Below are positions 1 to 64,000 of a stretch of 64,000 bases of DNA, piece by piece. Numbering within the stretch: the stretch's first letter is position 1; each line of letters begins with the position of its first letter. The DNA lies in the NCBI GenBank assembly GCA_977020255.1, contig CDROCS010006357.1, forward strand, positions 124,001 to 188,000. The letters run 5' to 3'. This DNA is from Obrimoposthia wandeli. Its lineage: Eukaryota. The position numbers and the translations under genes are program-made. Below the pieces are notes generated by a model. It had not been told where the DNA came from. It was given only the letters and a program-made list of their open reading frames with translations, and did no database searches.

Positions 1-225
1 CAGAGTCAGTTTTGGTTGTTTAACACTGCACTTATTCTTAATATTTTAGGAATGGTACTAACGGATATGTGGCTACCTATGGTGGTTGGTGCCATTGTGA
101 CAACTTACTTATCGGTCGATGCGCTTGTTCGGCTGCGTTATGTGATCCCAATGAAAAAGGAGATCCGTGACTTACGGCATGAATTAGAAAGTGCGCGCAA
201 AGAAGTAAAAGAAAGCTACGAGTAG
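1..225 (+). CDS. Hypothetical membrane protein, 3' part (frame open from base 1)
   Basis: Frame 1 is open from position 1 to TAG at 223-225; hydrophobic segment followed by a charged coiled-coil-like tail; followed by a terminator. Confidence 0.6.
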   Translation, partial: QSQFWLFNTALILNILGMVLTDMWLPMVVGAIVTTYLSVDALVRLRYVIPMKKEIRDLRHELESARKEVKESYE

Positions 226-261
226 GCGATGGTAATCAGATTTGTGTGTGTGTCTAGTCCT

Positions 262-292
262 AAAAAAGGCAGCTCTTAGAGCTGCCTTTTTT
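262..292. terminator. Bidirectional intrinsic terminator
   Basis: aaaaaaggcagctc-tta-gagctgcctttttt between convergent genes. Confidence 0.85.
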
Positions 293-539
293 AATTTGAA
301 CCTTTACGGATTAGAAAACGGTATGGCAGAGTTTCTGTATCAGCGGCGACAAGTGTGTGATCCATAAAGCGACAAAAGCTTGGTATGTCTCTTGTTGTCG
401 ATGGGTCATCTGCAAGTATTAGTAATGTCTCGCCTTCTTCCATTTTTCTGACTGTTTTACGTACCATCATTACAGGTTCTGGACAGCGCAATCCTTGTGC
501 TTCCAAGTTATGTGTTGGGTTTTCAAATAATGCTGTCAT
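291..539 (-). CDS. tusA: Sulfurtransferase TusA
   Basis: LRCPEPVM motif with the persulfide Cys, DDPST, FCRFMDH. Confidence 0.95.
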
Positions 540-678
540 AACGATTATATTCCGGTTTCGATGGCTTGATCATACTTATGGATAAGAATTAATCAATAAG
601 GGTTGGCAAATAAGAATAAACTGTGTAACTTATTTAACAGGTATTTAACATTTCTTCTGAAGGATTAGGAGGTATCAA

Positions 679-861
679 ATGCTGACACAGATTGATCGAT
701 TAACTATTTATTGCGTGCTGTGCTTTATAACTTTTTGTTCTCTCGTTTTACGCAGCCCTAATGATATGAGTATTTTTGCGCTTGGTGGGTTAATTGCCAC
801 CGCGATTGGACTTTGGTTCGAATTAACCAATTCACCAGAACTCGAAGAGGAAGATGGTTAA
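679..861 (+). CDS. Small two-TM hypothetical protein (60 aa)
   Basis: Strong SD (aggagg) upstream, two hydrophobic segments, acidic tail, downstream terminator. Confidence 0.7.
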   Translation: MLTQIDRLTIYCVLCFITFCSLVLRSPNDMSIFALGGLIATAIGLWFELTNSPELEEEDG

Positions 862-915
862 CTTTTCCCTCTTACACGATACATCTACTACACTCCCCCT
901 AGTTTTCTTGGGCTT

Positions 916-940
916 CCCCGCTTTTTTGCGGGATTTTTTT
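916..940 (+). terminator. Intrinsic terminator
   Basis: cccgc-tttttt-gcggg followed by a T7 run. Confidence 0.7.
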
Positions 941-1008
941 TATCTGTCCCTTCATAATCTAATTGTCTTGGTAACGGTGCTGTTATCGCTAAGTAAGTGA
1001 AGCTTGAT

Positions 1009-1950
1009 ATGGAATTAGAAGAAGTCTACCGCCGTGATTTAAATTTATTGGTGGCATTGAAAGTATTACTTGATGAATGCAGTGTCAGCCGGGCTGCTAT
1101 ACGATTGAACTTGAGTCAATCGGCGATGAGTCGGGTTTTAGGTCGCCTACGTGATTTATTGGCTGATCCGCTATTTACTCGGCAAGGGCAGCACTTGATT
1201 CCGACACAACGTGCATTAGAAATAAATGAATCATTAAATGAGCCCTTAGAAGCACTGCGTATTTTACTTACACCAAGTGACTTTCGACCTGAGTTATGCG
1301 ATCAACGGTTTGTTATCGCGACTACCGATTATGCGATGCAAACCATTTTACCTTTTGCCTTACCGCGCATTTATGAAGAAGCCCCAAATATCTCATTGAA
1401 GTTTGAGCCGTTGCAGCATGATCATTTACTTACTCAGCTCACAACAGACGGGTGCGATATGGCAATATGTCGCCCAACCAGTATCGATACCTCATTATGT
1501 CGAGATCATCTTGGCTTAGTCAGTGTTTTTTGCTTGCTCTCCAGAAACCACCCAATGGCTGATAAAGATCTTACCCTTGATGATTATCTGTCATTTCCTC
1601 ATGCAATGATTGCGATAAGCGATGGGGTGAAATCGTTAATTGATGAAGCATTACGTGGCTACCCCGAACGGAAAATGGCCTTACGCGCATCGCATTTAGA
1701 AGCTGCCTTAGCTATCGTAGATAAGATGCCACTGATCATTACGGTGCCTGCTGATTTAGCGTATTTAGTGGCCGATAAATATGATGTCGTCGTGAAGCCT
1801 TTACCCTTTGAATTTGAGCCGTTTGATTATTCACTACTGTGGCATCCACGTTGTGAACATTCTGCTTCTCAGGTGTGGTTGCGGAATTTGATAAAGGAAG
1901 AATGCAGCCGCCTTATTGGTCAGCGTATTAGCGACATGGGGTTAGCGTGA
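1009..1950 (+). CDS. LysR-family transcriptional regulator
   Basis: N-terminal HTH DLNLLVAL..SVSRAAIRLNLSQSAMSRVLGRLR..DPLF; substrate-binding domain; ATG at 1009 preferred over GTG at 997. Confidence 0.92.
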   Translation: MELEEVYRRDLNLLVALKVLLDECSVSRAAIRLNLSQSAMSRVLGRLRDLLADPLFTRQGQHLIPTQRALEINESLNEPLEALRILLTPSDFRPELCDQRFVIATTDYAMQTILPFALPRIYEEAPNISLKFEPLQHDHLLTQLTTDGCDMAICRPTSIDTSLCRDHLGLVSVFCLLSRNHPMADKDLTLDDYLSFPHAMIAISDGVKSLIDEALRGYPERKMALRASHLEAALAIVDKMPLIITVPADLAYLVADKYDVVVKPLPFEFEPFDYSLLWHPRCEHSASQVWLRNLIKEECSRLIGQRISDMGLA

Positions 1951-2040
1951 GTAATCACTTTTAGGCTTGTTCTTTTTCGGGTTATACCATTCTTGGTAAG
2001 TAAATGGTCAGAGACTTATCTAGATTGGCATTATAAAGAT

Positions 2041-2065
2041 AAAAAAGGGCCAGCATAAGCTGGCC
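2041..2065 (-). terminator. Intrinsic terminator of acuI
   Basis: ggccagc-ataa-gctggcc preceded on + by an A run (U tract on -). Confidence 0.7.
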
Positions 2066-2138
2066 AAGGTAGTCTTGCTTTTTTCTGATTCGTTTACTTG
2101 GCTTTGTCTTAATAAGCCAGTGTTAACCGAGGTACTGC

Positions 2139-3119
2139 TTACAGCTTAATAACGACACGACCTGTTATCTGACCGTTAGTGATGTCTTCTGCGCACTCGG
2201 CTACTTCTTCTAAACTTACTTCGCGACAAGCTTGTTGATAGTAGCTTGCTGGCAATAGTTCAGTCAGCTTCTTCCATGCTTGTTGGCGTTTTTCGAATGG
2301 GCAAGATACAGAGTCAACACCTTGTAGTCTTACATTTCGCAGAATGAATGGCATAACCGTTGTAGGCAGGTCAAAACCACCGGCTAGACCACACGCAGCA
2401 ACAGCTCCGTTATAATCCATTTGTGCCAGTACTTTAGCGAGTACTTTGCTGCCTACAGTATCAACAGCACCTGCCCATAGTTGCTTTTCTAGCGGGCGAG
2501 CTGGTTCTTCAAACTCGCTGCGTTCAATAATACGGCTTGCACCAAGCTCTTTTAGCAATGGTCCATTGACTTCGCTTCGTCCAGTAACAGCTGCTACCTG
2601 ATAGCCAAGTTGAGCGAGTAGAGTGACAGCAACAGAGCCCACACCACCACTTGCACCTGTGACGACAACTTCACCAGACTCTGGTGTTACGCCTGCATCG
2701 ATAAGTGCTTGTACACATAGCATTGATGTTAGACCAGCAGTACCAATCATCATTGCTTGTTTGCCATCAAGATTTTCAGGTAGTGGTACTAACCAATCAG
2801 CGTTAAGGCGTGCTTTTTCTGCCATGCCGCCCCAATGTCCTTCACCAACACCCCAACCTGTTAGCACTACCGCATCACCAACTTGGTAACGATCATCGCC
2901 AGATTCGAGTACTCGACCTGTTAAATCGATACCTGGAACCATTGGGAACTGACGAACAATTCGGCCTTTACCGGTAATTGCTAGACCGTCTTTGTAGTTT
3001 AATGAAGAGTAATCTACATCGATTAATACATCACCTTCAGGCAGCTCAGATTCATCAACTTGACGAATGTCTGCAATAGTTTTTTTCTCTTCTTGATCAA
3101 GAACAAGTGCCTTAAACAT
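2139..3119 (-). CDS. acuI: Acrylyl-CoA reductase AcuI / YhdH (MDR family)
   Basis: MFKAL start, SSLNYKDGLA, VPGIDL, VTGASGGVGS, PFILRNVRLQGVDSV; start corrected to ATG 3119. Confidence 0.9.
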   Translation of the reverse strand: MFKALVLDQEEKKTIADIRQVDESELPEGDVLIDVDYSSLNYKDGLAITGKGRIVRQFPMVPGIDLTGRVLESGDDRYQVGDAVVLTGWGVGEGHWGGMAEKARLNADWLVPLPENLDGKQAMMIGTAGLTSMLCVQALIDAGVTPESGEVVVTGASGGVGSVAVTLLAQLGYQVAAVTGRSEVNGPLLKELGASRIIERSEFEEPARPLEKQLWAGAVDTVGSKVLAKVLAQMDYNGAVAACGLAGGFDLPTTVMPFILRNVRLQGVDSVSCPFEKRQQAWKKLTELLPASYYQQACREVSLEEVAECAEDITNGQITGRVVIKL

Positions 3120-3165
3120 AGGTGTGCTCCGAGTATTAATGAAAGGGGGCGTTGAATATGTGCAG

Positions 3166-3194
3166 AGTGTAGCTTTGATATAACTATGAATGAA
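3166..3194 (-). promoter_or_regulatory. Putative sigma70 promoter of acuI (-35 TTCATT, 17 bp, -10 TACACT)
   Basis: Read on the minus strand; weak -35 abuts a LysR-type box. Confidence 0.55.
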
Positions 3195-3231
3195 ATGAAA
3201 CATTGTCATTTTATACATGCTTTTTTTGCAT
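3195..3231. promoter_or_regulatory. Tandem LysR-type T-N11-A boxes (ATGA-N7-TCAT 3195-3209; ATGC-N7-GCAT 3217-3231)
   Basis: Two palindromic 15-mers with centres 22 bp apart upstream of acuI. Confidence 0.65.
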
Positions 3232-3272
3232 AGACAGATATAGATGATTCAATCTGTGTGTTTTTTCTTCGT

Positions 3273-3299
3273 AAAAAAGCCCGTGTCGTCACGGGCTTT
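3273..3299 (-). terminator. Terminator of fadBA
   Basis: aaaaaagcccgtg-tcgt-cacgggcttt. Confidence 0.8.
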
Positions 3300-3325
3300 G
3301 TTGATTTATTGCTGTTTATGTCGAG

Positions 3326-6668
<3,343 letters not shown>

Positions 6669-6710
6669 GTTCTATCTCCGTGAATTCTGATTCTATGCCA
6701 GATTAGACTT

Positions 6711-6727
6711 TACTGGTTTGACCTGTT
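6711..6727. promoter_or_regulatory. FadR operator
   Basis: TACTGGTTTGACCTGTT versus consensus AACTGGTCnGACCAGTT, ~45 bp upstream of the fadB start. Confidence 0.8.
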
Positions 6728-7168
6728 GTAGGTTAAATATTAGTCTGGACTTGTTATGAAACTATTTCAACACTTATTTAAAACAATCGTTTAACTTTTT
6801 GTTGTGTTATTTGTTACATAGAGTTTGGCGCAGGATATTTCTATTGGTAATTAATGGGTTGTTAGAATCCAGTTACTTTTATTATAAATTTTATCAGCAG
6901 CATGATGTTACGATTATGTTGTTTACTGACATCTGTATTTATGAGGGTAAATTTAGTTACTGCTAATTGTAAGGCTGGTGGCAATCAATGGCGTTGTTAC
7001 TCCTACTAATAATAGTTTCATCTATATAGAGGTGATATTTTTATTCCCGTACTTTTTTCTGTTGTTTATCTCTATTGGCTGGTAGCTGGAAGGCAGATTT
7101 GAAGTTGTTGTGGTACGTGTTGTGGTATCCTGCGCGATTATTTACCGGATTTTGTTTGTGGCTTTTGA

Positions 7169-7795
7169 ATGGCAGTATTTGAACCCTATTTAGTACCAGC
7201 AGCAGACGCTGGTTTTGAAGAAGAGATTAAAAAGAGTCGTTTCATTACGTATTTAGCGCATACACCAAGTATTGATGCTGCAAAGGCATTTGTTCAACAG
7301 ATTAAAACTAAACATAGCGATGCTCGGCATAATTGCTGGGCTTTTGTCGCTGGCCGTCCTTCAGATTCAATGATGTGGGGCTTTAGTGATGATGGTGAAC
7401 CGTCAGGCACCGCTGGAAAACCAATATTGGCACAATTAACAGGTTGTGGTGTGGGCGAAATAACAGCGGTTGTGACTCGCTACTCTGGTGGTATTAAGCT
7501 TGGGACTGGTGGATTGGTAAAAGCATACGGAGGGGGCGTTCAACAAGCCTTAACTGTGCTGCAAACCAAAGAAAAGATAATAACATCAGAACTCAGCTTG
7601 AGCTGTGAGTATAATCAAGTGTCATTGGTCGAAATGTTGCTGACTGAATATTCGGGTGTACAACTTCATGCCGAGTATGGACATCAAGTTGACATGATAC
7701 TTGAACTTGATAATCGTGACGTTGAAGTATTCAGTACCAAGCTTAAGAATCGTAGTGGTGGGCGCATTATCCCGACTTCAGATTTAGACAAATAA
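7169..7795 (+). CDS. yigZ: YigZ / IMPACT family protein
   Basis: KKSRF, ARHNCWA, SDDGEPSGTAG, VTRYSGGIKLG motifs. Confidence 0.93.
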   Translation: MAVFEPYLVPAADAGFEEEIKKSRFITYLAHTPSIDAAKAFVQQIKTKHSDARHNCWAFVAGRPSDSMMWGFSDDGEPSGTAGKPILAQLTGCGVGEITAVVTRYSGGIKLGTGGLVKAYGGGVQQALTVLQTKEKIITSELSLSCEYNQVSLVEMLLTEYSGVQLHAEYGHQVDMILELDNRDVEVFSTKLKNRSGGRIIPTSDLDK

Positions 7796-7825
7796 CCCCA
7801 TTAAGGATGAGAGCCACTAAAGTTC

Positions 7826-9283
7826 ATGCAATTTCGATCTATAATTAGAATCGTCGGGCTATTGCTCGCCTTATTCAGTGTCACTATGCTTGCTCCTGCT
7901 CTGGTAGCGTTTATTTATCGAGACGGTGCAGGCTTCCCATTTGTTGTTACCTTCTTTCTGCTATTTACTGGTGGTGCTTCTCTATGGCTACCGAATAGGC
8001 ATCATCGACGTGAATTGAAAGCGCGTGATGGTTTTCTAATTGTGGTGCTGTTCTGGACCGTAATCGGTAGTGCTGGTGCTGTACCTTTTATATTATCTAA
8101 AACGCCAGATCTCTCCATAACCGATTCTTTCTTTGAATCCTTCTCTGCTCTGACGACAACGGGCGCAACCGTGATTGTTGGGTTAGATGATTTGCCCAAG
8201 GCTGTCCTTTTTTATCGTCAGCTTTTACAATGGTTCGGCGGGATGGGAATCATCGTATTAGCTGTGGCTATTTTACCGGTATTGGGTATTGGTGGTATGC
8301 AGCTATATCGGGCAGAAATTCCAGGTCCCGTTAAAGATAGCAAGATGACCCCGCGTATTGCTGAAACGGCAAAAGCCCTTTGGTATATCTACCTTGCTTT
8401 AACGATAAGTTGTGCCGCCGCATTTTGGATGGCGGGAATGAATGTTTTTGATGCGATTGCTCATAGCTTTTCGACGGTAGCTATTGGTGGATTCTCAACT
8501 CATGATGCCAGTATGGGGTATTTTAATAGTCCGACTATCAATATGATCACCGTGGTTTTCTTGCTTATCTCTGCGTGTAATTTTTCACTACACTTTGCGG
8601 CCTTTGCAAATGGTGGCATCCATTTACGAACTTATTGGCGAGATCCTGAGTTTAGAGCTTTCTTCGGGGCTCAATTTATATTGTTTGCGATTTGTTTTGC
8701 GATGTTATTACAGCATCACTCTTATGATTCTTACTACGATGCTTTTGATCAGGCGCTCTTCCAAACGGTATCGATTTCAACAACAGCGGGTTTTACCACA
8801 ACTGGATTCTCTGATTGGCCTTTGTTTTTACCTGTCTTGTTATTGTTTTCTTCTTTTGTTGGTGGTTGCGCTGGCTCAACTGGTGGTGGAATGAAAGTAA
8901 TTCGTATGCTGTTGCTTTTCTTGCAAGGTGTACGTGAACTTAAGCGTCTTATTCACCCCCGCGCTATTTATACAATTAAGGTAGGCAATAAAGCGTTGCC
9001 GCAACGAGTGGTTGATGCTGTATGGGGATTCTTTTCTGCATATGCATTAGTTTTTGTTGTCTGTATGTTGGCTTTGATTGCAACTGGGCTAGATGAGCTA
9101 ACGGCATTTTCAGCAGTAGCAGCAACATTGAATAACTTGGGGCCTGGTTTAGGCGAGGTTGCAGTACATTTTGGTGATATTAATGCGCCAGCGAAGTGGG
9201 TGTTAATTATTTCTATGCTATTTGGTCGCTTAGAAGTATTTACTTTACTGGTTTTATTTACGCCAACCTTCTGGCGAAACTAA
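7826..9283 (+). CDS. trkH: Trk potassium uptake membrane protein
   Basis: FESFSALTTTGAT, QWFGGMG, GGFST, GGCAGSTGGG and GRLE motifs; synteny. Confidence 0.96.
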   Translation: MQFRSIIRIVGLLLALFSVTMLAPALVAFIYRDGAGFPFVVTFFLLFTGGASLWLPNRHHRRELKARDGFLIVVLFWTVIGSAGAVPFILSKTPDLSITDSFFESFSALTTTGATVIVGLDDLPKAVLFYRQLLQWFGGMGIIVLAVAILPVLGIGGMQLYRAEIPGPVKDSKMTPRIAETAKALWYIYLALTISCAAAFWMAGMNVFDAIAHSFSTVAIGGFSTHDASMGYFNSPTINMITVVFLLISACNFSLHFAAFANGGIHLRTYWRDPEFRAFFGAQFILFAICFAMLLQHHSYDSYYDAFDQALFQTVSISTTAGFTTTGFSDWPLFLPVLLLFSSFVGGCAGSTGGGMKVIRMLLLFLQGVRELKRLIHPRAIYTIKVGNKALPQRVVDAVWGFFSAYALVFVVCMLALIATGLDELTAFSAVAATLNNLGPGLGEVAVHFGDINAPAKWVLIISMLFGRLEVFTLLVLFTPTFWRN

Positions 9284-9292
9284 GGAGATACT

Positions 9293-9817
9293 GTGGAAAA
9301 GGTTTTATTTCTTCATTCCAGTACCGATGGTCAAACAATTAAAATTTTCAAACACATTGAAGAACAGCTTGGCAACGAGTATCAATGTGAGGTTATTGAT
9401 CTTCATCAGTCTCCAAAAATTGATTTCTCTCTTTATGATCGTATTTTGATTGGGGCTGCTGTTCGTTACGGTCACTTAAACAAAAAGTTATACCAATTCA
9501 TCGATAAAAATCGAAAGCAGCTTGATGAATCGAAAGTGGGATTTTTTTGTGTGAACCTTACAGCGCGCAAAGAAGGGAAGAATACGCCTGAAACCAGTGC
9601 GTATATGAAGAAGTTTCTTCTAAAGTCGCCATGGGTTCCTAAATTACAGGCTGTTTTTGCTGGAGCACTGCGTTATCCACGTTATAACTTTTTTGATCGC
9701 ACCATGATAAAGCTAATAATGAAGCTTACTGGTGGAGAAACGGATACGTCAAAAGAAGTGGAATACACCGATTGGGCTAAGGTGTCTCTCTTTGCAGCCC
9801 AGTTTAAGCAGTTTTAA
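9293..9817 (+). CDS. hemG: Menaquinone-dependent protoporphyrinogen IX dehydrogenase
   Basis: Flavodoxin fold SSTDGQT, FFCVNLTARK, AGALRYPRY; follows trkH. Confidence 0.95.
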   Translation: MEKVLFLHSSTDGQTIKIFKHIEEQLGNEYQCEVIDLHQSPKIDFSLYDRILIGAAVRYGHLNKKLYQFIDKNRKQLDESKVGFFCVNLTARKEGKNTPETSAYMKKFLLKSPWVPKLQAVFAGALRYPRYNFFDRTMIKLIMKLTGGETDTSKEVEYTDWAKVSLFAAQFKQF

Positions 9818-9890
9818 GTATAGAATATGATGGTTTAGTGTGTTTTTTGTTCTAACGGTCAGTTTTGATAAGTTTATTTCAATATACCCC

Positions 9891-9918
9891 TTGCCAATGT
9901 GATCGATGTCTCTATACT
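9891..9918 (+). promoter_or_regulatory. rRNA operon 1 promoter (TTGCCA-16-TATACT)
   Basis: 16-bp spacer typical of rrn promoters, AT-rich upstream, ~50 nt before boxA. Confidence 0.75.
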
Positions 9919-9968
9919 ACGACCTCACTGACACGGAGCACGGCGCTTAGCCAGCAACCTAGTCAGTA

Positions 9969-9980
9969 TGTTCTTTAACA
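9969..9980 (+). promoter_or_regulatory. rrn leader boxA antiterminator
   Basis: tgttctttaaca; spacer boxA tgctctttaaca also at 11820-11831 and 17233-17244. Confidence 0.8.
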
Positions 9981-10162
9981 ATTTGACCATGCAATCTGTG
10001 TGGGCACTCGTGAAATTTTAAGTCGAAAGATTTATCAATGAACTGAGTGACCTTAATCATCGCAAGATGACACAGTCAATTTATGCTTCATTCTTCGCAA
10101 GAAGATGAAACAAGAATATCAGTAAAAATCATTGAGCCGATTCGAAAGAATCAACAGAACTT

Positions 10163-10405
10163 TAATTGAAGAGTTTGATCATGGCTCAGATTGAACGCTG
10201 GCGGCAGGCCTAACACATGCAAGTCGAGCGGTAACAGAAAGAAAGCTTGCTTTCTTTGCTGACGAGCGGCGGACGGGTGAGTAATGCCTGGGAATATGCC
10301 TTAGTGTGGGGGATAACTATTGGAAACGATAGCTAATACCGCATAACGTCTTCGGACCAAAGAGGGGGACCTTCGGGCCTCTCGCGCTAAGATTAGCCCA
10401 GGTGG

Positions 10406-10441
<36 letters not shown>

Positions 10442-10450
10442 AACGATCCC

Positions 10451-10533
<83 letters not shown>

Positions 10534-10668
10534 CACAATGGGGGAAACCCTGATGCAGCCATGCCGCGTGTATGAAGAAGGCCTTCGGGTTGTAAAGTAC
10601 TTTCAGTCGTGAGGAAGGGTGTGTAGTTAATAGCTGCATGCCTTGACGTTAGCGACAGAAGAAGCACT

Positions 10669-10708
<40 letters not shown>

Positions 10709-10923
10709 GAGCGTTAATCGGAATTACTGGGCGTAAAGCGCATGCAGGCGGTCTGTTAAGCAAGATGTGAAAGCCCGGGCTCAACCTCGGAACCGCATTT
10801 TGAACTGGCAGACTAGAGTCTTGTAGAGGGGGGTAGAATTTCAGGTGTAGCGGTGAAATGCGTAGAGATCTGAAGGAATACCGGTGGCGAAGGCGGCCCC
10901 CTGGACAAAGACTGACGCTCAGA

Positions 10924-10983
<60 letters not shown>

Positions 10984-11077
10984 TCTACTTGAAGGTTGTG
11001 GCCTTGAGCCGTGGCTTTCGGAGCTAACGCGTTAAGTAGACCGCCTGGGAGTACGGTCGCAAGATTAAAACTCAAAT

Positions 11078-11148
<71 letters not shown>

Positions 11149-11204
11149 CTCTTGACATCCAGAGAATTCGCTAGAGATAGCTTAGTGCCTTCGGGAACTC
11201 TGAG

Positions 11205-11236
<32 letters not shown>

Positions 11237-11242
11237 TGTGAA

Positions 11243-11278
<36 letters not shown>

Positions 11279-11318
11279 TCCTTGTTTGCCAGCACGTAAT
11301 GGTGGGAACTCCAGGGAG

Positions 11319-11371
<53 letters not shown>

Positions 11372-11529
11372 CTTACGAGTAGGGCTACACACGTGCTACA
11401 ATGGCGTATACAGAGGGCTGCCAACCAGCGATGGTGAGCGAATCCCACAAAGTACGTCGTAGTCCGGATCGGAGTCTGCAACTCGACTCCGTGAAGTCGG
11501 AATCGCTAGTAATCGTGAATCAGAATGTC

Positions 11530-11583
<54 letters not shown>

Positions 11584-11704
11584 GGCTGCACCAGAAGTAG
11601 ATAGCTTAACCTTCGGGAGGGCGTTTACCACGGTGTGGTTCATGACTGGGGTGAAGTCGTAACAAGGTAGCCCTAGGGGAACCTGGGGCTGGATCACCTC
11701 CTTA
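10163..11704 (+). rRNA. rrs: 16S rRNA (operon 1)
   Basis: gagtttgatcatggctcag ... ggatcacctcctta. Confidence 0.99.
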
Positions 11705-12020
11705 CCTAAAGATTTATTGTTTGATGCAGTGTCCACACAGATTGCTTGGTCGAAATGTAAAAGAAATAGCGAAAGCGCTAATGAATAACGTCAGTTATTG
11801 ATTAACGCTTTTTGCGTTATGCTCTTTAACAATCTGGAAAGCTGACTAGTAAATTGAATCTACGGATTCAATTACAAATGTTTTTATCGAATGATAAAAA
11901 CGAGTTCTCAAAACAAACACACATTCAAGTGTCTTGTGTAAGAGTCCGGCGAAAACAAAACCTCTCTTTTTAAAGAGAGAAACCTTGGTTGTTGCCATAC
12001 GAAACCTCTTGGGGTTGTAT

Positions 12021-12981
12021 GGTTAAGTGACTAAGCGTACACGGTGGATGCCTTGGCAGTCAGAGGCGATGAAGGACGTATTAACTTGCGATAAGCGTAG
12101 ATTAGGCAGTAAAAGCCACTTGAGTCTACGATTTCCGAATGGGGAAACCCACGTGCATAAGCACGTATCGTTACGTGAATACATAGCGTAACGAGGCGAA
12201 CCGGGGGAACTGAAACATCTAAGTACCCCGAGGAAGAGAAATCAATTGAGATTCCGGCAGTAGCGGCGAGCGAACCCGGATTAGCCCTTAAGCAGCATTG
12301 GCGTTAGGTGAAGGTACTGGAAAGTACAGCGATACAGGGTGATAGCCCCGTAACCGACAACGACTTTACTGTGAAATCGAGTAGGACGGGACACGTGATA
12401 TCCTGTTTGAACATGGGGGGACCATCCTCCAAGGCTAAATACTCCTGACTGACCGATAGTGAACCAGTACCGTGAGGGAAAGGCGAAAAGAACCCCTGTG
12501 AGGGGAGTGAAATAGAACCTGAAACCGTGTACGTACAAGCAGTAGGAGCCCACTTGTTGGGTGACTGCGTACCTTTTGTATAATGGGTCAGCGACTTAAT
12601 TTTAGTAGCAAGGTTAACCGTTTAGGGGAGCCGTAGGGAAACCGAGTCTTAACTGGGCGTACAGTTGCTAGGATTAGACCCGAAACCAAGTGATCTAGCC
12701 ATGGGCAGGTTGAAGGTGAGGTAACACTTACTGGAGGACCGAACCGACTAATGTTGAAAAATTAGCGGATGACTTGTGGCTAGGGGTGAAAGGCCAATCA
12801 AACTTGGAGATAGCTGGTTCTCCCCGAAAGCTATTTAGGTAGCGCCTCGGACGAATACTACTGGGGGTAGAGCACTGTTAAGGCTAGGGGGTCATCCCGA
12901 CTTACCAACCCTTTGCAAACTCCGAATACCAGTAAGTACTATCCGGGAGACACACGGCGGGTGCTAACGTCCGTCGTGAAG

Positions 12982-13014
<33 letters not shown>

Positions 13015-13061
13015 AAAGTTATAGCTAAGTGGGAAACGATGTGGAAAGGCTCAGACAGCCA

Positions 13062-13093
<32 letters not shown>

Positions 13094-13903
13094 GAAAGCG
13101 TAATAGCTCACTGGTCGAGTCGGTCTGCGCGGAAGATTTAACGGGGCTAAGCTATACACCGAAGCTGCGGCAATATAACTTGTTATATTGGGTAGGGGAG
13201 CGTTCTGTAAGCCGTTGAAGGTCAATCGTAAGGTTGGCTGGAGGTATCAGAAGTGCGAATGCTGACATGAGTAACGATAAAGGGAGTGAAAAACTCCCTC
13301 GCCGGAAGATCAAGGGTTCCTGTCCAACGTTAATCGGGGCAGGGTAAGTCGACCCCTAAGGCGAGGCCGAAAGGCGTAGTCGATGGGAAACGGGTTAATA
13401 TTCCCGTACTGCTTATAACTGCGATGGGGGGACGGAGAAGGCTAGGTGGGCTTGGCGACGGTTGTCCAAGTTCAAAGGCGTAGGCTGTATTCTTAGGCAA
13501 ATCCGGGAATACCTCTTTAAGTAGAGAAGGCTGAGACCTGATGTCGAGTCACTACGGTGATGAAGCCATTGATGCCATGCTTCCGGGAAAAGCCTCTAAG
13601 CGATAGGTTATAAGTAATCGTACTCCAAACCGACACAGGTGATCAGGTAGAGAATACCAAGGCGCTTGAGAGAACTCGGGTGAAGGAACTAGGCAAAATG
13701 GTACCGTAACTTCGGGAGAAGGTACGCTCCTGGCGGTGATGAGACTTGCTCTCTAAGCTGCTGGGAGTCGCAGATACCAGGTGGCTGCAACTGTTTATTA
13801 AAAACACAGCACTGTGCAAAATCGAAAGATGACGTATACGGTGTGACGCCTGCCCGGTGCCGGAAGGTTAATTGATGGGGTTAGACGCAAGTCGAAGCTC
13901 TTG

Positions 13904-14001
<98 letters not shown>

Positions 14002-14259
14002 GGCCACGCTGTCTCCACCCGAGACTCAGTGAAATTGAAATCGCAGTGAAGATGCTGTGTACCCGCGGCTAGACGGAAAGACCCCGTGAACCTTTACTAC
14101 AGCTTGGCACTGAACATTGACCCTACATGTGTAGGATAGGTGGGAGACTATGAAATACGGGCGCTAGTTCGTATGGAGTCGTCCTTGAAATACCACCCTT
14201 GTATGCTTGATGTTCTAACGTTGGCCCCTTATCGGGGTTGCGGACAGTGCCTGGTGGGT

Positions 14260-14302
<43 letters not shown>

Positions 14303-14423
14303 ACGAAGGTGGGCTAATCACGGTCGGACATCGTGAGGTTAGTGCAATGGCATAAGCCCGCTTGACTGCGAGAATGACAATTCGAGCAGGTGCGAAAGCA
14401 GGTCATAGTGATCCGGTGGTTCT

Positions 14424-14479
<56 letters not shown>

Positions 14480-14508
14480 ACCGCCCAAGAGTTCATATCG
14501 ACGGCGGT

Positions 14509-14551
<43 letters not shown>

Positions 14552-14553
14552 TC

Positions 14554-14586
<33 letters not shown>

Positions 14587-14755
14587 TGGTACGCGAGCTG
14601 GGTTTAGAACGTCGTGAGACAGTTCGGTCCCTATCTGCCGTGGGCGTTGGATGATTGAAGGGGGCTGCTCCTAGTACGAGAGGACCGGAGTGGACGAACC
14701 TCTGGTGTTCGGGTTGTTACGCCAGTAGCATTGCCCGGTAGCTAAGTTCGGAATC

Positions 14756-14786
<31 letters not shown>

Positions 14787-14923
14787 GAGCCCTGAGATGA
14801 GTCATCCCTGATACTATAAGTATCCTAAAGGGTTGTTGAAGACTACGACGTTGATAGGCAGGGTGTGTAAGTGCTGCGAGGCATTGAGCTAACCTGTACT
14901 AATTGCCCGTGAGGCTTAACCAT
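12021..14923 (+). rRNA. rrl: 23S rRNA (operon 1)
   Basis: ggttaagtgactaagcg ... gaggcttaaccat. Confidence 0.98.
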
Positions 14924-15059
14924 ACAACACCCAAGGGGTTTTTTACGGACTCCACGAACACTTGAATGGTGTTTGAGAACGCATTGTTTGTTATCGAAAG
15001 ATAGACTAGTTAGATTTTCCAAGATTGCTATTGCCAGCATTGCTGACAATAAAAGAATT

Positions 15060-15177
15060 TGTCTGGCGACCATAGCGCTGTGGCTCCACCTGATCCCATG
15101 CCGAACTCAGAAGTGAAACGCAGTTGCGCCGATGGTAGTGTGGGGTCTCCCCATGTGAGAGTAGGGCATCGCCAGGC
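15060..15177 (+). rRNA. rrf: 5S rRNA (operon 1)
   Basis: tgtctggcgaccatagc ... catcgccaggc. Confidence 0.97.
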
Positions 15178-15188
15178 GCCCAATTTGA

Positions 15189-15218
15189 GAGCCCGTTGGC
15201 AACAACGGGCTTTTATTT
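15189..15218 (+). terminator. Terminator of rRNA operon 1
   Basis: agcccgttg-gcaa-caacgggct-tttattt. Confidence 0.85.
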
Positions 15219-15302
15219 CGCTCCAATTGATTGCAATGTGAGCGGCGTCAACAGAAGGTTTTTATTTTTTAATCAGTTGATTAAAAAGATGAAAATTTTG
15301 TC

Positions 15303-15330
15303 TTGACTGAATATCAGAAAAGCGTATTAT
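15303..15330 (+). promoter_or_regulatory. rRNA operon 2 promoter (TTGACT-16-TATTAT)
   Basis: Same hexamers as E. coli rrnB P2, GC-rich discriminator, AT-rich UP region; boxA at 15380-15391. Confidence 0.8.
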
Positions 15331-15573
15331 ACGCAGCCTGACTTGCTGAAGCGTTTAACGCCAAGGCATTGAAAGTCAACGTTCTTTAACAATTTGACCA
15401 TGCAATCTGTGTGGGCACTCGTGAAATTTTAAGTCGAAAGATTTATCAATGAACTGAGTGACCTTAATCATCGCAAGATGACACAGTCAATTTATGCTTC
15501 ATTCTTCGCAAGAAGATGAAACAAGAATATCAGTAAAAATCATTGAGCCGATTCGAAAGAATCAACAGAACTT

Positions 15574-15815
15574 TAATTGAAGAGTTTGATCATGGCTCAG
15601 ATTGAACGCTGGCGGCAGGCCTAACACATGCAAGTCGAGCGGTAACAGAAAGAAAGCTTGCTTTCTTTGCTGACGAGCGGCGGACGGGTGAGTAATGCCT
15701 GGGAATATGCCTTAGTGTGGGGATAACTATTGGAAACGATAGCTAATACCGCATAACGTCTTCGGACCAAAGAGGGGGACCTTCGGGCCTCTCGCGCTAA
15801 GATTAGCCCAGGTGG

Positions 15816-15851
<36 letters not shown>

Positions 15852-15860
15852 AACGATCCC

Positions 15861-15943
<83 letters not shown>

Positions 15944-16071
15944 CACAATGGGGGAAACCCTGATGCAGCCATGCCGCGTGTATGAAGAAGGCCTTCGGGT
16001 TGTAAAGTACTTTCAGTCGTGAGGAAGGGTGTGTAGTTAATAGCTGCATGCCTTGACGTTAGCGACAGAAG

Positions 16072-16119
<48 letters not shown>

Positions 16120-16335
16120 GAGCGTTAATCGGAATTACTGGGCGTAAAGCGCATGCAGGCGGTCTGTTAAGCAAGATGTGAAAGCCCGGGGCTCAACCTC
16201 GGAACCGCATTTTGAACTGGCAGACTAGAGTCTTGTAGAGGGGGGTAGAATTTCAGGTGTAGCGGTGAAATGCGTAGAGATCTGAAGGAATACCGGTGGC
16301 GAAGGCGGCCCCCTGGACAAAGACTGACGCTCAGA

Positions 16336-16395
<60 letters not shown>

Positions 16396-16490
16396 TCTAC
16401 TTGAAGGTTGTGGCCTTGAGCCGTGGCTTTCGGAGCTAACGCGTTAAGTAGACCGCCTGGGGAGTACGGTCGCAAGATTAAAACTCAAAT

Positions 16491-16561
<71 letters not shown>

Positions 16562-16617
16562 CTCTTGACATCCAGAGAATTCGCTAGAGATAGCTTAGTG
16601 CCTTCGGGAACTCTGAG

Positions 16618-16649
<32 letters not shown>

Positions 16650-16655
16650 TGTGAA

Positions 16656-16690
<35 letters not shown>

Positions 16691-16731
16691 ATCCTTAGTT
16701 GCCAGCACGTAATGGTGGGAACTCCAGGGAG

Positions 16732-16784
<53 letters not shown>

Positions 16785-16942
16785 CTTACGAGTAGGGCTA
16801 CACACGTGCTACAATGGCGTATACAGAGGGCTGCCAACCAGCGATGGTGAGCGAATCCCACAAAGTACGTCGTAGTCCGGATCGGAGTCTGCAACTCGAC
16901 TCCGTGAAGTCGGAATCGCTAGTAATCGTGAATCAGAATGTC

Positions 16943-16996
<54 letters not shown>

Positions 16997-17117
16997 GGCT
17001 GCACCAGAAGTAGATAGCTTAACCTTCGGGAGGGCGTTTACCACGGTGTGGTTCATGACTGGGGTGAAGTCGTAACAAGGTAGCCCTAGGGGAACCTGGG
17101 GCTGGATCACCTCCTTA
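15574..17117 (+). rRNA. rrs: 16S rRNA (operon 2)
   Basis: Near-identical copy of 10163-11704. Confidence 0.99.
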
Positions 17118-17430
17118 CCTAAAGATTTATTGTTTGATGCAGTGTCCACACAGATTGCTTGGTCGAAATGTAAAAGAAATAGCGAAAGCGCTAATGAATA
17201 ACGCCAGTTATTGATTAACGCTTTTTGCGTTATGCTCTTTAACAATCTGGAAAGCTGACTAGTAAATTGAATCTACGGATTCAATTACAAATGTTTTTAT
17301 CGAATGATAAAAACGAGTTCTCAAAACAAACACACATTCAAGTGTCTTGTGTAAGAGTCCGGCGAAAACAAACCTCTCTTTTTAGAGAGAAACCTTGGTT
17401 GTTGCCATACGAAACCTCTTGGGGTTGTAT

Positions 17431-18389
17431 GGTTAAGTGACTAAGCGTACACGGTGGATGCCTTGGCAGTCAGAGGCGATGAAGGACGTATTAACTTGCG
17501 ATAAGCGTAGATTAGGCAGTAAAAGCCACTTGAGTCTACGATTTCGAATGGGAAACCCACGTGCATAAGCACGTATCGTTACGTGAATACATAGCGTAAC
17601 GAGGCGAACCGGGGGAACTGAAACATCTAAGTACCCCGAGGAAGAGAAATCAATTGAGATTCCGGCAGTAGCGGCGAGCGAACCCGGATTAGCCCTTAAG
17701 CAGCATTAGCGTTAGGTGAAGGTACTGGAAAGTACAGCGATACAGGGTGATAGCCCCGTAACCGACAACGCTTTTACTGTGAAATCGAGTAGGACGGGAC
17801 ACGTGATATCCTGTTTGAACATGGGGGGACCATCCTCCAAGGCTAAATACTCCTGACTGACCGATAGTGAACCAGTACCGTGAGGGAAAGGCGAAAAGAA
17901 CCCCTGTGAGGGGAGTGAAATAGAACCTGAAACCGTGTACGTACAAGCAGTAGGAGCCCACTTGTTGGGTGACTGCGTACCTTTTGTATAATGGGTCAGC
18001 GACTTAATTTTAGTAGCAAGGTTAACCGTTTAGGGGAGCCGTAGGGAAACCGAGTCTTAACTGGGCGTACAGTTGCTAGGATTAGACCCGAAACCAAGTG
18101 ATCTAGCCATGGGCAGGTTGAAGGTGAGGTAACACTTACTGGAGGACCGAACCGACTAATGTTGAAAAATTAGCGGATGACTTGTGGCTAGGGGTGAAAG
18201 GCCAATCAAACTTGGAGATAGCTGGTTCTCCCCGAAAGCTATTTAGGTAGCGCCTCGGACGAATACTACTGGGGGTAGAGCACTGTTAAGGCTAGGGGGT
18301 CATCCCGACTTACCAACCCTTTGCAAACTCCGAATACCAGTAAGTACTATCCGGGAGACACACGGCGGGTGCTAACGTCCGTCGTGAAG

Positions 18390-18422
<33 letters not shown>

Positions 18423-18469
18423 AAAGTTATAGCTAAGTGGGAAACGATGTGGAAAGGCTCAGACAGCCA

Positions 18470-18501
<32 letters not shown>

Positions 18502-19310
18502 GAAAGCGTAATAGCTCACTGGTCGAGTCGGTCTGCGCGGAAGATTTAACGGGGCTAAGCTATACACCGAAGCTGCGGCAATATAACTTGTTATATTGGG
18601 TAGGGGAGCGTTCTGTAAGCCGTTGAAGGTCAATCGTAAGGTTGGCTGGAGGTATCAGAAGTGCGAATGCTGACATGAGTAACGATAAAGGGAGTGAAAA
18701 ACTCCCTCGCCGGAAGATCAAGGGTTCCTGTCCAACGTTAATCGGGGCAGGGTAAGTCGACCCCTAAGGCGAGGCCGAAAGGCGTAGTCGATGGGAAACG
18801 GGTTAATATTCCCGTACTGCTTATAACTGCGATGGGGGGACGGAGAAGGCTAGGTGGGCTTGGCGACGGTTGTCCAAGTTCAAAGGCGTAGGCTGTATTC
18901 TTAGGCAAATCCGGGAATACCTCTTTAAGTAGAGAAGGCTGAGACCTGATGTCGAGTCACTACGGTGATGAAGCCATTGATGCCATGCTTCCGGGAAAAG
19001 CCTCTAAGCATAGGTTATAAGTAATCGTACTCCAAACCGACACAGGTGATCAGGTAGAGAATACCAAGGCGCTTGAGAGAACTCGGGTGAAGGAACTAGG
19101 CAAAATGGTACCGTAACTTCGGGAGAAGGTACGCTCCTGGCGGTGATGAGACTTGCTCTCTAAGCTGCTGGGAGTCGCAGATACCAGGTGGCTGCAACTG
19201 TTTATTAAAAACACAGCACTGTGCAAAATCGAAAGATGACGTATACGGTGTGACGCCTGCCCGGTGCCGGAAGGTTAATTGATGGGGTTAGACGCAAGTC
19301 GAAGCTCTTG

Positions 19311-19408
<98 letters not shown>

Positions 19409-19666
19409 GGCCACGCTGTCTCCACCCGAGACTCAGTGAAATTGAAATCGCAGTGAAGATGCTGTGTACCCGCGGCTAGACGGAAAGACCCCGTGAACCT
19501 TTACTACAGCTTGGCACTGAACATTGACCCTACATGTGTAGGATAGGTGGGAGACTATGAAATACGGGCGCTAGTTCGTATGGAGTCGTCCTTGAAATAC
19601 CACCCTTGTATGCTTGATGTTCTAACGTTGGCCCCTTATCGGGGTTGCGGACAGTGCCTGGTGGGT

Positions 19667-19709
<43 letters not shown>

Positions 19710-19830
19710 ACGAAGGTGGGCTAATCACGGTCGGACATCGTGAGGTTAGTGCAATGGCATAAGCCCGCTTGACTGCGAGAATGACAATTCGAGCAGGTGC
19801 GAAAGCAGGTCATAGTGATCCGGTGGTTCT

Positions 19831-19886
<56 letters not shown>

Positions 19887-19915
19887 ACCGCCCAAGAGTT
19901 CATATCGACGGCGGT

Positions 19916-19958
<43 letters not shown>

Positions 19959-19960
19959 TC

Positions 19961-19993
<33 letters not shown>

Positions 19994-20162
19994 TGGTACG
20001 CGAGCTGGGTTTAGAACGTCGTGAGACAGTTCGGTCCCTATCTGCCGTGGGCGTTGGATGATTGAAGAGGGCTGCTCCTAGTACGAGAGGACCGGAGTGG
20101 ACGAACCTCTGGTGTTCGGGTTGTTACGCCAGTAGCATTGCCCGGTAGCTAAGTTCGGAATC

Positions 20163-20193
<31 letters not shown>

Positions 20194-20330
20194 GAGCCCT
20201 GAGATGAGTCATCCCTGATACTATAAGTATCCTAAAGGGTTGTTGAAGACTACGACGTTGATAGGCAGGGTGTGTAAGTGCTGCGAGGCATTGAGCTAAC
20301 CTGTACTAATTGCCCGTGAGGCTTAACCAT
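17431..20330 (+). rRNA. rrl: 23S rRNA (operon 2)
   Basis: Near-identical copy of 12021-14923. Confidence 0.98.
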
Positions 20331-20466
20331 ACAACACCCAAGGGGTTTTTTACGGACTCCACGAACACTTGAATGGTGTTTGAGAACGCATTGTTTGTTA
20401 TCGAAAGATAGACTAGTTAGATTTTCCAAGATTGCTATTGCCAGCATTGCTGACAATAAAAGAATT

Positions 20467-20584
20467 TGTCTGGCGACCATAGCGCTGTGGCTCCACCTGA
20501 TCCCATGCCGAACTCAGAAGTGAAACGCAGTTGCGCCGATGGTAGTGTGGGGTCTCCCCATGTGAGAGTAGGGCATCGCCAGGC
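20467..20584 (+). rRNA. rrf: 5S rRNA (operon 2)
   Basis: Copy of 15060-15177. Confidence 0.97.
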
Positions 20585-20594
20585 GTCCAATTTT

Positions 20595-20623
20595 AAAAGG
20601 CCATCCGAAAGGATGGCCTTTTT
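20595..20623 (+). terminator. Terminator of rRNA operon 2
   Basis: aaaaggccatcc-gaaa-ggatggccttttt. Confidence 0.88.
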
Positions 20624-20650
20624 CCGTATATATATAAAATTTTTTATTGT

Positions 20651-21483
20651 CACACCATTCTAGCTAATCCAGCTTCTCGTGCACATCTTTGTTGATCTTT
20701 TCGTGTTACTGAAAAAGCAGTGCCAAAAACTGCAAATCTTATCAATAATTTCAAAAAACTTGATTTGCTAAATGGTGCTGCTTCATCCAACTCTGGTGAA
20801 TATGGAGAGAATTTTACGATGCTGACATTAGGATGGCTATAAACAGTGTCTCGCACTATCCGCATGCCTGCCTTTTCTGTTGCAGTTGATGATTTGCTCT
20901 CCAGTACCAGGATTATGGAAAATAAACCCAAAGATATACACATGCTCAAATTGCTGCTGTTTTATGAAGCTAGGACGCGTTTCTGTCTTTCCCCAACCAC
21001 TTATTATTGTGTTCTGTTGATCGAATTCTGCTTCATCTTGAAACCAAACATCAACACTCTCAAGCCCTATGTGACCAGGGATCTTAAGGATCGTTTCTAT
21101 TTTAAATTTTTTAAAATCTTCTTGAATTTTATCGCACTGCTTAGGGTGCTTTTAGCGAGAGGTTATCCATGAAAAGCCCATTTTTTTGAGCAATATATAG
21201 ATGTAGTCTGGGTGGTATGCTTTGCTTTGCCAAATGTCTGCGTGATGTAGTCATGAATATCATGACCCGTGAGTCTGCCACCATCAGGTTTAGCCGCGTT
21301 CTCTTCAAGAAAAACCTGAATCCATTTGTTTACACTAACGCGGCTAACCTTTAAGAACTTAGCTATTTTAGTTCGACTTTTCCCATCAGTAATGTGATAG
21401 ATAGAGAGCAAGCTTAGTCTCTATTTAATATTGTTTTTAGATTGGCAATGCTTGAAGAGATTGTTTATATGAAATTGGTTGTG
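20651..21483 (-). pseudogene. Decayed IS630-family transposase / IS relic
   Basis: Manual minus-strand translation gives fragments DGKSRTKIAKFLKVSRVSVNKW, GGRLTGHDIH, MGFSWITSR*KHPKQ, KFKIETILKIPGHIGLESVDVWFQDEA, TEKGRHA, SPYSPEL, MCTRSW; stops, frameshifts and deletions; degenerate end repeats cac(a)acca(a)tt. Confidence 0.85.
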
Positions 21484-21512
21484 AGAAGGGATAAGTTTGA
21501 GGGGTTTTAATG

Positions 21513-21540
21513 AAGCCTGCAGCTGATAGCTGCAGGCTTT
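21513..21540. terminator. Hairpin downstream of yjiH-like gene
   Basis: aagcctgcagct-gat-agctgcaggctt; weak U tract. Confidence 0.55.
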
Positions 21541-21544
21541 GATC

Positions 21545-22909
21545 TTAGAAGATAATATGTGCCATTATTGCGATGACGGGTAAGGTCACTAGTGTGCGTA
21601 GAATGAAGATAACGAACAGTTCCCATACTTTGACGGGTACTTTACTGCCGATTAACAGCGCACCAATTTCAGACATGTAGATAAGTTGTGTTACCGACAT
21701 TGCTGCAATAACAAAACGAGTCAGATCACTTTCGATGCCTGAAGCTAGAATCGAGGGTAAGAACATATCCGCAAAACCGACAACGATTGTTTTAGAGGCT
21801 TCAGTGGCTTCTGGTATTTGTAGTAACTCTAGGAAAGGAATAAATGGCATTCCTAGGTAGTCAAAAAGTGGTGTATTTTCAGCAATCACTAACGCTACTG
21901 TACCTATTGCCATTACGACTGGCAGTACGCCGAAAACCATATCAACAGCATTCTTTAGACCATCAAGCGCGATTGCTCGAAAGCTTTTTACTTCGCGAGC
22001 TTTATTTAAGGCTTGCTCTATACCGTATGAAAATATGCTGTGTCCAGCTGGTACTGCTTCATTGTCTGTCGATATTTTTGAACCATCGATGTATGTATTC
22101 TTTTTATTCGATAGTGGTGGCAAACGTGGAACGATTATCGCGGCTACAAAACCAGCTAAACAAACTGTTAAGTAAAATGGAGCAAACATATGCTCCAAGT
22201 TAACTTGTGCGATAACCACTAAGCTAAAGGTAATAGAAACTGCTGAGAACGTTGTACCAATGACGGCAGCTTCACGCTGAGTATATAGACCGGTTTCATA
22301 CTGCTTACTTGTAAGAAGTACACCAACACTGCCATCACCTAGCCATGATGCAATACAGTTAACAGATGAACGACCGGGCAAGCCGAAGATTGGGCGCATT
22401 ATTTTCGTAAATAAGGTGCCGAAAAATTCAAGTAGACCAAAATTAAGTAATAGTGGTAGTAACATCCCTGCAAAAATAAACACCGAGAACAATACTGGTA
22501 GTAAGTCATTGAGTACCAGTCCACCAGTATCACCGCCATGTATCGCTTCAGGACCTATATTTAGGTAAGTCATTACTGCAAAAATAGCGCCTAGTTGCTG
22601 CACTAAAAACCATGCCATAGTTGGATTTAGTAGACCATTTAGGAAGCTATTATTTAAAATGAATTTAGGTTTAACTACTTTTGTTATTAATGAAATAACA
22701 GCAGTAAAGCTAATAATAAAGGTTACGATAGCCGTTAATTTATCATCAAATAGTGTTTGAATTGATTTGGCTAAAATCGCGATCGGAATGGTAATTGTGC
22801 CCTGATAATCGACGGGCGCCATAAAAAGAAAAACACCTAATAGAGAGGGAAGGAGGAACATAAGCCAATTGGCCGTTGTAATTGGCTTTGCTTGTACCTG
22901 ATCCTGCAT
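21545..22909 (-). CDS. YjiH-family membrane protein (nucleoside-recognition gate domain transporter)
   Basis: Multi-TM; LPGRS..ASWLGDGSVG, FSAVSITF, GFADMFLP, QLIYMSE motifs. Confidence 0.88.
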   Translation of the reverse strand: MQDQVQAKPITTANWLMFLLPSLLGVFLFMAPVDYQGTITIPIAILAKSIQTLFDDKLTAIVTFIISFTAVISLITKVVKPKFILNNSFLNGLLNPTMAWFLVQQLGAIFAVMTYLNIGPEAIHGGDTGGLVLNDLLPVLFSVFIFAGMLLPLLLNFGLLEFFGTLFTKIMRPIFGLPGRSSVNCIASWLGDGSVGVLLTSKQYETGLYTQREAAVIGTTFSAVSITFSLVVIAQVNLEHMFAPFYLTVCLAGFVAAIIVPRLPPLSNKKNTYIDGSKISTDNEAVPAGHSIFSYGIEQALNKAREVKSFRAIALDGLKNAVDMVFGVLPVVMAIGTVALVIAENTPLFDYLGMPFIPFLELLQIPEATEASKTIVVGFADMFLPSILASGIESDLTRFVIAAMSVTQLIYMSEIGALLIGSKVPVKVWELFVIFILRTLVTLPVIAIMAHIIF

Positions 22910-23179
22910 GATTAACCTTTATCTTATAAATTCATTAGTGTGAATGACTACTTTTTGTCCTTGAAGAATAACTATTCACTGATCATCCATAATCAGGAGG
23001 AAGAAGGTTACATTTTTTACGGCTATTTGGGAATGCTGTGAGTGTATAATTGTGTATTTATGCACTATTTGTAATGTTTTTATTCTTTGCATGAGAGCTG
23101 TAAAGGTAAAATCAATAAGTTATAAAAAAGCATATGGCTTTTAATTATTGGCTATCGAGTTCTATTTTTTCCTGATAAT

Positions 23180-23207
23180 AAAAAAGGAGGCTAATTAGCC
23201 TCCTTTT
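23180..23207. terminator. Bidirectional terminator; former gor terminator and intron target hairpin
   Basis: Perfect palindrome aaaaggaggctaattagcctcctttt directly 5' of the intron. Confidence 0.8.
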
Positions 23208-23211
23208 ATGT

Positions 23212-25239
23212 GTTTGCTCGGCGAAGCCAGCAAACCCGTCTGCTTGAAAGAAAGCAGAATCACCCAGACTGAGGGGAAGATAATCCGAATGGCAAGGGCG
23301 TCATTGGCCAACGATGAGGTCTGAAGGAAGCCATAGGAAGTTAGAGGTACATAACGCAAGTGAACCCATATGTGGCGGGATTGGTGGGTAAGTGTCCGCA
23401 ATAGCACGAAGCCCGATACTCAGACAAACCAATCACGTGAAAGGGATGGGATCTCTAACAGGGACTGGTGCAGTAACCGAGGAAGCCTGGCATCAACTCC
23501 AGCATAAGGCTGGAAGCATAAGCACAAGAAGTGATTCAAGGCTTATGTTGGTGTGAGGTGGCAGATGAACCCGTAGTAGTGAGTAAAGTTCAGCCAGTGA
23601 AACCCAGTAATGGTGTGGAGGATAAAACTGAACTGACCAGCAGCAACGTGTTTGCTGGAGCTAACATATGCCAAAAGCTATAAGCTGCCGATTAGGCGGG
23701 GCATCCTCCCAATGGCAAAGAGTGAAATCGGCGCGATGGCTAGGAGCTGCACACAGGGAGTAGTCATTCCTACTCATTGGAGGCAAGAAGGCGGGTTGGG
23801 CAGATTGCGAAATGCTAGAACACCTAACTGCGGTGACGAAACAAACCGAACTGACTTGGAAATAGCGAATGGACAGTGATGTGAGACAGTAACCGTGCGA
23901 ATATATTACAGCCTGTATGGACGCCTGCTTTCAATGCAAGCGCTCTATGAGGGATTCAGAAAAGTGTGGAAAAACAAAGGCGCTCCCGGCGTAGACGGGC
24001 AGTGCGTGGAAGATTTTGCGCAAGATCTGGAAAGTAACCTCAAACAGTTACTGCTTGAACTGCAAGAAAAGCGGTATCAACCGCAACCCGTTAAGCGCGT
24101 CGAGATCCCAAAAGATGACGGCGGCATACGTTTATTGGGGATCCCCGCAGTTCGAGACCGAATAGTTCAACAATGTCTATCGACCATCATGACCCCCATC
24201 TTCGATCCCGACTTTCATCCATCAAGTTATGGTTATCGTCCGGGTAGGAGTTGTCATCAGGCCCATCAGTAAAGCCACGATGTTTATACGCCAGTATGGG
24301 CGTCGACATGTGGTGGATATGGATCTGTCCAAATGCTTTGATATGCTCGATCATGACCTGATCATCGAATCAGTCAGACGACGAATCACAGATGGCAGTA
24401 TTCTAAGCGCTGATAGCATTTTTGAAAAGTGGATCATGATAGATGATGGTTGGCAGAAAAGTGAGCTTGGAAGTCCACAAGGTGGGGTGTTCAGTCCACT
24501 GCTTGCCAATATTTATCTTGATGCCTTTGATCAGGACATGAAGCAGCGAAATCACCGAATAGTGCGCTACGCTGACGATATTCTGATCTTGTGCTGCACG
24601 CAAGCTGCCGCCGAGCATGCGAGAAAAGTCGCCAGTCATATCTTGGAAAAGCAACTGAAGCTAACAGTGAATGAACGCAAAACTCATATCGCCCACAGTG
24701 ACGAAGGGGTTAAATTTCTTGGCGTCGTGATAGGTCTACACGGATACAAGAAAAGAAGTTCAACCACTTTAAAGCCAAAGTAAAGCGGCTCACCCGACGA
24801 AACAGTGGAAAGAACTTAGCCATGGTGCTTAAAGAACTGAATCCTGTTCTGAGAGGAACCGTCAACTACTTTAAGATAGCGAATATAAGCCGAAAGCTAA
24901 CCCAATTGGCGGGATGGATAAGGCGTAGACTGAGGCGTTTACAATTAAAGCTGTGGAAGAAGCCGATGAAACTGCATCGGAGATTGAAACAGCTTGGTTA
25001 TAAGCCGCCATTCAAGTTTATGACGATGGACTCATGGAAAAATGCCGCGAGTCCCTTATCCCACTATGCCATGCCGAATCAATGGTTCAAGGAAGTTGGC
25101 TTATATGCGATAGACGAAGTGAAAACAGGGATCTTGCTCCCTGTAAGATAGGGAATAGAAGACTATAGGAGCCGTATACGAGGTCCGTACGTACGGTTCT
25201 GTGAGAGGGATGAGGCGGTAACGCCTCACCCTACTCGAT
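23212..25239 (+). mobile_element. Group II intron (class C-like RT, no endonuclease domain)
   Basis: Domain V gagccgtatacgaggtccgtacgtacggttc (25169-25199); domain VI with bulged A at 25233, 7 nt from the ...cgAT end; RT ORF; 5' end inferred at gtttgctcggc (23212) or 23210. Confidence 0.9.
23895..25151 (+). pseudogene. ltrA: Intron-encoded reverse transcriptase/maturase, split by indels into 3 ORFs
   Basis: APGVDG, RLLGIPAVRDR, SYGYRPGRS, DLSKCFD, PQGG..SPLLANIYL, YADD, VKFLG, domain X NYF..GWIRRRLR; breaks near 24262, 24405-24432 and 24735. Confidence 0.85.
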
Positions 25240-25251
25240 GTTACTTATTAT

Positions 25252-26607
25252 TTAGCGCATAGTAACGAATTCTTCAGAGCCCGTTGGGTGAATAGCGACA
25301 ACGCTATCGAAATCTGCTTTAGTTGCACCCATCTTAATGGCAACACCGAAGCCTTGAATCATTTCATCAACTGTAAAGCCAATGCCGTGTAGGCCAACCA
25401 CTGTTTCTTCAGGGCCAGCACAAACTAACTTCATTTTGCATGGTTGGCGATGAGATGTAACTGCAGTGTACATTGCAGTAAAACCAGACGTATACACTTT
25501 AACGTTATCTTCTCCATATTGTGTTATGGCTTCAGGTTCTGTTAAACCAATTGTACCGATCGGCGGGTGGCTAAATACAACAGTAGGGATTAGTTTGTAA
25601 TCCATCTTGGCTTCAGTCTTACCGTTAAATAGACGTTCAGATAGCTGGCGGCCTGCTTTAACTGCAACAGGGGTAAGTTCAACACCCCCTTCCATAATAT
25701 CGCCAACACAATAGATACCAGCAACATTCGTTTGTTGGTATTCATCAACCTTGATATAACCACGTGAATTCGTTTCAACACCAGTGGATGCTAGGTTGAT
25801 TTTGTCTGTCGTTGGGTTACGACCAATGGCCCAGATCAGTAGATCGGTATTGTGTGATTCACCATTTTCAAAGTACAGTGTTGTTGAACCGTCTGCTTCT
25901 TTGATGATTTCTTTAGGAACAGAATGCGTATGAAGTGTTGGACCTTCGGTATTCATTACTTCCACTAATGTTTCAACAATCAACGGATCGAAGCTACGCA
26001 GTGGTGATTCTTTACGAACGAACAGGTGGGTATCTGTACCTAATGCACTCAAAACACCTGCAATTTCAACAGCAATATAACCAGCACCAATGACAGCTGT
26101 ACGCTTAGGCTGTTCGTTCAAGTCAAAGAAACCATTTGAGTCGATGCCGTGTTCAGCGCCAGGAATATTCGGGATTGTTGGCTCACCACCCACAGCAATC
26201 AAGATGTGATCTGCTGTTAAATGCTCACCATTTACTTCAATTGTTGTTTCATTAACAAATTTAGCAAAGCCATTAATCACTTCGATCTTATTCTTACCAA
26301 GAACGTTGTCATATGCTTGGTGAATACGACTGATGTATGCTTCACGGTTTTTAACTAGTGTGCTCCAATTGAAGCTTTTCACATCAATATCAAAGCCATA
26401 GTCTTTTGAATAAAGGTGGATCGCTTCAGCAATTTGAGCACCATGCCACATTACTTTTTTCGGTACACATCCGACGTTTACACAGGTACCACCCAGTGCT
26501 TTTGCTTCTATAAGGGCAACTTTTGCGCCGTGCATTGCAGCACGGTTAGCTGATGCAATACCGCCACTTCCGCCACCAATACAAATGTAATCAAAATGCT
26601 TCGCCAT
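25252..26607 (-). CDS. gor: Glutathione-disulfide reductase
   Basis: [11 protein letters not shown] redox motif, [15 protein letters not shown]. Confidence 0.98.
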
Positions 26608-26728
26608 GACTTTCTCCGCTTAATTTTATGATTTATGAGCTGAACCTAGTGTAATCAAGAAATTGAATACTTACGAGAGGTGTGAATCGAGAAAGCTGAT
26701 TCAGCCTAGATAATTAACAGAAGATAGA

Positions 26729-26756
26729 AATAAGGCGATTGAAACATCGCCTTATT
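26729..26756. terminator. Hairpin between rlmJ and gor
   Basis: aataaggcgat-tgaaac-atcgccttatt. Confidence 0.55.
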
Positions 26757-26784
26757 GGAGGGGGTTGTATAATTTTATTTACTG

Positions 26785-27624
26785 TTATTCAGGTACTACC
26801 CATGTAATTGAATGGTGACCGTGATTAGGCGCAATAGCTTGTTGTAACCATGGAAGAATAGTCTGCATTTGGCTCTCTAATTTCCACGGTGGGTTGATAA
26901 CGATCATGCCTGAAGCCGTCATACCACGCTCGGTCGTATCGGGTTCAACGCCCAATTCAATTTGTAAAATATTACGAATACCACACTTCTCAAGACCTTT
27001 AAGCATCTTATCAATGTTTTCGCGGTAAACCACAGGGTACCAAATTGCATAGGTACCCGTCGCCCAGCGCTTATAGCTATCAGCGATTGCGTTTACAACA
27101 TCCATATATTCATGCTTAAGCTCATAGGGAGGATCGATCAGTACCAGACCACGGCGTTCTTTAGGGGGTAAGCTGCCCTTCAATCGTAAGAATGCATCTT
27201 CTTTATACATACGTACTTGGCGATCGCCTCGGAACTCTTGCAGTAACAAAGGAAAATCTGCGGGATGAAGTTCAGTTAACACCATACGATCTTGTTCGCG
27301 TATCTGGGCGCGAGCAACACTCGGTGAACCTGGGTAATATCGCAGTTCTTCCGTTTCATTCAGTGCTTTTATAGCTTCTATGTAAGAGGCTATTTCAGTA
27401 GGGATACCATCACGAGACCAAAGGCGTGCAATACCTTGTTTGAATTCGCCCGTTTTTTCGCTGCGCTCATCTTGCAGATCATAACGACCCACACCAGAGT
27501 GCGTATCGTGATAGACGAAAGGCTTATCTTTTTGCTTGAGTGCATCTAGGATCAAACTTTGGACAATATGTTTAACCACATCGGCATGGTTGCCTGCGTG
27601 GAAGCTGTGGCGATAACTCAGCAT
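26785..27624 (-). CDS. rlmJ: 23S rRNA m6A2030 methyltransferase
   Basis: MLSYRHSFHAGNHAD, DTHSG, YPGSP and DPPY motifs. Confidence 0.96.
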   Translation of the reverse strand: MLSYRHSFHAGNHADVVKHIVQSLILDALKQKDKPFVYHDTHSGVGRYDLQDERSEKTGEFKQGIARLWSRDGIPTEIASYIEAIKALNETEELRYYPGSPSVARAQIREQDRMVLTELHPADFPLLLQEFRGDRQVRMYKEDAFLRLKGSLPPKERRGLVLIDPPYELKHEYMDVVNAIADSYKRWATGTYAIWYPVVYRENIDKMLKGLEKCGIRNILQIELGVEPDTTERGMTASGMIVINPPWKLESQMQTILPWLQQAIAPNHGHHSITWVVPE

Positions 27625-27820
27625 GAATTGGTCTCTGTGCGAATTTGAAAGTATTTATGAGTGGCTATTATGGCGGATTAGCCATGAATATCCAGATGAG
27701 TGGCGAACTTTAGTTGCTAGCTATGCGTACTGTATGTAAAAGCTTGTAGACAATATTTAGTTTTGTTTTATTTAATCGATAGATATTACAAGCAGTTCGA
27801 CCATAATGAGTAAATAAGGG

Positions 27821-27849
27821 ATTGAATTAACACGCCCGCACACACATCT
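27821..27849 (+). promoter_or_regulatory. Possible sigma32 promoter of prlC
   Basis: aTTGAA-N~14-cacaCATcT resembles CTTGAA-N13-17-CCCCAT; prlC is a heat-shock gene in E. coli. Confidence 0.35.
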
Positions 27850-27880
27850 AAACAATAATAAAAGAATTAAGGATACGCGC

Positions 27881-29923
27881 ATGTCTAACCCATTATTGTC
27901 CATGACGGCTTTGCCACCGTTTTCTCTGATAAAGCCTGAGCATATAAAGCCAGCAGTTGAACAGGCGATTGCCGATTGCCGTGCGAAAGTAGAAGAAGTA
28001 CTAACCAATAGCGATTTGGTAAGTTGGGAAACGATTTGCGTTCCACTAGCAGAGACGGATGATCGACTTAGCCGTATTTGGTCTCCTGTTGGGCACCTTA
28101 ATGGTGTTAAAAATAGCGCTGAATTACGTGAAGCGTATGAAAGTTGCTTACCTATCTTATCGGATTACGGTACGTGGGTGGGTCAGCACAAAGGTTTATA
28201 TGAAGCATATAAAACCATTAAAGCGAGTGATGATTTTACAGCGTTGTCTCAAGCACAGAAAAAAACGATTACCGATGCACTCCAAGACTTCGAATTGTCT
28301 GGTATTGGTTTGCCGGCAAAAGAGCAACATCGTTATGGTGAAATTAGCAAACGACTTTCAGAACTAGCATCAACGTTTAGTAATAATGTGTTAGATGCAA
28401 CGATGGGCTGGAGTAAATTGATCACTGATGAATCGGCATTAGTAGGTTTACCTGAATCCGCAATACAAGCAGCAAAGGCGAATGCAGAGGCTAAAGATAA
28501 AGAAGGCTATTTATTTACGCTTGAAATCCCCTCTTATTTACCTGTCATGACTTATTGTGCCAACCGTGAATTACGTCAGGAAATGTATAAAGCATTTGTT
28601 ACTCGTGCTTCAGATCGTGGTCCGAATGCAGGTGAGTGGGACAACAGCGAAATCATTGCTGAAAAGTTAAAGCTGAGCCATGAAATTGCACGCCTCTTAG
28701 GTTTTAACACTTACAGTGAAAAATCCCTCGCGACGAAAATGGCGGAATCTCCAGAGCAAGTGTTGGGTTTTCTGAATAATCTTGCGGTACGCGCAAAACC
28801 ACAAGCTGAACGTGAAGTGACAGAGCTACGTGACTATGCGAAAACTGAATTTGGCGCAGAAGATCTAGAACCGTGGGATTTGTCTTTTTATTCCGAGAAA
28901 TTGAAACAACACCGTTATAGCATTTCAGATGAACAGCTTCGCCCGTATTTCCCGGAGAAAAAAGCCGTCGCAGGTTTGTTTGAAGTACTTAAGCGTGTTT
29001 TTGGGATGGATGTGAAGCAACGCGAAGGTGTCGAAGTGTGGGATGATACGGTTACCTTCTACGATATTTTTGATGCAACTGGCTCGCTTCGTGGCAGTTT
29101 TTATCTTGATTTGTATGCCCGTGAACACAAGCGTGGCGGTGCATGGATGGATGAATGTGCCGTACGTCGTATATGTGCCGATGGTAGCCTACAAACTCCG
29201 GTTGCATATTTAACGTGTAACTTTAATAAACCCATTGGCGATAAGCCTGCATTGTTTACCCATGATGAATTGGTCACCTTATTTCATGAAACGGGTCACG
29301 GTATTCACCATATGTTGACGCAGGTTGATGCGCCATCTGTTTCTGGTATCAATGGTGTGCCGTGGGATGCGGTTGAATTACCGAGTCAGTTCCTCGAAAA
29401 CTGGTGTTGGGAAGAGGAAGCGTTGGCATTTATTTCGGGTCACTTTGAAACGGGTGAGCCTTTACCGAAAGAAATGTTGGATAAAATGTTGGCGGCAAAA
29501 AACTTTCAATCCGCGATGGGTATTTTACGTCAGTTGGAATTTGGTTTGTTCGATTTCAGCTTATACACCAACTATGATCCAGAAGTGGGTGCGCGGGTAT
29601 TAGAAACATTATTTGATGTAAAGTCGCGAGTATCTGTCGTGCCTAGCCCTGAATGGGGACGTTTCCCGCATAGCTTTAGCCATATTTTTGCCGGTGGTTA
29701 CAGTGCGGGTTATTACAGCTACCTATGGGCAGAGCTATTATCTGCCGACGCATTTTCTCGTTTTGAGGATGAAGGTATTTTTAACCAAGCAACAGGTGCT
29801 GACTTCCTACATTGCATTCTAGAGCGTGGCGGTAGTGAAGAGCCTATGGACCTTTTTAAACGTTTCCGCGGGCGTGAGCCTCAACTGGATGCGATGCTAC
29901 GTCACTGTGGTATTACAGGCTAA
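27881..29923 (+). CDS. prlC: Oligopeptidase A
   Basis: M3 peptidase HETGH, DAVELPSQ, AGYYSYLWA. Confidence 0.96.
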   Translation: MSNPLLSMTALPPFSLIKPEHIKPAVEQAIADCRAKVEEVLTNSDLVSWETICVPLAETDDRLSRIWSPVGHLNGVKNSAELREAYESCLPILSDYGTWVGQHKGLYEAYKTIKASDDFTALSQAQKKTITDALQDFELSGIGLPAKEQHRYGEISKRLSELASTFSNNVLDATMGWSKLITDESALVGLPESAIQAAKANAEAKDKEGYLFTLEIPSYLPVMTYCANRELRQEMYKAFVTRASDRGPNAGEWDNSEIIAEKLKLSHEIARLLGFNTYSEKSLATKMAESPEQVLGFLNNLAVRAKPQAEREVTELRDYAKTEFGAEDLEPWDLSFYSEKLKQHRYSISDEQLRPYFPEKKAVAGLFEVLKRVFGMDVKQREGVEVWDDTVTFYDIFDATGSLRGSFYLDLYAREHKRGGAWMDECAVRRICADGSLQTPVAYLTCNFNKPIGDKPALFTHDELVTLFHETGHGIHHMLTQVDAPSVSGINGVPWDAVELPSQFLENWCWEEEALAFISGHFETGEPLPKEMLDKMLAAKNFQSAMGILRQLEFGLFDFSLYTNYDPEVGARVLETLFDVKSRVSVVPSPEWGRFPHSFSHIFAGGYSAGYYSYLWAELLSADAFSRFEDEGIFNQATGADFLHCILERGGSEEPMDLFKRFRGREPQLDAMLRHCGITG

Positions 29924-29957
29924 CTAGCATCATTGATATGTAAAATTAAGACGTAAT

Positions 29958-29986
29958 AAAAAAGGCTCCCGAGGGAGCCTTTTTTT
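29958..29986. terminator. Bidirectional terminator prlC/gppA
   Basis: aaaaaaggctcc-cgag-ggagccttttttt. Confidence 0.88.
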
Positions 29987-30012
29987 AATCGAACAGGTTG
30001 TGAATATTAGCG

Positions 30013-31512
30013 TTATTCGCTTTCTTCAAGAACCAAAGGCCACCCCATGTCAGTTTGACGGGTGGCTTCTTGTTGTAACTCAACGCGACTTAGCGGGTTA
30101 GCTAATAGCCAAGCCGCTGGTAATGTCAGAACCAGTTTGTTCTCAGCGACCGATAAACTAAATGGCGGCTGCTGGTTGTGATCACGACGATGACAGAGAA
30201 TAACGGCTAAACGTAACAGACGTAAAATACGGGCAGCACTTTGAGCTGACAGTGCATGCTGTTCCGGTAGACTCGTTAACTGCTCGCGGAAGCGGCGCAG
30301 TAATTCTGCTATCAAATGTTTCTGTGCGCGAGTAAAGCCTGGTAAATCAATGTAATTGATCAGATAAGCGGCATGTTCACCGCTTTTCTTGAACTCAATA
30401 CTGGTACCGATTTCATGTAAACATACGCTTGCATGAAGCAGATATTGTGCCTGAGGTTCTAATTGCCATTCTTCATCGCAACGAGATAGTAACGCCATCG
30501 CAGTATTAGTCACCGCACTTGCGTGACTTGTATCGAGCTGAAAACGCTCTTGAACGCTGGTAAGTGTACGTTCACGTACATCATGGTGACGCATTTTGCT
30601 CATCATTTCATACACCATACCTTCACGTAGGGCGCCGCCAGCCAGAGTCATTGATTTGATGTTCAATGATTCAAACACAGCGATTAAAATGGATAAGCCG
30701 CTCGGAAAGACCAGCGCGCGTTCCAGAGTCAGACCTTCAATATCTAAGTCTTCTAAGCGTTCATACTGCATTGCTTGGCGCTGCATGCGCTTTAGCTTCG
30801 GAAGGGTGATGATTTCATCCATTCCTTGGGCCAGCATGATTTCCTGCAGGGCTTGTACGGTACCACTGGCACCCACACAAGTTTCCCAGCCTAGCTGAGT
30901 ATACTGCTCAACGATTGGCTCAATCGCATTTTTTGCAGCATTAATGGCAGCGTCAAAATTTTCAGCCGTTAAGTAGCGATCTTTGAAGTAGCGTTCTAAC
31001 CAAGTCACACAGCCAATTTTCAGGCTGGTTAATGCGCTGGCATCAAAGCCCTCGCCAATAATGACTTCGGTACTGGCGCCACCAATATCGACTACTAAAC
31101 GCTTGTCACTGCCACCAGAGGTGTGGGCTACACCTTGATAGATAATCCGGGCTTCTTCTTCTCCGGGAATCACATCGACCTTGCTACCAAGGATATCTTT
31201 TGCTTTGGAAAGAAATATATCAGCATTGACTGCAGTACGAAGCGCCGCAGTACCAACAATGCGAACACGCTCAGCAGGTATATCCTGTAAACGTTCTGCA
31301 AAGAGACTGAGACAGTCCCATCCGCGTTGCATTGCATCTTCACTCAATTCGTTTTGGCTATTCAGCCCCGCCGCTAAACGCACTTTACGTTTAATTTTAG
31401 CCAGAGTTTGCACACTGCCAGCGACTTCACGAACAATCCACATATGAAAGCTATTCGAGCCTAAATCAATTGCGGCATATAAAGGTGATATTGAATTTCT
31501 TTCCATAGGCAT
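30013..31512 (-). CDS. gppA: Guanosine pentaphosphate phosphohydrolase
   Basis: [23 protein letters not shown]; next to rhlB. Confidence 0.93.
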
Positions 31513-31518
31513 ATGTTC

Positions 31519-32832
31519 TTATTGTTGCTTCTGTGATTGTGGATGACGTCGGTTATTATTACGAGGACGTGATTGTCCTTGACCCTGACGGTTTCCATTA
31601 GGACGACGGTTTCCACCTTGACGCGGCGTTCGCTGAAGGCGAAGCGGTGCGGGTAGCTCGTCTAACAATGCGTCAGAGTTATACTTTGATAATGGAATTG
31701 GGTGTTCAATGTAAGTTTCGATAGCGGGAAGATTAATTGCGTATTCTTCACATGCAAAACTGATTGAACTACCGCTTTCGCCTGCACGACCAGTACGACC
31801 GATACGGTGTACGTAATCTTCAGCATCATCAGGTAGATCGTAATTATAAACGTGTGTTACTTGTGGAATATGTAAACCACGAGCAGCCACATCGGTTGCT
31901 ACTAGAATGTCAATCTCACCTTGGGTGAACTGCTCTAGAATACGAACGCGTTTTTTCTGTGGTACATCGCCATTTAATAGACCAACACGGTGATTATCGG
32001 CAGCGAGGTGACCCCAGATGTCTTCACAACGGTGTTTAGTATTAGCAAAGATAATAGCGCGATCTGGCCACTCTTCTTCGATCAAAGTCTGTAGAAGACG
32101 CATTTTTTCCTGATTCGAAGGATAAAAAAGCTCTTCTTGAATGAGGTGTCCCGTTTTTTGATTCGGTTCAACAACCACACTTTCAGGGCTGTTCATGTGT
32201 TCGAATGCTAGCTCTTTTACACGGTAAGATAATGTTGCAGAGAACAACATGTTCAAACGTGCTTTAGGTGCGGGCATACGACGGAACAAAAAGCGAATGT
32301 CTTTAATAAAGCCTAAATCGAACATACGATCGGCCTCATCAAGTACAACCACTTGAATCGAGGCTAAGTCGATAACACGCTGCTTGTAGAAGTCGATAAT
32401 ACGACCACAAGTACCGACAAGGATATCAACACCTTCAGAAAGTACTTTCTGTTGTTTTTCATACGCTTCGCCACCATATGCTAGACCAGCTTTAAGGCCA
32501 GTGCTTGCAAGTAGTGGTGCGGCATCATTGTAAATCTGGATAGCCAGTTCACGGGTTGGTGCCATGATAATAGCGCGAGGCTGGTTAGTTTTGCGCTCAT
32601 CCGATGCTGGATTAAGAAGCAAATAATTAAAAGTCGCGGTCAAAAAAGCCAGGGTTTTCCCTGTACCTGTTTGAGCCTGACCTGCGATGTCTTGGCCGGT
32701 GAGCACAACCGGCAATGCTAAAGCTTGGATCGGGGTACAGTTATGAAACCCTTGTGCGTCCAGTCCTTGTAAAACCGTAGGGTGTAAACCTAGGTCAGCA
32801 AATTTCTGCTCTGTGATGTGAGTCGTCTTCAT
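31519..32832 (-). CDS. rhlB: DEAD-box RNA helicase RhlB
   Basis: [29 protein letters not shown]. Confidence 0.96.
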
Positions 32833-32944
32833 TCGTATAGAATATCAGCTTAGGGTTGCAATACGAAACGTATTCCATTCAAATAGGGCAACGATTTGCT
32901 GGTTAAAAATAAAATCAGCTGAAAATCAACCATTGGAGTGGAAG

Positions 32945-33271
32945 ATGAACGACAAGATTGTGCAGCTAACAGACGCAACTTTTGACAGCGATGTAGTGAA
33001 TGCTACTGGTCCGGTATTGGTCGATTTTTGGGCTGAATGGTGTGGTCCTTGTAAGATGATTGCCCCAATTCTTGACGAAATCGCCAACGAGTACGAAGGC
33101 AAAGTGACGATCGGTAAATTAAATATCGATCAAAATTCAGCAACACCGCCAAAATTTGGTATTCGTGGTATCCCAACATTATTGCTATTTAAAGATGGTG
33201 GTGTGGCTGCAACGAAAGTGGGTGCTCTTTCTAAGACCCAGCTAAAAGAGTTCCTTGACGCGAACTTATAA
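32945..33271 (+). CDS. trxA: Thioredoxin 1
   Basis: WCGPC; ATG at 32945 after SD ggag. Confidence 0.97.
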
Positions 33272-33361
33272 GCAGCTTTGTGTGAACTATGTGCACTTTC
33301 TAAGTTGTACATAGTTTGTCTTCCGTCTATGCTAGACGGAAGGAATCTTTAGTGCTAACGT

Positions 33362-33467
33362 AATGCACATAAATTGTTATTCCGTTCATTTCTTGACCAG
33401 CCCCTTGGTCAACTCTATCTTAAACTAAAATAGAACCCCGATTTTGACAGACAAGAAACCCACCACT
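33362..33467 (+). promoter_or_regulatory. rho leader (C-rich, G-poor; possible Rho autoregulatory attenuator)
   Basis: C-rich tract with hairpin ttgacca-gcccct-tggtcaa (33393-33412); by analogy with the E. coli rho leader. Confidence 0.35.
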
Positions 33468-34730
33468 ATGAATCTTACAGAACTGAAGAGCCAACCAATT
33501 CCAAAGTTGGTTGCACTTAGCGAAAGCTTGGGCCTAGAGAATCTAGCGCGCTTGAGAAAACAAGACATTATCTTCTCTATTCTCAAACAACACGCGAAAG
33601 GTGGTGAGGATATTTTTGGCGATGGTGTTCTAGAAATCCTTCAAGATGGCTTCGGCTTCCTTCGCTCTTCAGATAGTTCTTACCTTGCTGGCCCTGATGA
33701 TATTTATGTATCTCCAAGCCAAATTCGTCGTTTCAACCTTCGTACTGGTGATACCGTTGCCGGAAAGATTCGCCCACCGAAAGATGGCGAACGTTATTTT
33801 GCATTACTTAAAGTAAATGCAGTTAACTACGACAAACCAGACAACGCACGTAATAAGATTTTATTTGAAAACCTGACTCCACTGCACGCGAACGATCGTA
33901 TGCGTATGGAGCGTGGTAACGGCTCAACCGAAGATATCACTGCACGTGTTCTTGATTTAGCATCTCCGATTGGTAAAGGTCAGCGTGGTCTGATTGTTGC
34001 TCCGCCTAAAGCGGGTAAAACCATTTTGCTTCAAAACATTGCACAAAGTATTGCCCACAACCACCCTGAGTGTGTGTTGATGGTTTTACTTATCGACGAA
34101 CGTCCGGAAGAAGTAACCGAGATGCAACGCCTCGTTAAAGGTGAAGTTATTGCATCAACGTTTGATGAACCAGCATCTCGTCACGTACAAGTGGCAGAAA
34201 TGGTTATCGAGAAAGCAAAGCGTCTTGTTGAACACAAGAAAGACGTTGTTATCCTGCTTGACTCAATTACTCGTTTAGCGCGCGCATACAACACCGTTGT
34301 TCCTTCATCTGGTAAGGTACTAACAGGTGGTGTTGATGCTAACGCCCTTCATCGTCCAAAGCGTTTCTTCGGTGCGGCACGTAATGTTGAAGAAGGTGGT
34401 AGCTTAACGATCATCGCGACAGCATTGGTTGATACCGGCTCTAAGATGGATGAAGTTATCTACGAAGAGTTTAAAGGTACTGGTAACATGGAATTGCACC
34501 TATCTCGTAAGAGTGCTGAGAAGCGTGTATTCCCTGCTATTGATTTCAACCGTTCTGGTACTCGTCGTGAAGAGTTATTGGCTAAGCCTGACGAATTACA
34601 GAAAATGTGGATTCTGCGTAAGATTGTTCACCCAATGGGCGAAACAGACAGCATGGAATTCCTGATCGACAAACTGTCGATGACGAAGACGAATAATGAG
34701 TTCTTTGACGCAATGCGTCGTCAGAAATAA
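33468..34730 (+). CDS. rho: Transcription termination factor Rho
   Basis: MNLTELK start, [21 protein letters not shown]. Confidence 0.98.
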
Positions 34731-34760
34731 TAATCGAAACTGTTTACGTCACAGTTTGAT

Positions 34761-34787
34761 AAAACGCCACCTTGTGTGGCGTTTTTT
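34761..34787 (+). terminator. Intrinsic terminator after rho
   Basis: aaaacgccac-cttgt-gtggcgtttttt. Confidence 0.85.
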
Positions 34788-34969
34788 ATTGGACAAAATT
34801 GCGGCATACTGCAGCAGTAAGATCAAAAATCAAACAGTATTCAATTGATTGCGTATTTTAATCGCGAGTACATTTCATTGAATCAATACAACCTTACGAC
34901 ATATGAAAGCATCAGGATGGTCATCATATGAATGCGTTAAAAGGTTGTCCTTTCTATTTAGGAGGCAAC

Positions 34970-35965
34970 ATGCGACAAGGAATGTGCATGGTAGTCTTGC
35001 TGCTTGCAGGATGTATTCAATCTGCTTTGGCGATTGAAGTCACTGAAAAAAAGGTGCATGAGGTTGCGATGTCGCCTCAAGTGGTCAATCGTGTTGCTGC
35101 ATTAATTAACCTGTACAATAAGAGTGATTTTCGTGCCCTCGAATTCAATCTTTCTCAAATATCCCCATTGAAACAAGAATCCGTTCGCAGTCAGATTATT
35201 CAATATGCTGTGAGTTATGGTCAGCTTGATCAAGATAAAGCTGATTGGTTACAAGTTCAGGCTGAGCGTCAATCGACCTTTACGATTATAGAGCAGGGCG
35301 ATGGCTACCTTGTAACGAAAGCGGCATTTCCATATGGAACACAAGCTCGAAAGTTAGTGCTTCATTGGCAACAGATATTGTTAGCTGAAAAAATGGTGCT
35401 TCGAGCCGAAGATGGCTCACTCATATTGTCAAAATGGCTCACGGGTGATATCACTCATCAAAAAGAACAACGTGATATTTTCCTCGAAAAATTGCCGGAC
35501 CTTTCACTGACGGCACTTAATAAATTAGTGGCTCAATTCTCTTCTGATCCCCAATTGATGTGGCTGCCTGATAACGCGATCATTGCCAGTCTGGCTAAGC
35601 AAACGGGTGATGAATCTATGTACCGCTTATTATGGCGACGTCGTACGGACCAATACAGCCAAGCAGAGCTTACCCGTTTAGTGAATAAAGCCCCCGATCG
35701 TCAATCGATTGAGCAATTAATGGCAGCAACCAGTAACCCGTCATTAAAGCAACAAGCCTACCGTTCGTTAGTGTCATTAAAACCTATGCCACCGCAGACG
35801 CGTGAATTTCTACAAGGGAAACTCAATGAAGTAGGTGATGGAAAAGTTGTTGCCATGCAGTTAGCTCAGCAAGGCTATAGCAGCTGGTTAGAACAATTAG
35901 CTGAATCTAGTGGGAACAAGGTCTTACAGAAAAACTTACAATCGGCACTGGCTAATTTACCGTAG
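34970..35965 (+). CDS. Exported hypothetical protein, helical-repeat-like
   Basis: SD ggagg before ATG 34970; N-terminal signal-like segment; Leu/Gln/Ala-rich helical composition. Confidence 0.8.
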   Translation: MRQGMCMVVLLLAGCIQSALAIEVTEKKVHEVAMSPQVVNRVAALINLYNKSDFRALEFNLSQISPLKQESVRSQIIQYAVSYGQLDQDKADWLQVQAERQSTFTIIEQGDGYLVTKAAFPYGTQARKLVLHWQQILLAEKMVLRAEDGSLILSKWLTGDITHQKEQRDIFLEKLPDLSLTALNKLVAQFSSDPQLMWLPDNAIIASLAKQTGDESMYRLLWRRRTDQYSQAELTRLVNKAPDRQSIEQLMAATSNPSLKQQAYRSLVSLKPMPPQTREFLQGKLNEVGDGKVVAMQLAQQGYSSWLEQLAESSGNKVLQKNLQSALANLP

Positions 35966-36152
35966 TTCACCGTATGAACAGATTGCATTTTTATTAACGT
36001 AAACAGCGGGTGCTTATTCTGGTATTCAGAGGTAAGAACCGTGTGTTCAGGTTAACAAATCGTTATAATGTCGCTAATTTGATGGAAGATAGTGTTCATG
36101 TTTTGCATGATATCAACGCTATCTAATCTTTTATTGGCAACGGGTAGCCCCT

Positions 36153-38048
36153 ATGAAATTCAAGGATCTGCGAGACTTTATTGAGTACCTCGAGCAAGAA
36201 GGTCAATTAAAGCGCATTAAGCAGCCTATCGATCCAAATCAGGAAATCACCGAAATCTGTGACCGTACTTTGCGTGCGGGTGGTCCAGCATTACTGTTTG
36301 AAAATCCAATTGGTTATGATATTCCGATACTCGCGAACCTTTTTGGCACCCCTGAACGCGTAGCGATGGGCATGGGTCGTCAAGACGTTAAAGAGTTACG
36401 TGAAGTCGGGAAATTGCTTGCTTACTTAAAAGAACCTGAGCCCCCTCGCGGTTTTCGGGATGCCATGGATAAGCTTCCCGTGTTCAAACAAGTATTGAAC
36501 ATGCCAACGAAACGTCTGCGTAAAGCACCTTGTCAGCAAGTGATTTGGGAAGGTGACGATGTTGATTTAGATAAAATCCCAGTAATGAGCTGTTGGCCTG
36601 ATGATGTCGCACCGCTATTAACATGGGGCTTAACCATTACCAAAGGGCCGAATAAACCTCGTCAGAATTTGGGTATTTATCGTCAACAAAAAATCGCAAA
36701 AAATAAGATTATTATGCGTTGGTTAGCTCACCGTGGTGGTGCGTTAGATCTGCGTGACTGGATGGACACCCATCCTGGCGAACGGTTTCCTATTTCTGTG
36801 GCTTTTGGTGCCGATCCTGCGACAATTCTTGGTGCGGTTACCCCGGTGCCAGACACCTTATCTGAGTATGCATTTGCAGGCTTGCTACGTGGCAGCAAAA
36901 CCGAAGTAGTAAAAAGCCTTAGTAACGACTTAGATATACCAGCCAGTGCTGAAATTGTGCTTGAAGGCTACATCGACCCGAATGAGTTTGCAGATGAAGG
37001 TCCATATGGTGACCACACGGGCTACTACAACGAAGTTGAACGTCATCATGTGTTTACCATTACGCATATAACAATGCGTAAAGATCCTATTTATCACAGC
37101 ACGTATACGGGACGTCCACCTGATGAACCAGCAGTATTAGGGGTCGCACTCAACGAAGTCTTCGTGCCTATTTTGCGCAAGCAGTTCCCTGAAATTGTGG
37201 ATTTTTACTTACCGCCAGAAGGTTGTTCGTACCGCATGGCTGTCGTAACCATGAAAAAACAATATCCGGGTCATGCTAAACGCGTGATGATGGGGATATG
37301 GTCTTTTTTGCGTCAGTTTATGTACACCAAATTTGTGATTGTCCTTGATGATGACGTGAACGCACGTGACTGGAACAGCGTTATTCAGGCAATGACAACA
37401 AGAATGGATCCGGTTCGTGATACGCTGCTGATAGAGAACACCCCGATTGATTCACTCGACTTTGCATCTCCTGTGTGTGGTCTTGGCTCAAAGATGGGAC
37501 TGGATGCCACAGTGAAGTGGGAAGCTGAAACCGCGAGTACACCCAGTGGAACCAGTCAGATAGCCTCGGATTTCGATATTGAAATGGGCACTCGTACCTT
37601 ACTCACGCAATTTCCAGAGATTGTCGATTTTTATTTACCACTGGAAGCGGATACAAATAGTATGGCTATCGTGAGTATCAAAAAAAATGCCGCAGGTCAT
37701 GCTACTCGCGTGATGGACGGAGTCTGGTCGTTCCTGAGTCAGTTTACGGATGCGAAATTTGTGATTGTATGTGACGATGATGTCAATGTACGCGATTGGA
37801 ATGATGTTATTTGGGCGATAACCACCCGAATGGATCCAAGCCGCGATACATTACTGATCGCCAATGCACCGATAGATTCATTGGATCTTACTTCGCCTGT
37901 TGTAGGTTTAGGCTCTAAAATGGGACTAGATGCGACCAATAAATGGCAAGGTGAAACGGCTCGCGAATGGGGTACACCCATTACCAAAGATCCAGAAATC
38001 GTTGCAAAGGTGGATGCCATCTGGAACGAACTGGGTATTTTAGATTAA
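36153..38048 (+). CDS. ubiD: 4-hydroxy-3-polyprenylbenzoate decarboxylase with duplicated C-terminal domain
   Basis: [20 protein letters not shown]; 631 aa with an internal repeat. Confidence 0.95.
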
Positions 38049-38067
38049 CTATTTAGGTTAATTCACG

Positions 38068-38349
38068 ATGTCAGAAACTGAAACGAAGCATCAAATACAC
38101 CTATTGCCTCATGATCTTGTTTTTATTGCCAGCGAGCAAGAAACGATTTTAGAGGCTGCGCTCAACGCAGGTGTTGCTTTCCCTAACCGTTGTCAGGTTG
38201 GAGCATGTGCGATGTGTATGTGCCGAAAAGTTTCTGGCGAGATAAGCTACCAACTAGAGCCTATGCTTACAGAGAAAGAGCAGGCGCAAGGTTGGATGTT
38301 TACCTGTCAGGCCGTCGCGCAGAGCGATGTGGTTTTACAGTTAGATTAG
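38068..38349 (+). CDS. 2Fe-2S ferredoxin (plant type)
   Basis: CQVGACAMC (Cx4Cx2C) plus distal FTCQ Cys. Confidence 0.9.
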   Translation: MSETETKHQIHLLPHDLVFIASEQETILEAALNAGVAFPNRCQVGACAMCMCRKVSGEISYQLEPMLTEKEQAQGWMFTCQAVAQSDVVLQLD

Positions 38350-38358
38350 AGGAATATA

Positions 38359-39087
38359 ATGTCAGCGATAACAGCAATGCCCACCAAATGTGAAGTGACG
38401 TCAGTAGAGCCACTTGCCTGCAATACATTTCGTATTCTGCTAAAGCCAGAACAGAATGTTGATTATAAAGCCGGTCAGTATCTACTCGCGGTAATGGGCG
38501 AAAAAGATAAGCGTCCATTTTCGATAGCAAGCAGCCCTTGCCGTGACGGTGAGCTTGAATTACATATCGGCGCTGCAGAGCATAACCCTTATGCGATTGA
38601 AGTTGTTGAAGCCATGAAGGCGGCGTTAGCAAATGGCACAACTGTTGAAATTGAAGCCCCACACGGTGATGCTTGGGTTCGTGATGATAGCGACAAACCG
38701 TTATTGATGATTGCTGGTGGTACGGGCTTTTCTTATGTACGTAGTATCTTAGATAACTGCTTAAGCCGCGGTGTTACTCAACCTATCTTTGTATATTGGG
38801 GGGGGCGTGATGCTTGTCAGCTTTATGCGCACGATGAACTGCAAGCATTAGCGAAACAGCACAGTAACCTTACCTATATACCTGTCGTTGAAGATGCACC
38901 GAAAGAGTGGGTTGGTAAAACAGGGAATGTACTAGAAGCCGTTAGCAATGATTTTGTGAGTCTATCAGCGTACGACATTTATTTGTGTGGTCGTTTTGAA
39001 ATGGCTGGCGCGGCTCGTGAGCAATTTACGGCAGAAAAAGGTGCAGATCGCGAGCGTATGTTTGCTGATGCATTTGCATTTATTTAA
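38359..39087 (+). CDS. fre: NAD(P)H-flavin reductase
   Basis: [25 protein letters not shown]. Confidence 0.94.
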
Positions 39088-39164
39088 GAATACGATAAGC
39101 AGCGTGTGACTATCTGAGGTTAGTCGCGGATTCCAAAACTGCGTTAGCTTATCTATGAATATTG

Positions 39165-39192
39165 AAAGGCGAGATTATCGATCTCGCCTTTT
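39165..39192. terminator. Bidirectional terminator fre/asnC
   Basis: aaaggcgagat-tatcg-atctcgcctttt. Confidence 0.8.
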
Positions 39193-39255
39193 CTATTTGA
39201 ACCGTATTATTTTCAGCCATACCGCCACAAAAGCAGCACGGGTATTGAGCTGGCA

Positions 39256-39717
39256 TTAAGGTTTTACGTTACGACTAATTGGATTTTGCAGCGAAATTAA
39301 TGTTTCAGTCGATTGCACTTCATCGATAGCTTGAAGCTTATCAATGAGTACATATTGCAATTCTTCAATCGAATGGCACATCAGTTTAACGAAAATGTTA
39401 TAAGCGCCAGTGGTGTAATACGCCTCAACGACTTCATCCAACTCTTTGAGCTTTTCTATGGCGGAATGGTAATCGCGAGCAGCATTTAAATTAATCCCAA
39501 TGAAACAACATACGTCATAGCCCAATAATTTAGGATTCACCACCACTTCAGTTCCTGTGATGATTTCTGATGCTCGCATTTTTTCTACCCGAACATGCAC
39601 GGTAGCTGGGCTTACATTAAAACGCTTTGCCATTTCGGCGTAAGGTATTCTCGCATCATGCATTAATGCTTTTAAAATATCGCGATCTAAGTCATCAATC
39701 CGAGGGTGCTGGGTCAT
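39256..39717 (-). CDS. asnC: AsnC/Lrp-family regulator
   Basis: IDDLDRDIL..DARIPYAEMAKRFNVSPATVHVRVEKM; YYTTGAY; start corrected to ATG 39717. Confidence 0.9.
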   Translation of the reverse strand: MTQHPRIDDLDRDILKALMHDARIPYAEMAKRFNVSPATVHVRVEKMRASEIITGTEVVVNPKLLGYDVCCFIGINLNAARDYHSAIEKLKELDEVVEAYYTTGAYNIFVKLMCHSIEELQYVLIDKLQAIDEVQSTETLISLQNPISRNVKP

Positions 39718-39871
39718 TATTTTAGCCAATCCATTGTTTATACGTAACAGCTCATATCTTATACTGTTTTGCATTTCAGGTTCATACCTAACAATAAAAT
39801 AGAGTTATAAGCACTGTAAAGGAATGACAGTGCTCAGTGGCTGATTCACCTCATTCCAGGTAACCAAGATC

Positions 39872-42800
39872 TTGTTGTCGTTTATGCGTTTTATCATTTT
39901 ATGTTTGATGGGCTTTCTTACACTCCCATCTTTTGCTGAGCCGGCAAAAAACACCCTCGTTATTCACTCTTACCATCAAGGGTTGTTGTGGACCGACGCC
40001 TTGCAAGCGGGATTAGAGGCAGCAACACGGCCTTATAATATTCCATTGAATGTCAGCTATATGGATACCAAGCGTTATCAATCTGAATTCGATCTTGCCA
40101 AGCGATTAGAGATTTATCGCGATAAGTTAACCAATGAGAAATTTGATGCGATCGTGGTGACGGATGATTATGCCTTGTGGTTAGTCAATCAATTGGCCGC
40201 TGAAGTCGGCAATACACCCATAATCCTTGGTGGAATTAATGATTACACGCCGACGAAGCATGAGCAGCTGAAGTTTGTAACAGGAGTATTAGAGGTTGAT
40301 AGTGTGGTTGATAATATTCAATTGGCGCGCTCATTACAGCCAAATCTAAAACATATCTACTTTTTGGCTGATGACACCTATACCGGGCGAAGCTTTTGGG
40401 AAAAAGTTGAACGTTATTTGGCACAAGCCCCCATGAATGGTGTTCAATTTACACGGCTTCCCATTGAGGAGTTCTCAGCGTTATTTGATCATGCGAGTAA
40501 GCTTCCTCCCAATTCTGCGGTGATTTTTCTGAGCTATTTTAAAGATAGTGCAGGGTATTATATGGCGAGTGATGTTTTTTTACAGCAGTTCACTGAGCGG
40601 GCTTCAGCACCTGTGTACGTTTCTTATCGTTATATGTTGGATCTTGGCGCGACCGGCGGGGTCGTGACGAGTGGGGTTGAACAAGGCCGTAAAATGGGCT
40701 CAATATTGGTAAAAGTCCTTAATGGTAAAAAGGGTGAGCTTCCTGAATTTATTGATAACTCAACTCAAATTGCATTTAACTATCCACAACTTAAACGGTG
40801 GGGGTTAACGGTTACTGAACAGTATGCATTGTTAATCAATAAGCCAGTTACGTGGTATGAATATTATAATAAAGAACTAAAAGCACTCAGTATCTCGGTT
40901 ACATTAATGGGGGTTGTCATTGTTTTATTGGTACTGATGATTCGCCAATTACGAAAGAGTGAACAAGAATTACAACAAAGCCAAGCCCTGTTTGAGGGGG
41001 TATTCGATCAAAGTTTTCAATACATCGGCATCCTGGATTCGAGCGGGGTATTAATCTCCGGTAACCTCGCCTTACAGAATTTACTGGGGCATAAGATCAT
41101 TAAATATGATCGTCCGCTATGGCGCTGGCACTGCTGGCAACAGGAAACAGCCGTTAAGCTCAATCAATCATTTATTTCAGCCCAGCAAGGACAGCTTCTC
41201 CGCTTTGAAGCTCCGGTGCAAAGCGTTGATGATGGAATACGGGTATTAGATATCTCGATTAAAAATATGCCGATGGCGCAAGGTGAAAGTGAGCAAGTAT
41301 TGATTGAGGCGCGTGATGTTACCTCACGTCATCAGATGGAAGATAAATTACGTGAGCGTGAGGTGAGCTATCGCCTACTCTACGAACAACAACCGGTCAT
41401 TCTTTTAGCCATCGACAGTCAAGCGCGCATTCAGTCGGTTAATCAGTTTGCCGCCGATTTATTGGGTTATAAAAAACGCGATATGTTGGGGCATAAAGTG
41501 ACTGACTTTTATTTAGACGATGACGTCTTACCGCAAAAATTTATTTCAAGCTCCAGATTGAATGACGATCAAATCGTTTGGCGCAGACAACTTAGATATA
41601 AATGTGCAGAAGGTAAAGCCGTATGGGTGCGTGAAACCATTCGTTCAACCCAATCGAAATTGCAGCTTTTATTGGTGGGGGAAGATATAACTTCAACACG
41701 AGAGCTGGAAGAAAAATTGGAATATCAAGCTTGCCATGATTACCTTACCGGATTACTCAATCGCAACTATTTTGAAACTCAGCTAGAAAATGTCTTAGTC
41801 GAAGCCAGAGAAAATGAAACTCGGCATGCGATGTTTTATATCGATTTAGATCAATTTAAAGTGATCAATGATACGGCTGGGCATGAAGCGGGCGATGAAG
41901 CATTAAAGCAAGTTGCATTACTGCTACAAGAGATAACCCCTGAACACGCGACATTGTCGCGTTTAGGTGGGGATGAATTTGCCATTATTTTACGGCATTG
42001 CACGCAACATGAAGCAGTGACATTTGGTGATGAAATTCTACACTTGTTAGAAGGGGCTGAGTTTTTCTGGCAAAGCACCCGCTTCAGTTTTAGCTGCTCG
42101 TTAGGTATTCGTTTAATTGATGAGACTGCAGGCTCTCCTCAACAGGTTCATGCTCAGGCTGATACTGCTTGTTATGCCGCTAAAGACGAAGGGCGTAATC
42201 GGTTGCACCTCTATCACCCTGATGATGAAGAGCTCAAACGGCGTGAATTGGAAATGGAATATGTGAATCATATTCATCAGGCATTAGCTGAGCAGCGATT
42301 TGAATTGCATGCCCAGCAAATTGCACCAGTGACATCAGGTTCGACGAAGCAGCATTATGAAATATTGGTAAGAATGCGTAATCGTGATGGCAGCATGGTA
42401 TCTCCTGGGCTCTTTATGCCCGCTGCTGAGCGTTACAATATCGCTCACCTGATTGATCGTTATGTCGTGAACGGGGTTATTGAGTGGCTGCAAGCCAATA
42501 AAGAGGCCGTTGAAAAACTCGAATTATGTTCGATTAACTTATCGGGGCAATCGATGGGAAATCGAGACTTTGTTGGTTTCTTGATTGAACAAATTCGTGA
42601 TTCAGGTTTACCGCCATCGAAACTGTGTTTAGAAATAACGGAAACCGCGGCAATTGGTAATATGAGCGAAGCGATCCAATTGTTTACCCAGTTGAAAAGC
42701 CTTGGTTGCCTCATTGCATTAGATGACTTTGGTTCGGGGTTATCCTCATTTGGCTATCTGAAGCGGATGCCTGTCGATATTATTAAAATTGACGGCATGT

Positions 42801-43033
42801 TTGTGCGTGACATTGCAGAAGATGAAATGGATTTTGCGATGGTTAAAGCGATTAATGAACTTGCAAAGAAGATGGGCAAGCGAACGGTCGCTGAGTTTGT
42901 TGAAAATGAAGCTATTTTAATGCGCCTGCAAAGCCTCGGGGTAGATTACGCGCAAGGTTATTTATTTGGTAAGCCGAAGCCTTTAGCGGAATTAGTCGCG
43001 GAATTAAGCCAAGATGAAATCTCGGTGCTATAA
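39872..43033 (+). CDS. Periplasmic-sensor PAS-PAS-GGDEF-EAL c-di-GMP enzyme
   Basis: Signal/TM, periplasmic domain (VIHSYHQG..WTD), second TM, PAS domains, LGGDEF, EIL variant and DDFGSG, QGY. Confidence 0.92.
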   Translation: MLSFMRFIILCLMGFLTLPSFAEPAKNTLVIHSYHQGLLWTDALQAGLEAATRPYNIPLNVSYMDTKRYQSEFDLAKRLEIYRDKLTNEKFDAIVVTDDYALWLVNQLAAEVGNTPIILGGINDYTPTKHEQLKFVTGVLEVDSVVDNIQLARSLQPNLKHIYFLADDTYTGRSFWEKVERYLAQAPMNGVQFTRLPIEEFSALFDHASKLPPNSAVIFLSYFKDSAGYYMASDVFLQQFTERASAPVYVSYRYMLDLGATGGVVTSGVEQGRKMGSILVKVLNGKKGELPEFIDNSTQIAFNYPQLKRWGLTVTEQYALLINKPVTWYEYYNKELKALSISVTLMGVVIVLLVLMIRQLRKSEQELQQSQALFEGVFDQSFQYIGILDSSGVLISGNLALQNLLGHKIIKYDRPLWRWHCWQQETAVKLNQSFISAQQGQLLRFEAPVQSVDDGIRVLDISIKNMPMAQGESEQVLIEARDVTSRHQMEDKLREREVSYRLLYEQQPVILLAIDSQARIQSVNQFAADLLGYKKRDMLGHKVTDFYLDDDVLPQKFISSSRLNDDQIVWRRQLRYKCAEGKAVWVRETIRSTQSKLQLLLVGEDITSTRELEEKLEYQACHDYLTGLLNRNYFETQLENVLVEARENETRHAMFYIDLDQFKVINDTAGHEAGDEALKQVALLLQEITPEHATLSRLGGDEFAIILRHCTQHEAVTFGDEILHLLEGAEFFWQSTRFSFSCSLGIRLIDETAGSPQQVHAQADTACYAAKDEGRNRLHLYHPDDEELKRRELEMEYVNHIHQALAEQRFELHAQQIAPVTSGSTKQHYEILVRMRNRDGSMVSPGLFMPAAERYNIAHLIDRYVVNGVIEWLQANKEAVEKLELCSINLSGQSMGNRDFVGFLIEQIRDSGLPPSKLCLEITETAAIGNMSEAIQLFTQLKSLGCLIALDDFGSGLSSFGYLKRMPVDIIKIDGMFVRDIAEDEMDFAMVKAINELAKKMGKRTVAEFVENEAILMRLQSLGVDYAQGYLFGKPKPLAELVAELSQDEISVL

Positions 43034-43138
43034 TCCTGCGCCTTATTAGCATTATATTCAGTTGAGCCCGCCTTAAACCTCTATCGCGATGTGATTGTGA
43101 AGAGAAATGCTAAGACAATTTTAGAACCGGAGAGTGTT

Positions 43139-43909
43139 GTGCAGTTAGCTTTAATTTGTGAAAACCCAGAGCGCCAGAATGAACTGGATGAATTAGCACA
43201 ACGCTGGGGTCTGAGCCACGATGAAAACAGTATTTTTGCGTTAGTGCTGACAGATTCTCAACTTGAGTTACGTAAATTAGACGAAGCAAAGTTGGGGGCG
43301 GTATTTGTCGATCTTGTGGGCGGCGCAGCGGCGCATCGACGCAAGTTTGGCGGCGGCCGTGGTCAGGCGATAGCTAAAGCGGTTGGTTTAAAGAAAGGGG
43401 TAATGCCGCGAGTATTAGATGGTACCGCAGGCTTGGGGCGTGATGCCTTTGTATTGGCGTCGCTAGGTTGTACCGTGCAAATGGTTGAGCGTCACCCTGT
43501 GGTTGCAGCACTATTGGATGACGGGTTAGCACGAGCAAAACAAGATCCTGAGATTGGAGGGTGGATTACCGAACGCTTATCGTTATTGCATGCATCAAGC
43601 CAGAATGCATTAGTTAAGTTGTTAGAAGACCCCGATTTTATTGCTCCTGATGTGGTGTATCTTGACCCTATGTACCCACACAAGAAAAAATCGGCTTTAG
43701 TTAAAAAAGAAATGCGCGTATTTCAAACGTTAGTGGGTGCAGATAACGATGCCGACAGTTTATTCGCACCGGCCATGGCATTAGCAACGAAGCGTGTTGT
43801 TGTAAAACGCCCTGATTATGCAGAGTTTTTAGCTAATGCTAAGCCTTCTACGGCAATTGAAACGAAGAAAAATCGATTTGATGTGTATGTAAAAGCTGCA
43901 ATGACGTAA
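43139..43909 (+). CDS. rsmJ: 16S rRNA m2G1516 methyltransferase
   Basis: [32 protein letters not shown]; GTG start after SD ggaga. Confidence 0.94.
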
Positions 43910-43958
43910 ATTATTAGGTAATCTAACTGATAATGATTAGCGTTTGCTGGGGGTGAAC

Positions 43959-44450
43959 ATGACCAAAACCTTGTGTAAGTTTCGTCGTATTGAGATTGCA
44001 GATAAATTTTCGACGATCACGAGTATTATTAGTCAGCCTAAATATGTGTGTAGCAGTTGTGCTCGTTCAGCAAACGATAAAGCTTATTTATGTAAGCCTA
44101 GTGCGCTTGGTAAGCCGGTTAAAAGTAAACGTGTGAATAGTGCGCCTATTGTGATTGCAACCCCAAGTATTGCGCCAACGTTGCCCCCGACCTTGCCGAT
44201 TACGAATGTAGTCTCTCAAACCAAGGTACATTCATTGCCTGCACTTTCTATGGGAGCGCAAGCGCAGCTTCAAGCGATGGTAATTATCGAGCAAGAACAA
44301 GTAAAACCTGAGGTTGTTTTTACCAAGAAGCAGGTGAAGAAATTGAAAAAGCTCGCGAAGAAAAAGAATAAGCAATTAAAGCAAGCTGCCAAAGCCGTAA
44401 AGCAATATAACAAAGCGTTAAAGAAGGCGAAAAAAGCCTTAAATCTGTAA
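43959..44450 (+). CDS. Hypothetical protein: N-terminal Cys motif plus Lys-rich C-terminal helix
   Basis: LCK..YVCSSCAR..LCKP; Pro/Ile linker; KKLKKLAKKKNKQLKQAAK tail; terminator follows. Confidence 0.75.
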   Translation: MTKTLCKFRRIEIADKFSTITSIISQPKYVCSSCARSANDKAYLCKPSALGKPVKSKRVNSAPIVIATPSIAPTLPPTLPITNVVSQTKVHSLPALSMGAQAQLQAMVIIEQEQVKPEVVFTKKQVKKLKKLAKKKNKQLKQAAKAVKQYNKALKKAKKALNL

Positions 44451-44475
44451 CATATTGAGCATCAATTTCACCCAC

Positions 44476-44504
44476 AAAAAAGCCTCCATTAGGGAGGCTT
44501 TTTT
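44476..44504. terminator. Bidirectional terminator
   Basis: aaaaaagcctcc-atta-gggaggctttt. Confidence 0.8.
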
Positions 44505-44524
44505 ATATTTCATAGATTGTCGTA

Positions 44525-44614
44525 TTAAGATTCTTTAATTAGAACCGCTGTCATCAAACAAGTGACCACAGAAACAACAATACCAGAAACAATGATCCAC
44601 GGAAGCATATCCAT
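44525..44614 (-). CDS. Putative 29-aa single-pass membrane peptide MDMLPWIIVSGIVVSVVTCLMTAVLIKES
   Basis: Manual translation (below the ORF-track cutoff); ggata SD-like sequence upstream; terminator 20 nt after the stop. Confidence 0.6.
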   Translation of the reverse strand: MDMLPWIIVSGIVVSVVTCLMTAVLIKES

Positions 44615-44761
44615 AGTGCGTTATCCAACAAGTAGCGACTAGAGGCTGTATTGAATAACTTTTACATACTGCTATCAATGGGCCAGATATAAGTTGAAAT
44701 GACTATTAACATTTAGTAACAATGATCCATGTATAGCGAGTGTTTCATGGTCGCAAGGTAT

Positions 44762-44788
44762 AAAAAAGCACCCGTTCGGGTGCTTTTT
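44762..44788. terminator. Terminator of the hemCDXY operon
   Basis: aaaaaagcaccc-gttc-gggtgcttttt. Confidence 0.85.
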
Positions 44789-44815
44789 GATAAAGAATAT
44801 TATGTTAGCTAAATG

Positions 44816-46003
44816 TTAACTTTTAGCTGGTAGCGCTAAGGTTAATGCCTGACGTGAAACATCTGCAGCACCTTGGTTATCATTTAATTTATCAAGTACT
44901 TCTACAAGGTAAGCATAATCTGACACTGCTGAACCAAGCTTAATCGCTTGTTCGAAATGCGTTTTTGCTTCTTCCCATTTCTGCTCTCGGATAAATAGTT
45001 GCCCCAAGGCGCTGTGAGTTGCTGGGTTGCTGCTATCAAAACGCAGTAGGTCTTGAAGGCGTACAATCGCAGGGTGCACATCGGGTAGGTTGAGTTCAGC
45101 GACTAATGAAATAAGCCGAGGATCGGTCTGCTTTTTCAGTGAATCGCATAATACTGTGTACGCTTCTGAATCAGCTTTGCGTTTAATCATCTCTTTGACA
45201 AAACAACAAATCAATTCTGGGCGTTGCTTGGCTTTACGGTTCAGTGTATTCCAGCGACCCATTAAGCCATCACTACCGCTGTGTTGACCGATGTGTGCCA
45301 TTAAGCCACATTCTGCCTGTAGCTCTAACTCAGTCGCCTGTGGTGCGGTTAATACACCCGTCTTTTCTAGTTGTGGCAGTAAGCTTAATAGCGGTTGCCA
45401 ATCTTCTAGTTGGATATAGCAGTCTTTTAGCAGTGCTAACAAAATAGGGTTGCGATTGTTATTTTGTTTGATGTCTTGCAGTGTTGCTAATGCTTGTTCG
45501 TATTGCGCTTGACGGTACTGCAATTTAGCGCGAGTTAATGCAACGGCTAGGCTGTTATCATCAAGCTCAGCTGCTTGTTGAAGGTATTCATCACGCAGTG
45601 TGGCATTCCCTTGACCTTGTGCTGCTTCTGCTGCTGCAAGGTAGTTTAGTAATGGTGTATCACTGTGTTTTGCTGATTTAACAACCAGCTTTTCTGCTTG
45701 TTTCCAATCACCTTCAATGACTTTCATTAAGCCATTTGATGTTTGTACTCGCGCCTTACGCACTTTACGCCCACTGAACCAACCGCGTGTTGAGCTGCCA
45801 GCTGACAGTAAACGCTTAATAATGGTTTCTACTAAGAAGAACACACCAAATAATACAACCACTAATAAAATGAGCGTGGTTAGGCTCATTTCAATGGTCT
45901 GGTTCGCGGCAGAGATCAAGACATAGCCTTGATTACCCGCAAGCATAGGCCCGACGACAATACCTGCAATCAGCGCAGCTACCAGCAGTAAAAGTTTAAT
46001 CAT
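44816..46003 (-). CDS. hemY: HemY (TPR membrane protein of the hemCDXY operon)
   Basis: GNQGYVLIS, EGDWKQAEK, TPR-like C-terminus; synteny. Confidence 0.9.
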   Translation of the reverse strand: MIKLLLLVAALIAGIVVGPMLAGNQGYVLISAANQTIEMSLTTLILLVVVLFGVFFLVETIIKRLLSAGSSTRGWFSGRKVRKARVQTSNGLMKVIEGDWKQAEKLVVKSAKHSDTPLLNYLAAAEAAQGQGNATLRDEYLQQAAELDDNSLAVALTRAKLQYRQAQYEQALATLQDIKQNNNRNPILLALLKDCYIQLEDWQPLLSLLPQLEKTGVLTAPQATELELQAECGLMAHIGQHSGSDGLMGRWNTLNRKAKQRPELICCFVKEMIKRKADSEAYTVLCDSLKKQTDPRLISLVAELNLPDVHPAIVRLQDLLRFDSSNPATHSALGQLFIREQKWEEAKTHFEQAIKLGSAVSDYAYLVEVLDKLNDNQGAADVSRQALTLALPAKS

Positions 46004-47301
46004 GCTGGATTCTCCTCTGAGCTGAGTGTTTTAACTTTACTGCGTAAGCGTTCGCTGATCAGATCTGAGATAATGGGTTGTGACTGTAATTTGTTTGGGT
46101 AGCTGGCTTCAATGTTTTCTTTAGCGAGCTGATCCAACGTATTAATAAAGCTTTGTGTGGCAGGATCGTCAATATTATAGAACTGCTCTGCCCATTGTTT
46201 AGCCATGGTTAGCGATGTTGTATAAACCTCACCTTGTTCGCGATACACCGAGCGAATAGCCGTTTCTAGCTTCGATTTAATATTTTCTTGCAAGTAGAAG
46301 TCTTGCTTAGGTGAAAGCAGAGGAATAACGCTGCCATCGCGTTGGCGGTATGTGACAAAGTGCTCGCTGAAGTTTGTCAGTGATGTTTTAAGGTTGGTTT
46401 GCCAATCATCAACAGAGGTTGAAACTGCATTCTCTTCAACGGCTTCAGCTTCTGGAATAATCGCATTGGCCAGCGGTAGGGCTTCGACTTGTTCTTGTAA
46501 GCTTGTTAAGCGGAGTACTAAACCATCGCGATCAATACGGGCAACCGCCTTCAATGAAGTAATGTCGTTGCTCATCGCTTTACGCACGTTACGTAGGCTT
46601 GGGTCGTTTAATTCTGCAATGCGATGATCGGCAGATTCAAGCAGTGTGGTTGCACTAATCACATCATGTTCAAGCCATAATTTACGACCTGCCATTTTGA
46701 TTAAATAATCTGCTTCTGCAAGTAGCCAGTCGTTAGGGCGGCGACCTTCCATTTCAGATAAGGCAAGTTGTAAGCTAGAGATAGATTTATCTTGCTGCTC
46801 AATCACAACTTGTGTGCGTTGTAGGCTTTGATCAACCTGTCCCATGGTTTCTTGTTGGCTGGTTTGTACTTGGTTGGTGACGTTAGCTATTTGCTGTTGT
46901 AGCGCAGCAATTTGAGCTTCTTGTGCAAGACTTTGCTGGTGACCGTGGTAATACAAACCAGCGCCAAGTGCGATAACAAGAGCAATGGCGATAGCCCCTG
47001 TTTTACTGCCACTTTTCTTTTCTGCTGGTGGCGTTGCCGGCTTAGCTGCTGCTTTTTTCTCTGAGGTATTGGTCTCAGCTTTTGCTTCAGTCGCTTTTTT
47101 GGCTTCAGTAGCTTTAGATGCAGCTGAAGAACTTACCGTTGAAGCCGTTTTATTGGCTTCAGCTTTAGCTGCTTCACGTTGTGTAGAGGTTTGCGGTGCC
47201 TGTGCTTTCGCACTTGATTGGCCCTGCTTATTTGTTGTTTTTGACCCTGCAGCTTGGTTGTTAGTTGCAGCGTTATCATTATTGGTTTTTTTATCAGTCA
47301 T
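46000..47301 (-). CDS. hemX: HemX
   Basis: DWLLAEADYL..AGRKLWL, LLSPKQDFYLQEN; long low-complexity N-terminus. Confidence 0.9.
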   Translation of the reverse strand: MTDKKTNNDNAATNNQAAGSKTTNKQGQSSAKAQAPQTSTQREAAKAEANKTASTVSSSAASKATEAKKATEAKAETNTSEKKAAAKPATPPAEKKSGSKTGAIAIALVIALGAGLYYHGHQQSLAQEAQIAALQQQIANVTNQVQTSQQETMGQVDQSLQRTQVVIEQQDKSISSLQLALSEMEGRRPNDWLLAEADYLIKMAGRKLWLEHDVISATTLLESADHRIAELNDPSLRNVRKAMSNDITSLKAVARIDRDGLVLRLTSLQEQVEALPLANAIIPEAEAVEENAVSTSVDDWQTNLKTSLTNFSEHFVTYRQRDGSVIPLLSPKQDFYLQENIKSKLETAIRSVYREQGEVYTTSLTMAKQWAEQFYNIDDPATQSFINTLDQLAKENIEASYPNKLQSQPIISDLISERLRSKVKTLSSEENPA

Positions 47302-47305
47302 CCGA

Positions 47306-48061
47306 TTATCCCATCGAGCCTATCTTACTTAGGAACGTGAAGAGTGCTTTATTTGAAGCGCTACCCACGGTGGAAAAATTTTTATAACCAAGGTTTTTGG
47401 CTTGGTTAGCAATACGCTGGCTTGGTACGAAAAGGTGACATTGAAAAAACCAAGTCAGATATTGTTTTGGAACTAAATGTGTTAAATACGTGAGTTGTTC
47501 ACCGCTCGTCACCACTAACGTTGACACATTCTGTGCCTGCCAAGTGCGGCAAAGTGCCTCTCCATTTAATGCTAGCCAAGTGCGCTGGTAAGTTTCACAG
47601 TAACTTACTTTTGCATTGCGTTCTGTTAGCGTTTGATGGATCAGTTCTCGCCCGCCATTTCCTCGTAAAATAAGAATTTGGCGGCCAGTTACATTCGCCA
47701 ATTCAGGCAGTGCGAGTAACCCTTCGCTATCGCAACGCGCCTGTGGAGAGATGACCTTTTGACCTGTCGCTCTCTTTAACGTTACGGCGGTTTTATGTCC
47801 AACGGCTATATAATGCACGTTTTTTGGCCAGCAAACACCCTGCGATATCAAATAATTATGAGCCAAATTGACGGCATGAACACTGATAACAATCAGAAAA
47901 TCATCAGTTTTCAACTTTTTTAGCTGATAAATCAAGTCTGGCAGTTCATTACCAGCCTTGATTGTGAGTAACGGTTGAGCAATCGCATTGATCCCCGCAG
48001 CATTGAGTTGCTGGGTTAGTTCGTGGCAATCCGGTTCAGGACGGGTGATCAATATGCTCAT
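47306..48061 (-). CDS. hemD: Uroporphyrinogen-III synthase
   Basis: ILITRP, AVGHKT, SEGLL, ILRGNGGREL, VTSGE. Confidence 0.93.
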   Translation of the reverse strand: MSILITRPEPDCHELTQQLNAAGINAIAQPLLTIKAGNELPDLIYQLKKLKTDDFLIVISVHAVNLAHNYLISQGVCWPKNVHYIAVGHKTAVTLKRATGQKVISPQARCDSEGLLALPELANVTGRQILILRGNGGRELIHQTLTERNAKVSYCETYQRTWLALNGEALCRTWQAQNVSTLVVTSGEQLTYLTHLVPKQYLTWFFQCHLFVPSQRIANQAKNLGYKNFSTVGSASNKALFTFLSKIGSMG

Positions 48062-48993
48062 TATGCGTTGCCGTAAAGCTCGTCTAAAATCTCTTTCGCA
48101 CCGTCAGCCAATAACTGTTCAGCGAGTTGGGTGCCTAATGCTTCACCATCAACGGCAGGCCCCGTAATTTCACCCCGAACCATTTTGCTGCCATCAGGTT
48201 CACCGACTAAGGCACGCAACCAAATTTGATCACCTTGTAGCTCAGAGTAACTGCCGATAGGCACTTGGCAGCCACCTTGCAGGCGGTTGTTCATTGCGCG
48301 CTCACAGAAAATACGTGTTGCTGTTTCATGGTGATTAAGGGTTGCTAATAGTGCTATAACGCGTTGGTCATCAAGACGACATTCAATGCCTACAGCGCCT
48401 TGACCTACCGCGGGTAGACTTTCTTCTGGCTCAATAGCAGAGCGAATGCGATCATGCATTTTTAAACGCATTAGTCCTGCACATGCCAGAATGATAGCGT
48501 CATACTGACCTTCGTCGAGCTTACGCAGACGTGTATTCACGTTGCCGCGTAAATCATTAATGATTAAATCTGGTCGTTGTGCGCGAAGTTGGCACTGTCG
48601 GCGCAGGCTAGATGTGCCGACAATGGAGCCCGCAGGCAATTCTGCAATACTGTTGTAGGAATTCGATACGAATGCATCGCGTGGGTCTTCGCGTTCACAG
48701 ATCGTCACAAGACCAAGACCTTCCGGAAATTCAACAGGAACATCTTTCATTGAGTGTACTGCGATATCTGCACGCCCTTCCAACATTGCTACTTCGAGTT
48801 CTTTAACGAATAGACCTTTACCGCCAACCTTGGCAAGTGGAGTATCCAGAATAATGTCGCCTTTGGTTACCATTGGCACCAATTCAACCACTAAGCCTGG
48901 ATGTGCTTTTTCCAGTTCTGCCTGTACAAATTCAGCTTGCCACATTGCAAGTGGGCTTTTACGAGTAGCAATGCGGATCGGTTTATCGGTCAT
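48061..48993 (-). CDS. hemC: Hydroxymethylbilane synthase
   Basis: [37 protein letters not shown]. Confidence 0.97.
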
Positions 48994-49116
48994 AAAATAG
49001 GGTCCATAAAATTCGCGTCAATCACACTAATCGTACCATTCAAGGGGCTGGATGATAATTCACTTATTGTGCTCAGTGCGTTCACGCAGTATTGTCTTGA
49101 TATGTGCTGTAAATAA

Positions 49117-49132
49117 TGTGATATTTATCACA
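49117..49132. promoter_or_regulatory. CRP site, perfect core TGTGA-N6-TCACA
   Basis: tgtga-tattta-tcaca in the hemC/cyaA divergent region. Confidence 0.8.
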
Positions 49133-49287
49133 CAATCTTCAGGTGGAAAAAGTATTACAGTGACGTTACTTGTGGCTTAACTCGTATATACTAGCTTGAA
49201 GGAACAAAGGATAGACCATTTAGTTTTATTGCTAGCCATTAATAAACTGTCACAAATCGTCACTAACTTTACGGTTATAGTAAAAAG

Positions 49288-49303
49288 TGTTACATTGATC
49301 ACG
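49288..49303. promoter_or_regulatory. CRP site of cyaA (autorepression-type)
   Basis: tgtta-cattga-tcacg, near-identical to the E. coli cyaA P2 CRP site. Confidence 0.75.
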
Positions 49304-49388
49304 TTTTTGCTTCTGTGTAGAACAAAAACTACACTAATAGTGACAAGATTTGAGCCGCTTTCACGCTGGCAGCTCTTGGAAGAGTAAT

Positions 49389-51962
49389 TTGCATAACTAT
49401 ATCCAGACGCTAAAAAATAGATTAAATGGACATAATCAGCTGCGCATTGAACGTGCGCGAGCAGCGATGAATGTGCAATCTGAGCAGGTTTTTGACCTGC
49501 TATCTATACTGCTTCACTATAATCACCCAGCAGTACCAGGATACCTTGAGCAAGAGGTACCAATTGGTATTGCTAATTTTGCCGTATCTACGGTTCAACA
49601 GCAATTTATCGATGATTGTGGCTTGAGCGCGAAAAGTCTTATCCCGACCACTCAAATCAACGATTCAGAGTGCCCAATCACTGGCTTATATGCCATGGGT
49701 AGTACGTCATCTATCGGACAAAGTCTAACCAGTGACCTTGATATCTGGGTCTGCATTCGTACGAAACTTTCAGTGAGCAGTCGTGAAATATTAGATGCTA
49801 AATGTTCATTGGTTTCTGAATGGGCAATGACACTAGGCGTAGAAGCCAATTTCTTCCTGATTGATGAAAATCGTTTTCGCGACAACTTTTCCGAAAAAAT
49901 GACCGGTGAAAACTGTGGCTCAAGCCAGCATTTATTGTTACTTGATGAGTTTTATCGTTCAGCAGTTTGCCTTGCTGGTCAGCCTTTGTTGTGGTTTATG
50001 GTGCCACCAGAGATGGAAGAGTGTTACGACGAATATATCGAGTATTTAGTCTCTGCTGGGTACATTCGTCGTGATGAGTGGATTGATTTTGGTGGTCTGA
50101 CGCGCATTCCTGCTGAAGAGTATTTTGGTTCTAGTTTATGGCAGCTTTATAAAAGTATCGATTCGCCGTACAAGTCGGTATTAAAAGCCATTTTACTGGA
50201 AGCCTATTCTTGGGAATATCCGCATACACAATTATTGAGTGTTGATGGTAAACGTCGTTTCTTCTCTGAAGATCGTACAGATTTCTGTATGGATGCGTAT
50301 TACCTGATGCTAGAAAAAGTGACCCGTTACCTTGAACGAATTAACGATCATCGCCGTTTAGATTTGGTTCGTCGCTGTTTTTACCTGAAGACCCATGAAA
50401 AACTCACGCGTGAGCCTTCTTCTGGTTCGGTGCCTTGGCGTCGAAAGGTGCTTCAGCAGCTCACGACGGATTGGCATTGGTCACAAGAGGTATTGGAAGA
50501 GTTAGATAATCGTCGTAATTGGAAAGTCGGACAAGTAAAACGTGCGCATAATGAATTACTTGATGCCCTGATGCTCAGTTATCGAAATTTGATTCGTTTT
50601 GCTCGTCGCAACAATATTACCTCGGCAATTAGCCCAGAAGATATCAGTATCTTAGCGCGTAAGTTATACGCTGCTTTTGAGGTGCTGCCTGGTAAGGTTA
50701 CGTTACTCAATCCACAGATTTCGCCTGATTTACATGAACCCGACCTTACGTTGATTCGGGTGCCTGCAGGTCGTACGAATACTGCAGGGTGGTATTTGTA
50801 TAAACAGCCGCTAGATCCGTTTGCGATTTTAGGGCAACCGTCGTTAGAACATAACCGTTACCTCAGTAAGCTGGTGGCATGGGCATATTTTAATGGCTTG
50901 CTGACAGAATCGACCTGTTTACACAATGTGGCGAATGGCACGGATATGGACATTGATAAGTTGTATCAACTTGTGAGTGATATTCGAAATACCTTCCCAA
51001 TTCGTCGTCCCAATCCTGGGTTACAGGCGCTATCAAGTCCATGTGAAATTCGTCAACTAGGGTTATTCATTAATTTGGAAAATGACCCAACGACAGAGTT
51101 GAAAAACCGTTCGGTACGTTTTGACTTTAAAAACACCGATATTTTCAGTTACGGCACAGAGCAGAAATGCTTAGTGGGCAGTGTTGATTTGGTTTACCGT
51201 AATTCGTGGAATGAAGTGCGTACGCTGAATTTTAGCGGCGAAAATTCGATGTTAGATGCATTAAAAACCATATTGGGAAAAATGCATCAAGATGCCATTC
51301 CACCAGAATCGGTAGACGTATTTTGCTATAGCAAGCATATGCGCGGTTTAATTCGTAACTTGGTTTATCAGTTGGTAGCCGAGTGTATTGAAATGCGTTT
51401 AAAGCCGATAGAACAAGAAAAACGCCGTCGCTTTAAAGCCATTTGTATTGGTGATCAAACTCACGGGCTGTTTTTTGAACGTCGTGGTGTATCAGTGCAA
51501 AAACTGGAAAACTCGGTTGATTTCTATAGCTGTATTTCGACCAACAAGCTAACAGGTACACCCAATGTTGTTATGGGTAAAATGGATGAACCGCATCCGC
51601 CTGAAATTGTTGATGCGTATGCGAGTGAAGGTTTAATCCAATTTTTCTTTGAAGATTGCGAAGACGGTTACAATATTTATATTCTTGATGAGACGAACCG
51701 TATCGAAATGTATCGCCAGTGCAGCGGTGATAAAGATGAAATGGTGCATGGGGTAAATCGCTTTTACACCTCATCGCAAGATCGCTTTAGTTATAGTGCG
51801 AATTTCATTAATTTTAATTTGCCACAATTTTACGAAATTGTGCATACCGATAAAGGTGAGTTGCAAGTCATGCCATTTAAGAGTGGGCAGCAAGCTCCGC
51901 GTCGCCCTACTGGTATTAACCCGCAAGCATCAAAGATATCTTTATTATCACGCCAATCTTGA
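49389..51962 (+). CDS. cyaA: Class I adenylate cyclase
   Basis: [26 protein letters not shown]; TTG start at 49389, as in E. coli. Confidence 0.96.
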
Positions 51963-51999
51963 TTATTGCTTGTAGTAGATTGAAATAACAAATTTTTAT

Positions 52000-52030
52000 A
52001 AAAAAGCCTTCAGTGATGAAGGCTTTTTTT
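52000..52030. terminator. Bidirectional terminator cyaA/cyaY
   Basis: aaaaaagccttca-gtga-tgaaggcttttttt. Confidence 0.88.
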
Positions 52031-52047
52031 ATAGGTAAAATTGTTGG

Positions 52048-52362
52048 CTATGACCAATCAACAGCCTCGCCTGCGTGAACAGAGCATTCACGTTTAACGA
52101 GTGCGAAAAACTCTTCACCACTGCGCGTACAGTGCCATTCTCCGTTATTGTATTTAAAGTGATACCCACCCGATTTAGAGGCTAACCACAGTTCATGCAG
52201 TGGTTCTTGGCGGTTAATTACTATCTGGCTGCGGTTCTCAAATTCCAGTGTAAGTACATTCCCTGTCGTTTCAGATTCGATATCTGCACCTGATTCATCG
52301 ATGCCTTCTTCGATGATCATAAGGGCATGATCGACTAACTTATGAAATTCAGTGTCATTCAT
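52048..52362 (-). CDS. cyaY: Iron donor frataxin homolog
   Basis: MNDTEFH, GNVLTLEF, VINRQEP, LWLASKSGGYHF. Confidence 0.95.
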   Translation of the reverse strand: MNDTEFHKLVDHALMIIEEGIDESGADIESETTGNVLTLEFENRSQIVINRQEPLHELWLASKSGGYHFKYNNGEWHCTRSGEEFFALVKRECSVHAGEAVDWS

Positions 52363-52440
52363 CACATTGCGTCCTATTGCTTTTCATATTCTTGGTGCGA
52401 TTATAGAGGGCATTGAAATGATAATCACTGGCTTTCAAAA

Positions 52441-52617
52441 ATGCATAAAGGTTTATTAGTAAGTTTAGTTGTGAGTGTTTTCGTTTTAGCTGGCTGTGGG
52501 CAAAGCGGTGGGCTGTATATGCCTGAAGCTACACCACAGCAAAAAGAGCAACAACAGACACAAACACAGCAAGAATCTCAGCAGCAACAATCACAAGAGC
52601 AGCAAGTGCAATTGTAA
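52441..52617 (+). CDS. lptM: LptM/YifL lipoprotein with Gln-rich tail (58 aa; not in ORF track)
   Basis: Manual translation MHKGLLVSLVVSVFVLAGC-GQSGGLYMP..; lipobox LAGC; position between cyaY and lysA/dapF. Confidence 0.85.
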   Translation: MHKGLLVSLVVSVFVLAGCGQSGGLYMPEATPQQKEQQQTQTQQESQQQQSQEQQVQL

Positions 52618-52668
52618 TGATGGCTCATTGATAAAATAACAAAGCGACCAGACAGGGAAGAAACAACT

Positions 52669-53919
52669 TTGGATTACTTTAACTACCAATCGAACGGCCA
52701 ATTGTGGGCCGAAGACATCGCATTAACCGAGCTTGCTGAACGCTATGGTACGCCATTGTATGTGTACTCTCGTGCCACGCTTGAGCGTCACTGGAATGCA
52801 TTCGATCAAGCCGTAACTGATCACCCTCATCTAATTTGCTATGCGGTAAAAGCCAATTCGAATATTGGTGTGCTGAACGTATTAGCACGATTAGGTTCAG
52901 GCTTTGATATTGTCTCTCAAGGTGAACTTGAGCGTGTTATTGCAGCGGGCGGTGATCCTGCCAAAGTGGTGTTCTCTGGGGTGGGCAAAACCGCAGTAGA
53001 AATGAAGCGTGCGTTAGAGTTGGGTATTAAGTGTTTTAATGTTGAGTCTGAACCTGAACTTGAACGCTTGAATCAAGTGGCAAATGAGCTGGAAGTTATA
53101 GCACCGATTTCGTTACGCATTAATCCGGATGTTGATGCACAAACGCACCCTTATATCTCAACAGGCTTGCGTGATAATAAATTCGGTATCTTTTTTGAGC
53201 GTGCGGTTGAAGTCTACCGATTGGCACATAGCCTACCCAATCTGAACGTGGTGGGTATGGATTGCCATATTGGTTCTCAGCTAACCAATCTCACCCCTTT
53301 TATTGATGCGACAGATCGCTTATTGGCCTTGATCGATACATTGAAAGCGGAAGGTATTGTGATTAAGCACCTTGATGTTGGTGGTGGCTTAGGCGTGACA
53401 TACAATGAAGAGCAACCGCCGTTGCCGTCTGAGTATGCCTCTGCGTTGCTAGCACGTTTAGGTGAGCATTCTGATCTGGAGTTGATCTTTGAGCCGGGTC
53501 GCGCCATTGCGGCGAATGCCGGTGTATTATTGACCCGCGTAGAATTTTTAAAGCACACTGATTACAAGAATTTCGCGATTGTCGATGTGGCAATGAATGA
53601 CTTAATTCGCCCAACCTTATATCAAGCATGGCAAAACATCGTGCCAGTTGTACCTCGTGAAGGTGAAGCACAAACGTATGATTTGGTGGGGCCTATCTGT
53701 GAAACTGGTGATTTCATTGGTAAAGATCGCGAGCTATGTCTTGCTCCTGGTGATTTACTCGCGGTGCGCTCAGCGGGTGCTTACGGTTTTGTTATGTCGT
53801 CTAACTACAATACACGTGCTCGTGCGGCAGAAATCATGGTCGATGGTAATACCGCTCATGTGGTACGTGAACGTGAAAAGCTTGCAGAACTATGGCAATC
53901 TGAACATCTATTGCCGTAA
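52669..53919 (+). CDS. lysA: Diaminopimelate decarboxylase
   Basis: YAVKAN PLP lysine, HIGSQ, EPGR, CETGD, GAYG. Confidence 0.96.
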   Translation: MDYFNYQSNGQLWAEDIALTELAERYGTPLYVYSRATLERHWNAFDQAVTDHPHLICYAVKANSNIGVLNVLARLGSGFDIVSQGELERVIAAGGDPAKVVFSGVGKTAVEMKRALELGIKCFNVESEPELERLNQVANELEVIAPISLRINPDVDAQTHPYISTGLRDNKFGIFFERAVEVYRLAHSLPNLNVVGMDCHIGSQLTNLTPFIDATDRLLALIDTLKAEGIVIKHLDVGGGLGVTYNEEQPPLPSEYASALLARLGEHSDLELIFEPGRAIAANAGVLLTRVEFLKHTDYKNFAIVDVAMNDLIRPTLYQAWQNIVPVVPREGEAQTYDLVGPICETGDFIGKDRELCLAPGDLLAVRSAGAYGFVMSSNYNTRARAAEIMVDGNTAHVVREREKLAELWQSEHLLP

Positions 53920-53955
53920 CCGTTGTACTAATGAATCATAACGAGAAGGAACATC

Positions 53956-54786
53956 ATGCAGATTAATTTTTCCAAAATGCATGGGCTGGGAAATGACTTC
54001 ATGGTGGTGGATTGTGTCACGCAGAATGTGTTTTTTTCGCCTGATGCAATAAGGCGTTTAGCTGATCGTCACCGTGGTATTGGTTTTGACCAGCTACTGG
54101 TGGTTGAGCCACCTTATGATCCTGAAACTGATTTCCATTATCGCATTTTTAACGCTGATGGAAGTGAAGTTGAACAGTGCGGCAACGGTGCCCGCTGTTT
54201 TGCCCGCTTTGTTTGGATGAAAGGGTTAACCAATAAGTATCAAGTGGCAGTAAGTACCAAAGCCGGCAAGATGCTATTGAAGCTAGAAAATGATAATCAG
54301 GTGACCGTTAATATGGGAATACCTGATTTTGAGCCAAGTAAGATCCCGTTTCGCGCTAAGCAGACAGAAAAAACTTACATCATGCGAGTGGGTGAACGCA
54401 CTTTATTTTGTGGCACCGTGAGTATGGGAAATCCGCACTGTGTAACCGTGGTCGATGATCTTGAGCTTACTGACATTGATACCCTTGGACCATTGATCGA
54501 ATCTCATGAGCGCTTTCCTGAGCGTGTTAATGCCGGTTTCATGCAGGTAGTCTCGCGCAGTGAGGTTAAATTACGGGTATACGAACGCGGAGCAGGTGAA
54601 ACGCAGGCTTGTGGTAGTGGTGCCTGTGCTGCTGTCGCGATTGGTCACCTTCAAGGTTTACTGGATGAAAATGTGAAAGTGAGCTTACCGGGTGGCAATT
54701 TGCACATTAGCTGGGCTGGAGAAGGTAAATCACTGTATATGACCGGACCGGTGGCGCATGTTTATGATGGACAAATAGTATTATGA
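53956..54786 (+). CDS. dapF: Diaminopimelate epimerase
   Basis: [29 protein letters not shown]. Confidence 0.97.
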
Positions 54787-55484
54787 CCGATGTCTCACTA
54801 CAGGATGATGTAGCGTTACTTACCGATGCGCCATTGGATGATAAAAAGGTGGCGGAATATTTACTTAGCCACCTTGATTTCTTTGGTCTTCACCCTGATT
54901 TACTCACCCAGCTACGTATTCCGCACAACGAACGTGGTACGGTTTCGTTGGTTGAGATACAACTTGAACGGTTACGTAATCGCGTACAAGAACTTGAAGG
55001 TAACATTGGGAATCTAGTTTCTTTGGCGACGAAAAATAGCGAATTATTTTCGGTTTTTTCACAGGCGCAGCAAAAACTATTTCAAACCCATAATATTTAC
55101 CAAGCGTTAATTATATTAGATGATCTAAGTAATCAGCTTGGGTTGGAATTCAGTTTACGTTTGTTTGATAGCCTTGATGAGCAAATATTCTTAGAACGTC
55201 GGTTATTTGATAACTTCCGTAAATCACGTTTAGTGGCGCGCCCGGTTTATTTAGGACGATTACGCAAAACGGAAGCTGAGTTATTATTTGAACAACCACC
55301 ACAGTTAGGATCGTTTGTGGTGTTGCCGTTAGGTGTCGACCGTCTGATTGGTGTGCTGAGTTTCTCGAGCCCAGATGGCGGTCATTTTCAGCCTGAAATG
55401 GATACCATGTTTGTTGAACAATTGGCGTCAGTATTAACCCGTTTGATTCATCATTGGGAATACAGCCGAGAGGTTATCGATTGA
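54783..55484 (+). CDS. yigA: DUF484 family protein YigA
   Basis: [26 protein letters not shown]; between dapF and xerC. Confidence 0.88.
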
Positions 55485-56395
55485 GTAGCTTGCCAACCGC
55501 CTTTGAAAAACCCCTTCAACGTTTCTATGAATATATTCGTAGCGAACGTGAATTGAGTTTACATACCCAGCAGAATTATAAGCGTCAACTCTCTACAATC
55601 GCAGAGCAACTTGTGTCGTTTGAAGTAACCGATTGGACCATGGTTGATGCAGGCTGGGTACGTCAAATTGCCAGTAAAGGTATGCGTGATGGGCTGAAAG
55701 CCAGCAGTATTTCGATGCGATTGTCGGCCTTGCGCAGCTTTTTTGATTATTTAGTGCAGCAAGACATATTGAAAGCCAACCCAGCTAAAGGGGTGGCAGC
55801 ACCACGTAAAGCACGACCATTACCCAAGAATCTTGATGTTGATGAAATGAATCAGTTGCTTAGCGTCAATGAAGATGATCCACTATCGATTCGTGATCGT
55901 GCCATGATGGAATTGATGTACGGTGCAGGGTTACGTTTAGCTGAGCTGGTCAGTTTGAATGTGCGTGATATCAGCTTGAACAAAGGTGATATTCGCGTTA
56001 TCGGTAAAGGGGACAAAGAACGCATAGTACCTTTTGCGGGGCTTGCGCGTGAATGGGTTGCTAACTGGTTAAAAGTGCGTGGATCACTCGCGTCTGGTGA
56101 TGAGCCGGGTTTGTTTGTATCGAAATTAGGCACCCGTATCTCAACGCGTAACGTGCAGAAAAGAATGGCAGAATGGGGTCAGAAACAAGCTGTTTCAAGC
56201 CACATTAATCCACACAAACTGCGCCATAGTTTTGCGACCCATATGCTGGAATCCAGCGGTGATTTGCGTGCGGTGCAAGAACTTCTTGGCCATGCAAATT
56301 TATCAACCACTCAAATTTATACCCATCTAGACTTTCAGCATCTGGCTAAAGTGTATGATGAGGCACACCCTCGAGCCAAACGTGGCCGTCGCTAG
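55481..56395 (+). CDS. xerC: Tyrosine recombinase XerC
   Basis: [35 protein letters not shown]; TTG start overlapping the yigA stop. Confidence 0.95.
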
Positions 56396-56467
56396 CGGCT
56401 AGTTCCCCACCTTGATTACAGGGCAGTTGTGTTCTGCCCTTATCGTTTTAGTTTTCTGAGGAAACAG

Positions 56468-57187
56468 ATGCAGTTTTATCGAAACCTTCAGCCGATCAAA
56501 GCCATGACGTTTGATTTAGACGATACGCTTTATGATAATCGTCCGGTTATCGTGCGTGCAGAACAAGCTATGTATGATTGGCTGGCAGAGTATCATCCGT
56601 GTAGCAACACCCTCACCAGGCAAGATTGGATGGCATTAAAGCAACATATTGCCATGGCTGATCCAATGCTTAAACATGATGTGACTTTGTGGCGTTACGA
56701 GCTGATAAAGATTGGCTTAATGCAATTAGGCTATCGTCTGATTGACGCTGAAAAAGCCGCTCACCATGGGCTAGAGGTGGTGCTTGCTGTTCGAAATCAG
56801 GTAGATGTACCAGCAGAAACACATCGGGTGCTGAGTGAGCTTGCACAACGTGTGCCTTTGTTGGCGATAACCAATGGTAATGTTGATGCGGATAAAATAG
56901 GGCTAGGGCAATATTTTTCACGGGTATTAGTGGCAGGTCGTGATGGCTTAGCTAAGCCAGCGCCAGATTTGTTTGCTCAAGCGGCGGCATTACTTGGGCT
57001 ACCCGCAGAGCACATATTACATGTGGGCGATCATTTAGTGACAGATGTTGGTGGGGCGAAAAAGAATGGCTTTCAGGCATGTTGGTATAACGATCAATTG
57101 CGCCAATTGCATTCGGAACCAAGAAGTCGGTTGCTTCCTGATGTCGAGATCGCTCAGTTAGCCCCTCTACTTGATCTCGTGCTTTGA
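56468..57187 (+). CDS. yigB: HAD phosphatase YigB
   Basis: FDLDDTL, ITNGN, KP, HVGD..TDV. Confidence 0.9.
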   Translation: MQFYRNLQPIKAMTFDLDDTLYDNRPVIVRAEQAMYDWLAEYHPCSNTLTRQDWMALKQHIAMADPMLKHDVTLWRYELIKIGLMQLGYRLIDAEKAAHHGLEVVLAVRNQVDVPAETHRVLSELAQRVPLLAITNGNVDADKIGLGQYFSRVLVAGRDGLAKPAPDLFAQAAALLGLPAEHILHVGDHLVTDVGGAKKNGFQACWYNDQLRQLHSEPRSRLLPDVEIAQLAPLLDLVL

Positions 57188-57227
57188 TATAAAAAAGAAT
57201 ACAGATTCAAGTAACGAATCAAAGAGC

Positions 57228-57253
57228 AAAAAGGCGATCAATGATCGCCTTTT
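57228..57253. terminator. Bidirectional terminator yigB / DoxX gene
   Basis: aaaaaggcgatca-a-tgatcgcctttt. Confidence 0.8.
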
Positions 57254-57285
57254 GTGATTATAGTGCTGAGTAACGAAACCCTAAG

Positions 57286-57747
57286 CTACTTAATCAAGCT
57301 ACGTTTAGGTTGCTCGTTACTGATTAAGCGATCAAGTGAAAATAGCCCAGCTCCCCAGAAGACATTCACTAAAATCATCATTCCCCATAGCTGGTGGTCA
57401 TAGAAGCCTTTTTCCCACAGTAGCGGATAAGAGGCAACAGCGATGATATTAAAGACAAATAAAATCAATGCCATTGGGCGAGTAAATAAACCAAGCGCTA
57501 AGAATACCGGTAAAATAAGCTCTGCGGCGGTGCCTGAATAAGCGGCTAACTGCCATGGGATAACGGGCACTTTATACTCATATTCGAATAAATACAGTGT
57601 ACTGTCCCAACTTGAAAACTTCACCATCCCTGATTTGAAGAAGACCCAAGCGACCCATAAACGTGTAAATAACAGTAAAAATGGCGTTAAGGGCTCAGCG
57701 ATTTTCTGACCAATATTATCGATACCTCGAATGAAATTCAGCATCAT
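57286..57747 (-). CDS. DoxX-family membrane protein (BufD-like)
   Basis: RLWVAWVFFKSG..K, LFEYEY, ELILPVFLALGLFTR; 4-nt overlap with the upstream gene. Confidence 0.88.
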   Translation of the reverse strand: MMLNFIRGIDNIGQKIAEPLTPFLLLFTRLWVAWVFFKSGMVKFSSWDSTLYLFEYEYKVPVIPWQLAAYSGTAAELILPVFLALGLFTRPMALILFVFNIIAVASYPLLWEKGFYDHQLWGMMILVNVFWGAGLFSLDRLISNEQPKRSLIK

Positions 57748-58520
57748 TTATTTCCCTTTGGTTGACAATGAACATCTGAAAAAATGTGTTGCTGTACTAA
57801 TTCACTGAGCATTGCGAGCATAGTGTCATCTGCATTATCCAGCGTTTTCTGTTGTTGGCTTAAGGTAACAAGTGCGGTCGCGGCGCGATTGGTATTCATC
57901 ACCAAAATCTGTTTGTCACGGTGCTGGATAATGGCTGATTCAGGTTGATTAATATCGAATTCTTCGAAGTTATTATTCGTTACCATTTGCCACAAGGTGA
58001 CCACAGCGTAAGACGAATCAAAACATAAAGTGAGCTGTGGTACTTCAAATTGTAACGATGGAAAATCGTTCTCTGCCAAACCTTGAAGTTTGTGGAGTGG
58101 AAACGATGAATGGATAGCGGGCTGATGATTAGCACGATCAACGCACCATTCTAACGCTGCTAAATCAGCAAGGTATGGAACGGCTTGATGTAATTCGCCG
58201 GTATGGGTAATTACGTCATCTAACCCTGAACCATAATGGCTAACATCCCCTTGCTCAAGGGGATGAGACAGTACATATTGGCGTGCTAATTGGCTAAAGC
58301 ATTCATCACCTACGACGGCTTTTACTGCGGGGTAAGTCGCTTCTAATATCTCAGATAAACTAATAATGAAGTTATTACGGTAAATCTGAATTAACTGATC
58401 TGCAGGAAATTGCCCTCGAGCAATTTGATTTGTCACGTCACTCTCTTGATAGTGGAGTGCATCAGAAAATGCTTTTTGCAGATCATGCAGAGAGCGGCTA
58501 GGGGGTTGCGATTTGTCCAT
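57744..58520 (-). CDS. DUF2063 partner protein (BufC/HvfC-like)
   Basis: LQKAF, IYRNN, L..TYPAV..VVG.ECF..LARQY, YG, YLADLA.LEW. Confidence 0.85.
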   Translation of the reverse strand: MDKSQPPSRSLHDLQKAFSDALHYQESDVTNQIARGQFPADQLIQIYRNNFIISLSEILEATYPAVKAVVGDECFSQLARQYVLSHPLEQGDVSHYGSGLDDVITHTGELHQAVPYLADLAALEWCVDRANHQPAIHSSFPLHKLQGLAENDFPSLQFEVPQLTLCFDSSYAVVTLWQMVTNNNFEEFDINQPESAIIQHRDKQILVMNTNRAATALVTLSQQQKTLDNADDTMLAMLSELVQQHIFSDVHCQPKGNK

Positions 58521-59358
58521 ATTGCGCCTCCTGCATTAAAATTGTATTGGCTTTATCAGCTTCCCCTAATAACACCGAGAGTTCAGGGATATCTAAATCC
58601 CATTCAATCAGCGTGGGGGTCGCACCGTGTTGCTGTATCCAATGGCGGTACATTTGCCATACGGGCTCACTGACGGGTTTGCTATGGGTATCGATCCAAA
58701 TCTCCCCATCATCAAACTTCTTTACCGTAAAGCCAGCAAGATGAATTTCTTTTACCGCTAATGGATCTAATGCCGAAATGTATTCATTGCTGTCAAAACC
58801 GTGATTAAAGGCACTGACATAAATGTTATTAAAGTCGAGCAGCAATCCACACCCAGTACGTTGTTGTACATGATGCAGAAACTCCCATTCTGGAATAGCC
58901 GAATGTTGGAAGCTTAAATAACTGGATGGGTTTTCAACCAGTAACTGACGACCGAGAAAATCTTGCACCTGTTCGACTTTTTCGCAAAAGTTGCTCAGGG
59001 CTTCTTCGGTATAAGGGAGCGGCAGTAAATCATTAAAAAACTGCCCGTCAACTGAACTCCAACTGAGATGATCTGAGACTGCAATCGGGTTTACCTCATC
59101 AACTAACTGCTTTAGTTGGGCAAGGTGATCGTAGTTTAATGGATCAGCTGACCCCAGTGACAATCCAATACCATGACAACTGATAGGGTAACTCTCGGCT
59201 ATTTGACGTAGTTGTTCTCGCGCCATAGAAGCCGGATTAAAATAGTTCTCACTATGAATCTCAAACCAGCCAATATCTGGCTGTTGAGTAATGACTTGAG
59301 ATACGTGGGGAGAGCGTAAGCCCACCCCAACCATCTGTTGTTGAGACAATAAGCTCAA
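58498..59358 (-). CDS. DUF692 multinuclear non-heme iron oxidative enzyme (BufB/MbnB/TglH family)
   Basis: GVGLR, EIHSENY, HGIGLSLG, SDHLSW, DLLPLP, ENPSSY, LLLDFNNIYV, EIHLAG, IDTH, LIEWD. Confidence 0.93.
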   Translation of the reverse strand: MSLLSQQQMVGVGLRSPHVSQVITQQPDIGWFEIHSENYFNPASMAREQLRQIAESYPISCHGIGLSLGSADPLNYDHLAQLKQLVDEVNPIAVSDHLSWSSVDGQFFNDLLPLPYTEEALSNFCEKVEQVQDFLGRQLLVENPSSYLSFQHSAIPEWEFLHHVQQRTGCGLLLDFNNIYVSAFNHGFDSNEYISALDPLAVKEIHLAGFTVKKFDDGEIWIDTHSKPVSEPVWQMYRHWIQQHGATPTLIEWDLDIPELSVLLGEADKANTILMQEAQYGQIATP

Positions 59359-59362
59359 TTAC

Positions 59363-59620
59363 TTAGCCCTCAGTAGAACCACCCGCTAGGCGGTCGCATA
59401 ACCCTTTGGGTACCATCATGAATGCATCTTTTTGGCCATCAGCTTTTGATGTTCCGGCACATGAACTGGTTTTGGTCGCACAGTCATTCTTACCGGCTTT
59501 AGCTACGCCGTAGCACTTTTCTTTTTCTTCAGCGGCAACGGCAGAGGTAGAAGCCACAGTACCCGCTAGAGCAATAAGACCTGAAACAGCAGTAGCTAAA
59601 GCAATATTGGTTTTTTTCAT
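59363..59620 (-). CDS. DUF2282 RiPP precursor, copy 2 (BufA1-like)
   Basis: Sec signal ending AVA; EKCYGV..AGKNDC..SSCAG..K.D..DAF..VPKGLC.RL.GG with 4 Cys. Confidence 0.9.
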   Translation of the reverse strand: MKKTNIALATAVSGLIALAGTVASTSAVAAEEKEKCYGVAKAGKNDCATKTSSCAGTSKADGQKDAFMMVPKGLCDRLAGGSTEG

Positions 59621-59686
59621 GATGGTTCCTCAAAATTTACGTATTGCTGCGCAATGGCACAGCAAGATATTTAATTAGTTAAAAGG

Positions 59687-59947
59687 TTACGCTGATTCGG
59701 TAGAACCACCCGATAAGCGGTCACATAGACCTTTAGGAACCATAATGAAAGCATCTTTCTGACCATCAGCTTTTGCTGTGCCGGCACATGAACTGGTTTT
59801 GGTCGCACAGTCATTTTTACCCGCTTCAGCAACGCCGTAGCACTTTTCTTTTTCATCAGCGGCAACCGCAGATGTTGAAGCGACTGTTCCGGCTAGAGCA
59901 ATAAGACCTGAAACGGCAGTGGCTAAGGCAATGTTTGTCTTTTTCAT
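59687..59947 (-). CDS. DUF2282 RiPP precursor, copy 1 (BufA1-like)
   Basis: Same architecture; SD gagga; Cys36, 47, 54, 75. Confidence 0.9.
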   Translation of the reverse strand: MKKTNIALATAVSGLIALAGTVASTSAVAADEKEKCYGVAEAGKNDCATKTSSCAGTAKADGQKDAFIMVPKGLCDRLSGGSTESA

Positions 59948-60191
59948 AATAAATCCTCTTTAATACGTTGGCTGTTGCTGTAGTTGCAACGTTTCCTTTG
60001 ATTTAACTTACTTTGCTATGGCGCTTTAAGCGCTCTCGAAATATAAGAAAGGGTAAACACAGAATTAATTTCACCTTTTTTTATCTTTTTTAAAGATTCA
60101 TTAACAATTCCGCTAAGAAAAAGCATAGAACAAAAATAAACAAGCAAGGTATTGTGTAATCAAAAGTTATCAAAGCATTCTGAAAATGAGC

Positions 60192-60224
60192 TGGTATAAT
60201 CCTCACCATTGTATAAATAACCAG
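60192..60224 (+). promoter_or_regulatory. uvrD extended -10 (TGgTATAAT) and degenerate LexA box (60209-60224)
   Basis: tTGTATAAATAACCAG versus the E. coli uvrD SOS box CTGTATATATACCCAG. Confidence 0.6.
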
Positions 60225-60233
60225 TAGATAGCG

Positions 60234-62408
60234 ATGGACGTTTCACTCCTGTTAGATGGGCTCAATGACAAACAAAGAGAAGCGGTGGCAGCACCGTTAG
60301 GAAACCACCTTGTACTAGCGGGAGCGGGTAGTGGTAAAACCCGAGTGCTAGTCCATCGTATTGCGTGGTTAATGCAGATAGAACAAGCGTCGTCGTACTC
60401 GGTCATGTCTGTGACGTTTACTAATAAAGCGGCTGCTGAAATGCGTGGTCGAATTAATGAATTGATGCAAGGTTCATCGGCGGGCATGTGGAATGGTACA
60501 TTCCACGGTTTATGCCATCGCATGCTACGTGCGCATTATCTTGATGCGCGTTTACCTGATGATTTCAATATTCTTGATTCTGATGATCAAATGCGTTTGT
60601 TACGCCGTTTGATTAAAGCGCAAAATCTTGATGAAAAGCATTGGCCAGCACGCCAAGCTGCGTGGTACATCAACGGTAAAAAAGACGAAGGTTTACGCCC
60701 TGCCAATATTGATGCTTTTAACGATCCGGTTGAAAAAACATGGTTGCGTATTTATACCGCCTACCAAGAGGCGTGTGATCGTGCAGGATTAGTCGATTTT
60801 GCTGAATTGTTGTTACGTGCTTTTGAATTGGTTCGTGACAATAAACATATTCGTGAGCATTACCAAGCGCGTTTCAAGCACATTTTGGTCGACGAATTTC
60901 AAGATACCAACAACATCCAATTTGCATGGCTGCGCTTAATGGCGGGTGTCGATTGTAATGTGATGATCGTGGGTGATGATGATCAGTCAATCTATGGCTG
61001 GCGTGGTGCTCAGGTTGAAAATATTCAACGCTTCTTGCGTGATTTTACCAATGCATCGTCTATTTTCCTTGAACAAAATTACCGCTCTACCGGTAACATT
61101 CTAAATGCTGCCAATGAATTAATTGCCAATAACAATGAGCGTATGGGCAAGAAGTTATGGACGGATGGTGAAGATGGCGAGTTGATCTCACTGTATTCTG
61201 CTTTTAATGAATTGGATGAAGCCCGTTTTTCGGTGGGTAAAATCAAAGAATGGCGTAATGAAAAAGGCGGTTCGCTGAACGATACGGCCTTTTTATACCG
61301 TAGCAATGCGCAATCTCGCGTACTGGAAGAAGCCTTAATTCAAGCGGGTTTACCGTACCGTATTTATGGTGGTATGCGTTTCTTCGAACGTCAGGAAGTG
61401 AAAGATTCACTGGCGTACCTGCGTTTGATGGCCAACCGAAATGATGATGCCTCTTTTGAGCGTGTGGTGAATACCCCTACGCGTGGTCTGGGCGATCGTA
61501 CCTTAGAAACTATTCGTTTAGCCGCCCGTGATCGCAGTGTCACCATGTGGCAAGCCAGTATATCGCTGCTTGAAGAGCAAGTGCTGGCGGGCCGTGCCGC
61601 GAACTCATTACGTCGTTTTATTGAGTTGGTTAATGCACTGGAAGACGATACGCGAGACTTACCGTTATTCCAGCAAACGGATGATGTGATCCGTAACTCG
61701 GGTTTGCGTGCGATGTACGAGCAAGAAAAAGGCGAAAAAGCCCAGGCTCGTATCGAAAACTTAGAAGAATTAGTCACGGCAACGCGTCAATTTGTCGTGC
61801 CAGAAGAAGCGGAAGAGATGACGCCATTAGCGGCGTTTTTATCCCATGCGGCACTAGAAGCTGGCGAAGGTCAGGCAAATGACTTTGAAGATGCGGTGCA
61901 GTTAATGACCATGCACAGTGCGAAAGGGTTAGAGTTCCCTATTGTCTTCATGGTGGGTGTTGAAGAGGGCATGTTCCCGAGTTCACGCACCACGGAAGAA
62001 GTCGGACGCTTAGAAGAAGAACGTCGCTTGTGTTACGTCGGCATGACCCGTGCGATGAAGAAGTTGTACATCACGTATGCTGAAATGCGCCGTTTATACG
62101 GTAAAGATAATTTCCATAAGCCATCACGATTTATTCGTGAAATTCCTACGGAGTTTGTGGAAGAAGTGCGGATGAAAGCACAAGTCTCTCGTCCTGCAAG
62201 TAGTGGACGTTTTAGCCAAACCCAAGTGAATGATAACTTTAACCAAACGGGTTTTAATTTAGGCCAACGTGTTAAGCACCCTAAATTTGGTGACGGTACC
62301 ATCATTAATTTTGAAGGCAGTGGTGCGCAAAGCCGTGTTCAAGTCGCTTTCAATGGTGAAGGTATTAAGTGGTTAGTGACGCAGTACGCTAAGCTCGATC
62401 CGATGTAA
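60234..62408 (+). CDS. uvrD: DNA helicase II
   Basis: AGAGSGKT, DEFQD, GDDDQSIY, QNYRS, HSAKGLE, EERRLCYV. Confidence 0.97.
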   Translation: MDVSLLLDGLNDKQREAVAAPLGNHLVLAGAGSGKTRVLVHRIAWLMQIEQASSYSVMSVTFTNKAAAEMRGRINELMQGSSAGMWNGTFHGLCHRMLRAHYLDARLPDDFNILDSDDQMRLLRRLIKAQNLDEKHWPARQAAWYINGKKDEGLRPANIDAFNDPVEKTWLRIYTAYQEACDRAGLVDFAELLLRAFELVRDNKHIREHYQARFKHILVDEFQDTNNIQFAWLRLMAGVDCNVMIVGDDDQSIYGWRGAQVENIQRFLRDFTNASSIFLEQNYRSTGNILNAANELIANNNERMGKKLWTDGEDGELISLYSAFNELDEARFSVGKIKEWRNEKGGSLNDTAFLYRSNAQSRVLEEALIQAGLPYRIYGGMRFFERQEVKDSLAYLRLMANRNDDASFERVVNTPTRGLGDRTLETIRLAARDRSVTMWQASISLLEEQVLAGRAANSLRRFIELVNALEDDTRDLPLFQQTDDVIRNSGLRAMYEQEKGEKAQARIENLEELVTATRQFVVPEEAEEMTPLAAFLSHAALEAGEGQANDFEDAVQLMTMHSAKGLEFPIVFMVGVEEGMFPSSRTTEEVGRLEEERRLCYVGMTRAMKKLYITYAEMRRLYGKDNFHKPSRFIREIPTEFVEEVRMKAQVSRPASSGRFSQTQVNDNFNQTGFNLGQRVKHPKFGDGTIINFEGSGAQSRVQVAFNGEGIKWLVTQYAKLDPM

Positions 62409-62429
62409 TACCGATTGGCATAAAAGAAT

Positions 62430-62485
62430 AAAAAAAGCCCGCTTTGCCCGTTTCTTGTAATAAGAACGGACAAAGCGGTTTTTTT
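62430..62485. terminator. Long bidirectional terminator uvrD/ggt
   Basis: A-run, cgctttg.ccgtttctt-gtaat-aagaacgg.caaagcg, T-run. Confidence 0.75.
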
Positions 62486-62537
62486 GTTTTAGGTCTGTGC
62501 GTTGTTAGCGAAGGATCTTGCTGATTAGCCAAGGCGC

Positions 62538-64000
62538 TTACTGAGCAATGACTTTACCTTCACGACGTGGATCTGCCGCCCCCGTGAGCGATTTACCGTC
62601 AACACGAATAGCTTGAACACCAGAATTTAACTCTTTCACTTTTACCTTAAAGCCGAGCTGTTCCAGTTTCGGTGCCCATTGTTCAGCGGTTGTACCTTGC
62701 TCTAATTCAAACGCGCCAAAGCGGTTATTCATATTGGGTAAGTTGAAGGCTTGCTGAAGGTTTAACCCCCAATCAAGATGTGCCACTAAAGTCTTGGCGA
62801 CATACCCAATAATTTGACTACCGCCGGGTGAACCAACAGCCATATACGGTTCACCGTCTTTCATCACAATAGTGGGTGCCATGGACGATCGTGGACGTTT
62901 GCCGGGTTCAATCCGATTGGCAATTGGTACACCATCGGCATGGCTGCGGAATGAGAAATCCGTTAATTCATTATTGAGTAAGAATCCACGTACCATTAAG
63001 CGCGAACCAAAGCCATTTTCAATGGTGGTGGTGACCGACACCATATTGCGGTCTTTATCGACAATCGAAAAATGGCTGGTAGACGGTAACTCAATGGATT
63101 CATCTAACGCGTAATTCATCGCATGTGACCAAGGTGGCTTACCCGCCGCCGTCGTTGATAGAGCGGTTTCACCTTTCAGTAGCGTTGCACGTTGTTCGAT
63201 ATAATCAGCGGCTAATAAGCCCTTGGTAGGCATAGGTACATAATCGCTGTCTGCCATGTACTTCCCACGATCGGCAAAGGCTAAACGAGAAGCGTCACCG
63301 AGTAAGCGCCAACTTTGAATGTTCTCAGGGCCCATATCAGCAATGGGGTAATGGCTTAGCATGCCCATTATCTGCCCCAAGGTTAATGCCCCTGAGCTGG
63401 GTGGCCCCATGCCACATATCGAATATTGACGATAAGGTGCGCAGACGGGTTCACGCTCTTTTACTTGGTAGGTGGCCAAATCCATGGTGCTTAATACGCC
63501 GGGGTTAGCTTCCACGCCACGCACCGTTTTAACAATGTCTTTGGCAATTTTACCGTGGTAGAACGCACTCGCACCTTGGTCTGCTATTAGACTTAATGTA
63601 TCGGCATAAGCGGGGTTTTTAAGGTTTTGTCCTGCCTTGATGGGTGAGCCATCTTGATTAAAGAAGTAGGCTTTGGCTTGTGCTGAACGTTGTAAATAGT
63701 CTTGATCGTTGGCCACTAATTGAGCTAATCGCGGGCTAACAATAAAGCCATTCTTAGCCAGATTTATCGCGGGTTCAAAGAGAGCTTTCCACGGTAATTT
63801 ACCTAAACGCTGATGGGTATGTTGCAGTAATTTAACAGTGCCGGGTGTACCCACTGAGCGGCCACCGACAACCGCATCAAAAAATTTGAGTGGTTCGCCT
63901 TTATCATCCTGAAATAACCGTGGTGTAACACCATAAGGTGCCGTTTCGCGACCATCAAATGATGTTAATGCCTCTTTTCTAGCATCCCAATACATTAAAA
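62538..64000 (-). CDS. ggt: Gamma-glutamyltranspeptidase (5' end beyond the window)
   Basis: DGRETAP, PPSSG, TSHFSIVD (Thr nucleophile), NNELTDF, PGKRPRSSMAP, GSPGG, DPRR. Confidence 0.94.
   Translation of the reverse strand, partial: LMYWDARKEALTSFDGRETAPYGVTPRLFQDDKGEPLKFFDAVVGGRSVGTPGTVKLLQHTHQRLGKLPWKALFEPAINLAKNGFIVSPRLAQLVANDQDYLQRSAQAKAYFFNQDGSPIKAGQNLKNPAYADTLSLIADQGASAFYHGKIAKDIVKTVRGVEANPGVLSTMDLATYQVKEREPVCAPYRQYSICGMGPPSSGALTLGQIMGMLSHYPIADMGPENIQSWRLLGDASRLAFADRGKYMADSDYVPMPTKGLLAADYIEQRATLLKGETALSTTAAGKPPWSHAMNYALDESIELPSTSHFSIVDKDRNMVSVTTTIENGFGSRLMVRGFLLNNELTDFSFRSHADGVPIANRIEPGKRPRSSMAPTIVMKDGEPYMAVGSPGGSQIIGYVAKTLVAHLDWGLNLQQAFNLPNMNNRFGAFELEQGTTAEQWAPKLEQLGFKVKVKELNSGVQAIRVDGKSLTGAADPRREGKVIAQ

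What the first reader, a model, noticed from the sequence alone, without database searches (positions are those of the whole stretch)
57286..59947. Bufferin-type RiPP metallophore operon: 2x DUF2282 + DUF692 + DUF2063 + DoxX
Seen: five co-oriented, tightly coupled genes (4-nt gap, 23-nt overlap, 4-nt overlap). They encode two secreted 4-Cys precursors, a DUF692 enzyme with intact His/Glu/Asp motifs, its DUF2063 partner and a DoxX membrane protein, closed by a terminator. Established: this architecture defines the Buf1 bufferin systems characterised in Caulobacter, where DUF692/DUF2063 convert the inner Cys residues to 5-thiooxazoles and the exported peptide binds copper. Inference: Cys47 and Cys54 are modified, Cys36-Cys75 form a disulfide, and this is a periplasmic metal-stress peptide system in a Photobacterium-like marine bacterium. 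I know of no characterisation of such a system in this lineage, but could not check the literature.
Basis: partly seen in the sequence, partly recalled or inferred. Interest (0 to 1): 0.85.

Follow-up and report, generated by a model that had tools for sequence, protein, structure and literature searches.

The report
Bufferin copper-peptide operon in Photobacterium
This is an intact, ordinary member of the known bufferin family, in which an iron enzyme modifies small exported cysteine peptides so they bind copper in the periplasm; its only unusual feature is two tandem precursor genes.

Summary
Five co-oriented minus-strand genes at 59947..57286 encode two DUF2282/BufA1 precursors, an MNIO enzyme (NCBIfam BufB equivalog, 388 bits against a cutoff of 310), a DUF2063 partner and a DoxX protein.

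All nine residues aligning with the MbnB iron ligands are present and invariant in 83 relatives. The four Cys are invariant in 91 precursors. The BufC model matches TglI and NGO1945. The BufA model puts Cys36 on a strand and Cys75 in a short helix, as published for Caulobacter BufA1.

The interpretation as a Buf1-type bufferin system is supported by sequence. The chemistry and the copper role remain inferred.

It is not new. Orthologues run through about 30 Photobacterium species and through Vibrio, Grimontia, Enterovibrio and others, always divergent from uvrD. Many are already named "MNIO family bufferin maturase". The literature already reports tandem precursor genes and enrichment in Vibrionales. 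I found no experimental work in this lineage.

Modest additions: the duplication is old and both copies are under purifying selection (dN/dS 0.04). Copy a carries a fixed K41E change. There is a conserved promoter-like motif followed by a 5' hairpin, and no adjacent regulator.

The scan also noted this stretch separately (s1-241270).

The parts
59687..59947 (-). bufA-a: DUF2282/BufA1 precursor, 86 aa. Sec-type signal peptide (probable cleavage after A29 or A30). Cys36/47/54/75. Carries Glu41 where the family has Lys.
59363..59620 (-). bufA-b: second DUF2282/BufA1 precursor, 85 aa, 93% identical to bufA-a in protein and 87% in DNA. Keeps the family-consensus Lys41. Lies 4 nt upstream of bufB.
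58498..59358 (-). bufB: multinuclear non-haem iron oxidative enzyme (MNIO, formerly DUF692). Ligand-equivalent residues are H62, H97, E142, D175, N178, H206, D223, H225 and E252.
57744..58520 (-). bufC: partner protein with a DUF2063 N-domain and an RRE-type C-domain.
57286..57747 (-). bufD: DoxX-family membrane protein. Hydrophobic stretches at 19-42, 67-113 and 120-142, which I read as about four helices.
57229..57253 (-). Intrinsic-terminator-like hairpin (11 pairs plus T-run) closing the operon. It lies between the operon and the convergent yigB-like gene.
60045..60072 (-). Promoter-like bipartite motif GAAA(G/T)-N17-T(A/T)TC(T/C)T, conserved upstream of bufA in Photobacterium, Vibrio, Grimontia, Enterovibrio and Thaumasiovibrio. 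The sigma factor is unknown.
   Evidence: inference
60021..60033 (-). Short GC hairpin (GCGC-loop-GCGC) just downstream of the promoter-like motif. The stem sequence differs between species but pairing is kept. Statistical support is weak.
59644..59665 (-). 9-bp hairpin in the 66-nt spacer between the two precursor genes, conserved in P. profundum and P. frigidiphilum. Possibly an mRNA stability or attenuation element.
   Evidence: inference

Best explanation
This is a Buf1-type bufferin (captophorin) biosynthetic operon. Two nearly identical precursors of about 86 residues are made in the cytoplasm. The BufB-BufC complex, an iron-dependent MNIO oxidase with its DUF2063/RRE partner, oxidises the two inner cysteines (Cys47 and Cys54) to 5-thiooxazole rings. 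The Sec system exports the peptide and signal peptidase removes about 29-30 residues. The outer cysteines (Cys36 and Cys75) form a disulfide in the periplasm. The resulting small protein of about 56 residues binds excess copper through the thiooxazole thiols and so protects the cell. DoxX is a conserved membrane accessory protein of unknown step. Shown here: gene content, order and coupling, family membership, intact metal ligands, conserved Cys and predicted folds. Inferred from Caulobacter and other characterised systems: the chemistry, export, disulfide and copper function.
For: Pfam hits to all four families. NCBIfam MNIO_BufB equivalog at 388 bits against a cutoff of 310, while HvfB, MbnB, ApyH and ChrH all fall below their cutoffs. 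Residues aligned to MbnB H90, E133, D163, N166, H192, D208, H210 and E239, plus H62 by motif for H54, are present and invariant in 83 relatives. The four Cys are invariant in 91 DUF2282 proteins. The BufC AlphaFold model (pLDDT 86) matches TglI (8hci_A, 8hi7_A) and NGO1945 (3dee) at probability 1.00. The BufA model core (pLDDT 70-82) has two strands and a short helix, with Cys36 on strand 1 and Cys75 in the helix. This matches the description of Caulobacter BufA1. Translational coupling and a single terminator are present. The A-B-C-DoxX order recurs in 36 of 80 distant loci and in all 12 Vibrionaceae loci inspected. The chemistry and copper role are published for Buf1 (PMC11626156) and generalised to MNIO-PME1 clusters (PMC13097082).
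Against: No experiment exists for this lineage. Co-transcription is not shown. Metatranscriptome contigs cover the genes only at low depth, and the tool itself warns that they do not prove transcription. The CysII-CysIII spacing is 7 residues here against 8 in Caulobacter Buf1. No metal-responsive regulator or ECF sigma/anti-sigma pair lies beside the operon, so the inducing signal is unknown. Fitness data for DUF692/DUF2063 in other gammaproteobacteria point to chlorite stress rather than copper.
Confidence: 0.82

Rival explanations
1. The machinery and chemistry are the same, but the main physiological role in Vibrionaceae is protection against oxidants (chlorite/hypochlorite, sulfur or redox stress) or another metal, not copper buffering.
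For: Transposon fitness data show that DUF692/DUF2063 operons matter for chlorite resistance in Pseudomonas stutzeri, Kangiella and Shewanella. DoxX homologues are linked to oxidative and sulfur stress (Discussion passage). The operon here is a conserved chromosomal fixture next to uvrD, not part of a metal-resistance island. It lacks the metal-responsive sigma/anti-sigma pair seen in Caulobacter.
Against: Every biochemically characterised MNIO-PME1 product binds copper. Chlorite and hypochlorite stress and copper stress may be linked, so the two roles are not exclusive.
Confidence: 0.15
2. It is an oxazolin/Hvf-type or methanobactin-type system: an EGKCG-repeat peptide, or a secreted copper-acquisition chalkophore.
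For: BufB shows weaker homology to HvfB (244 bits) and MbnB (75 bits). DoxX and BufC weakly hit the HvfX and HvfC models.
Against: All those hits fall below their curated cutoffs, while BufB passes its own. The precursors are DUF2282 proteins with four Cys and no EGKCG repeats. No MbnC, exporter or TonB receptor gene lies in the operon.
Confidence: 0.02
3. One of the two precursor genes is a redundant, decaying duplicate with no function of its own.
For: The copies are 93% identical in protein. Most Vibrionaceae manage with one copy.
Against: Between the paralogs, dN/dS is 0.04 with dS about 0.7. Each copy is closer to its orthologue in P. profundum, P. indicum and P. frigidiphilum than to its neighbour. 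Both frames are intact, with their own ribosome-binding sites.
Confidence: 0.1

Closest known systems
Caulobacter vibrioides buf1ABCD (CCNA_03363-03366), bufferin 1
   Same: Same four protein families in the same order (DUF2282 precursor, MNIO, DUF2063-RRE partner, DoxX). The precursor has a Sec signal peptide and four conserved Cys. CysI-CysII and CysIII-CysIV spacings are identical (11 and 21). The predicted fold is the same: two strands plus a short helix carrying CysIV.
   Different: There are two tandem precursor genes here instead of one. The CysII-CysIII spacing is 7 rather than 8. There is no neighbouring SigF/NrsF regulator pair. The operon sits between yigB and uvrD.
gig (gold-induced genes) operons of Cupriavidus metallidurans and Legionella pneumophila
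   Same: The same four-gene bufferin architecture. These operons are induced by gold, copper or cadmium (PMC11626156).
   Different: Induction is untested here, and those organisms carry the operon in a different genomic setting. Legionella has up to five or six copies.
HvfABC / oxazolin (Haemophilus influenzae), gonophorin and fontiphorin
   Same: An MNIO plus DUF2063 (PME1) pair installs 5-thiooxazoles on a Sec-exported Cys peptide, often with a DoxX partner. All belong to the proposed captophorin class.
   Different: Those precursors carry EGKCG repeats with many Cys and are not DUF2282 proteins. BufB here scores below the HvfB cutoff.
Methanobactin MbnABC
   Same: A homologous MNIO enzyme with the same iron-ligand set, making a Cys-derived copper-binding heterocycle.
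   Different: MbnB makes oxazolone-thioamide. It uses MbnC, not a DUF2063 partner. Its product is a small secreted chalkophore for copper uptake, not a periplasmic buffer.
TglHI (Pseudomonas syringae 3-thiaglutamate pathway)
   Same: The BufC model matches TglI structurally, and BufB matches TglH by sequence.
   Different: TglHI excises the Cys beta-carbon on a different substrate and has no Sec precursor.

Membership tests
Buf1-type bufferin gene cluster | Precursor matches the DUF2282/BufA1 profile (PF10048) | tested here: met
   Both precursors score 82-83 bits against a cutoff of 22.4, covering profile positions 1-52 of 53.
Buf1-type bufferin gene cluster | Four conserved Cys (CysI-IV) in the core | tested here: met
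   Cys36/47/54/75 are present in both copies and invariant in 91 homologues.
Buf1-type bufferin gene cluster | N-terminal Sec signal peptide on the precursor | tested here: met
   Judged by inspection only, since no signal-peptide predictor was available. The N-terminus reads MKK, then about 20 hydrophobic residues, then an A-V-A/A cleavage motif. This N-terminal pattern is conserved across Vibrionaceae copies.
Buf1-type bufferin gene cluster | MNIO enzyme of the BufB type with an intact multi-iron ligand set | tested here: met
   NCBIfam MNIO_BufB equivalog at 388 bits against a cutoff of 310. H62, H97, E142, D175, N178, H206, D223, H225 and E252 align to the MbnB ligands and are invariant in 83 sequences.
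Buf1-type bufferin gene cluster | [quoted passage not shown] | tested here: met
   PF09836 at E 4.5e-20, protein length 258 aa. The AlphaFold model matches TglI and NGO1945/3dee at probability 1.00.
Buf1-type bufferin gene cluster | DoxX gene in the cluster (frequent, not obligatory) | tested here: met
   PF07681 at 61.5 bits against a cutoff of 23.6. Hydrophobic stretches are consistent with about four helices.
Buf1-type bufferin gene cluster | Genes form one transcription unit | tested here: inconclusive
   The overlaps, the 4-nt gap and the single terminator argue for one unit. The RNA-library contigs are low-depth and do not prove a single transcript.
Buf1-type bufferin gene cluster | Inner Cys converted to 5-thiooxazole (-4.03 Da each, ~305 nm absorbance) and outer Cys joined by a disulfide | not testable with these tools
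   Requires LC-MS, UV and NMR of the peptide. The predicted fold is compatible with this.
Buf1-type bufferin gene cluster | Copper binding and protection under copper stress | not testable with these tools
   Known only for Caulobacter and a few others.
Hvf/oxazolin (EGKCG) system | HvfB-type MNIO and an EGKCG-repeat precursor | tested here: not met
   HvfB scores 244 bits against a cutoff of 360. The precursors contain no EGKCG repeat.
Methanobactin system | MbnB equivalog with an MbnA/MbnC partner | tested here: not met
   MbnB scores 75 bits against a cutoff of 325. No MbnC-like gene is present.

The most novel reading that the evidence does not exclude
The two tandem precursors are not redundant. 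Copy a has carried a charge-reversing K41E change six residues before the first modified Cys, fixed in at least four species, and this helps lower its mature pI to about 5.2 against 7.9 for copy b. Both copies are under strong purifying selection. They could be two metallophores with different metal affinity or specificity, or a pair expressed at different levels, because a hairpin follows copy a while copy b is directly coupled to bufB. In addition, the Vibrionaceae operon may be driven by a conserved, so far unassigned promoter type rather than the ECF sigma/anti-sigma pair of other bufferin loci.
Probability: 0.2. Interest if true: 0.4.

Novelty: new member of a known kind. Interest (0 to 1): 0.2.

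Why it matters
This finding adds little to general knowledge. Bufferins are the largest known MNIO-modified peptide family, and this operon is a textbook example that public annotation pipelines already name. Its value is local. It gives a correct annotation for a Photobacterium of the P. profundum group. It shows that the operon is a stable chromosomal fixture of many Vibrionaceae, lying next to uvrD. It also offers a natural two-precursor, one-enzyme case with defined sequence differences, which could be used to study substrate tolerance and metal selectivity. Finally, it raises the question of how bufferin operons are regulated where no dedicated sigma factor is encoded nearby.

Tried and rejected
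1. Clade-restricted horizontal acquisition. The genome-contig scan returned only four Photobacterium species and then about 50%-identical alphaproteobacteria. This was an artefact of the exact-peptide pattern search. The protein search shows a continuous 95-60% identity series across Vibrionaceae. GC content matches the flanks. The idea is rejected.

2. Single-sequence and profile searches of BufC against PDB sequences found nothing useful. Only the structure comparison recovered TglI and NGO1945.

3. BufA has no solved relative by sequence.

4. An Rfam scan of 57100-60400 gave no credible RNA family.

5. Laying metatranscriptome contigs on the operon shows that close relatives are present in marine-sediment RNA libraries. 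All genes, including the flanks, are covered at a similar low depth. It neither proves nor refutes co-transcription.

6. The 5' hairpin covariation test is only weakly supportive: 100% paired and 2 compensatory pairs, but 38 of 500 shuffles do as well.

7. The promoter-like motif occurs once in the window against 0.4 expected, so only its cross-species conservation counts as evidence.

8. Searches of earlier scan notes for regulators gave nothing usable.
Full report
**Observation**

The stretch 57286-59947 carries five co-oriented ORFs on the minus strand:
- bufA-a, 59947..59687, 86 aa
- bufA-b, 59620..59363, 85 aa
- an MNIO gene, 59358..58498, 286 aa, with a TTG start and an in-frame ATG at codon 9
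- a DUF2063 gene, 58520..57744, 258 aa
- a DoxX gene, 57747..57286, 153 aa

A hairpin of 11 pairs followed by a T-run lies at 57253..57229.

Pfam gives PF10048 for both small proteins (E about 1e-23), PF05114 (E 8e-109), PF09836 (E 4.5e-20) and PF07681 (E 1e-16). NCBIfam places the enzyme in the MNIO_BufB equivalog, at 388 bits against a cutoff of 310. HvfB, MbnB, ApyH and ChrH all stay below their cutoffs.

The flanking genes are DUF484, xerC and a yigB-like HAD phosphatase on one side and uvrD on the other.

**Catalytic and substrate features**

The phmmer alignment to MbnB (7tcr_A) and to 3bww was read together with the published MbnB ligand list: H54, H90, E133, D163, N166, H192, D208, H210 and E239 (PMC9060507). 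This maps the ligands to BufB H62, H97, E142, D175, N178, H206, D223, H225 and E252. H62 and E252 were assigned through the 3bww alignment and the conserved (L/I)E(W/R)D motif, because the 7tcr alignment is ambiguous or absent at those points.

All nine positions are invariant in 83 BufB-like sequences taken from the fetched loci.

The precursors have a Sec-type N-terminus (MKK, a hydrophobic stretch, then AVA-A) and Cys at 36, 47, 54 and 75. These four Cys are invariant in 91 DUF2282 proteins. Spacings I-II (11) and III-IV (21) equal those of Caulobacter Buf1 (core Cys12, 23, 31 and 52). Spacing II-III is 7 here instead of 8.

An AlphaFold model of BufC (pLDDT 86) matches TglI (8hci_A, 8hi7_A) and NGO1945 (3dee) at probability 1.00. 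These are the known MNIO partner fold (PMC12452194).

A model of BufA-a has a moderately confident core (pLDDT 70-82) with strands at 33-37 and 67-71 and a short helix at 74-77. This puts Cys36 on the first strand and Cys75 in the helix. The geometry matches the one described for the CysI-CysIV disulfide of Caulobacter BufA1.

**What it most likely does**

In Caulobacter, BufB1/BufC1 convert CysII and CysIII to 5-thiooxazoles (-4.03 Da each). CysI and CysIV form a disulfide. The Sec signal peptide is removed, and the periplasmic product binds Cu(I)/Cu(II) and improves growth under copper stress (PMC11626156).

Later work assigns 5-thiooxazole formation to MNIO-DUF2063 clusters in general and proposes the class name captophorins (PMC13097082).

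By homology, the same steps are the best explanation here.

**Distribution**

A first scan suggested a clade-restricted operon, but that came from the pattern-based search. The protein search returns a continuous identity series from 95% to about 60%. It runs through roughly 30 named Photobacterium species and through Veronia, Enterovibrio, Grimontia, Thaumasiovibrio and many Vibrio. Many of these proteins are already named "MNIO family bufferin maturase" by NCBI or UniRef.

In the 12 Vibrionaceae loci I inspected, the operon is always divergent from uvrD. In most it is flanked on the other side by yigB-xerC-DUF484-dapF. In E. coli K-12, yigB and uvrD are adjacent.

GC content does not differ from the flanks. 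The operon is therefore an old chromosomal fixture of the family, though it is not universal. V. cholerae N16961 has none and another Vibrio assembly (GCF_000009745.1) has one, according to Table S4 of PMC12452194.

The published statement that MNIO-PME1 clusters are enriched in Vibrionales agrees with this.

**The tandem precursors**

Two bufA genes occur in the window, in P. profundum, P. indicum and P. frigidiphilum and in P. rosenbergii. There is only one in P. sagamiensis, P. sanguinicancri, P. leiognathi, Vibrio, Grimontia, Enterovibrio and Thaumasiovibrio. Among 80 more distant loci, 7 also have tandem precursors. The literature already mentions such clusters.

Only the coding sequence is duplicated, at 87% nucleotide identity. 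Between the paralogs, dS is about 0.69 and dN/dS is 0.04. Each copy is closer to its orthologue in the sister species than to its neighbour. The duplication is therefore old, the copies are not being homogenised, and both are under purifying selection.

Copy b keeps the family-consensus Lys41. Copy a has Glu41 in all four species. The predicted mature pI is 5.2 for copy a and 7.9 for copy b.

A 9-bp hairpin sits in the 66-nt spacer after copy a and is conserved in the sister species. In V. proteolyticus and V. japonicus, stronger hairpins follow the single bufA (z -4.0 and -2.7). This fits the common arrangement in which the precursor message is made or kept in excess over the enzyme message, but that reading is inference.

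**Regulation**

No regulator gene lies beside the operon. Upstream of bufA, a bipartite motif GAAA(G/T)-N17-T(A/T)TC(T/C)T is shared by Photobacterium, Vibrio, Grimontia, Enterovibrio and Thaumasiovibrio. It occurs once in the window.

A short GC hairpin follows it. The stem sequence differs between species (GCGC/GCGC; GCACC/GGTGC in P. rosenbergii; CAGGC/GCCTG in V. proteolyticus). On an eight-species alignment, all 33 cells pair and two pairs show compensatory changes, but 38 of 500 shuffles do as well, so support is weak.

Contigs from three marine-sediment RNA libraries end at 60018-60026, just downstream of this hairpin. Depths are low and the flanking genes are covered equally. I therefore do not treat this as a mapped start or as proof of co-transcription.

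Rfam finds nothing credible.

**Rival readings**

The main alternative concerns function, not identity. Fitness data link DUF692/DUF2063 operons to chlorite resistance in three other gammaproteobacteria, and DoxX proteins are linked to oxidative and sulfur stress.

Hvf/oxazolin and methanobactin membership are rejected on curated cutoffs and precursor type.

A decaying duplicate is unlikely, given the low dN/dS.

**Verdict**

This is a new, uncharacterised member of a well-known and already auto-annotated family, with a known minor variation (tandem precursors).

Interest is low. The only open points are whether the two precursors differ in function, and how the operon is regulated in Vibrionaceae.

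Noticed in passing
window 60209-60224 (+), just upstream of the uvrD start at 60234: TTGTATAAATAACCAG resembles the sequence CTGTATATATACCCAG in the yigB-uvrD spacer of E. coli (13 of 16 identical), which I recall to be the uvrD SOS (LexA) box. It is invariant in all Vibrionaceae loci aligned. It is probably the LexA operator of uvrD, about 190 nt from the buf promoter-like motif and probably unrelated to the bufferin operon.
   Followed up: partly
window 60045-60072 and 60021-60033 (-): A conserved promoter-like motif GAAA(G/T)-N17-T(A/T)TC(T/C)T is followed by a short GC hairpin whose stem sequence changes between species while pairing is kept. The sigma factor or regulator is unknown. No ECF sigma/anti-sigma pair lies nearby, unlike many bufferin loci.
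   Followed up: partly
window 59644-59665 (-); L082:4930-4967; L085:2435-2473: Hairpins lie directly after the (first) precursor gene in Photobacterium and, more strongly, in Vibrio proteolyticus and V. japonicus. This may be a way to keep precursor mRNA in excess over enzyme mRNA.
   Followed up: partly
window 59687-59947 versus 59363-59620: Copy a of the precursor has Glu41 where copy b and all single-copy Vibrionaceae homologues have Lys. The change is fixed in four species and helps shift the predicted mature pI from 7.9 to 5.2.
   Followed up: partly
L087:1902-2476 (Photobacterium rosenbergii): A second Photobacterium lineage also has tandem bufA genes, with a different 47-nt spacer and no hairpin. 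I did not resolve whether this is the same old duplication followed by losses or an independent event.
   Followed up: no
other pieces of the same genome (earlier scan notes s1-224269, s1-196573): Earlier first-reader notes report a second DUF2282-MNIO-DUF2063-DoxX cluster, and also a ferritin-like + Cys-rich protein + MNIO + DUF2063 operon, elsewhere in this genome.
   Followed up: no
runs X1-X4 laid on window 57100-60400: Small marine-sediment metatranscriptome libraries from 2014 contain contigs 92-100% identical to this locus, including a 655-nt contig spanning both precursor genes. A close relative of this organism was therefore abundant in those samples.
   Followed up: partly
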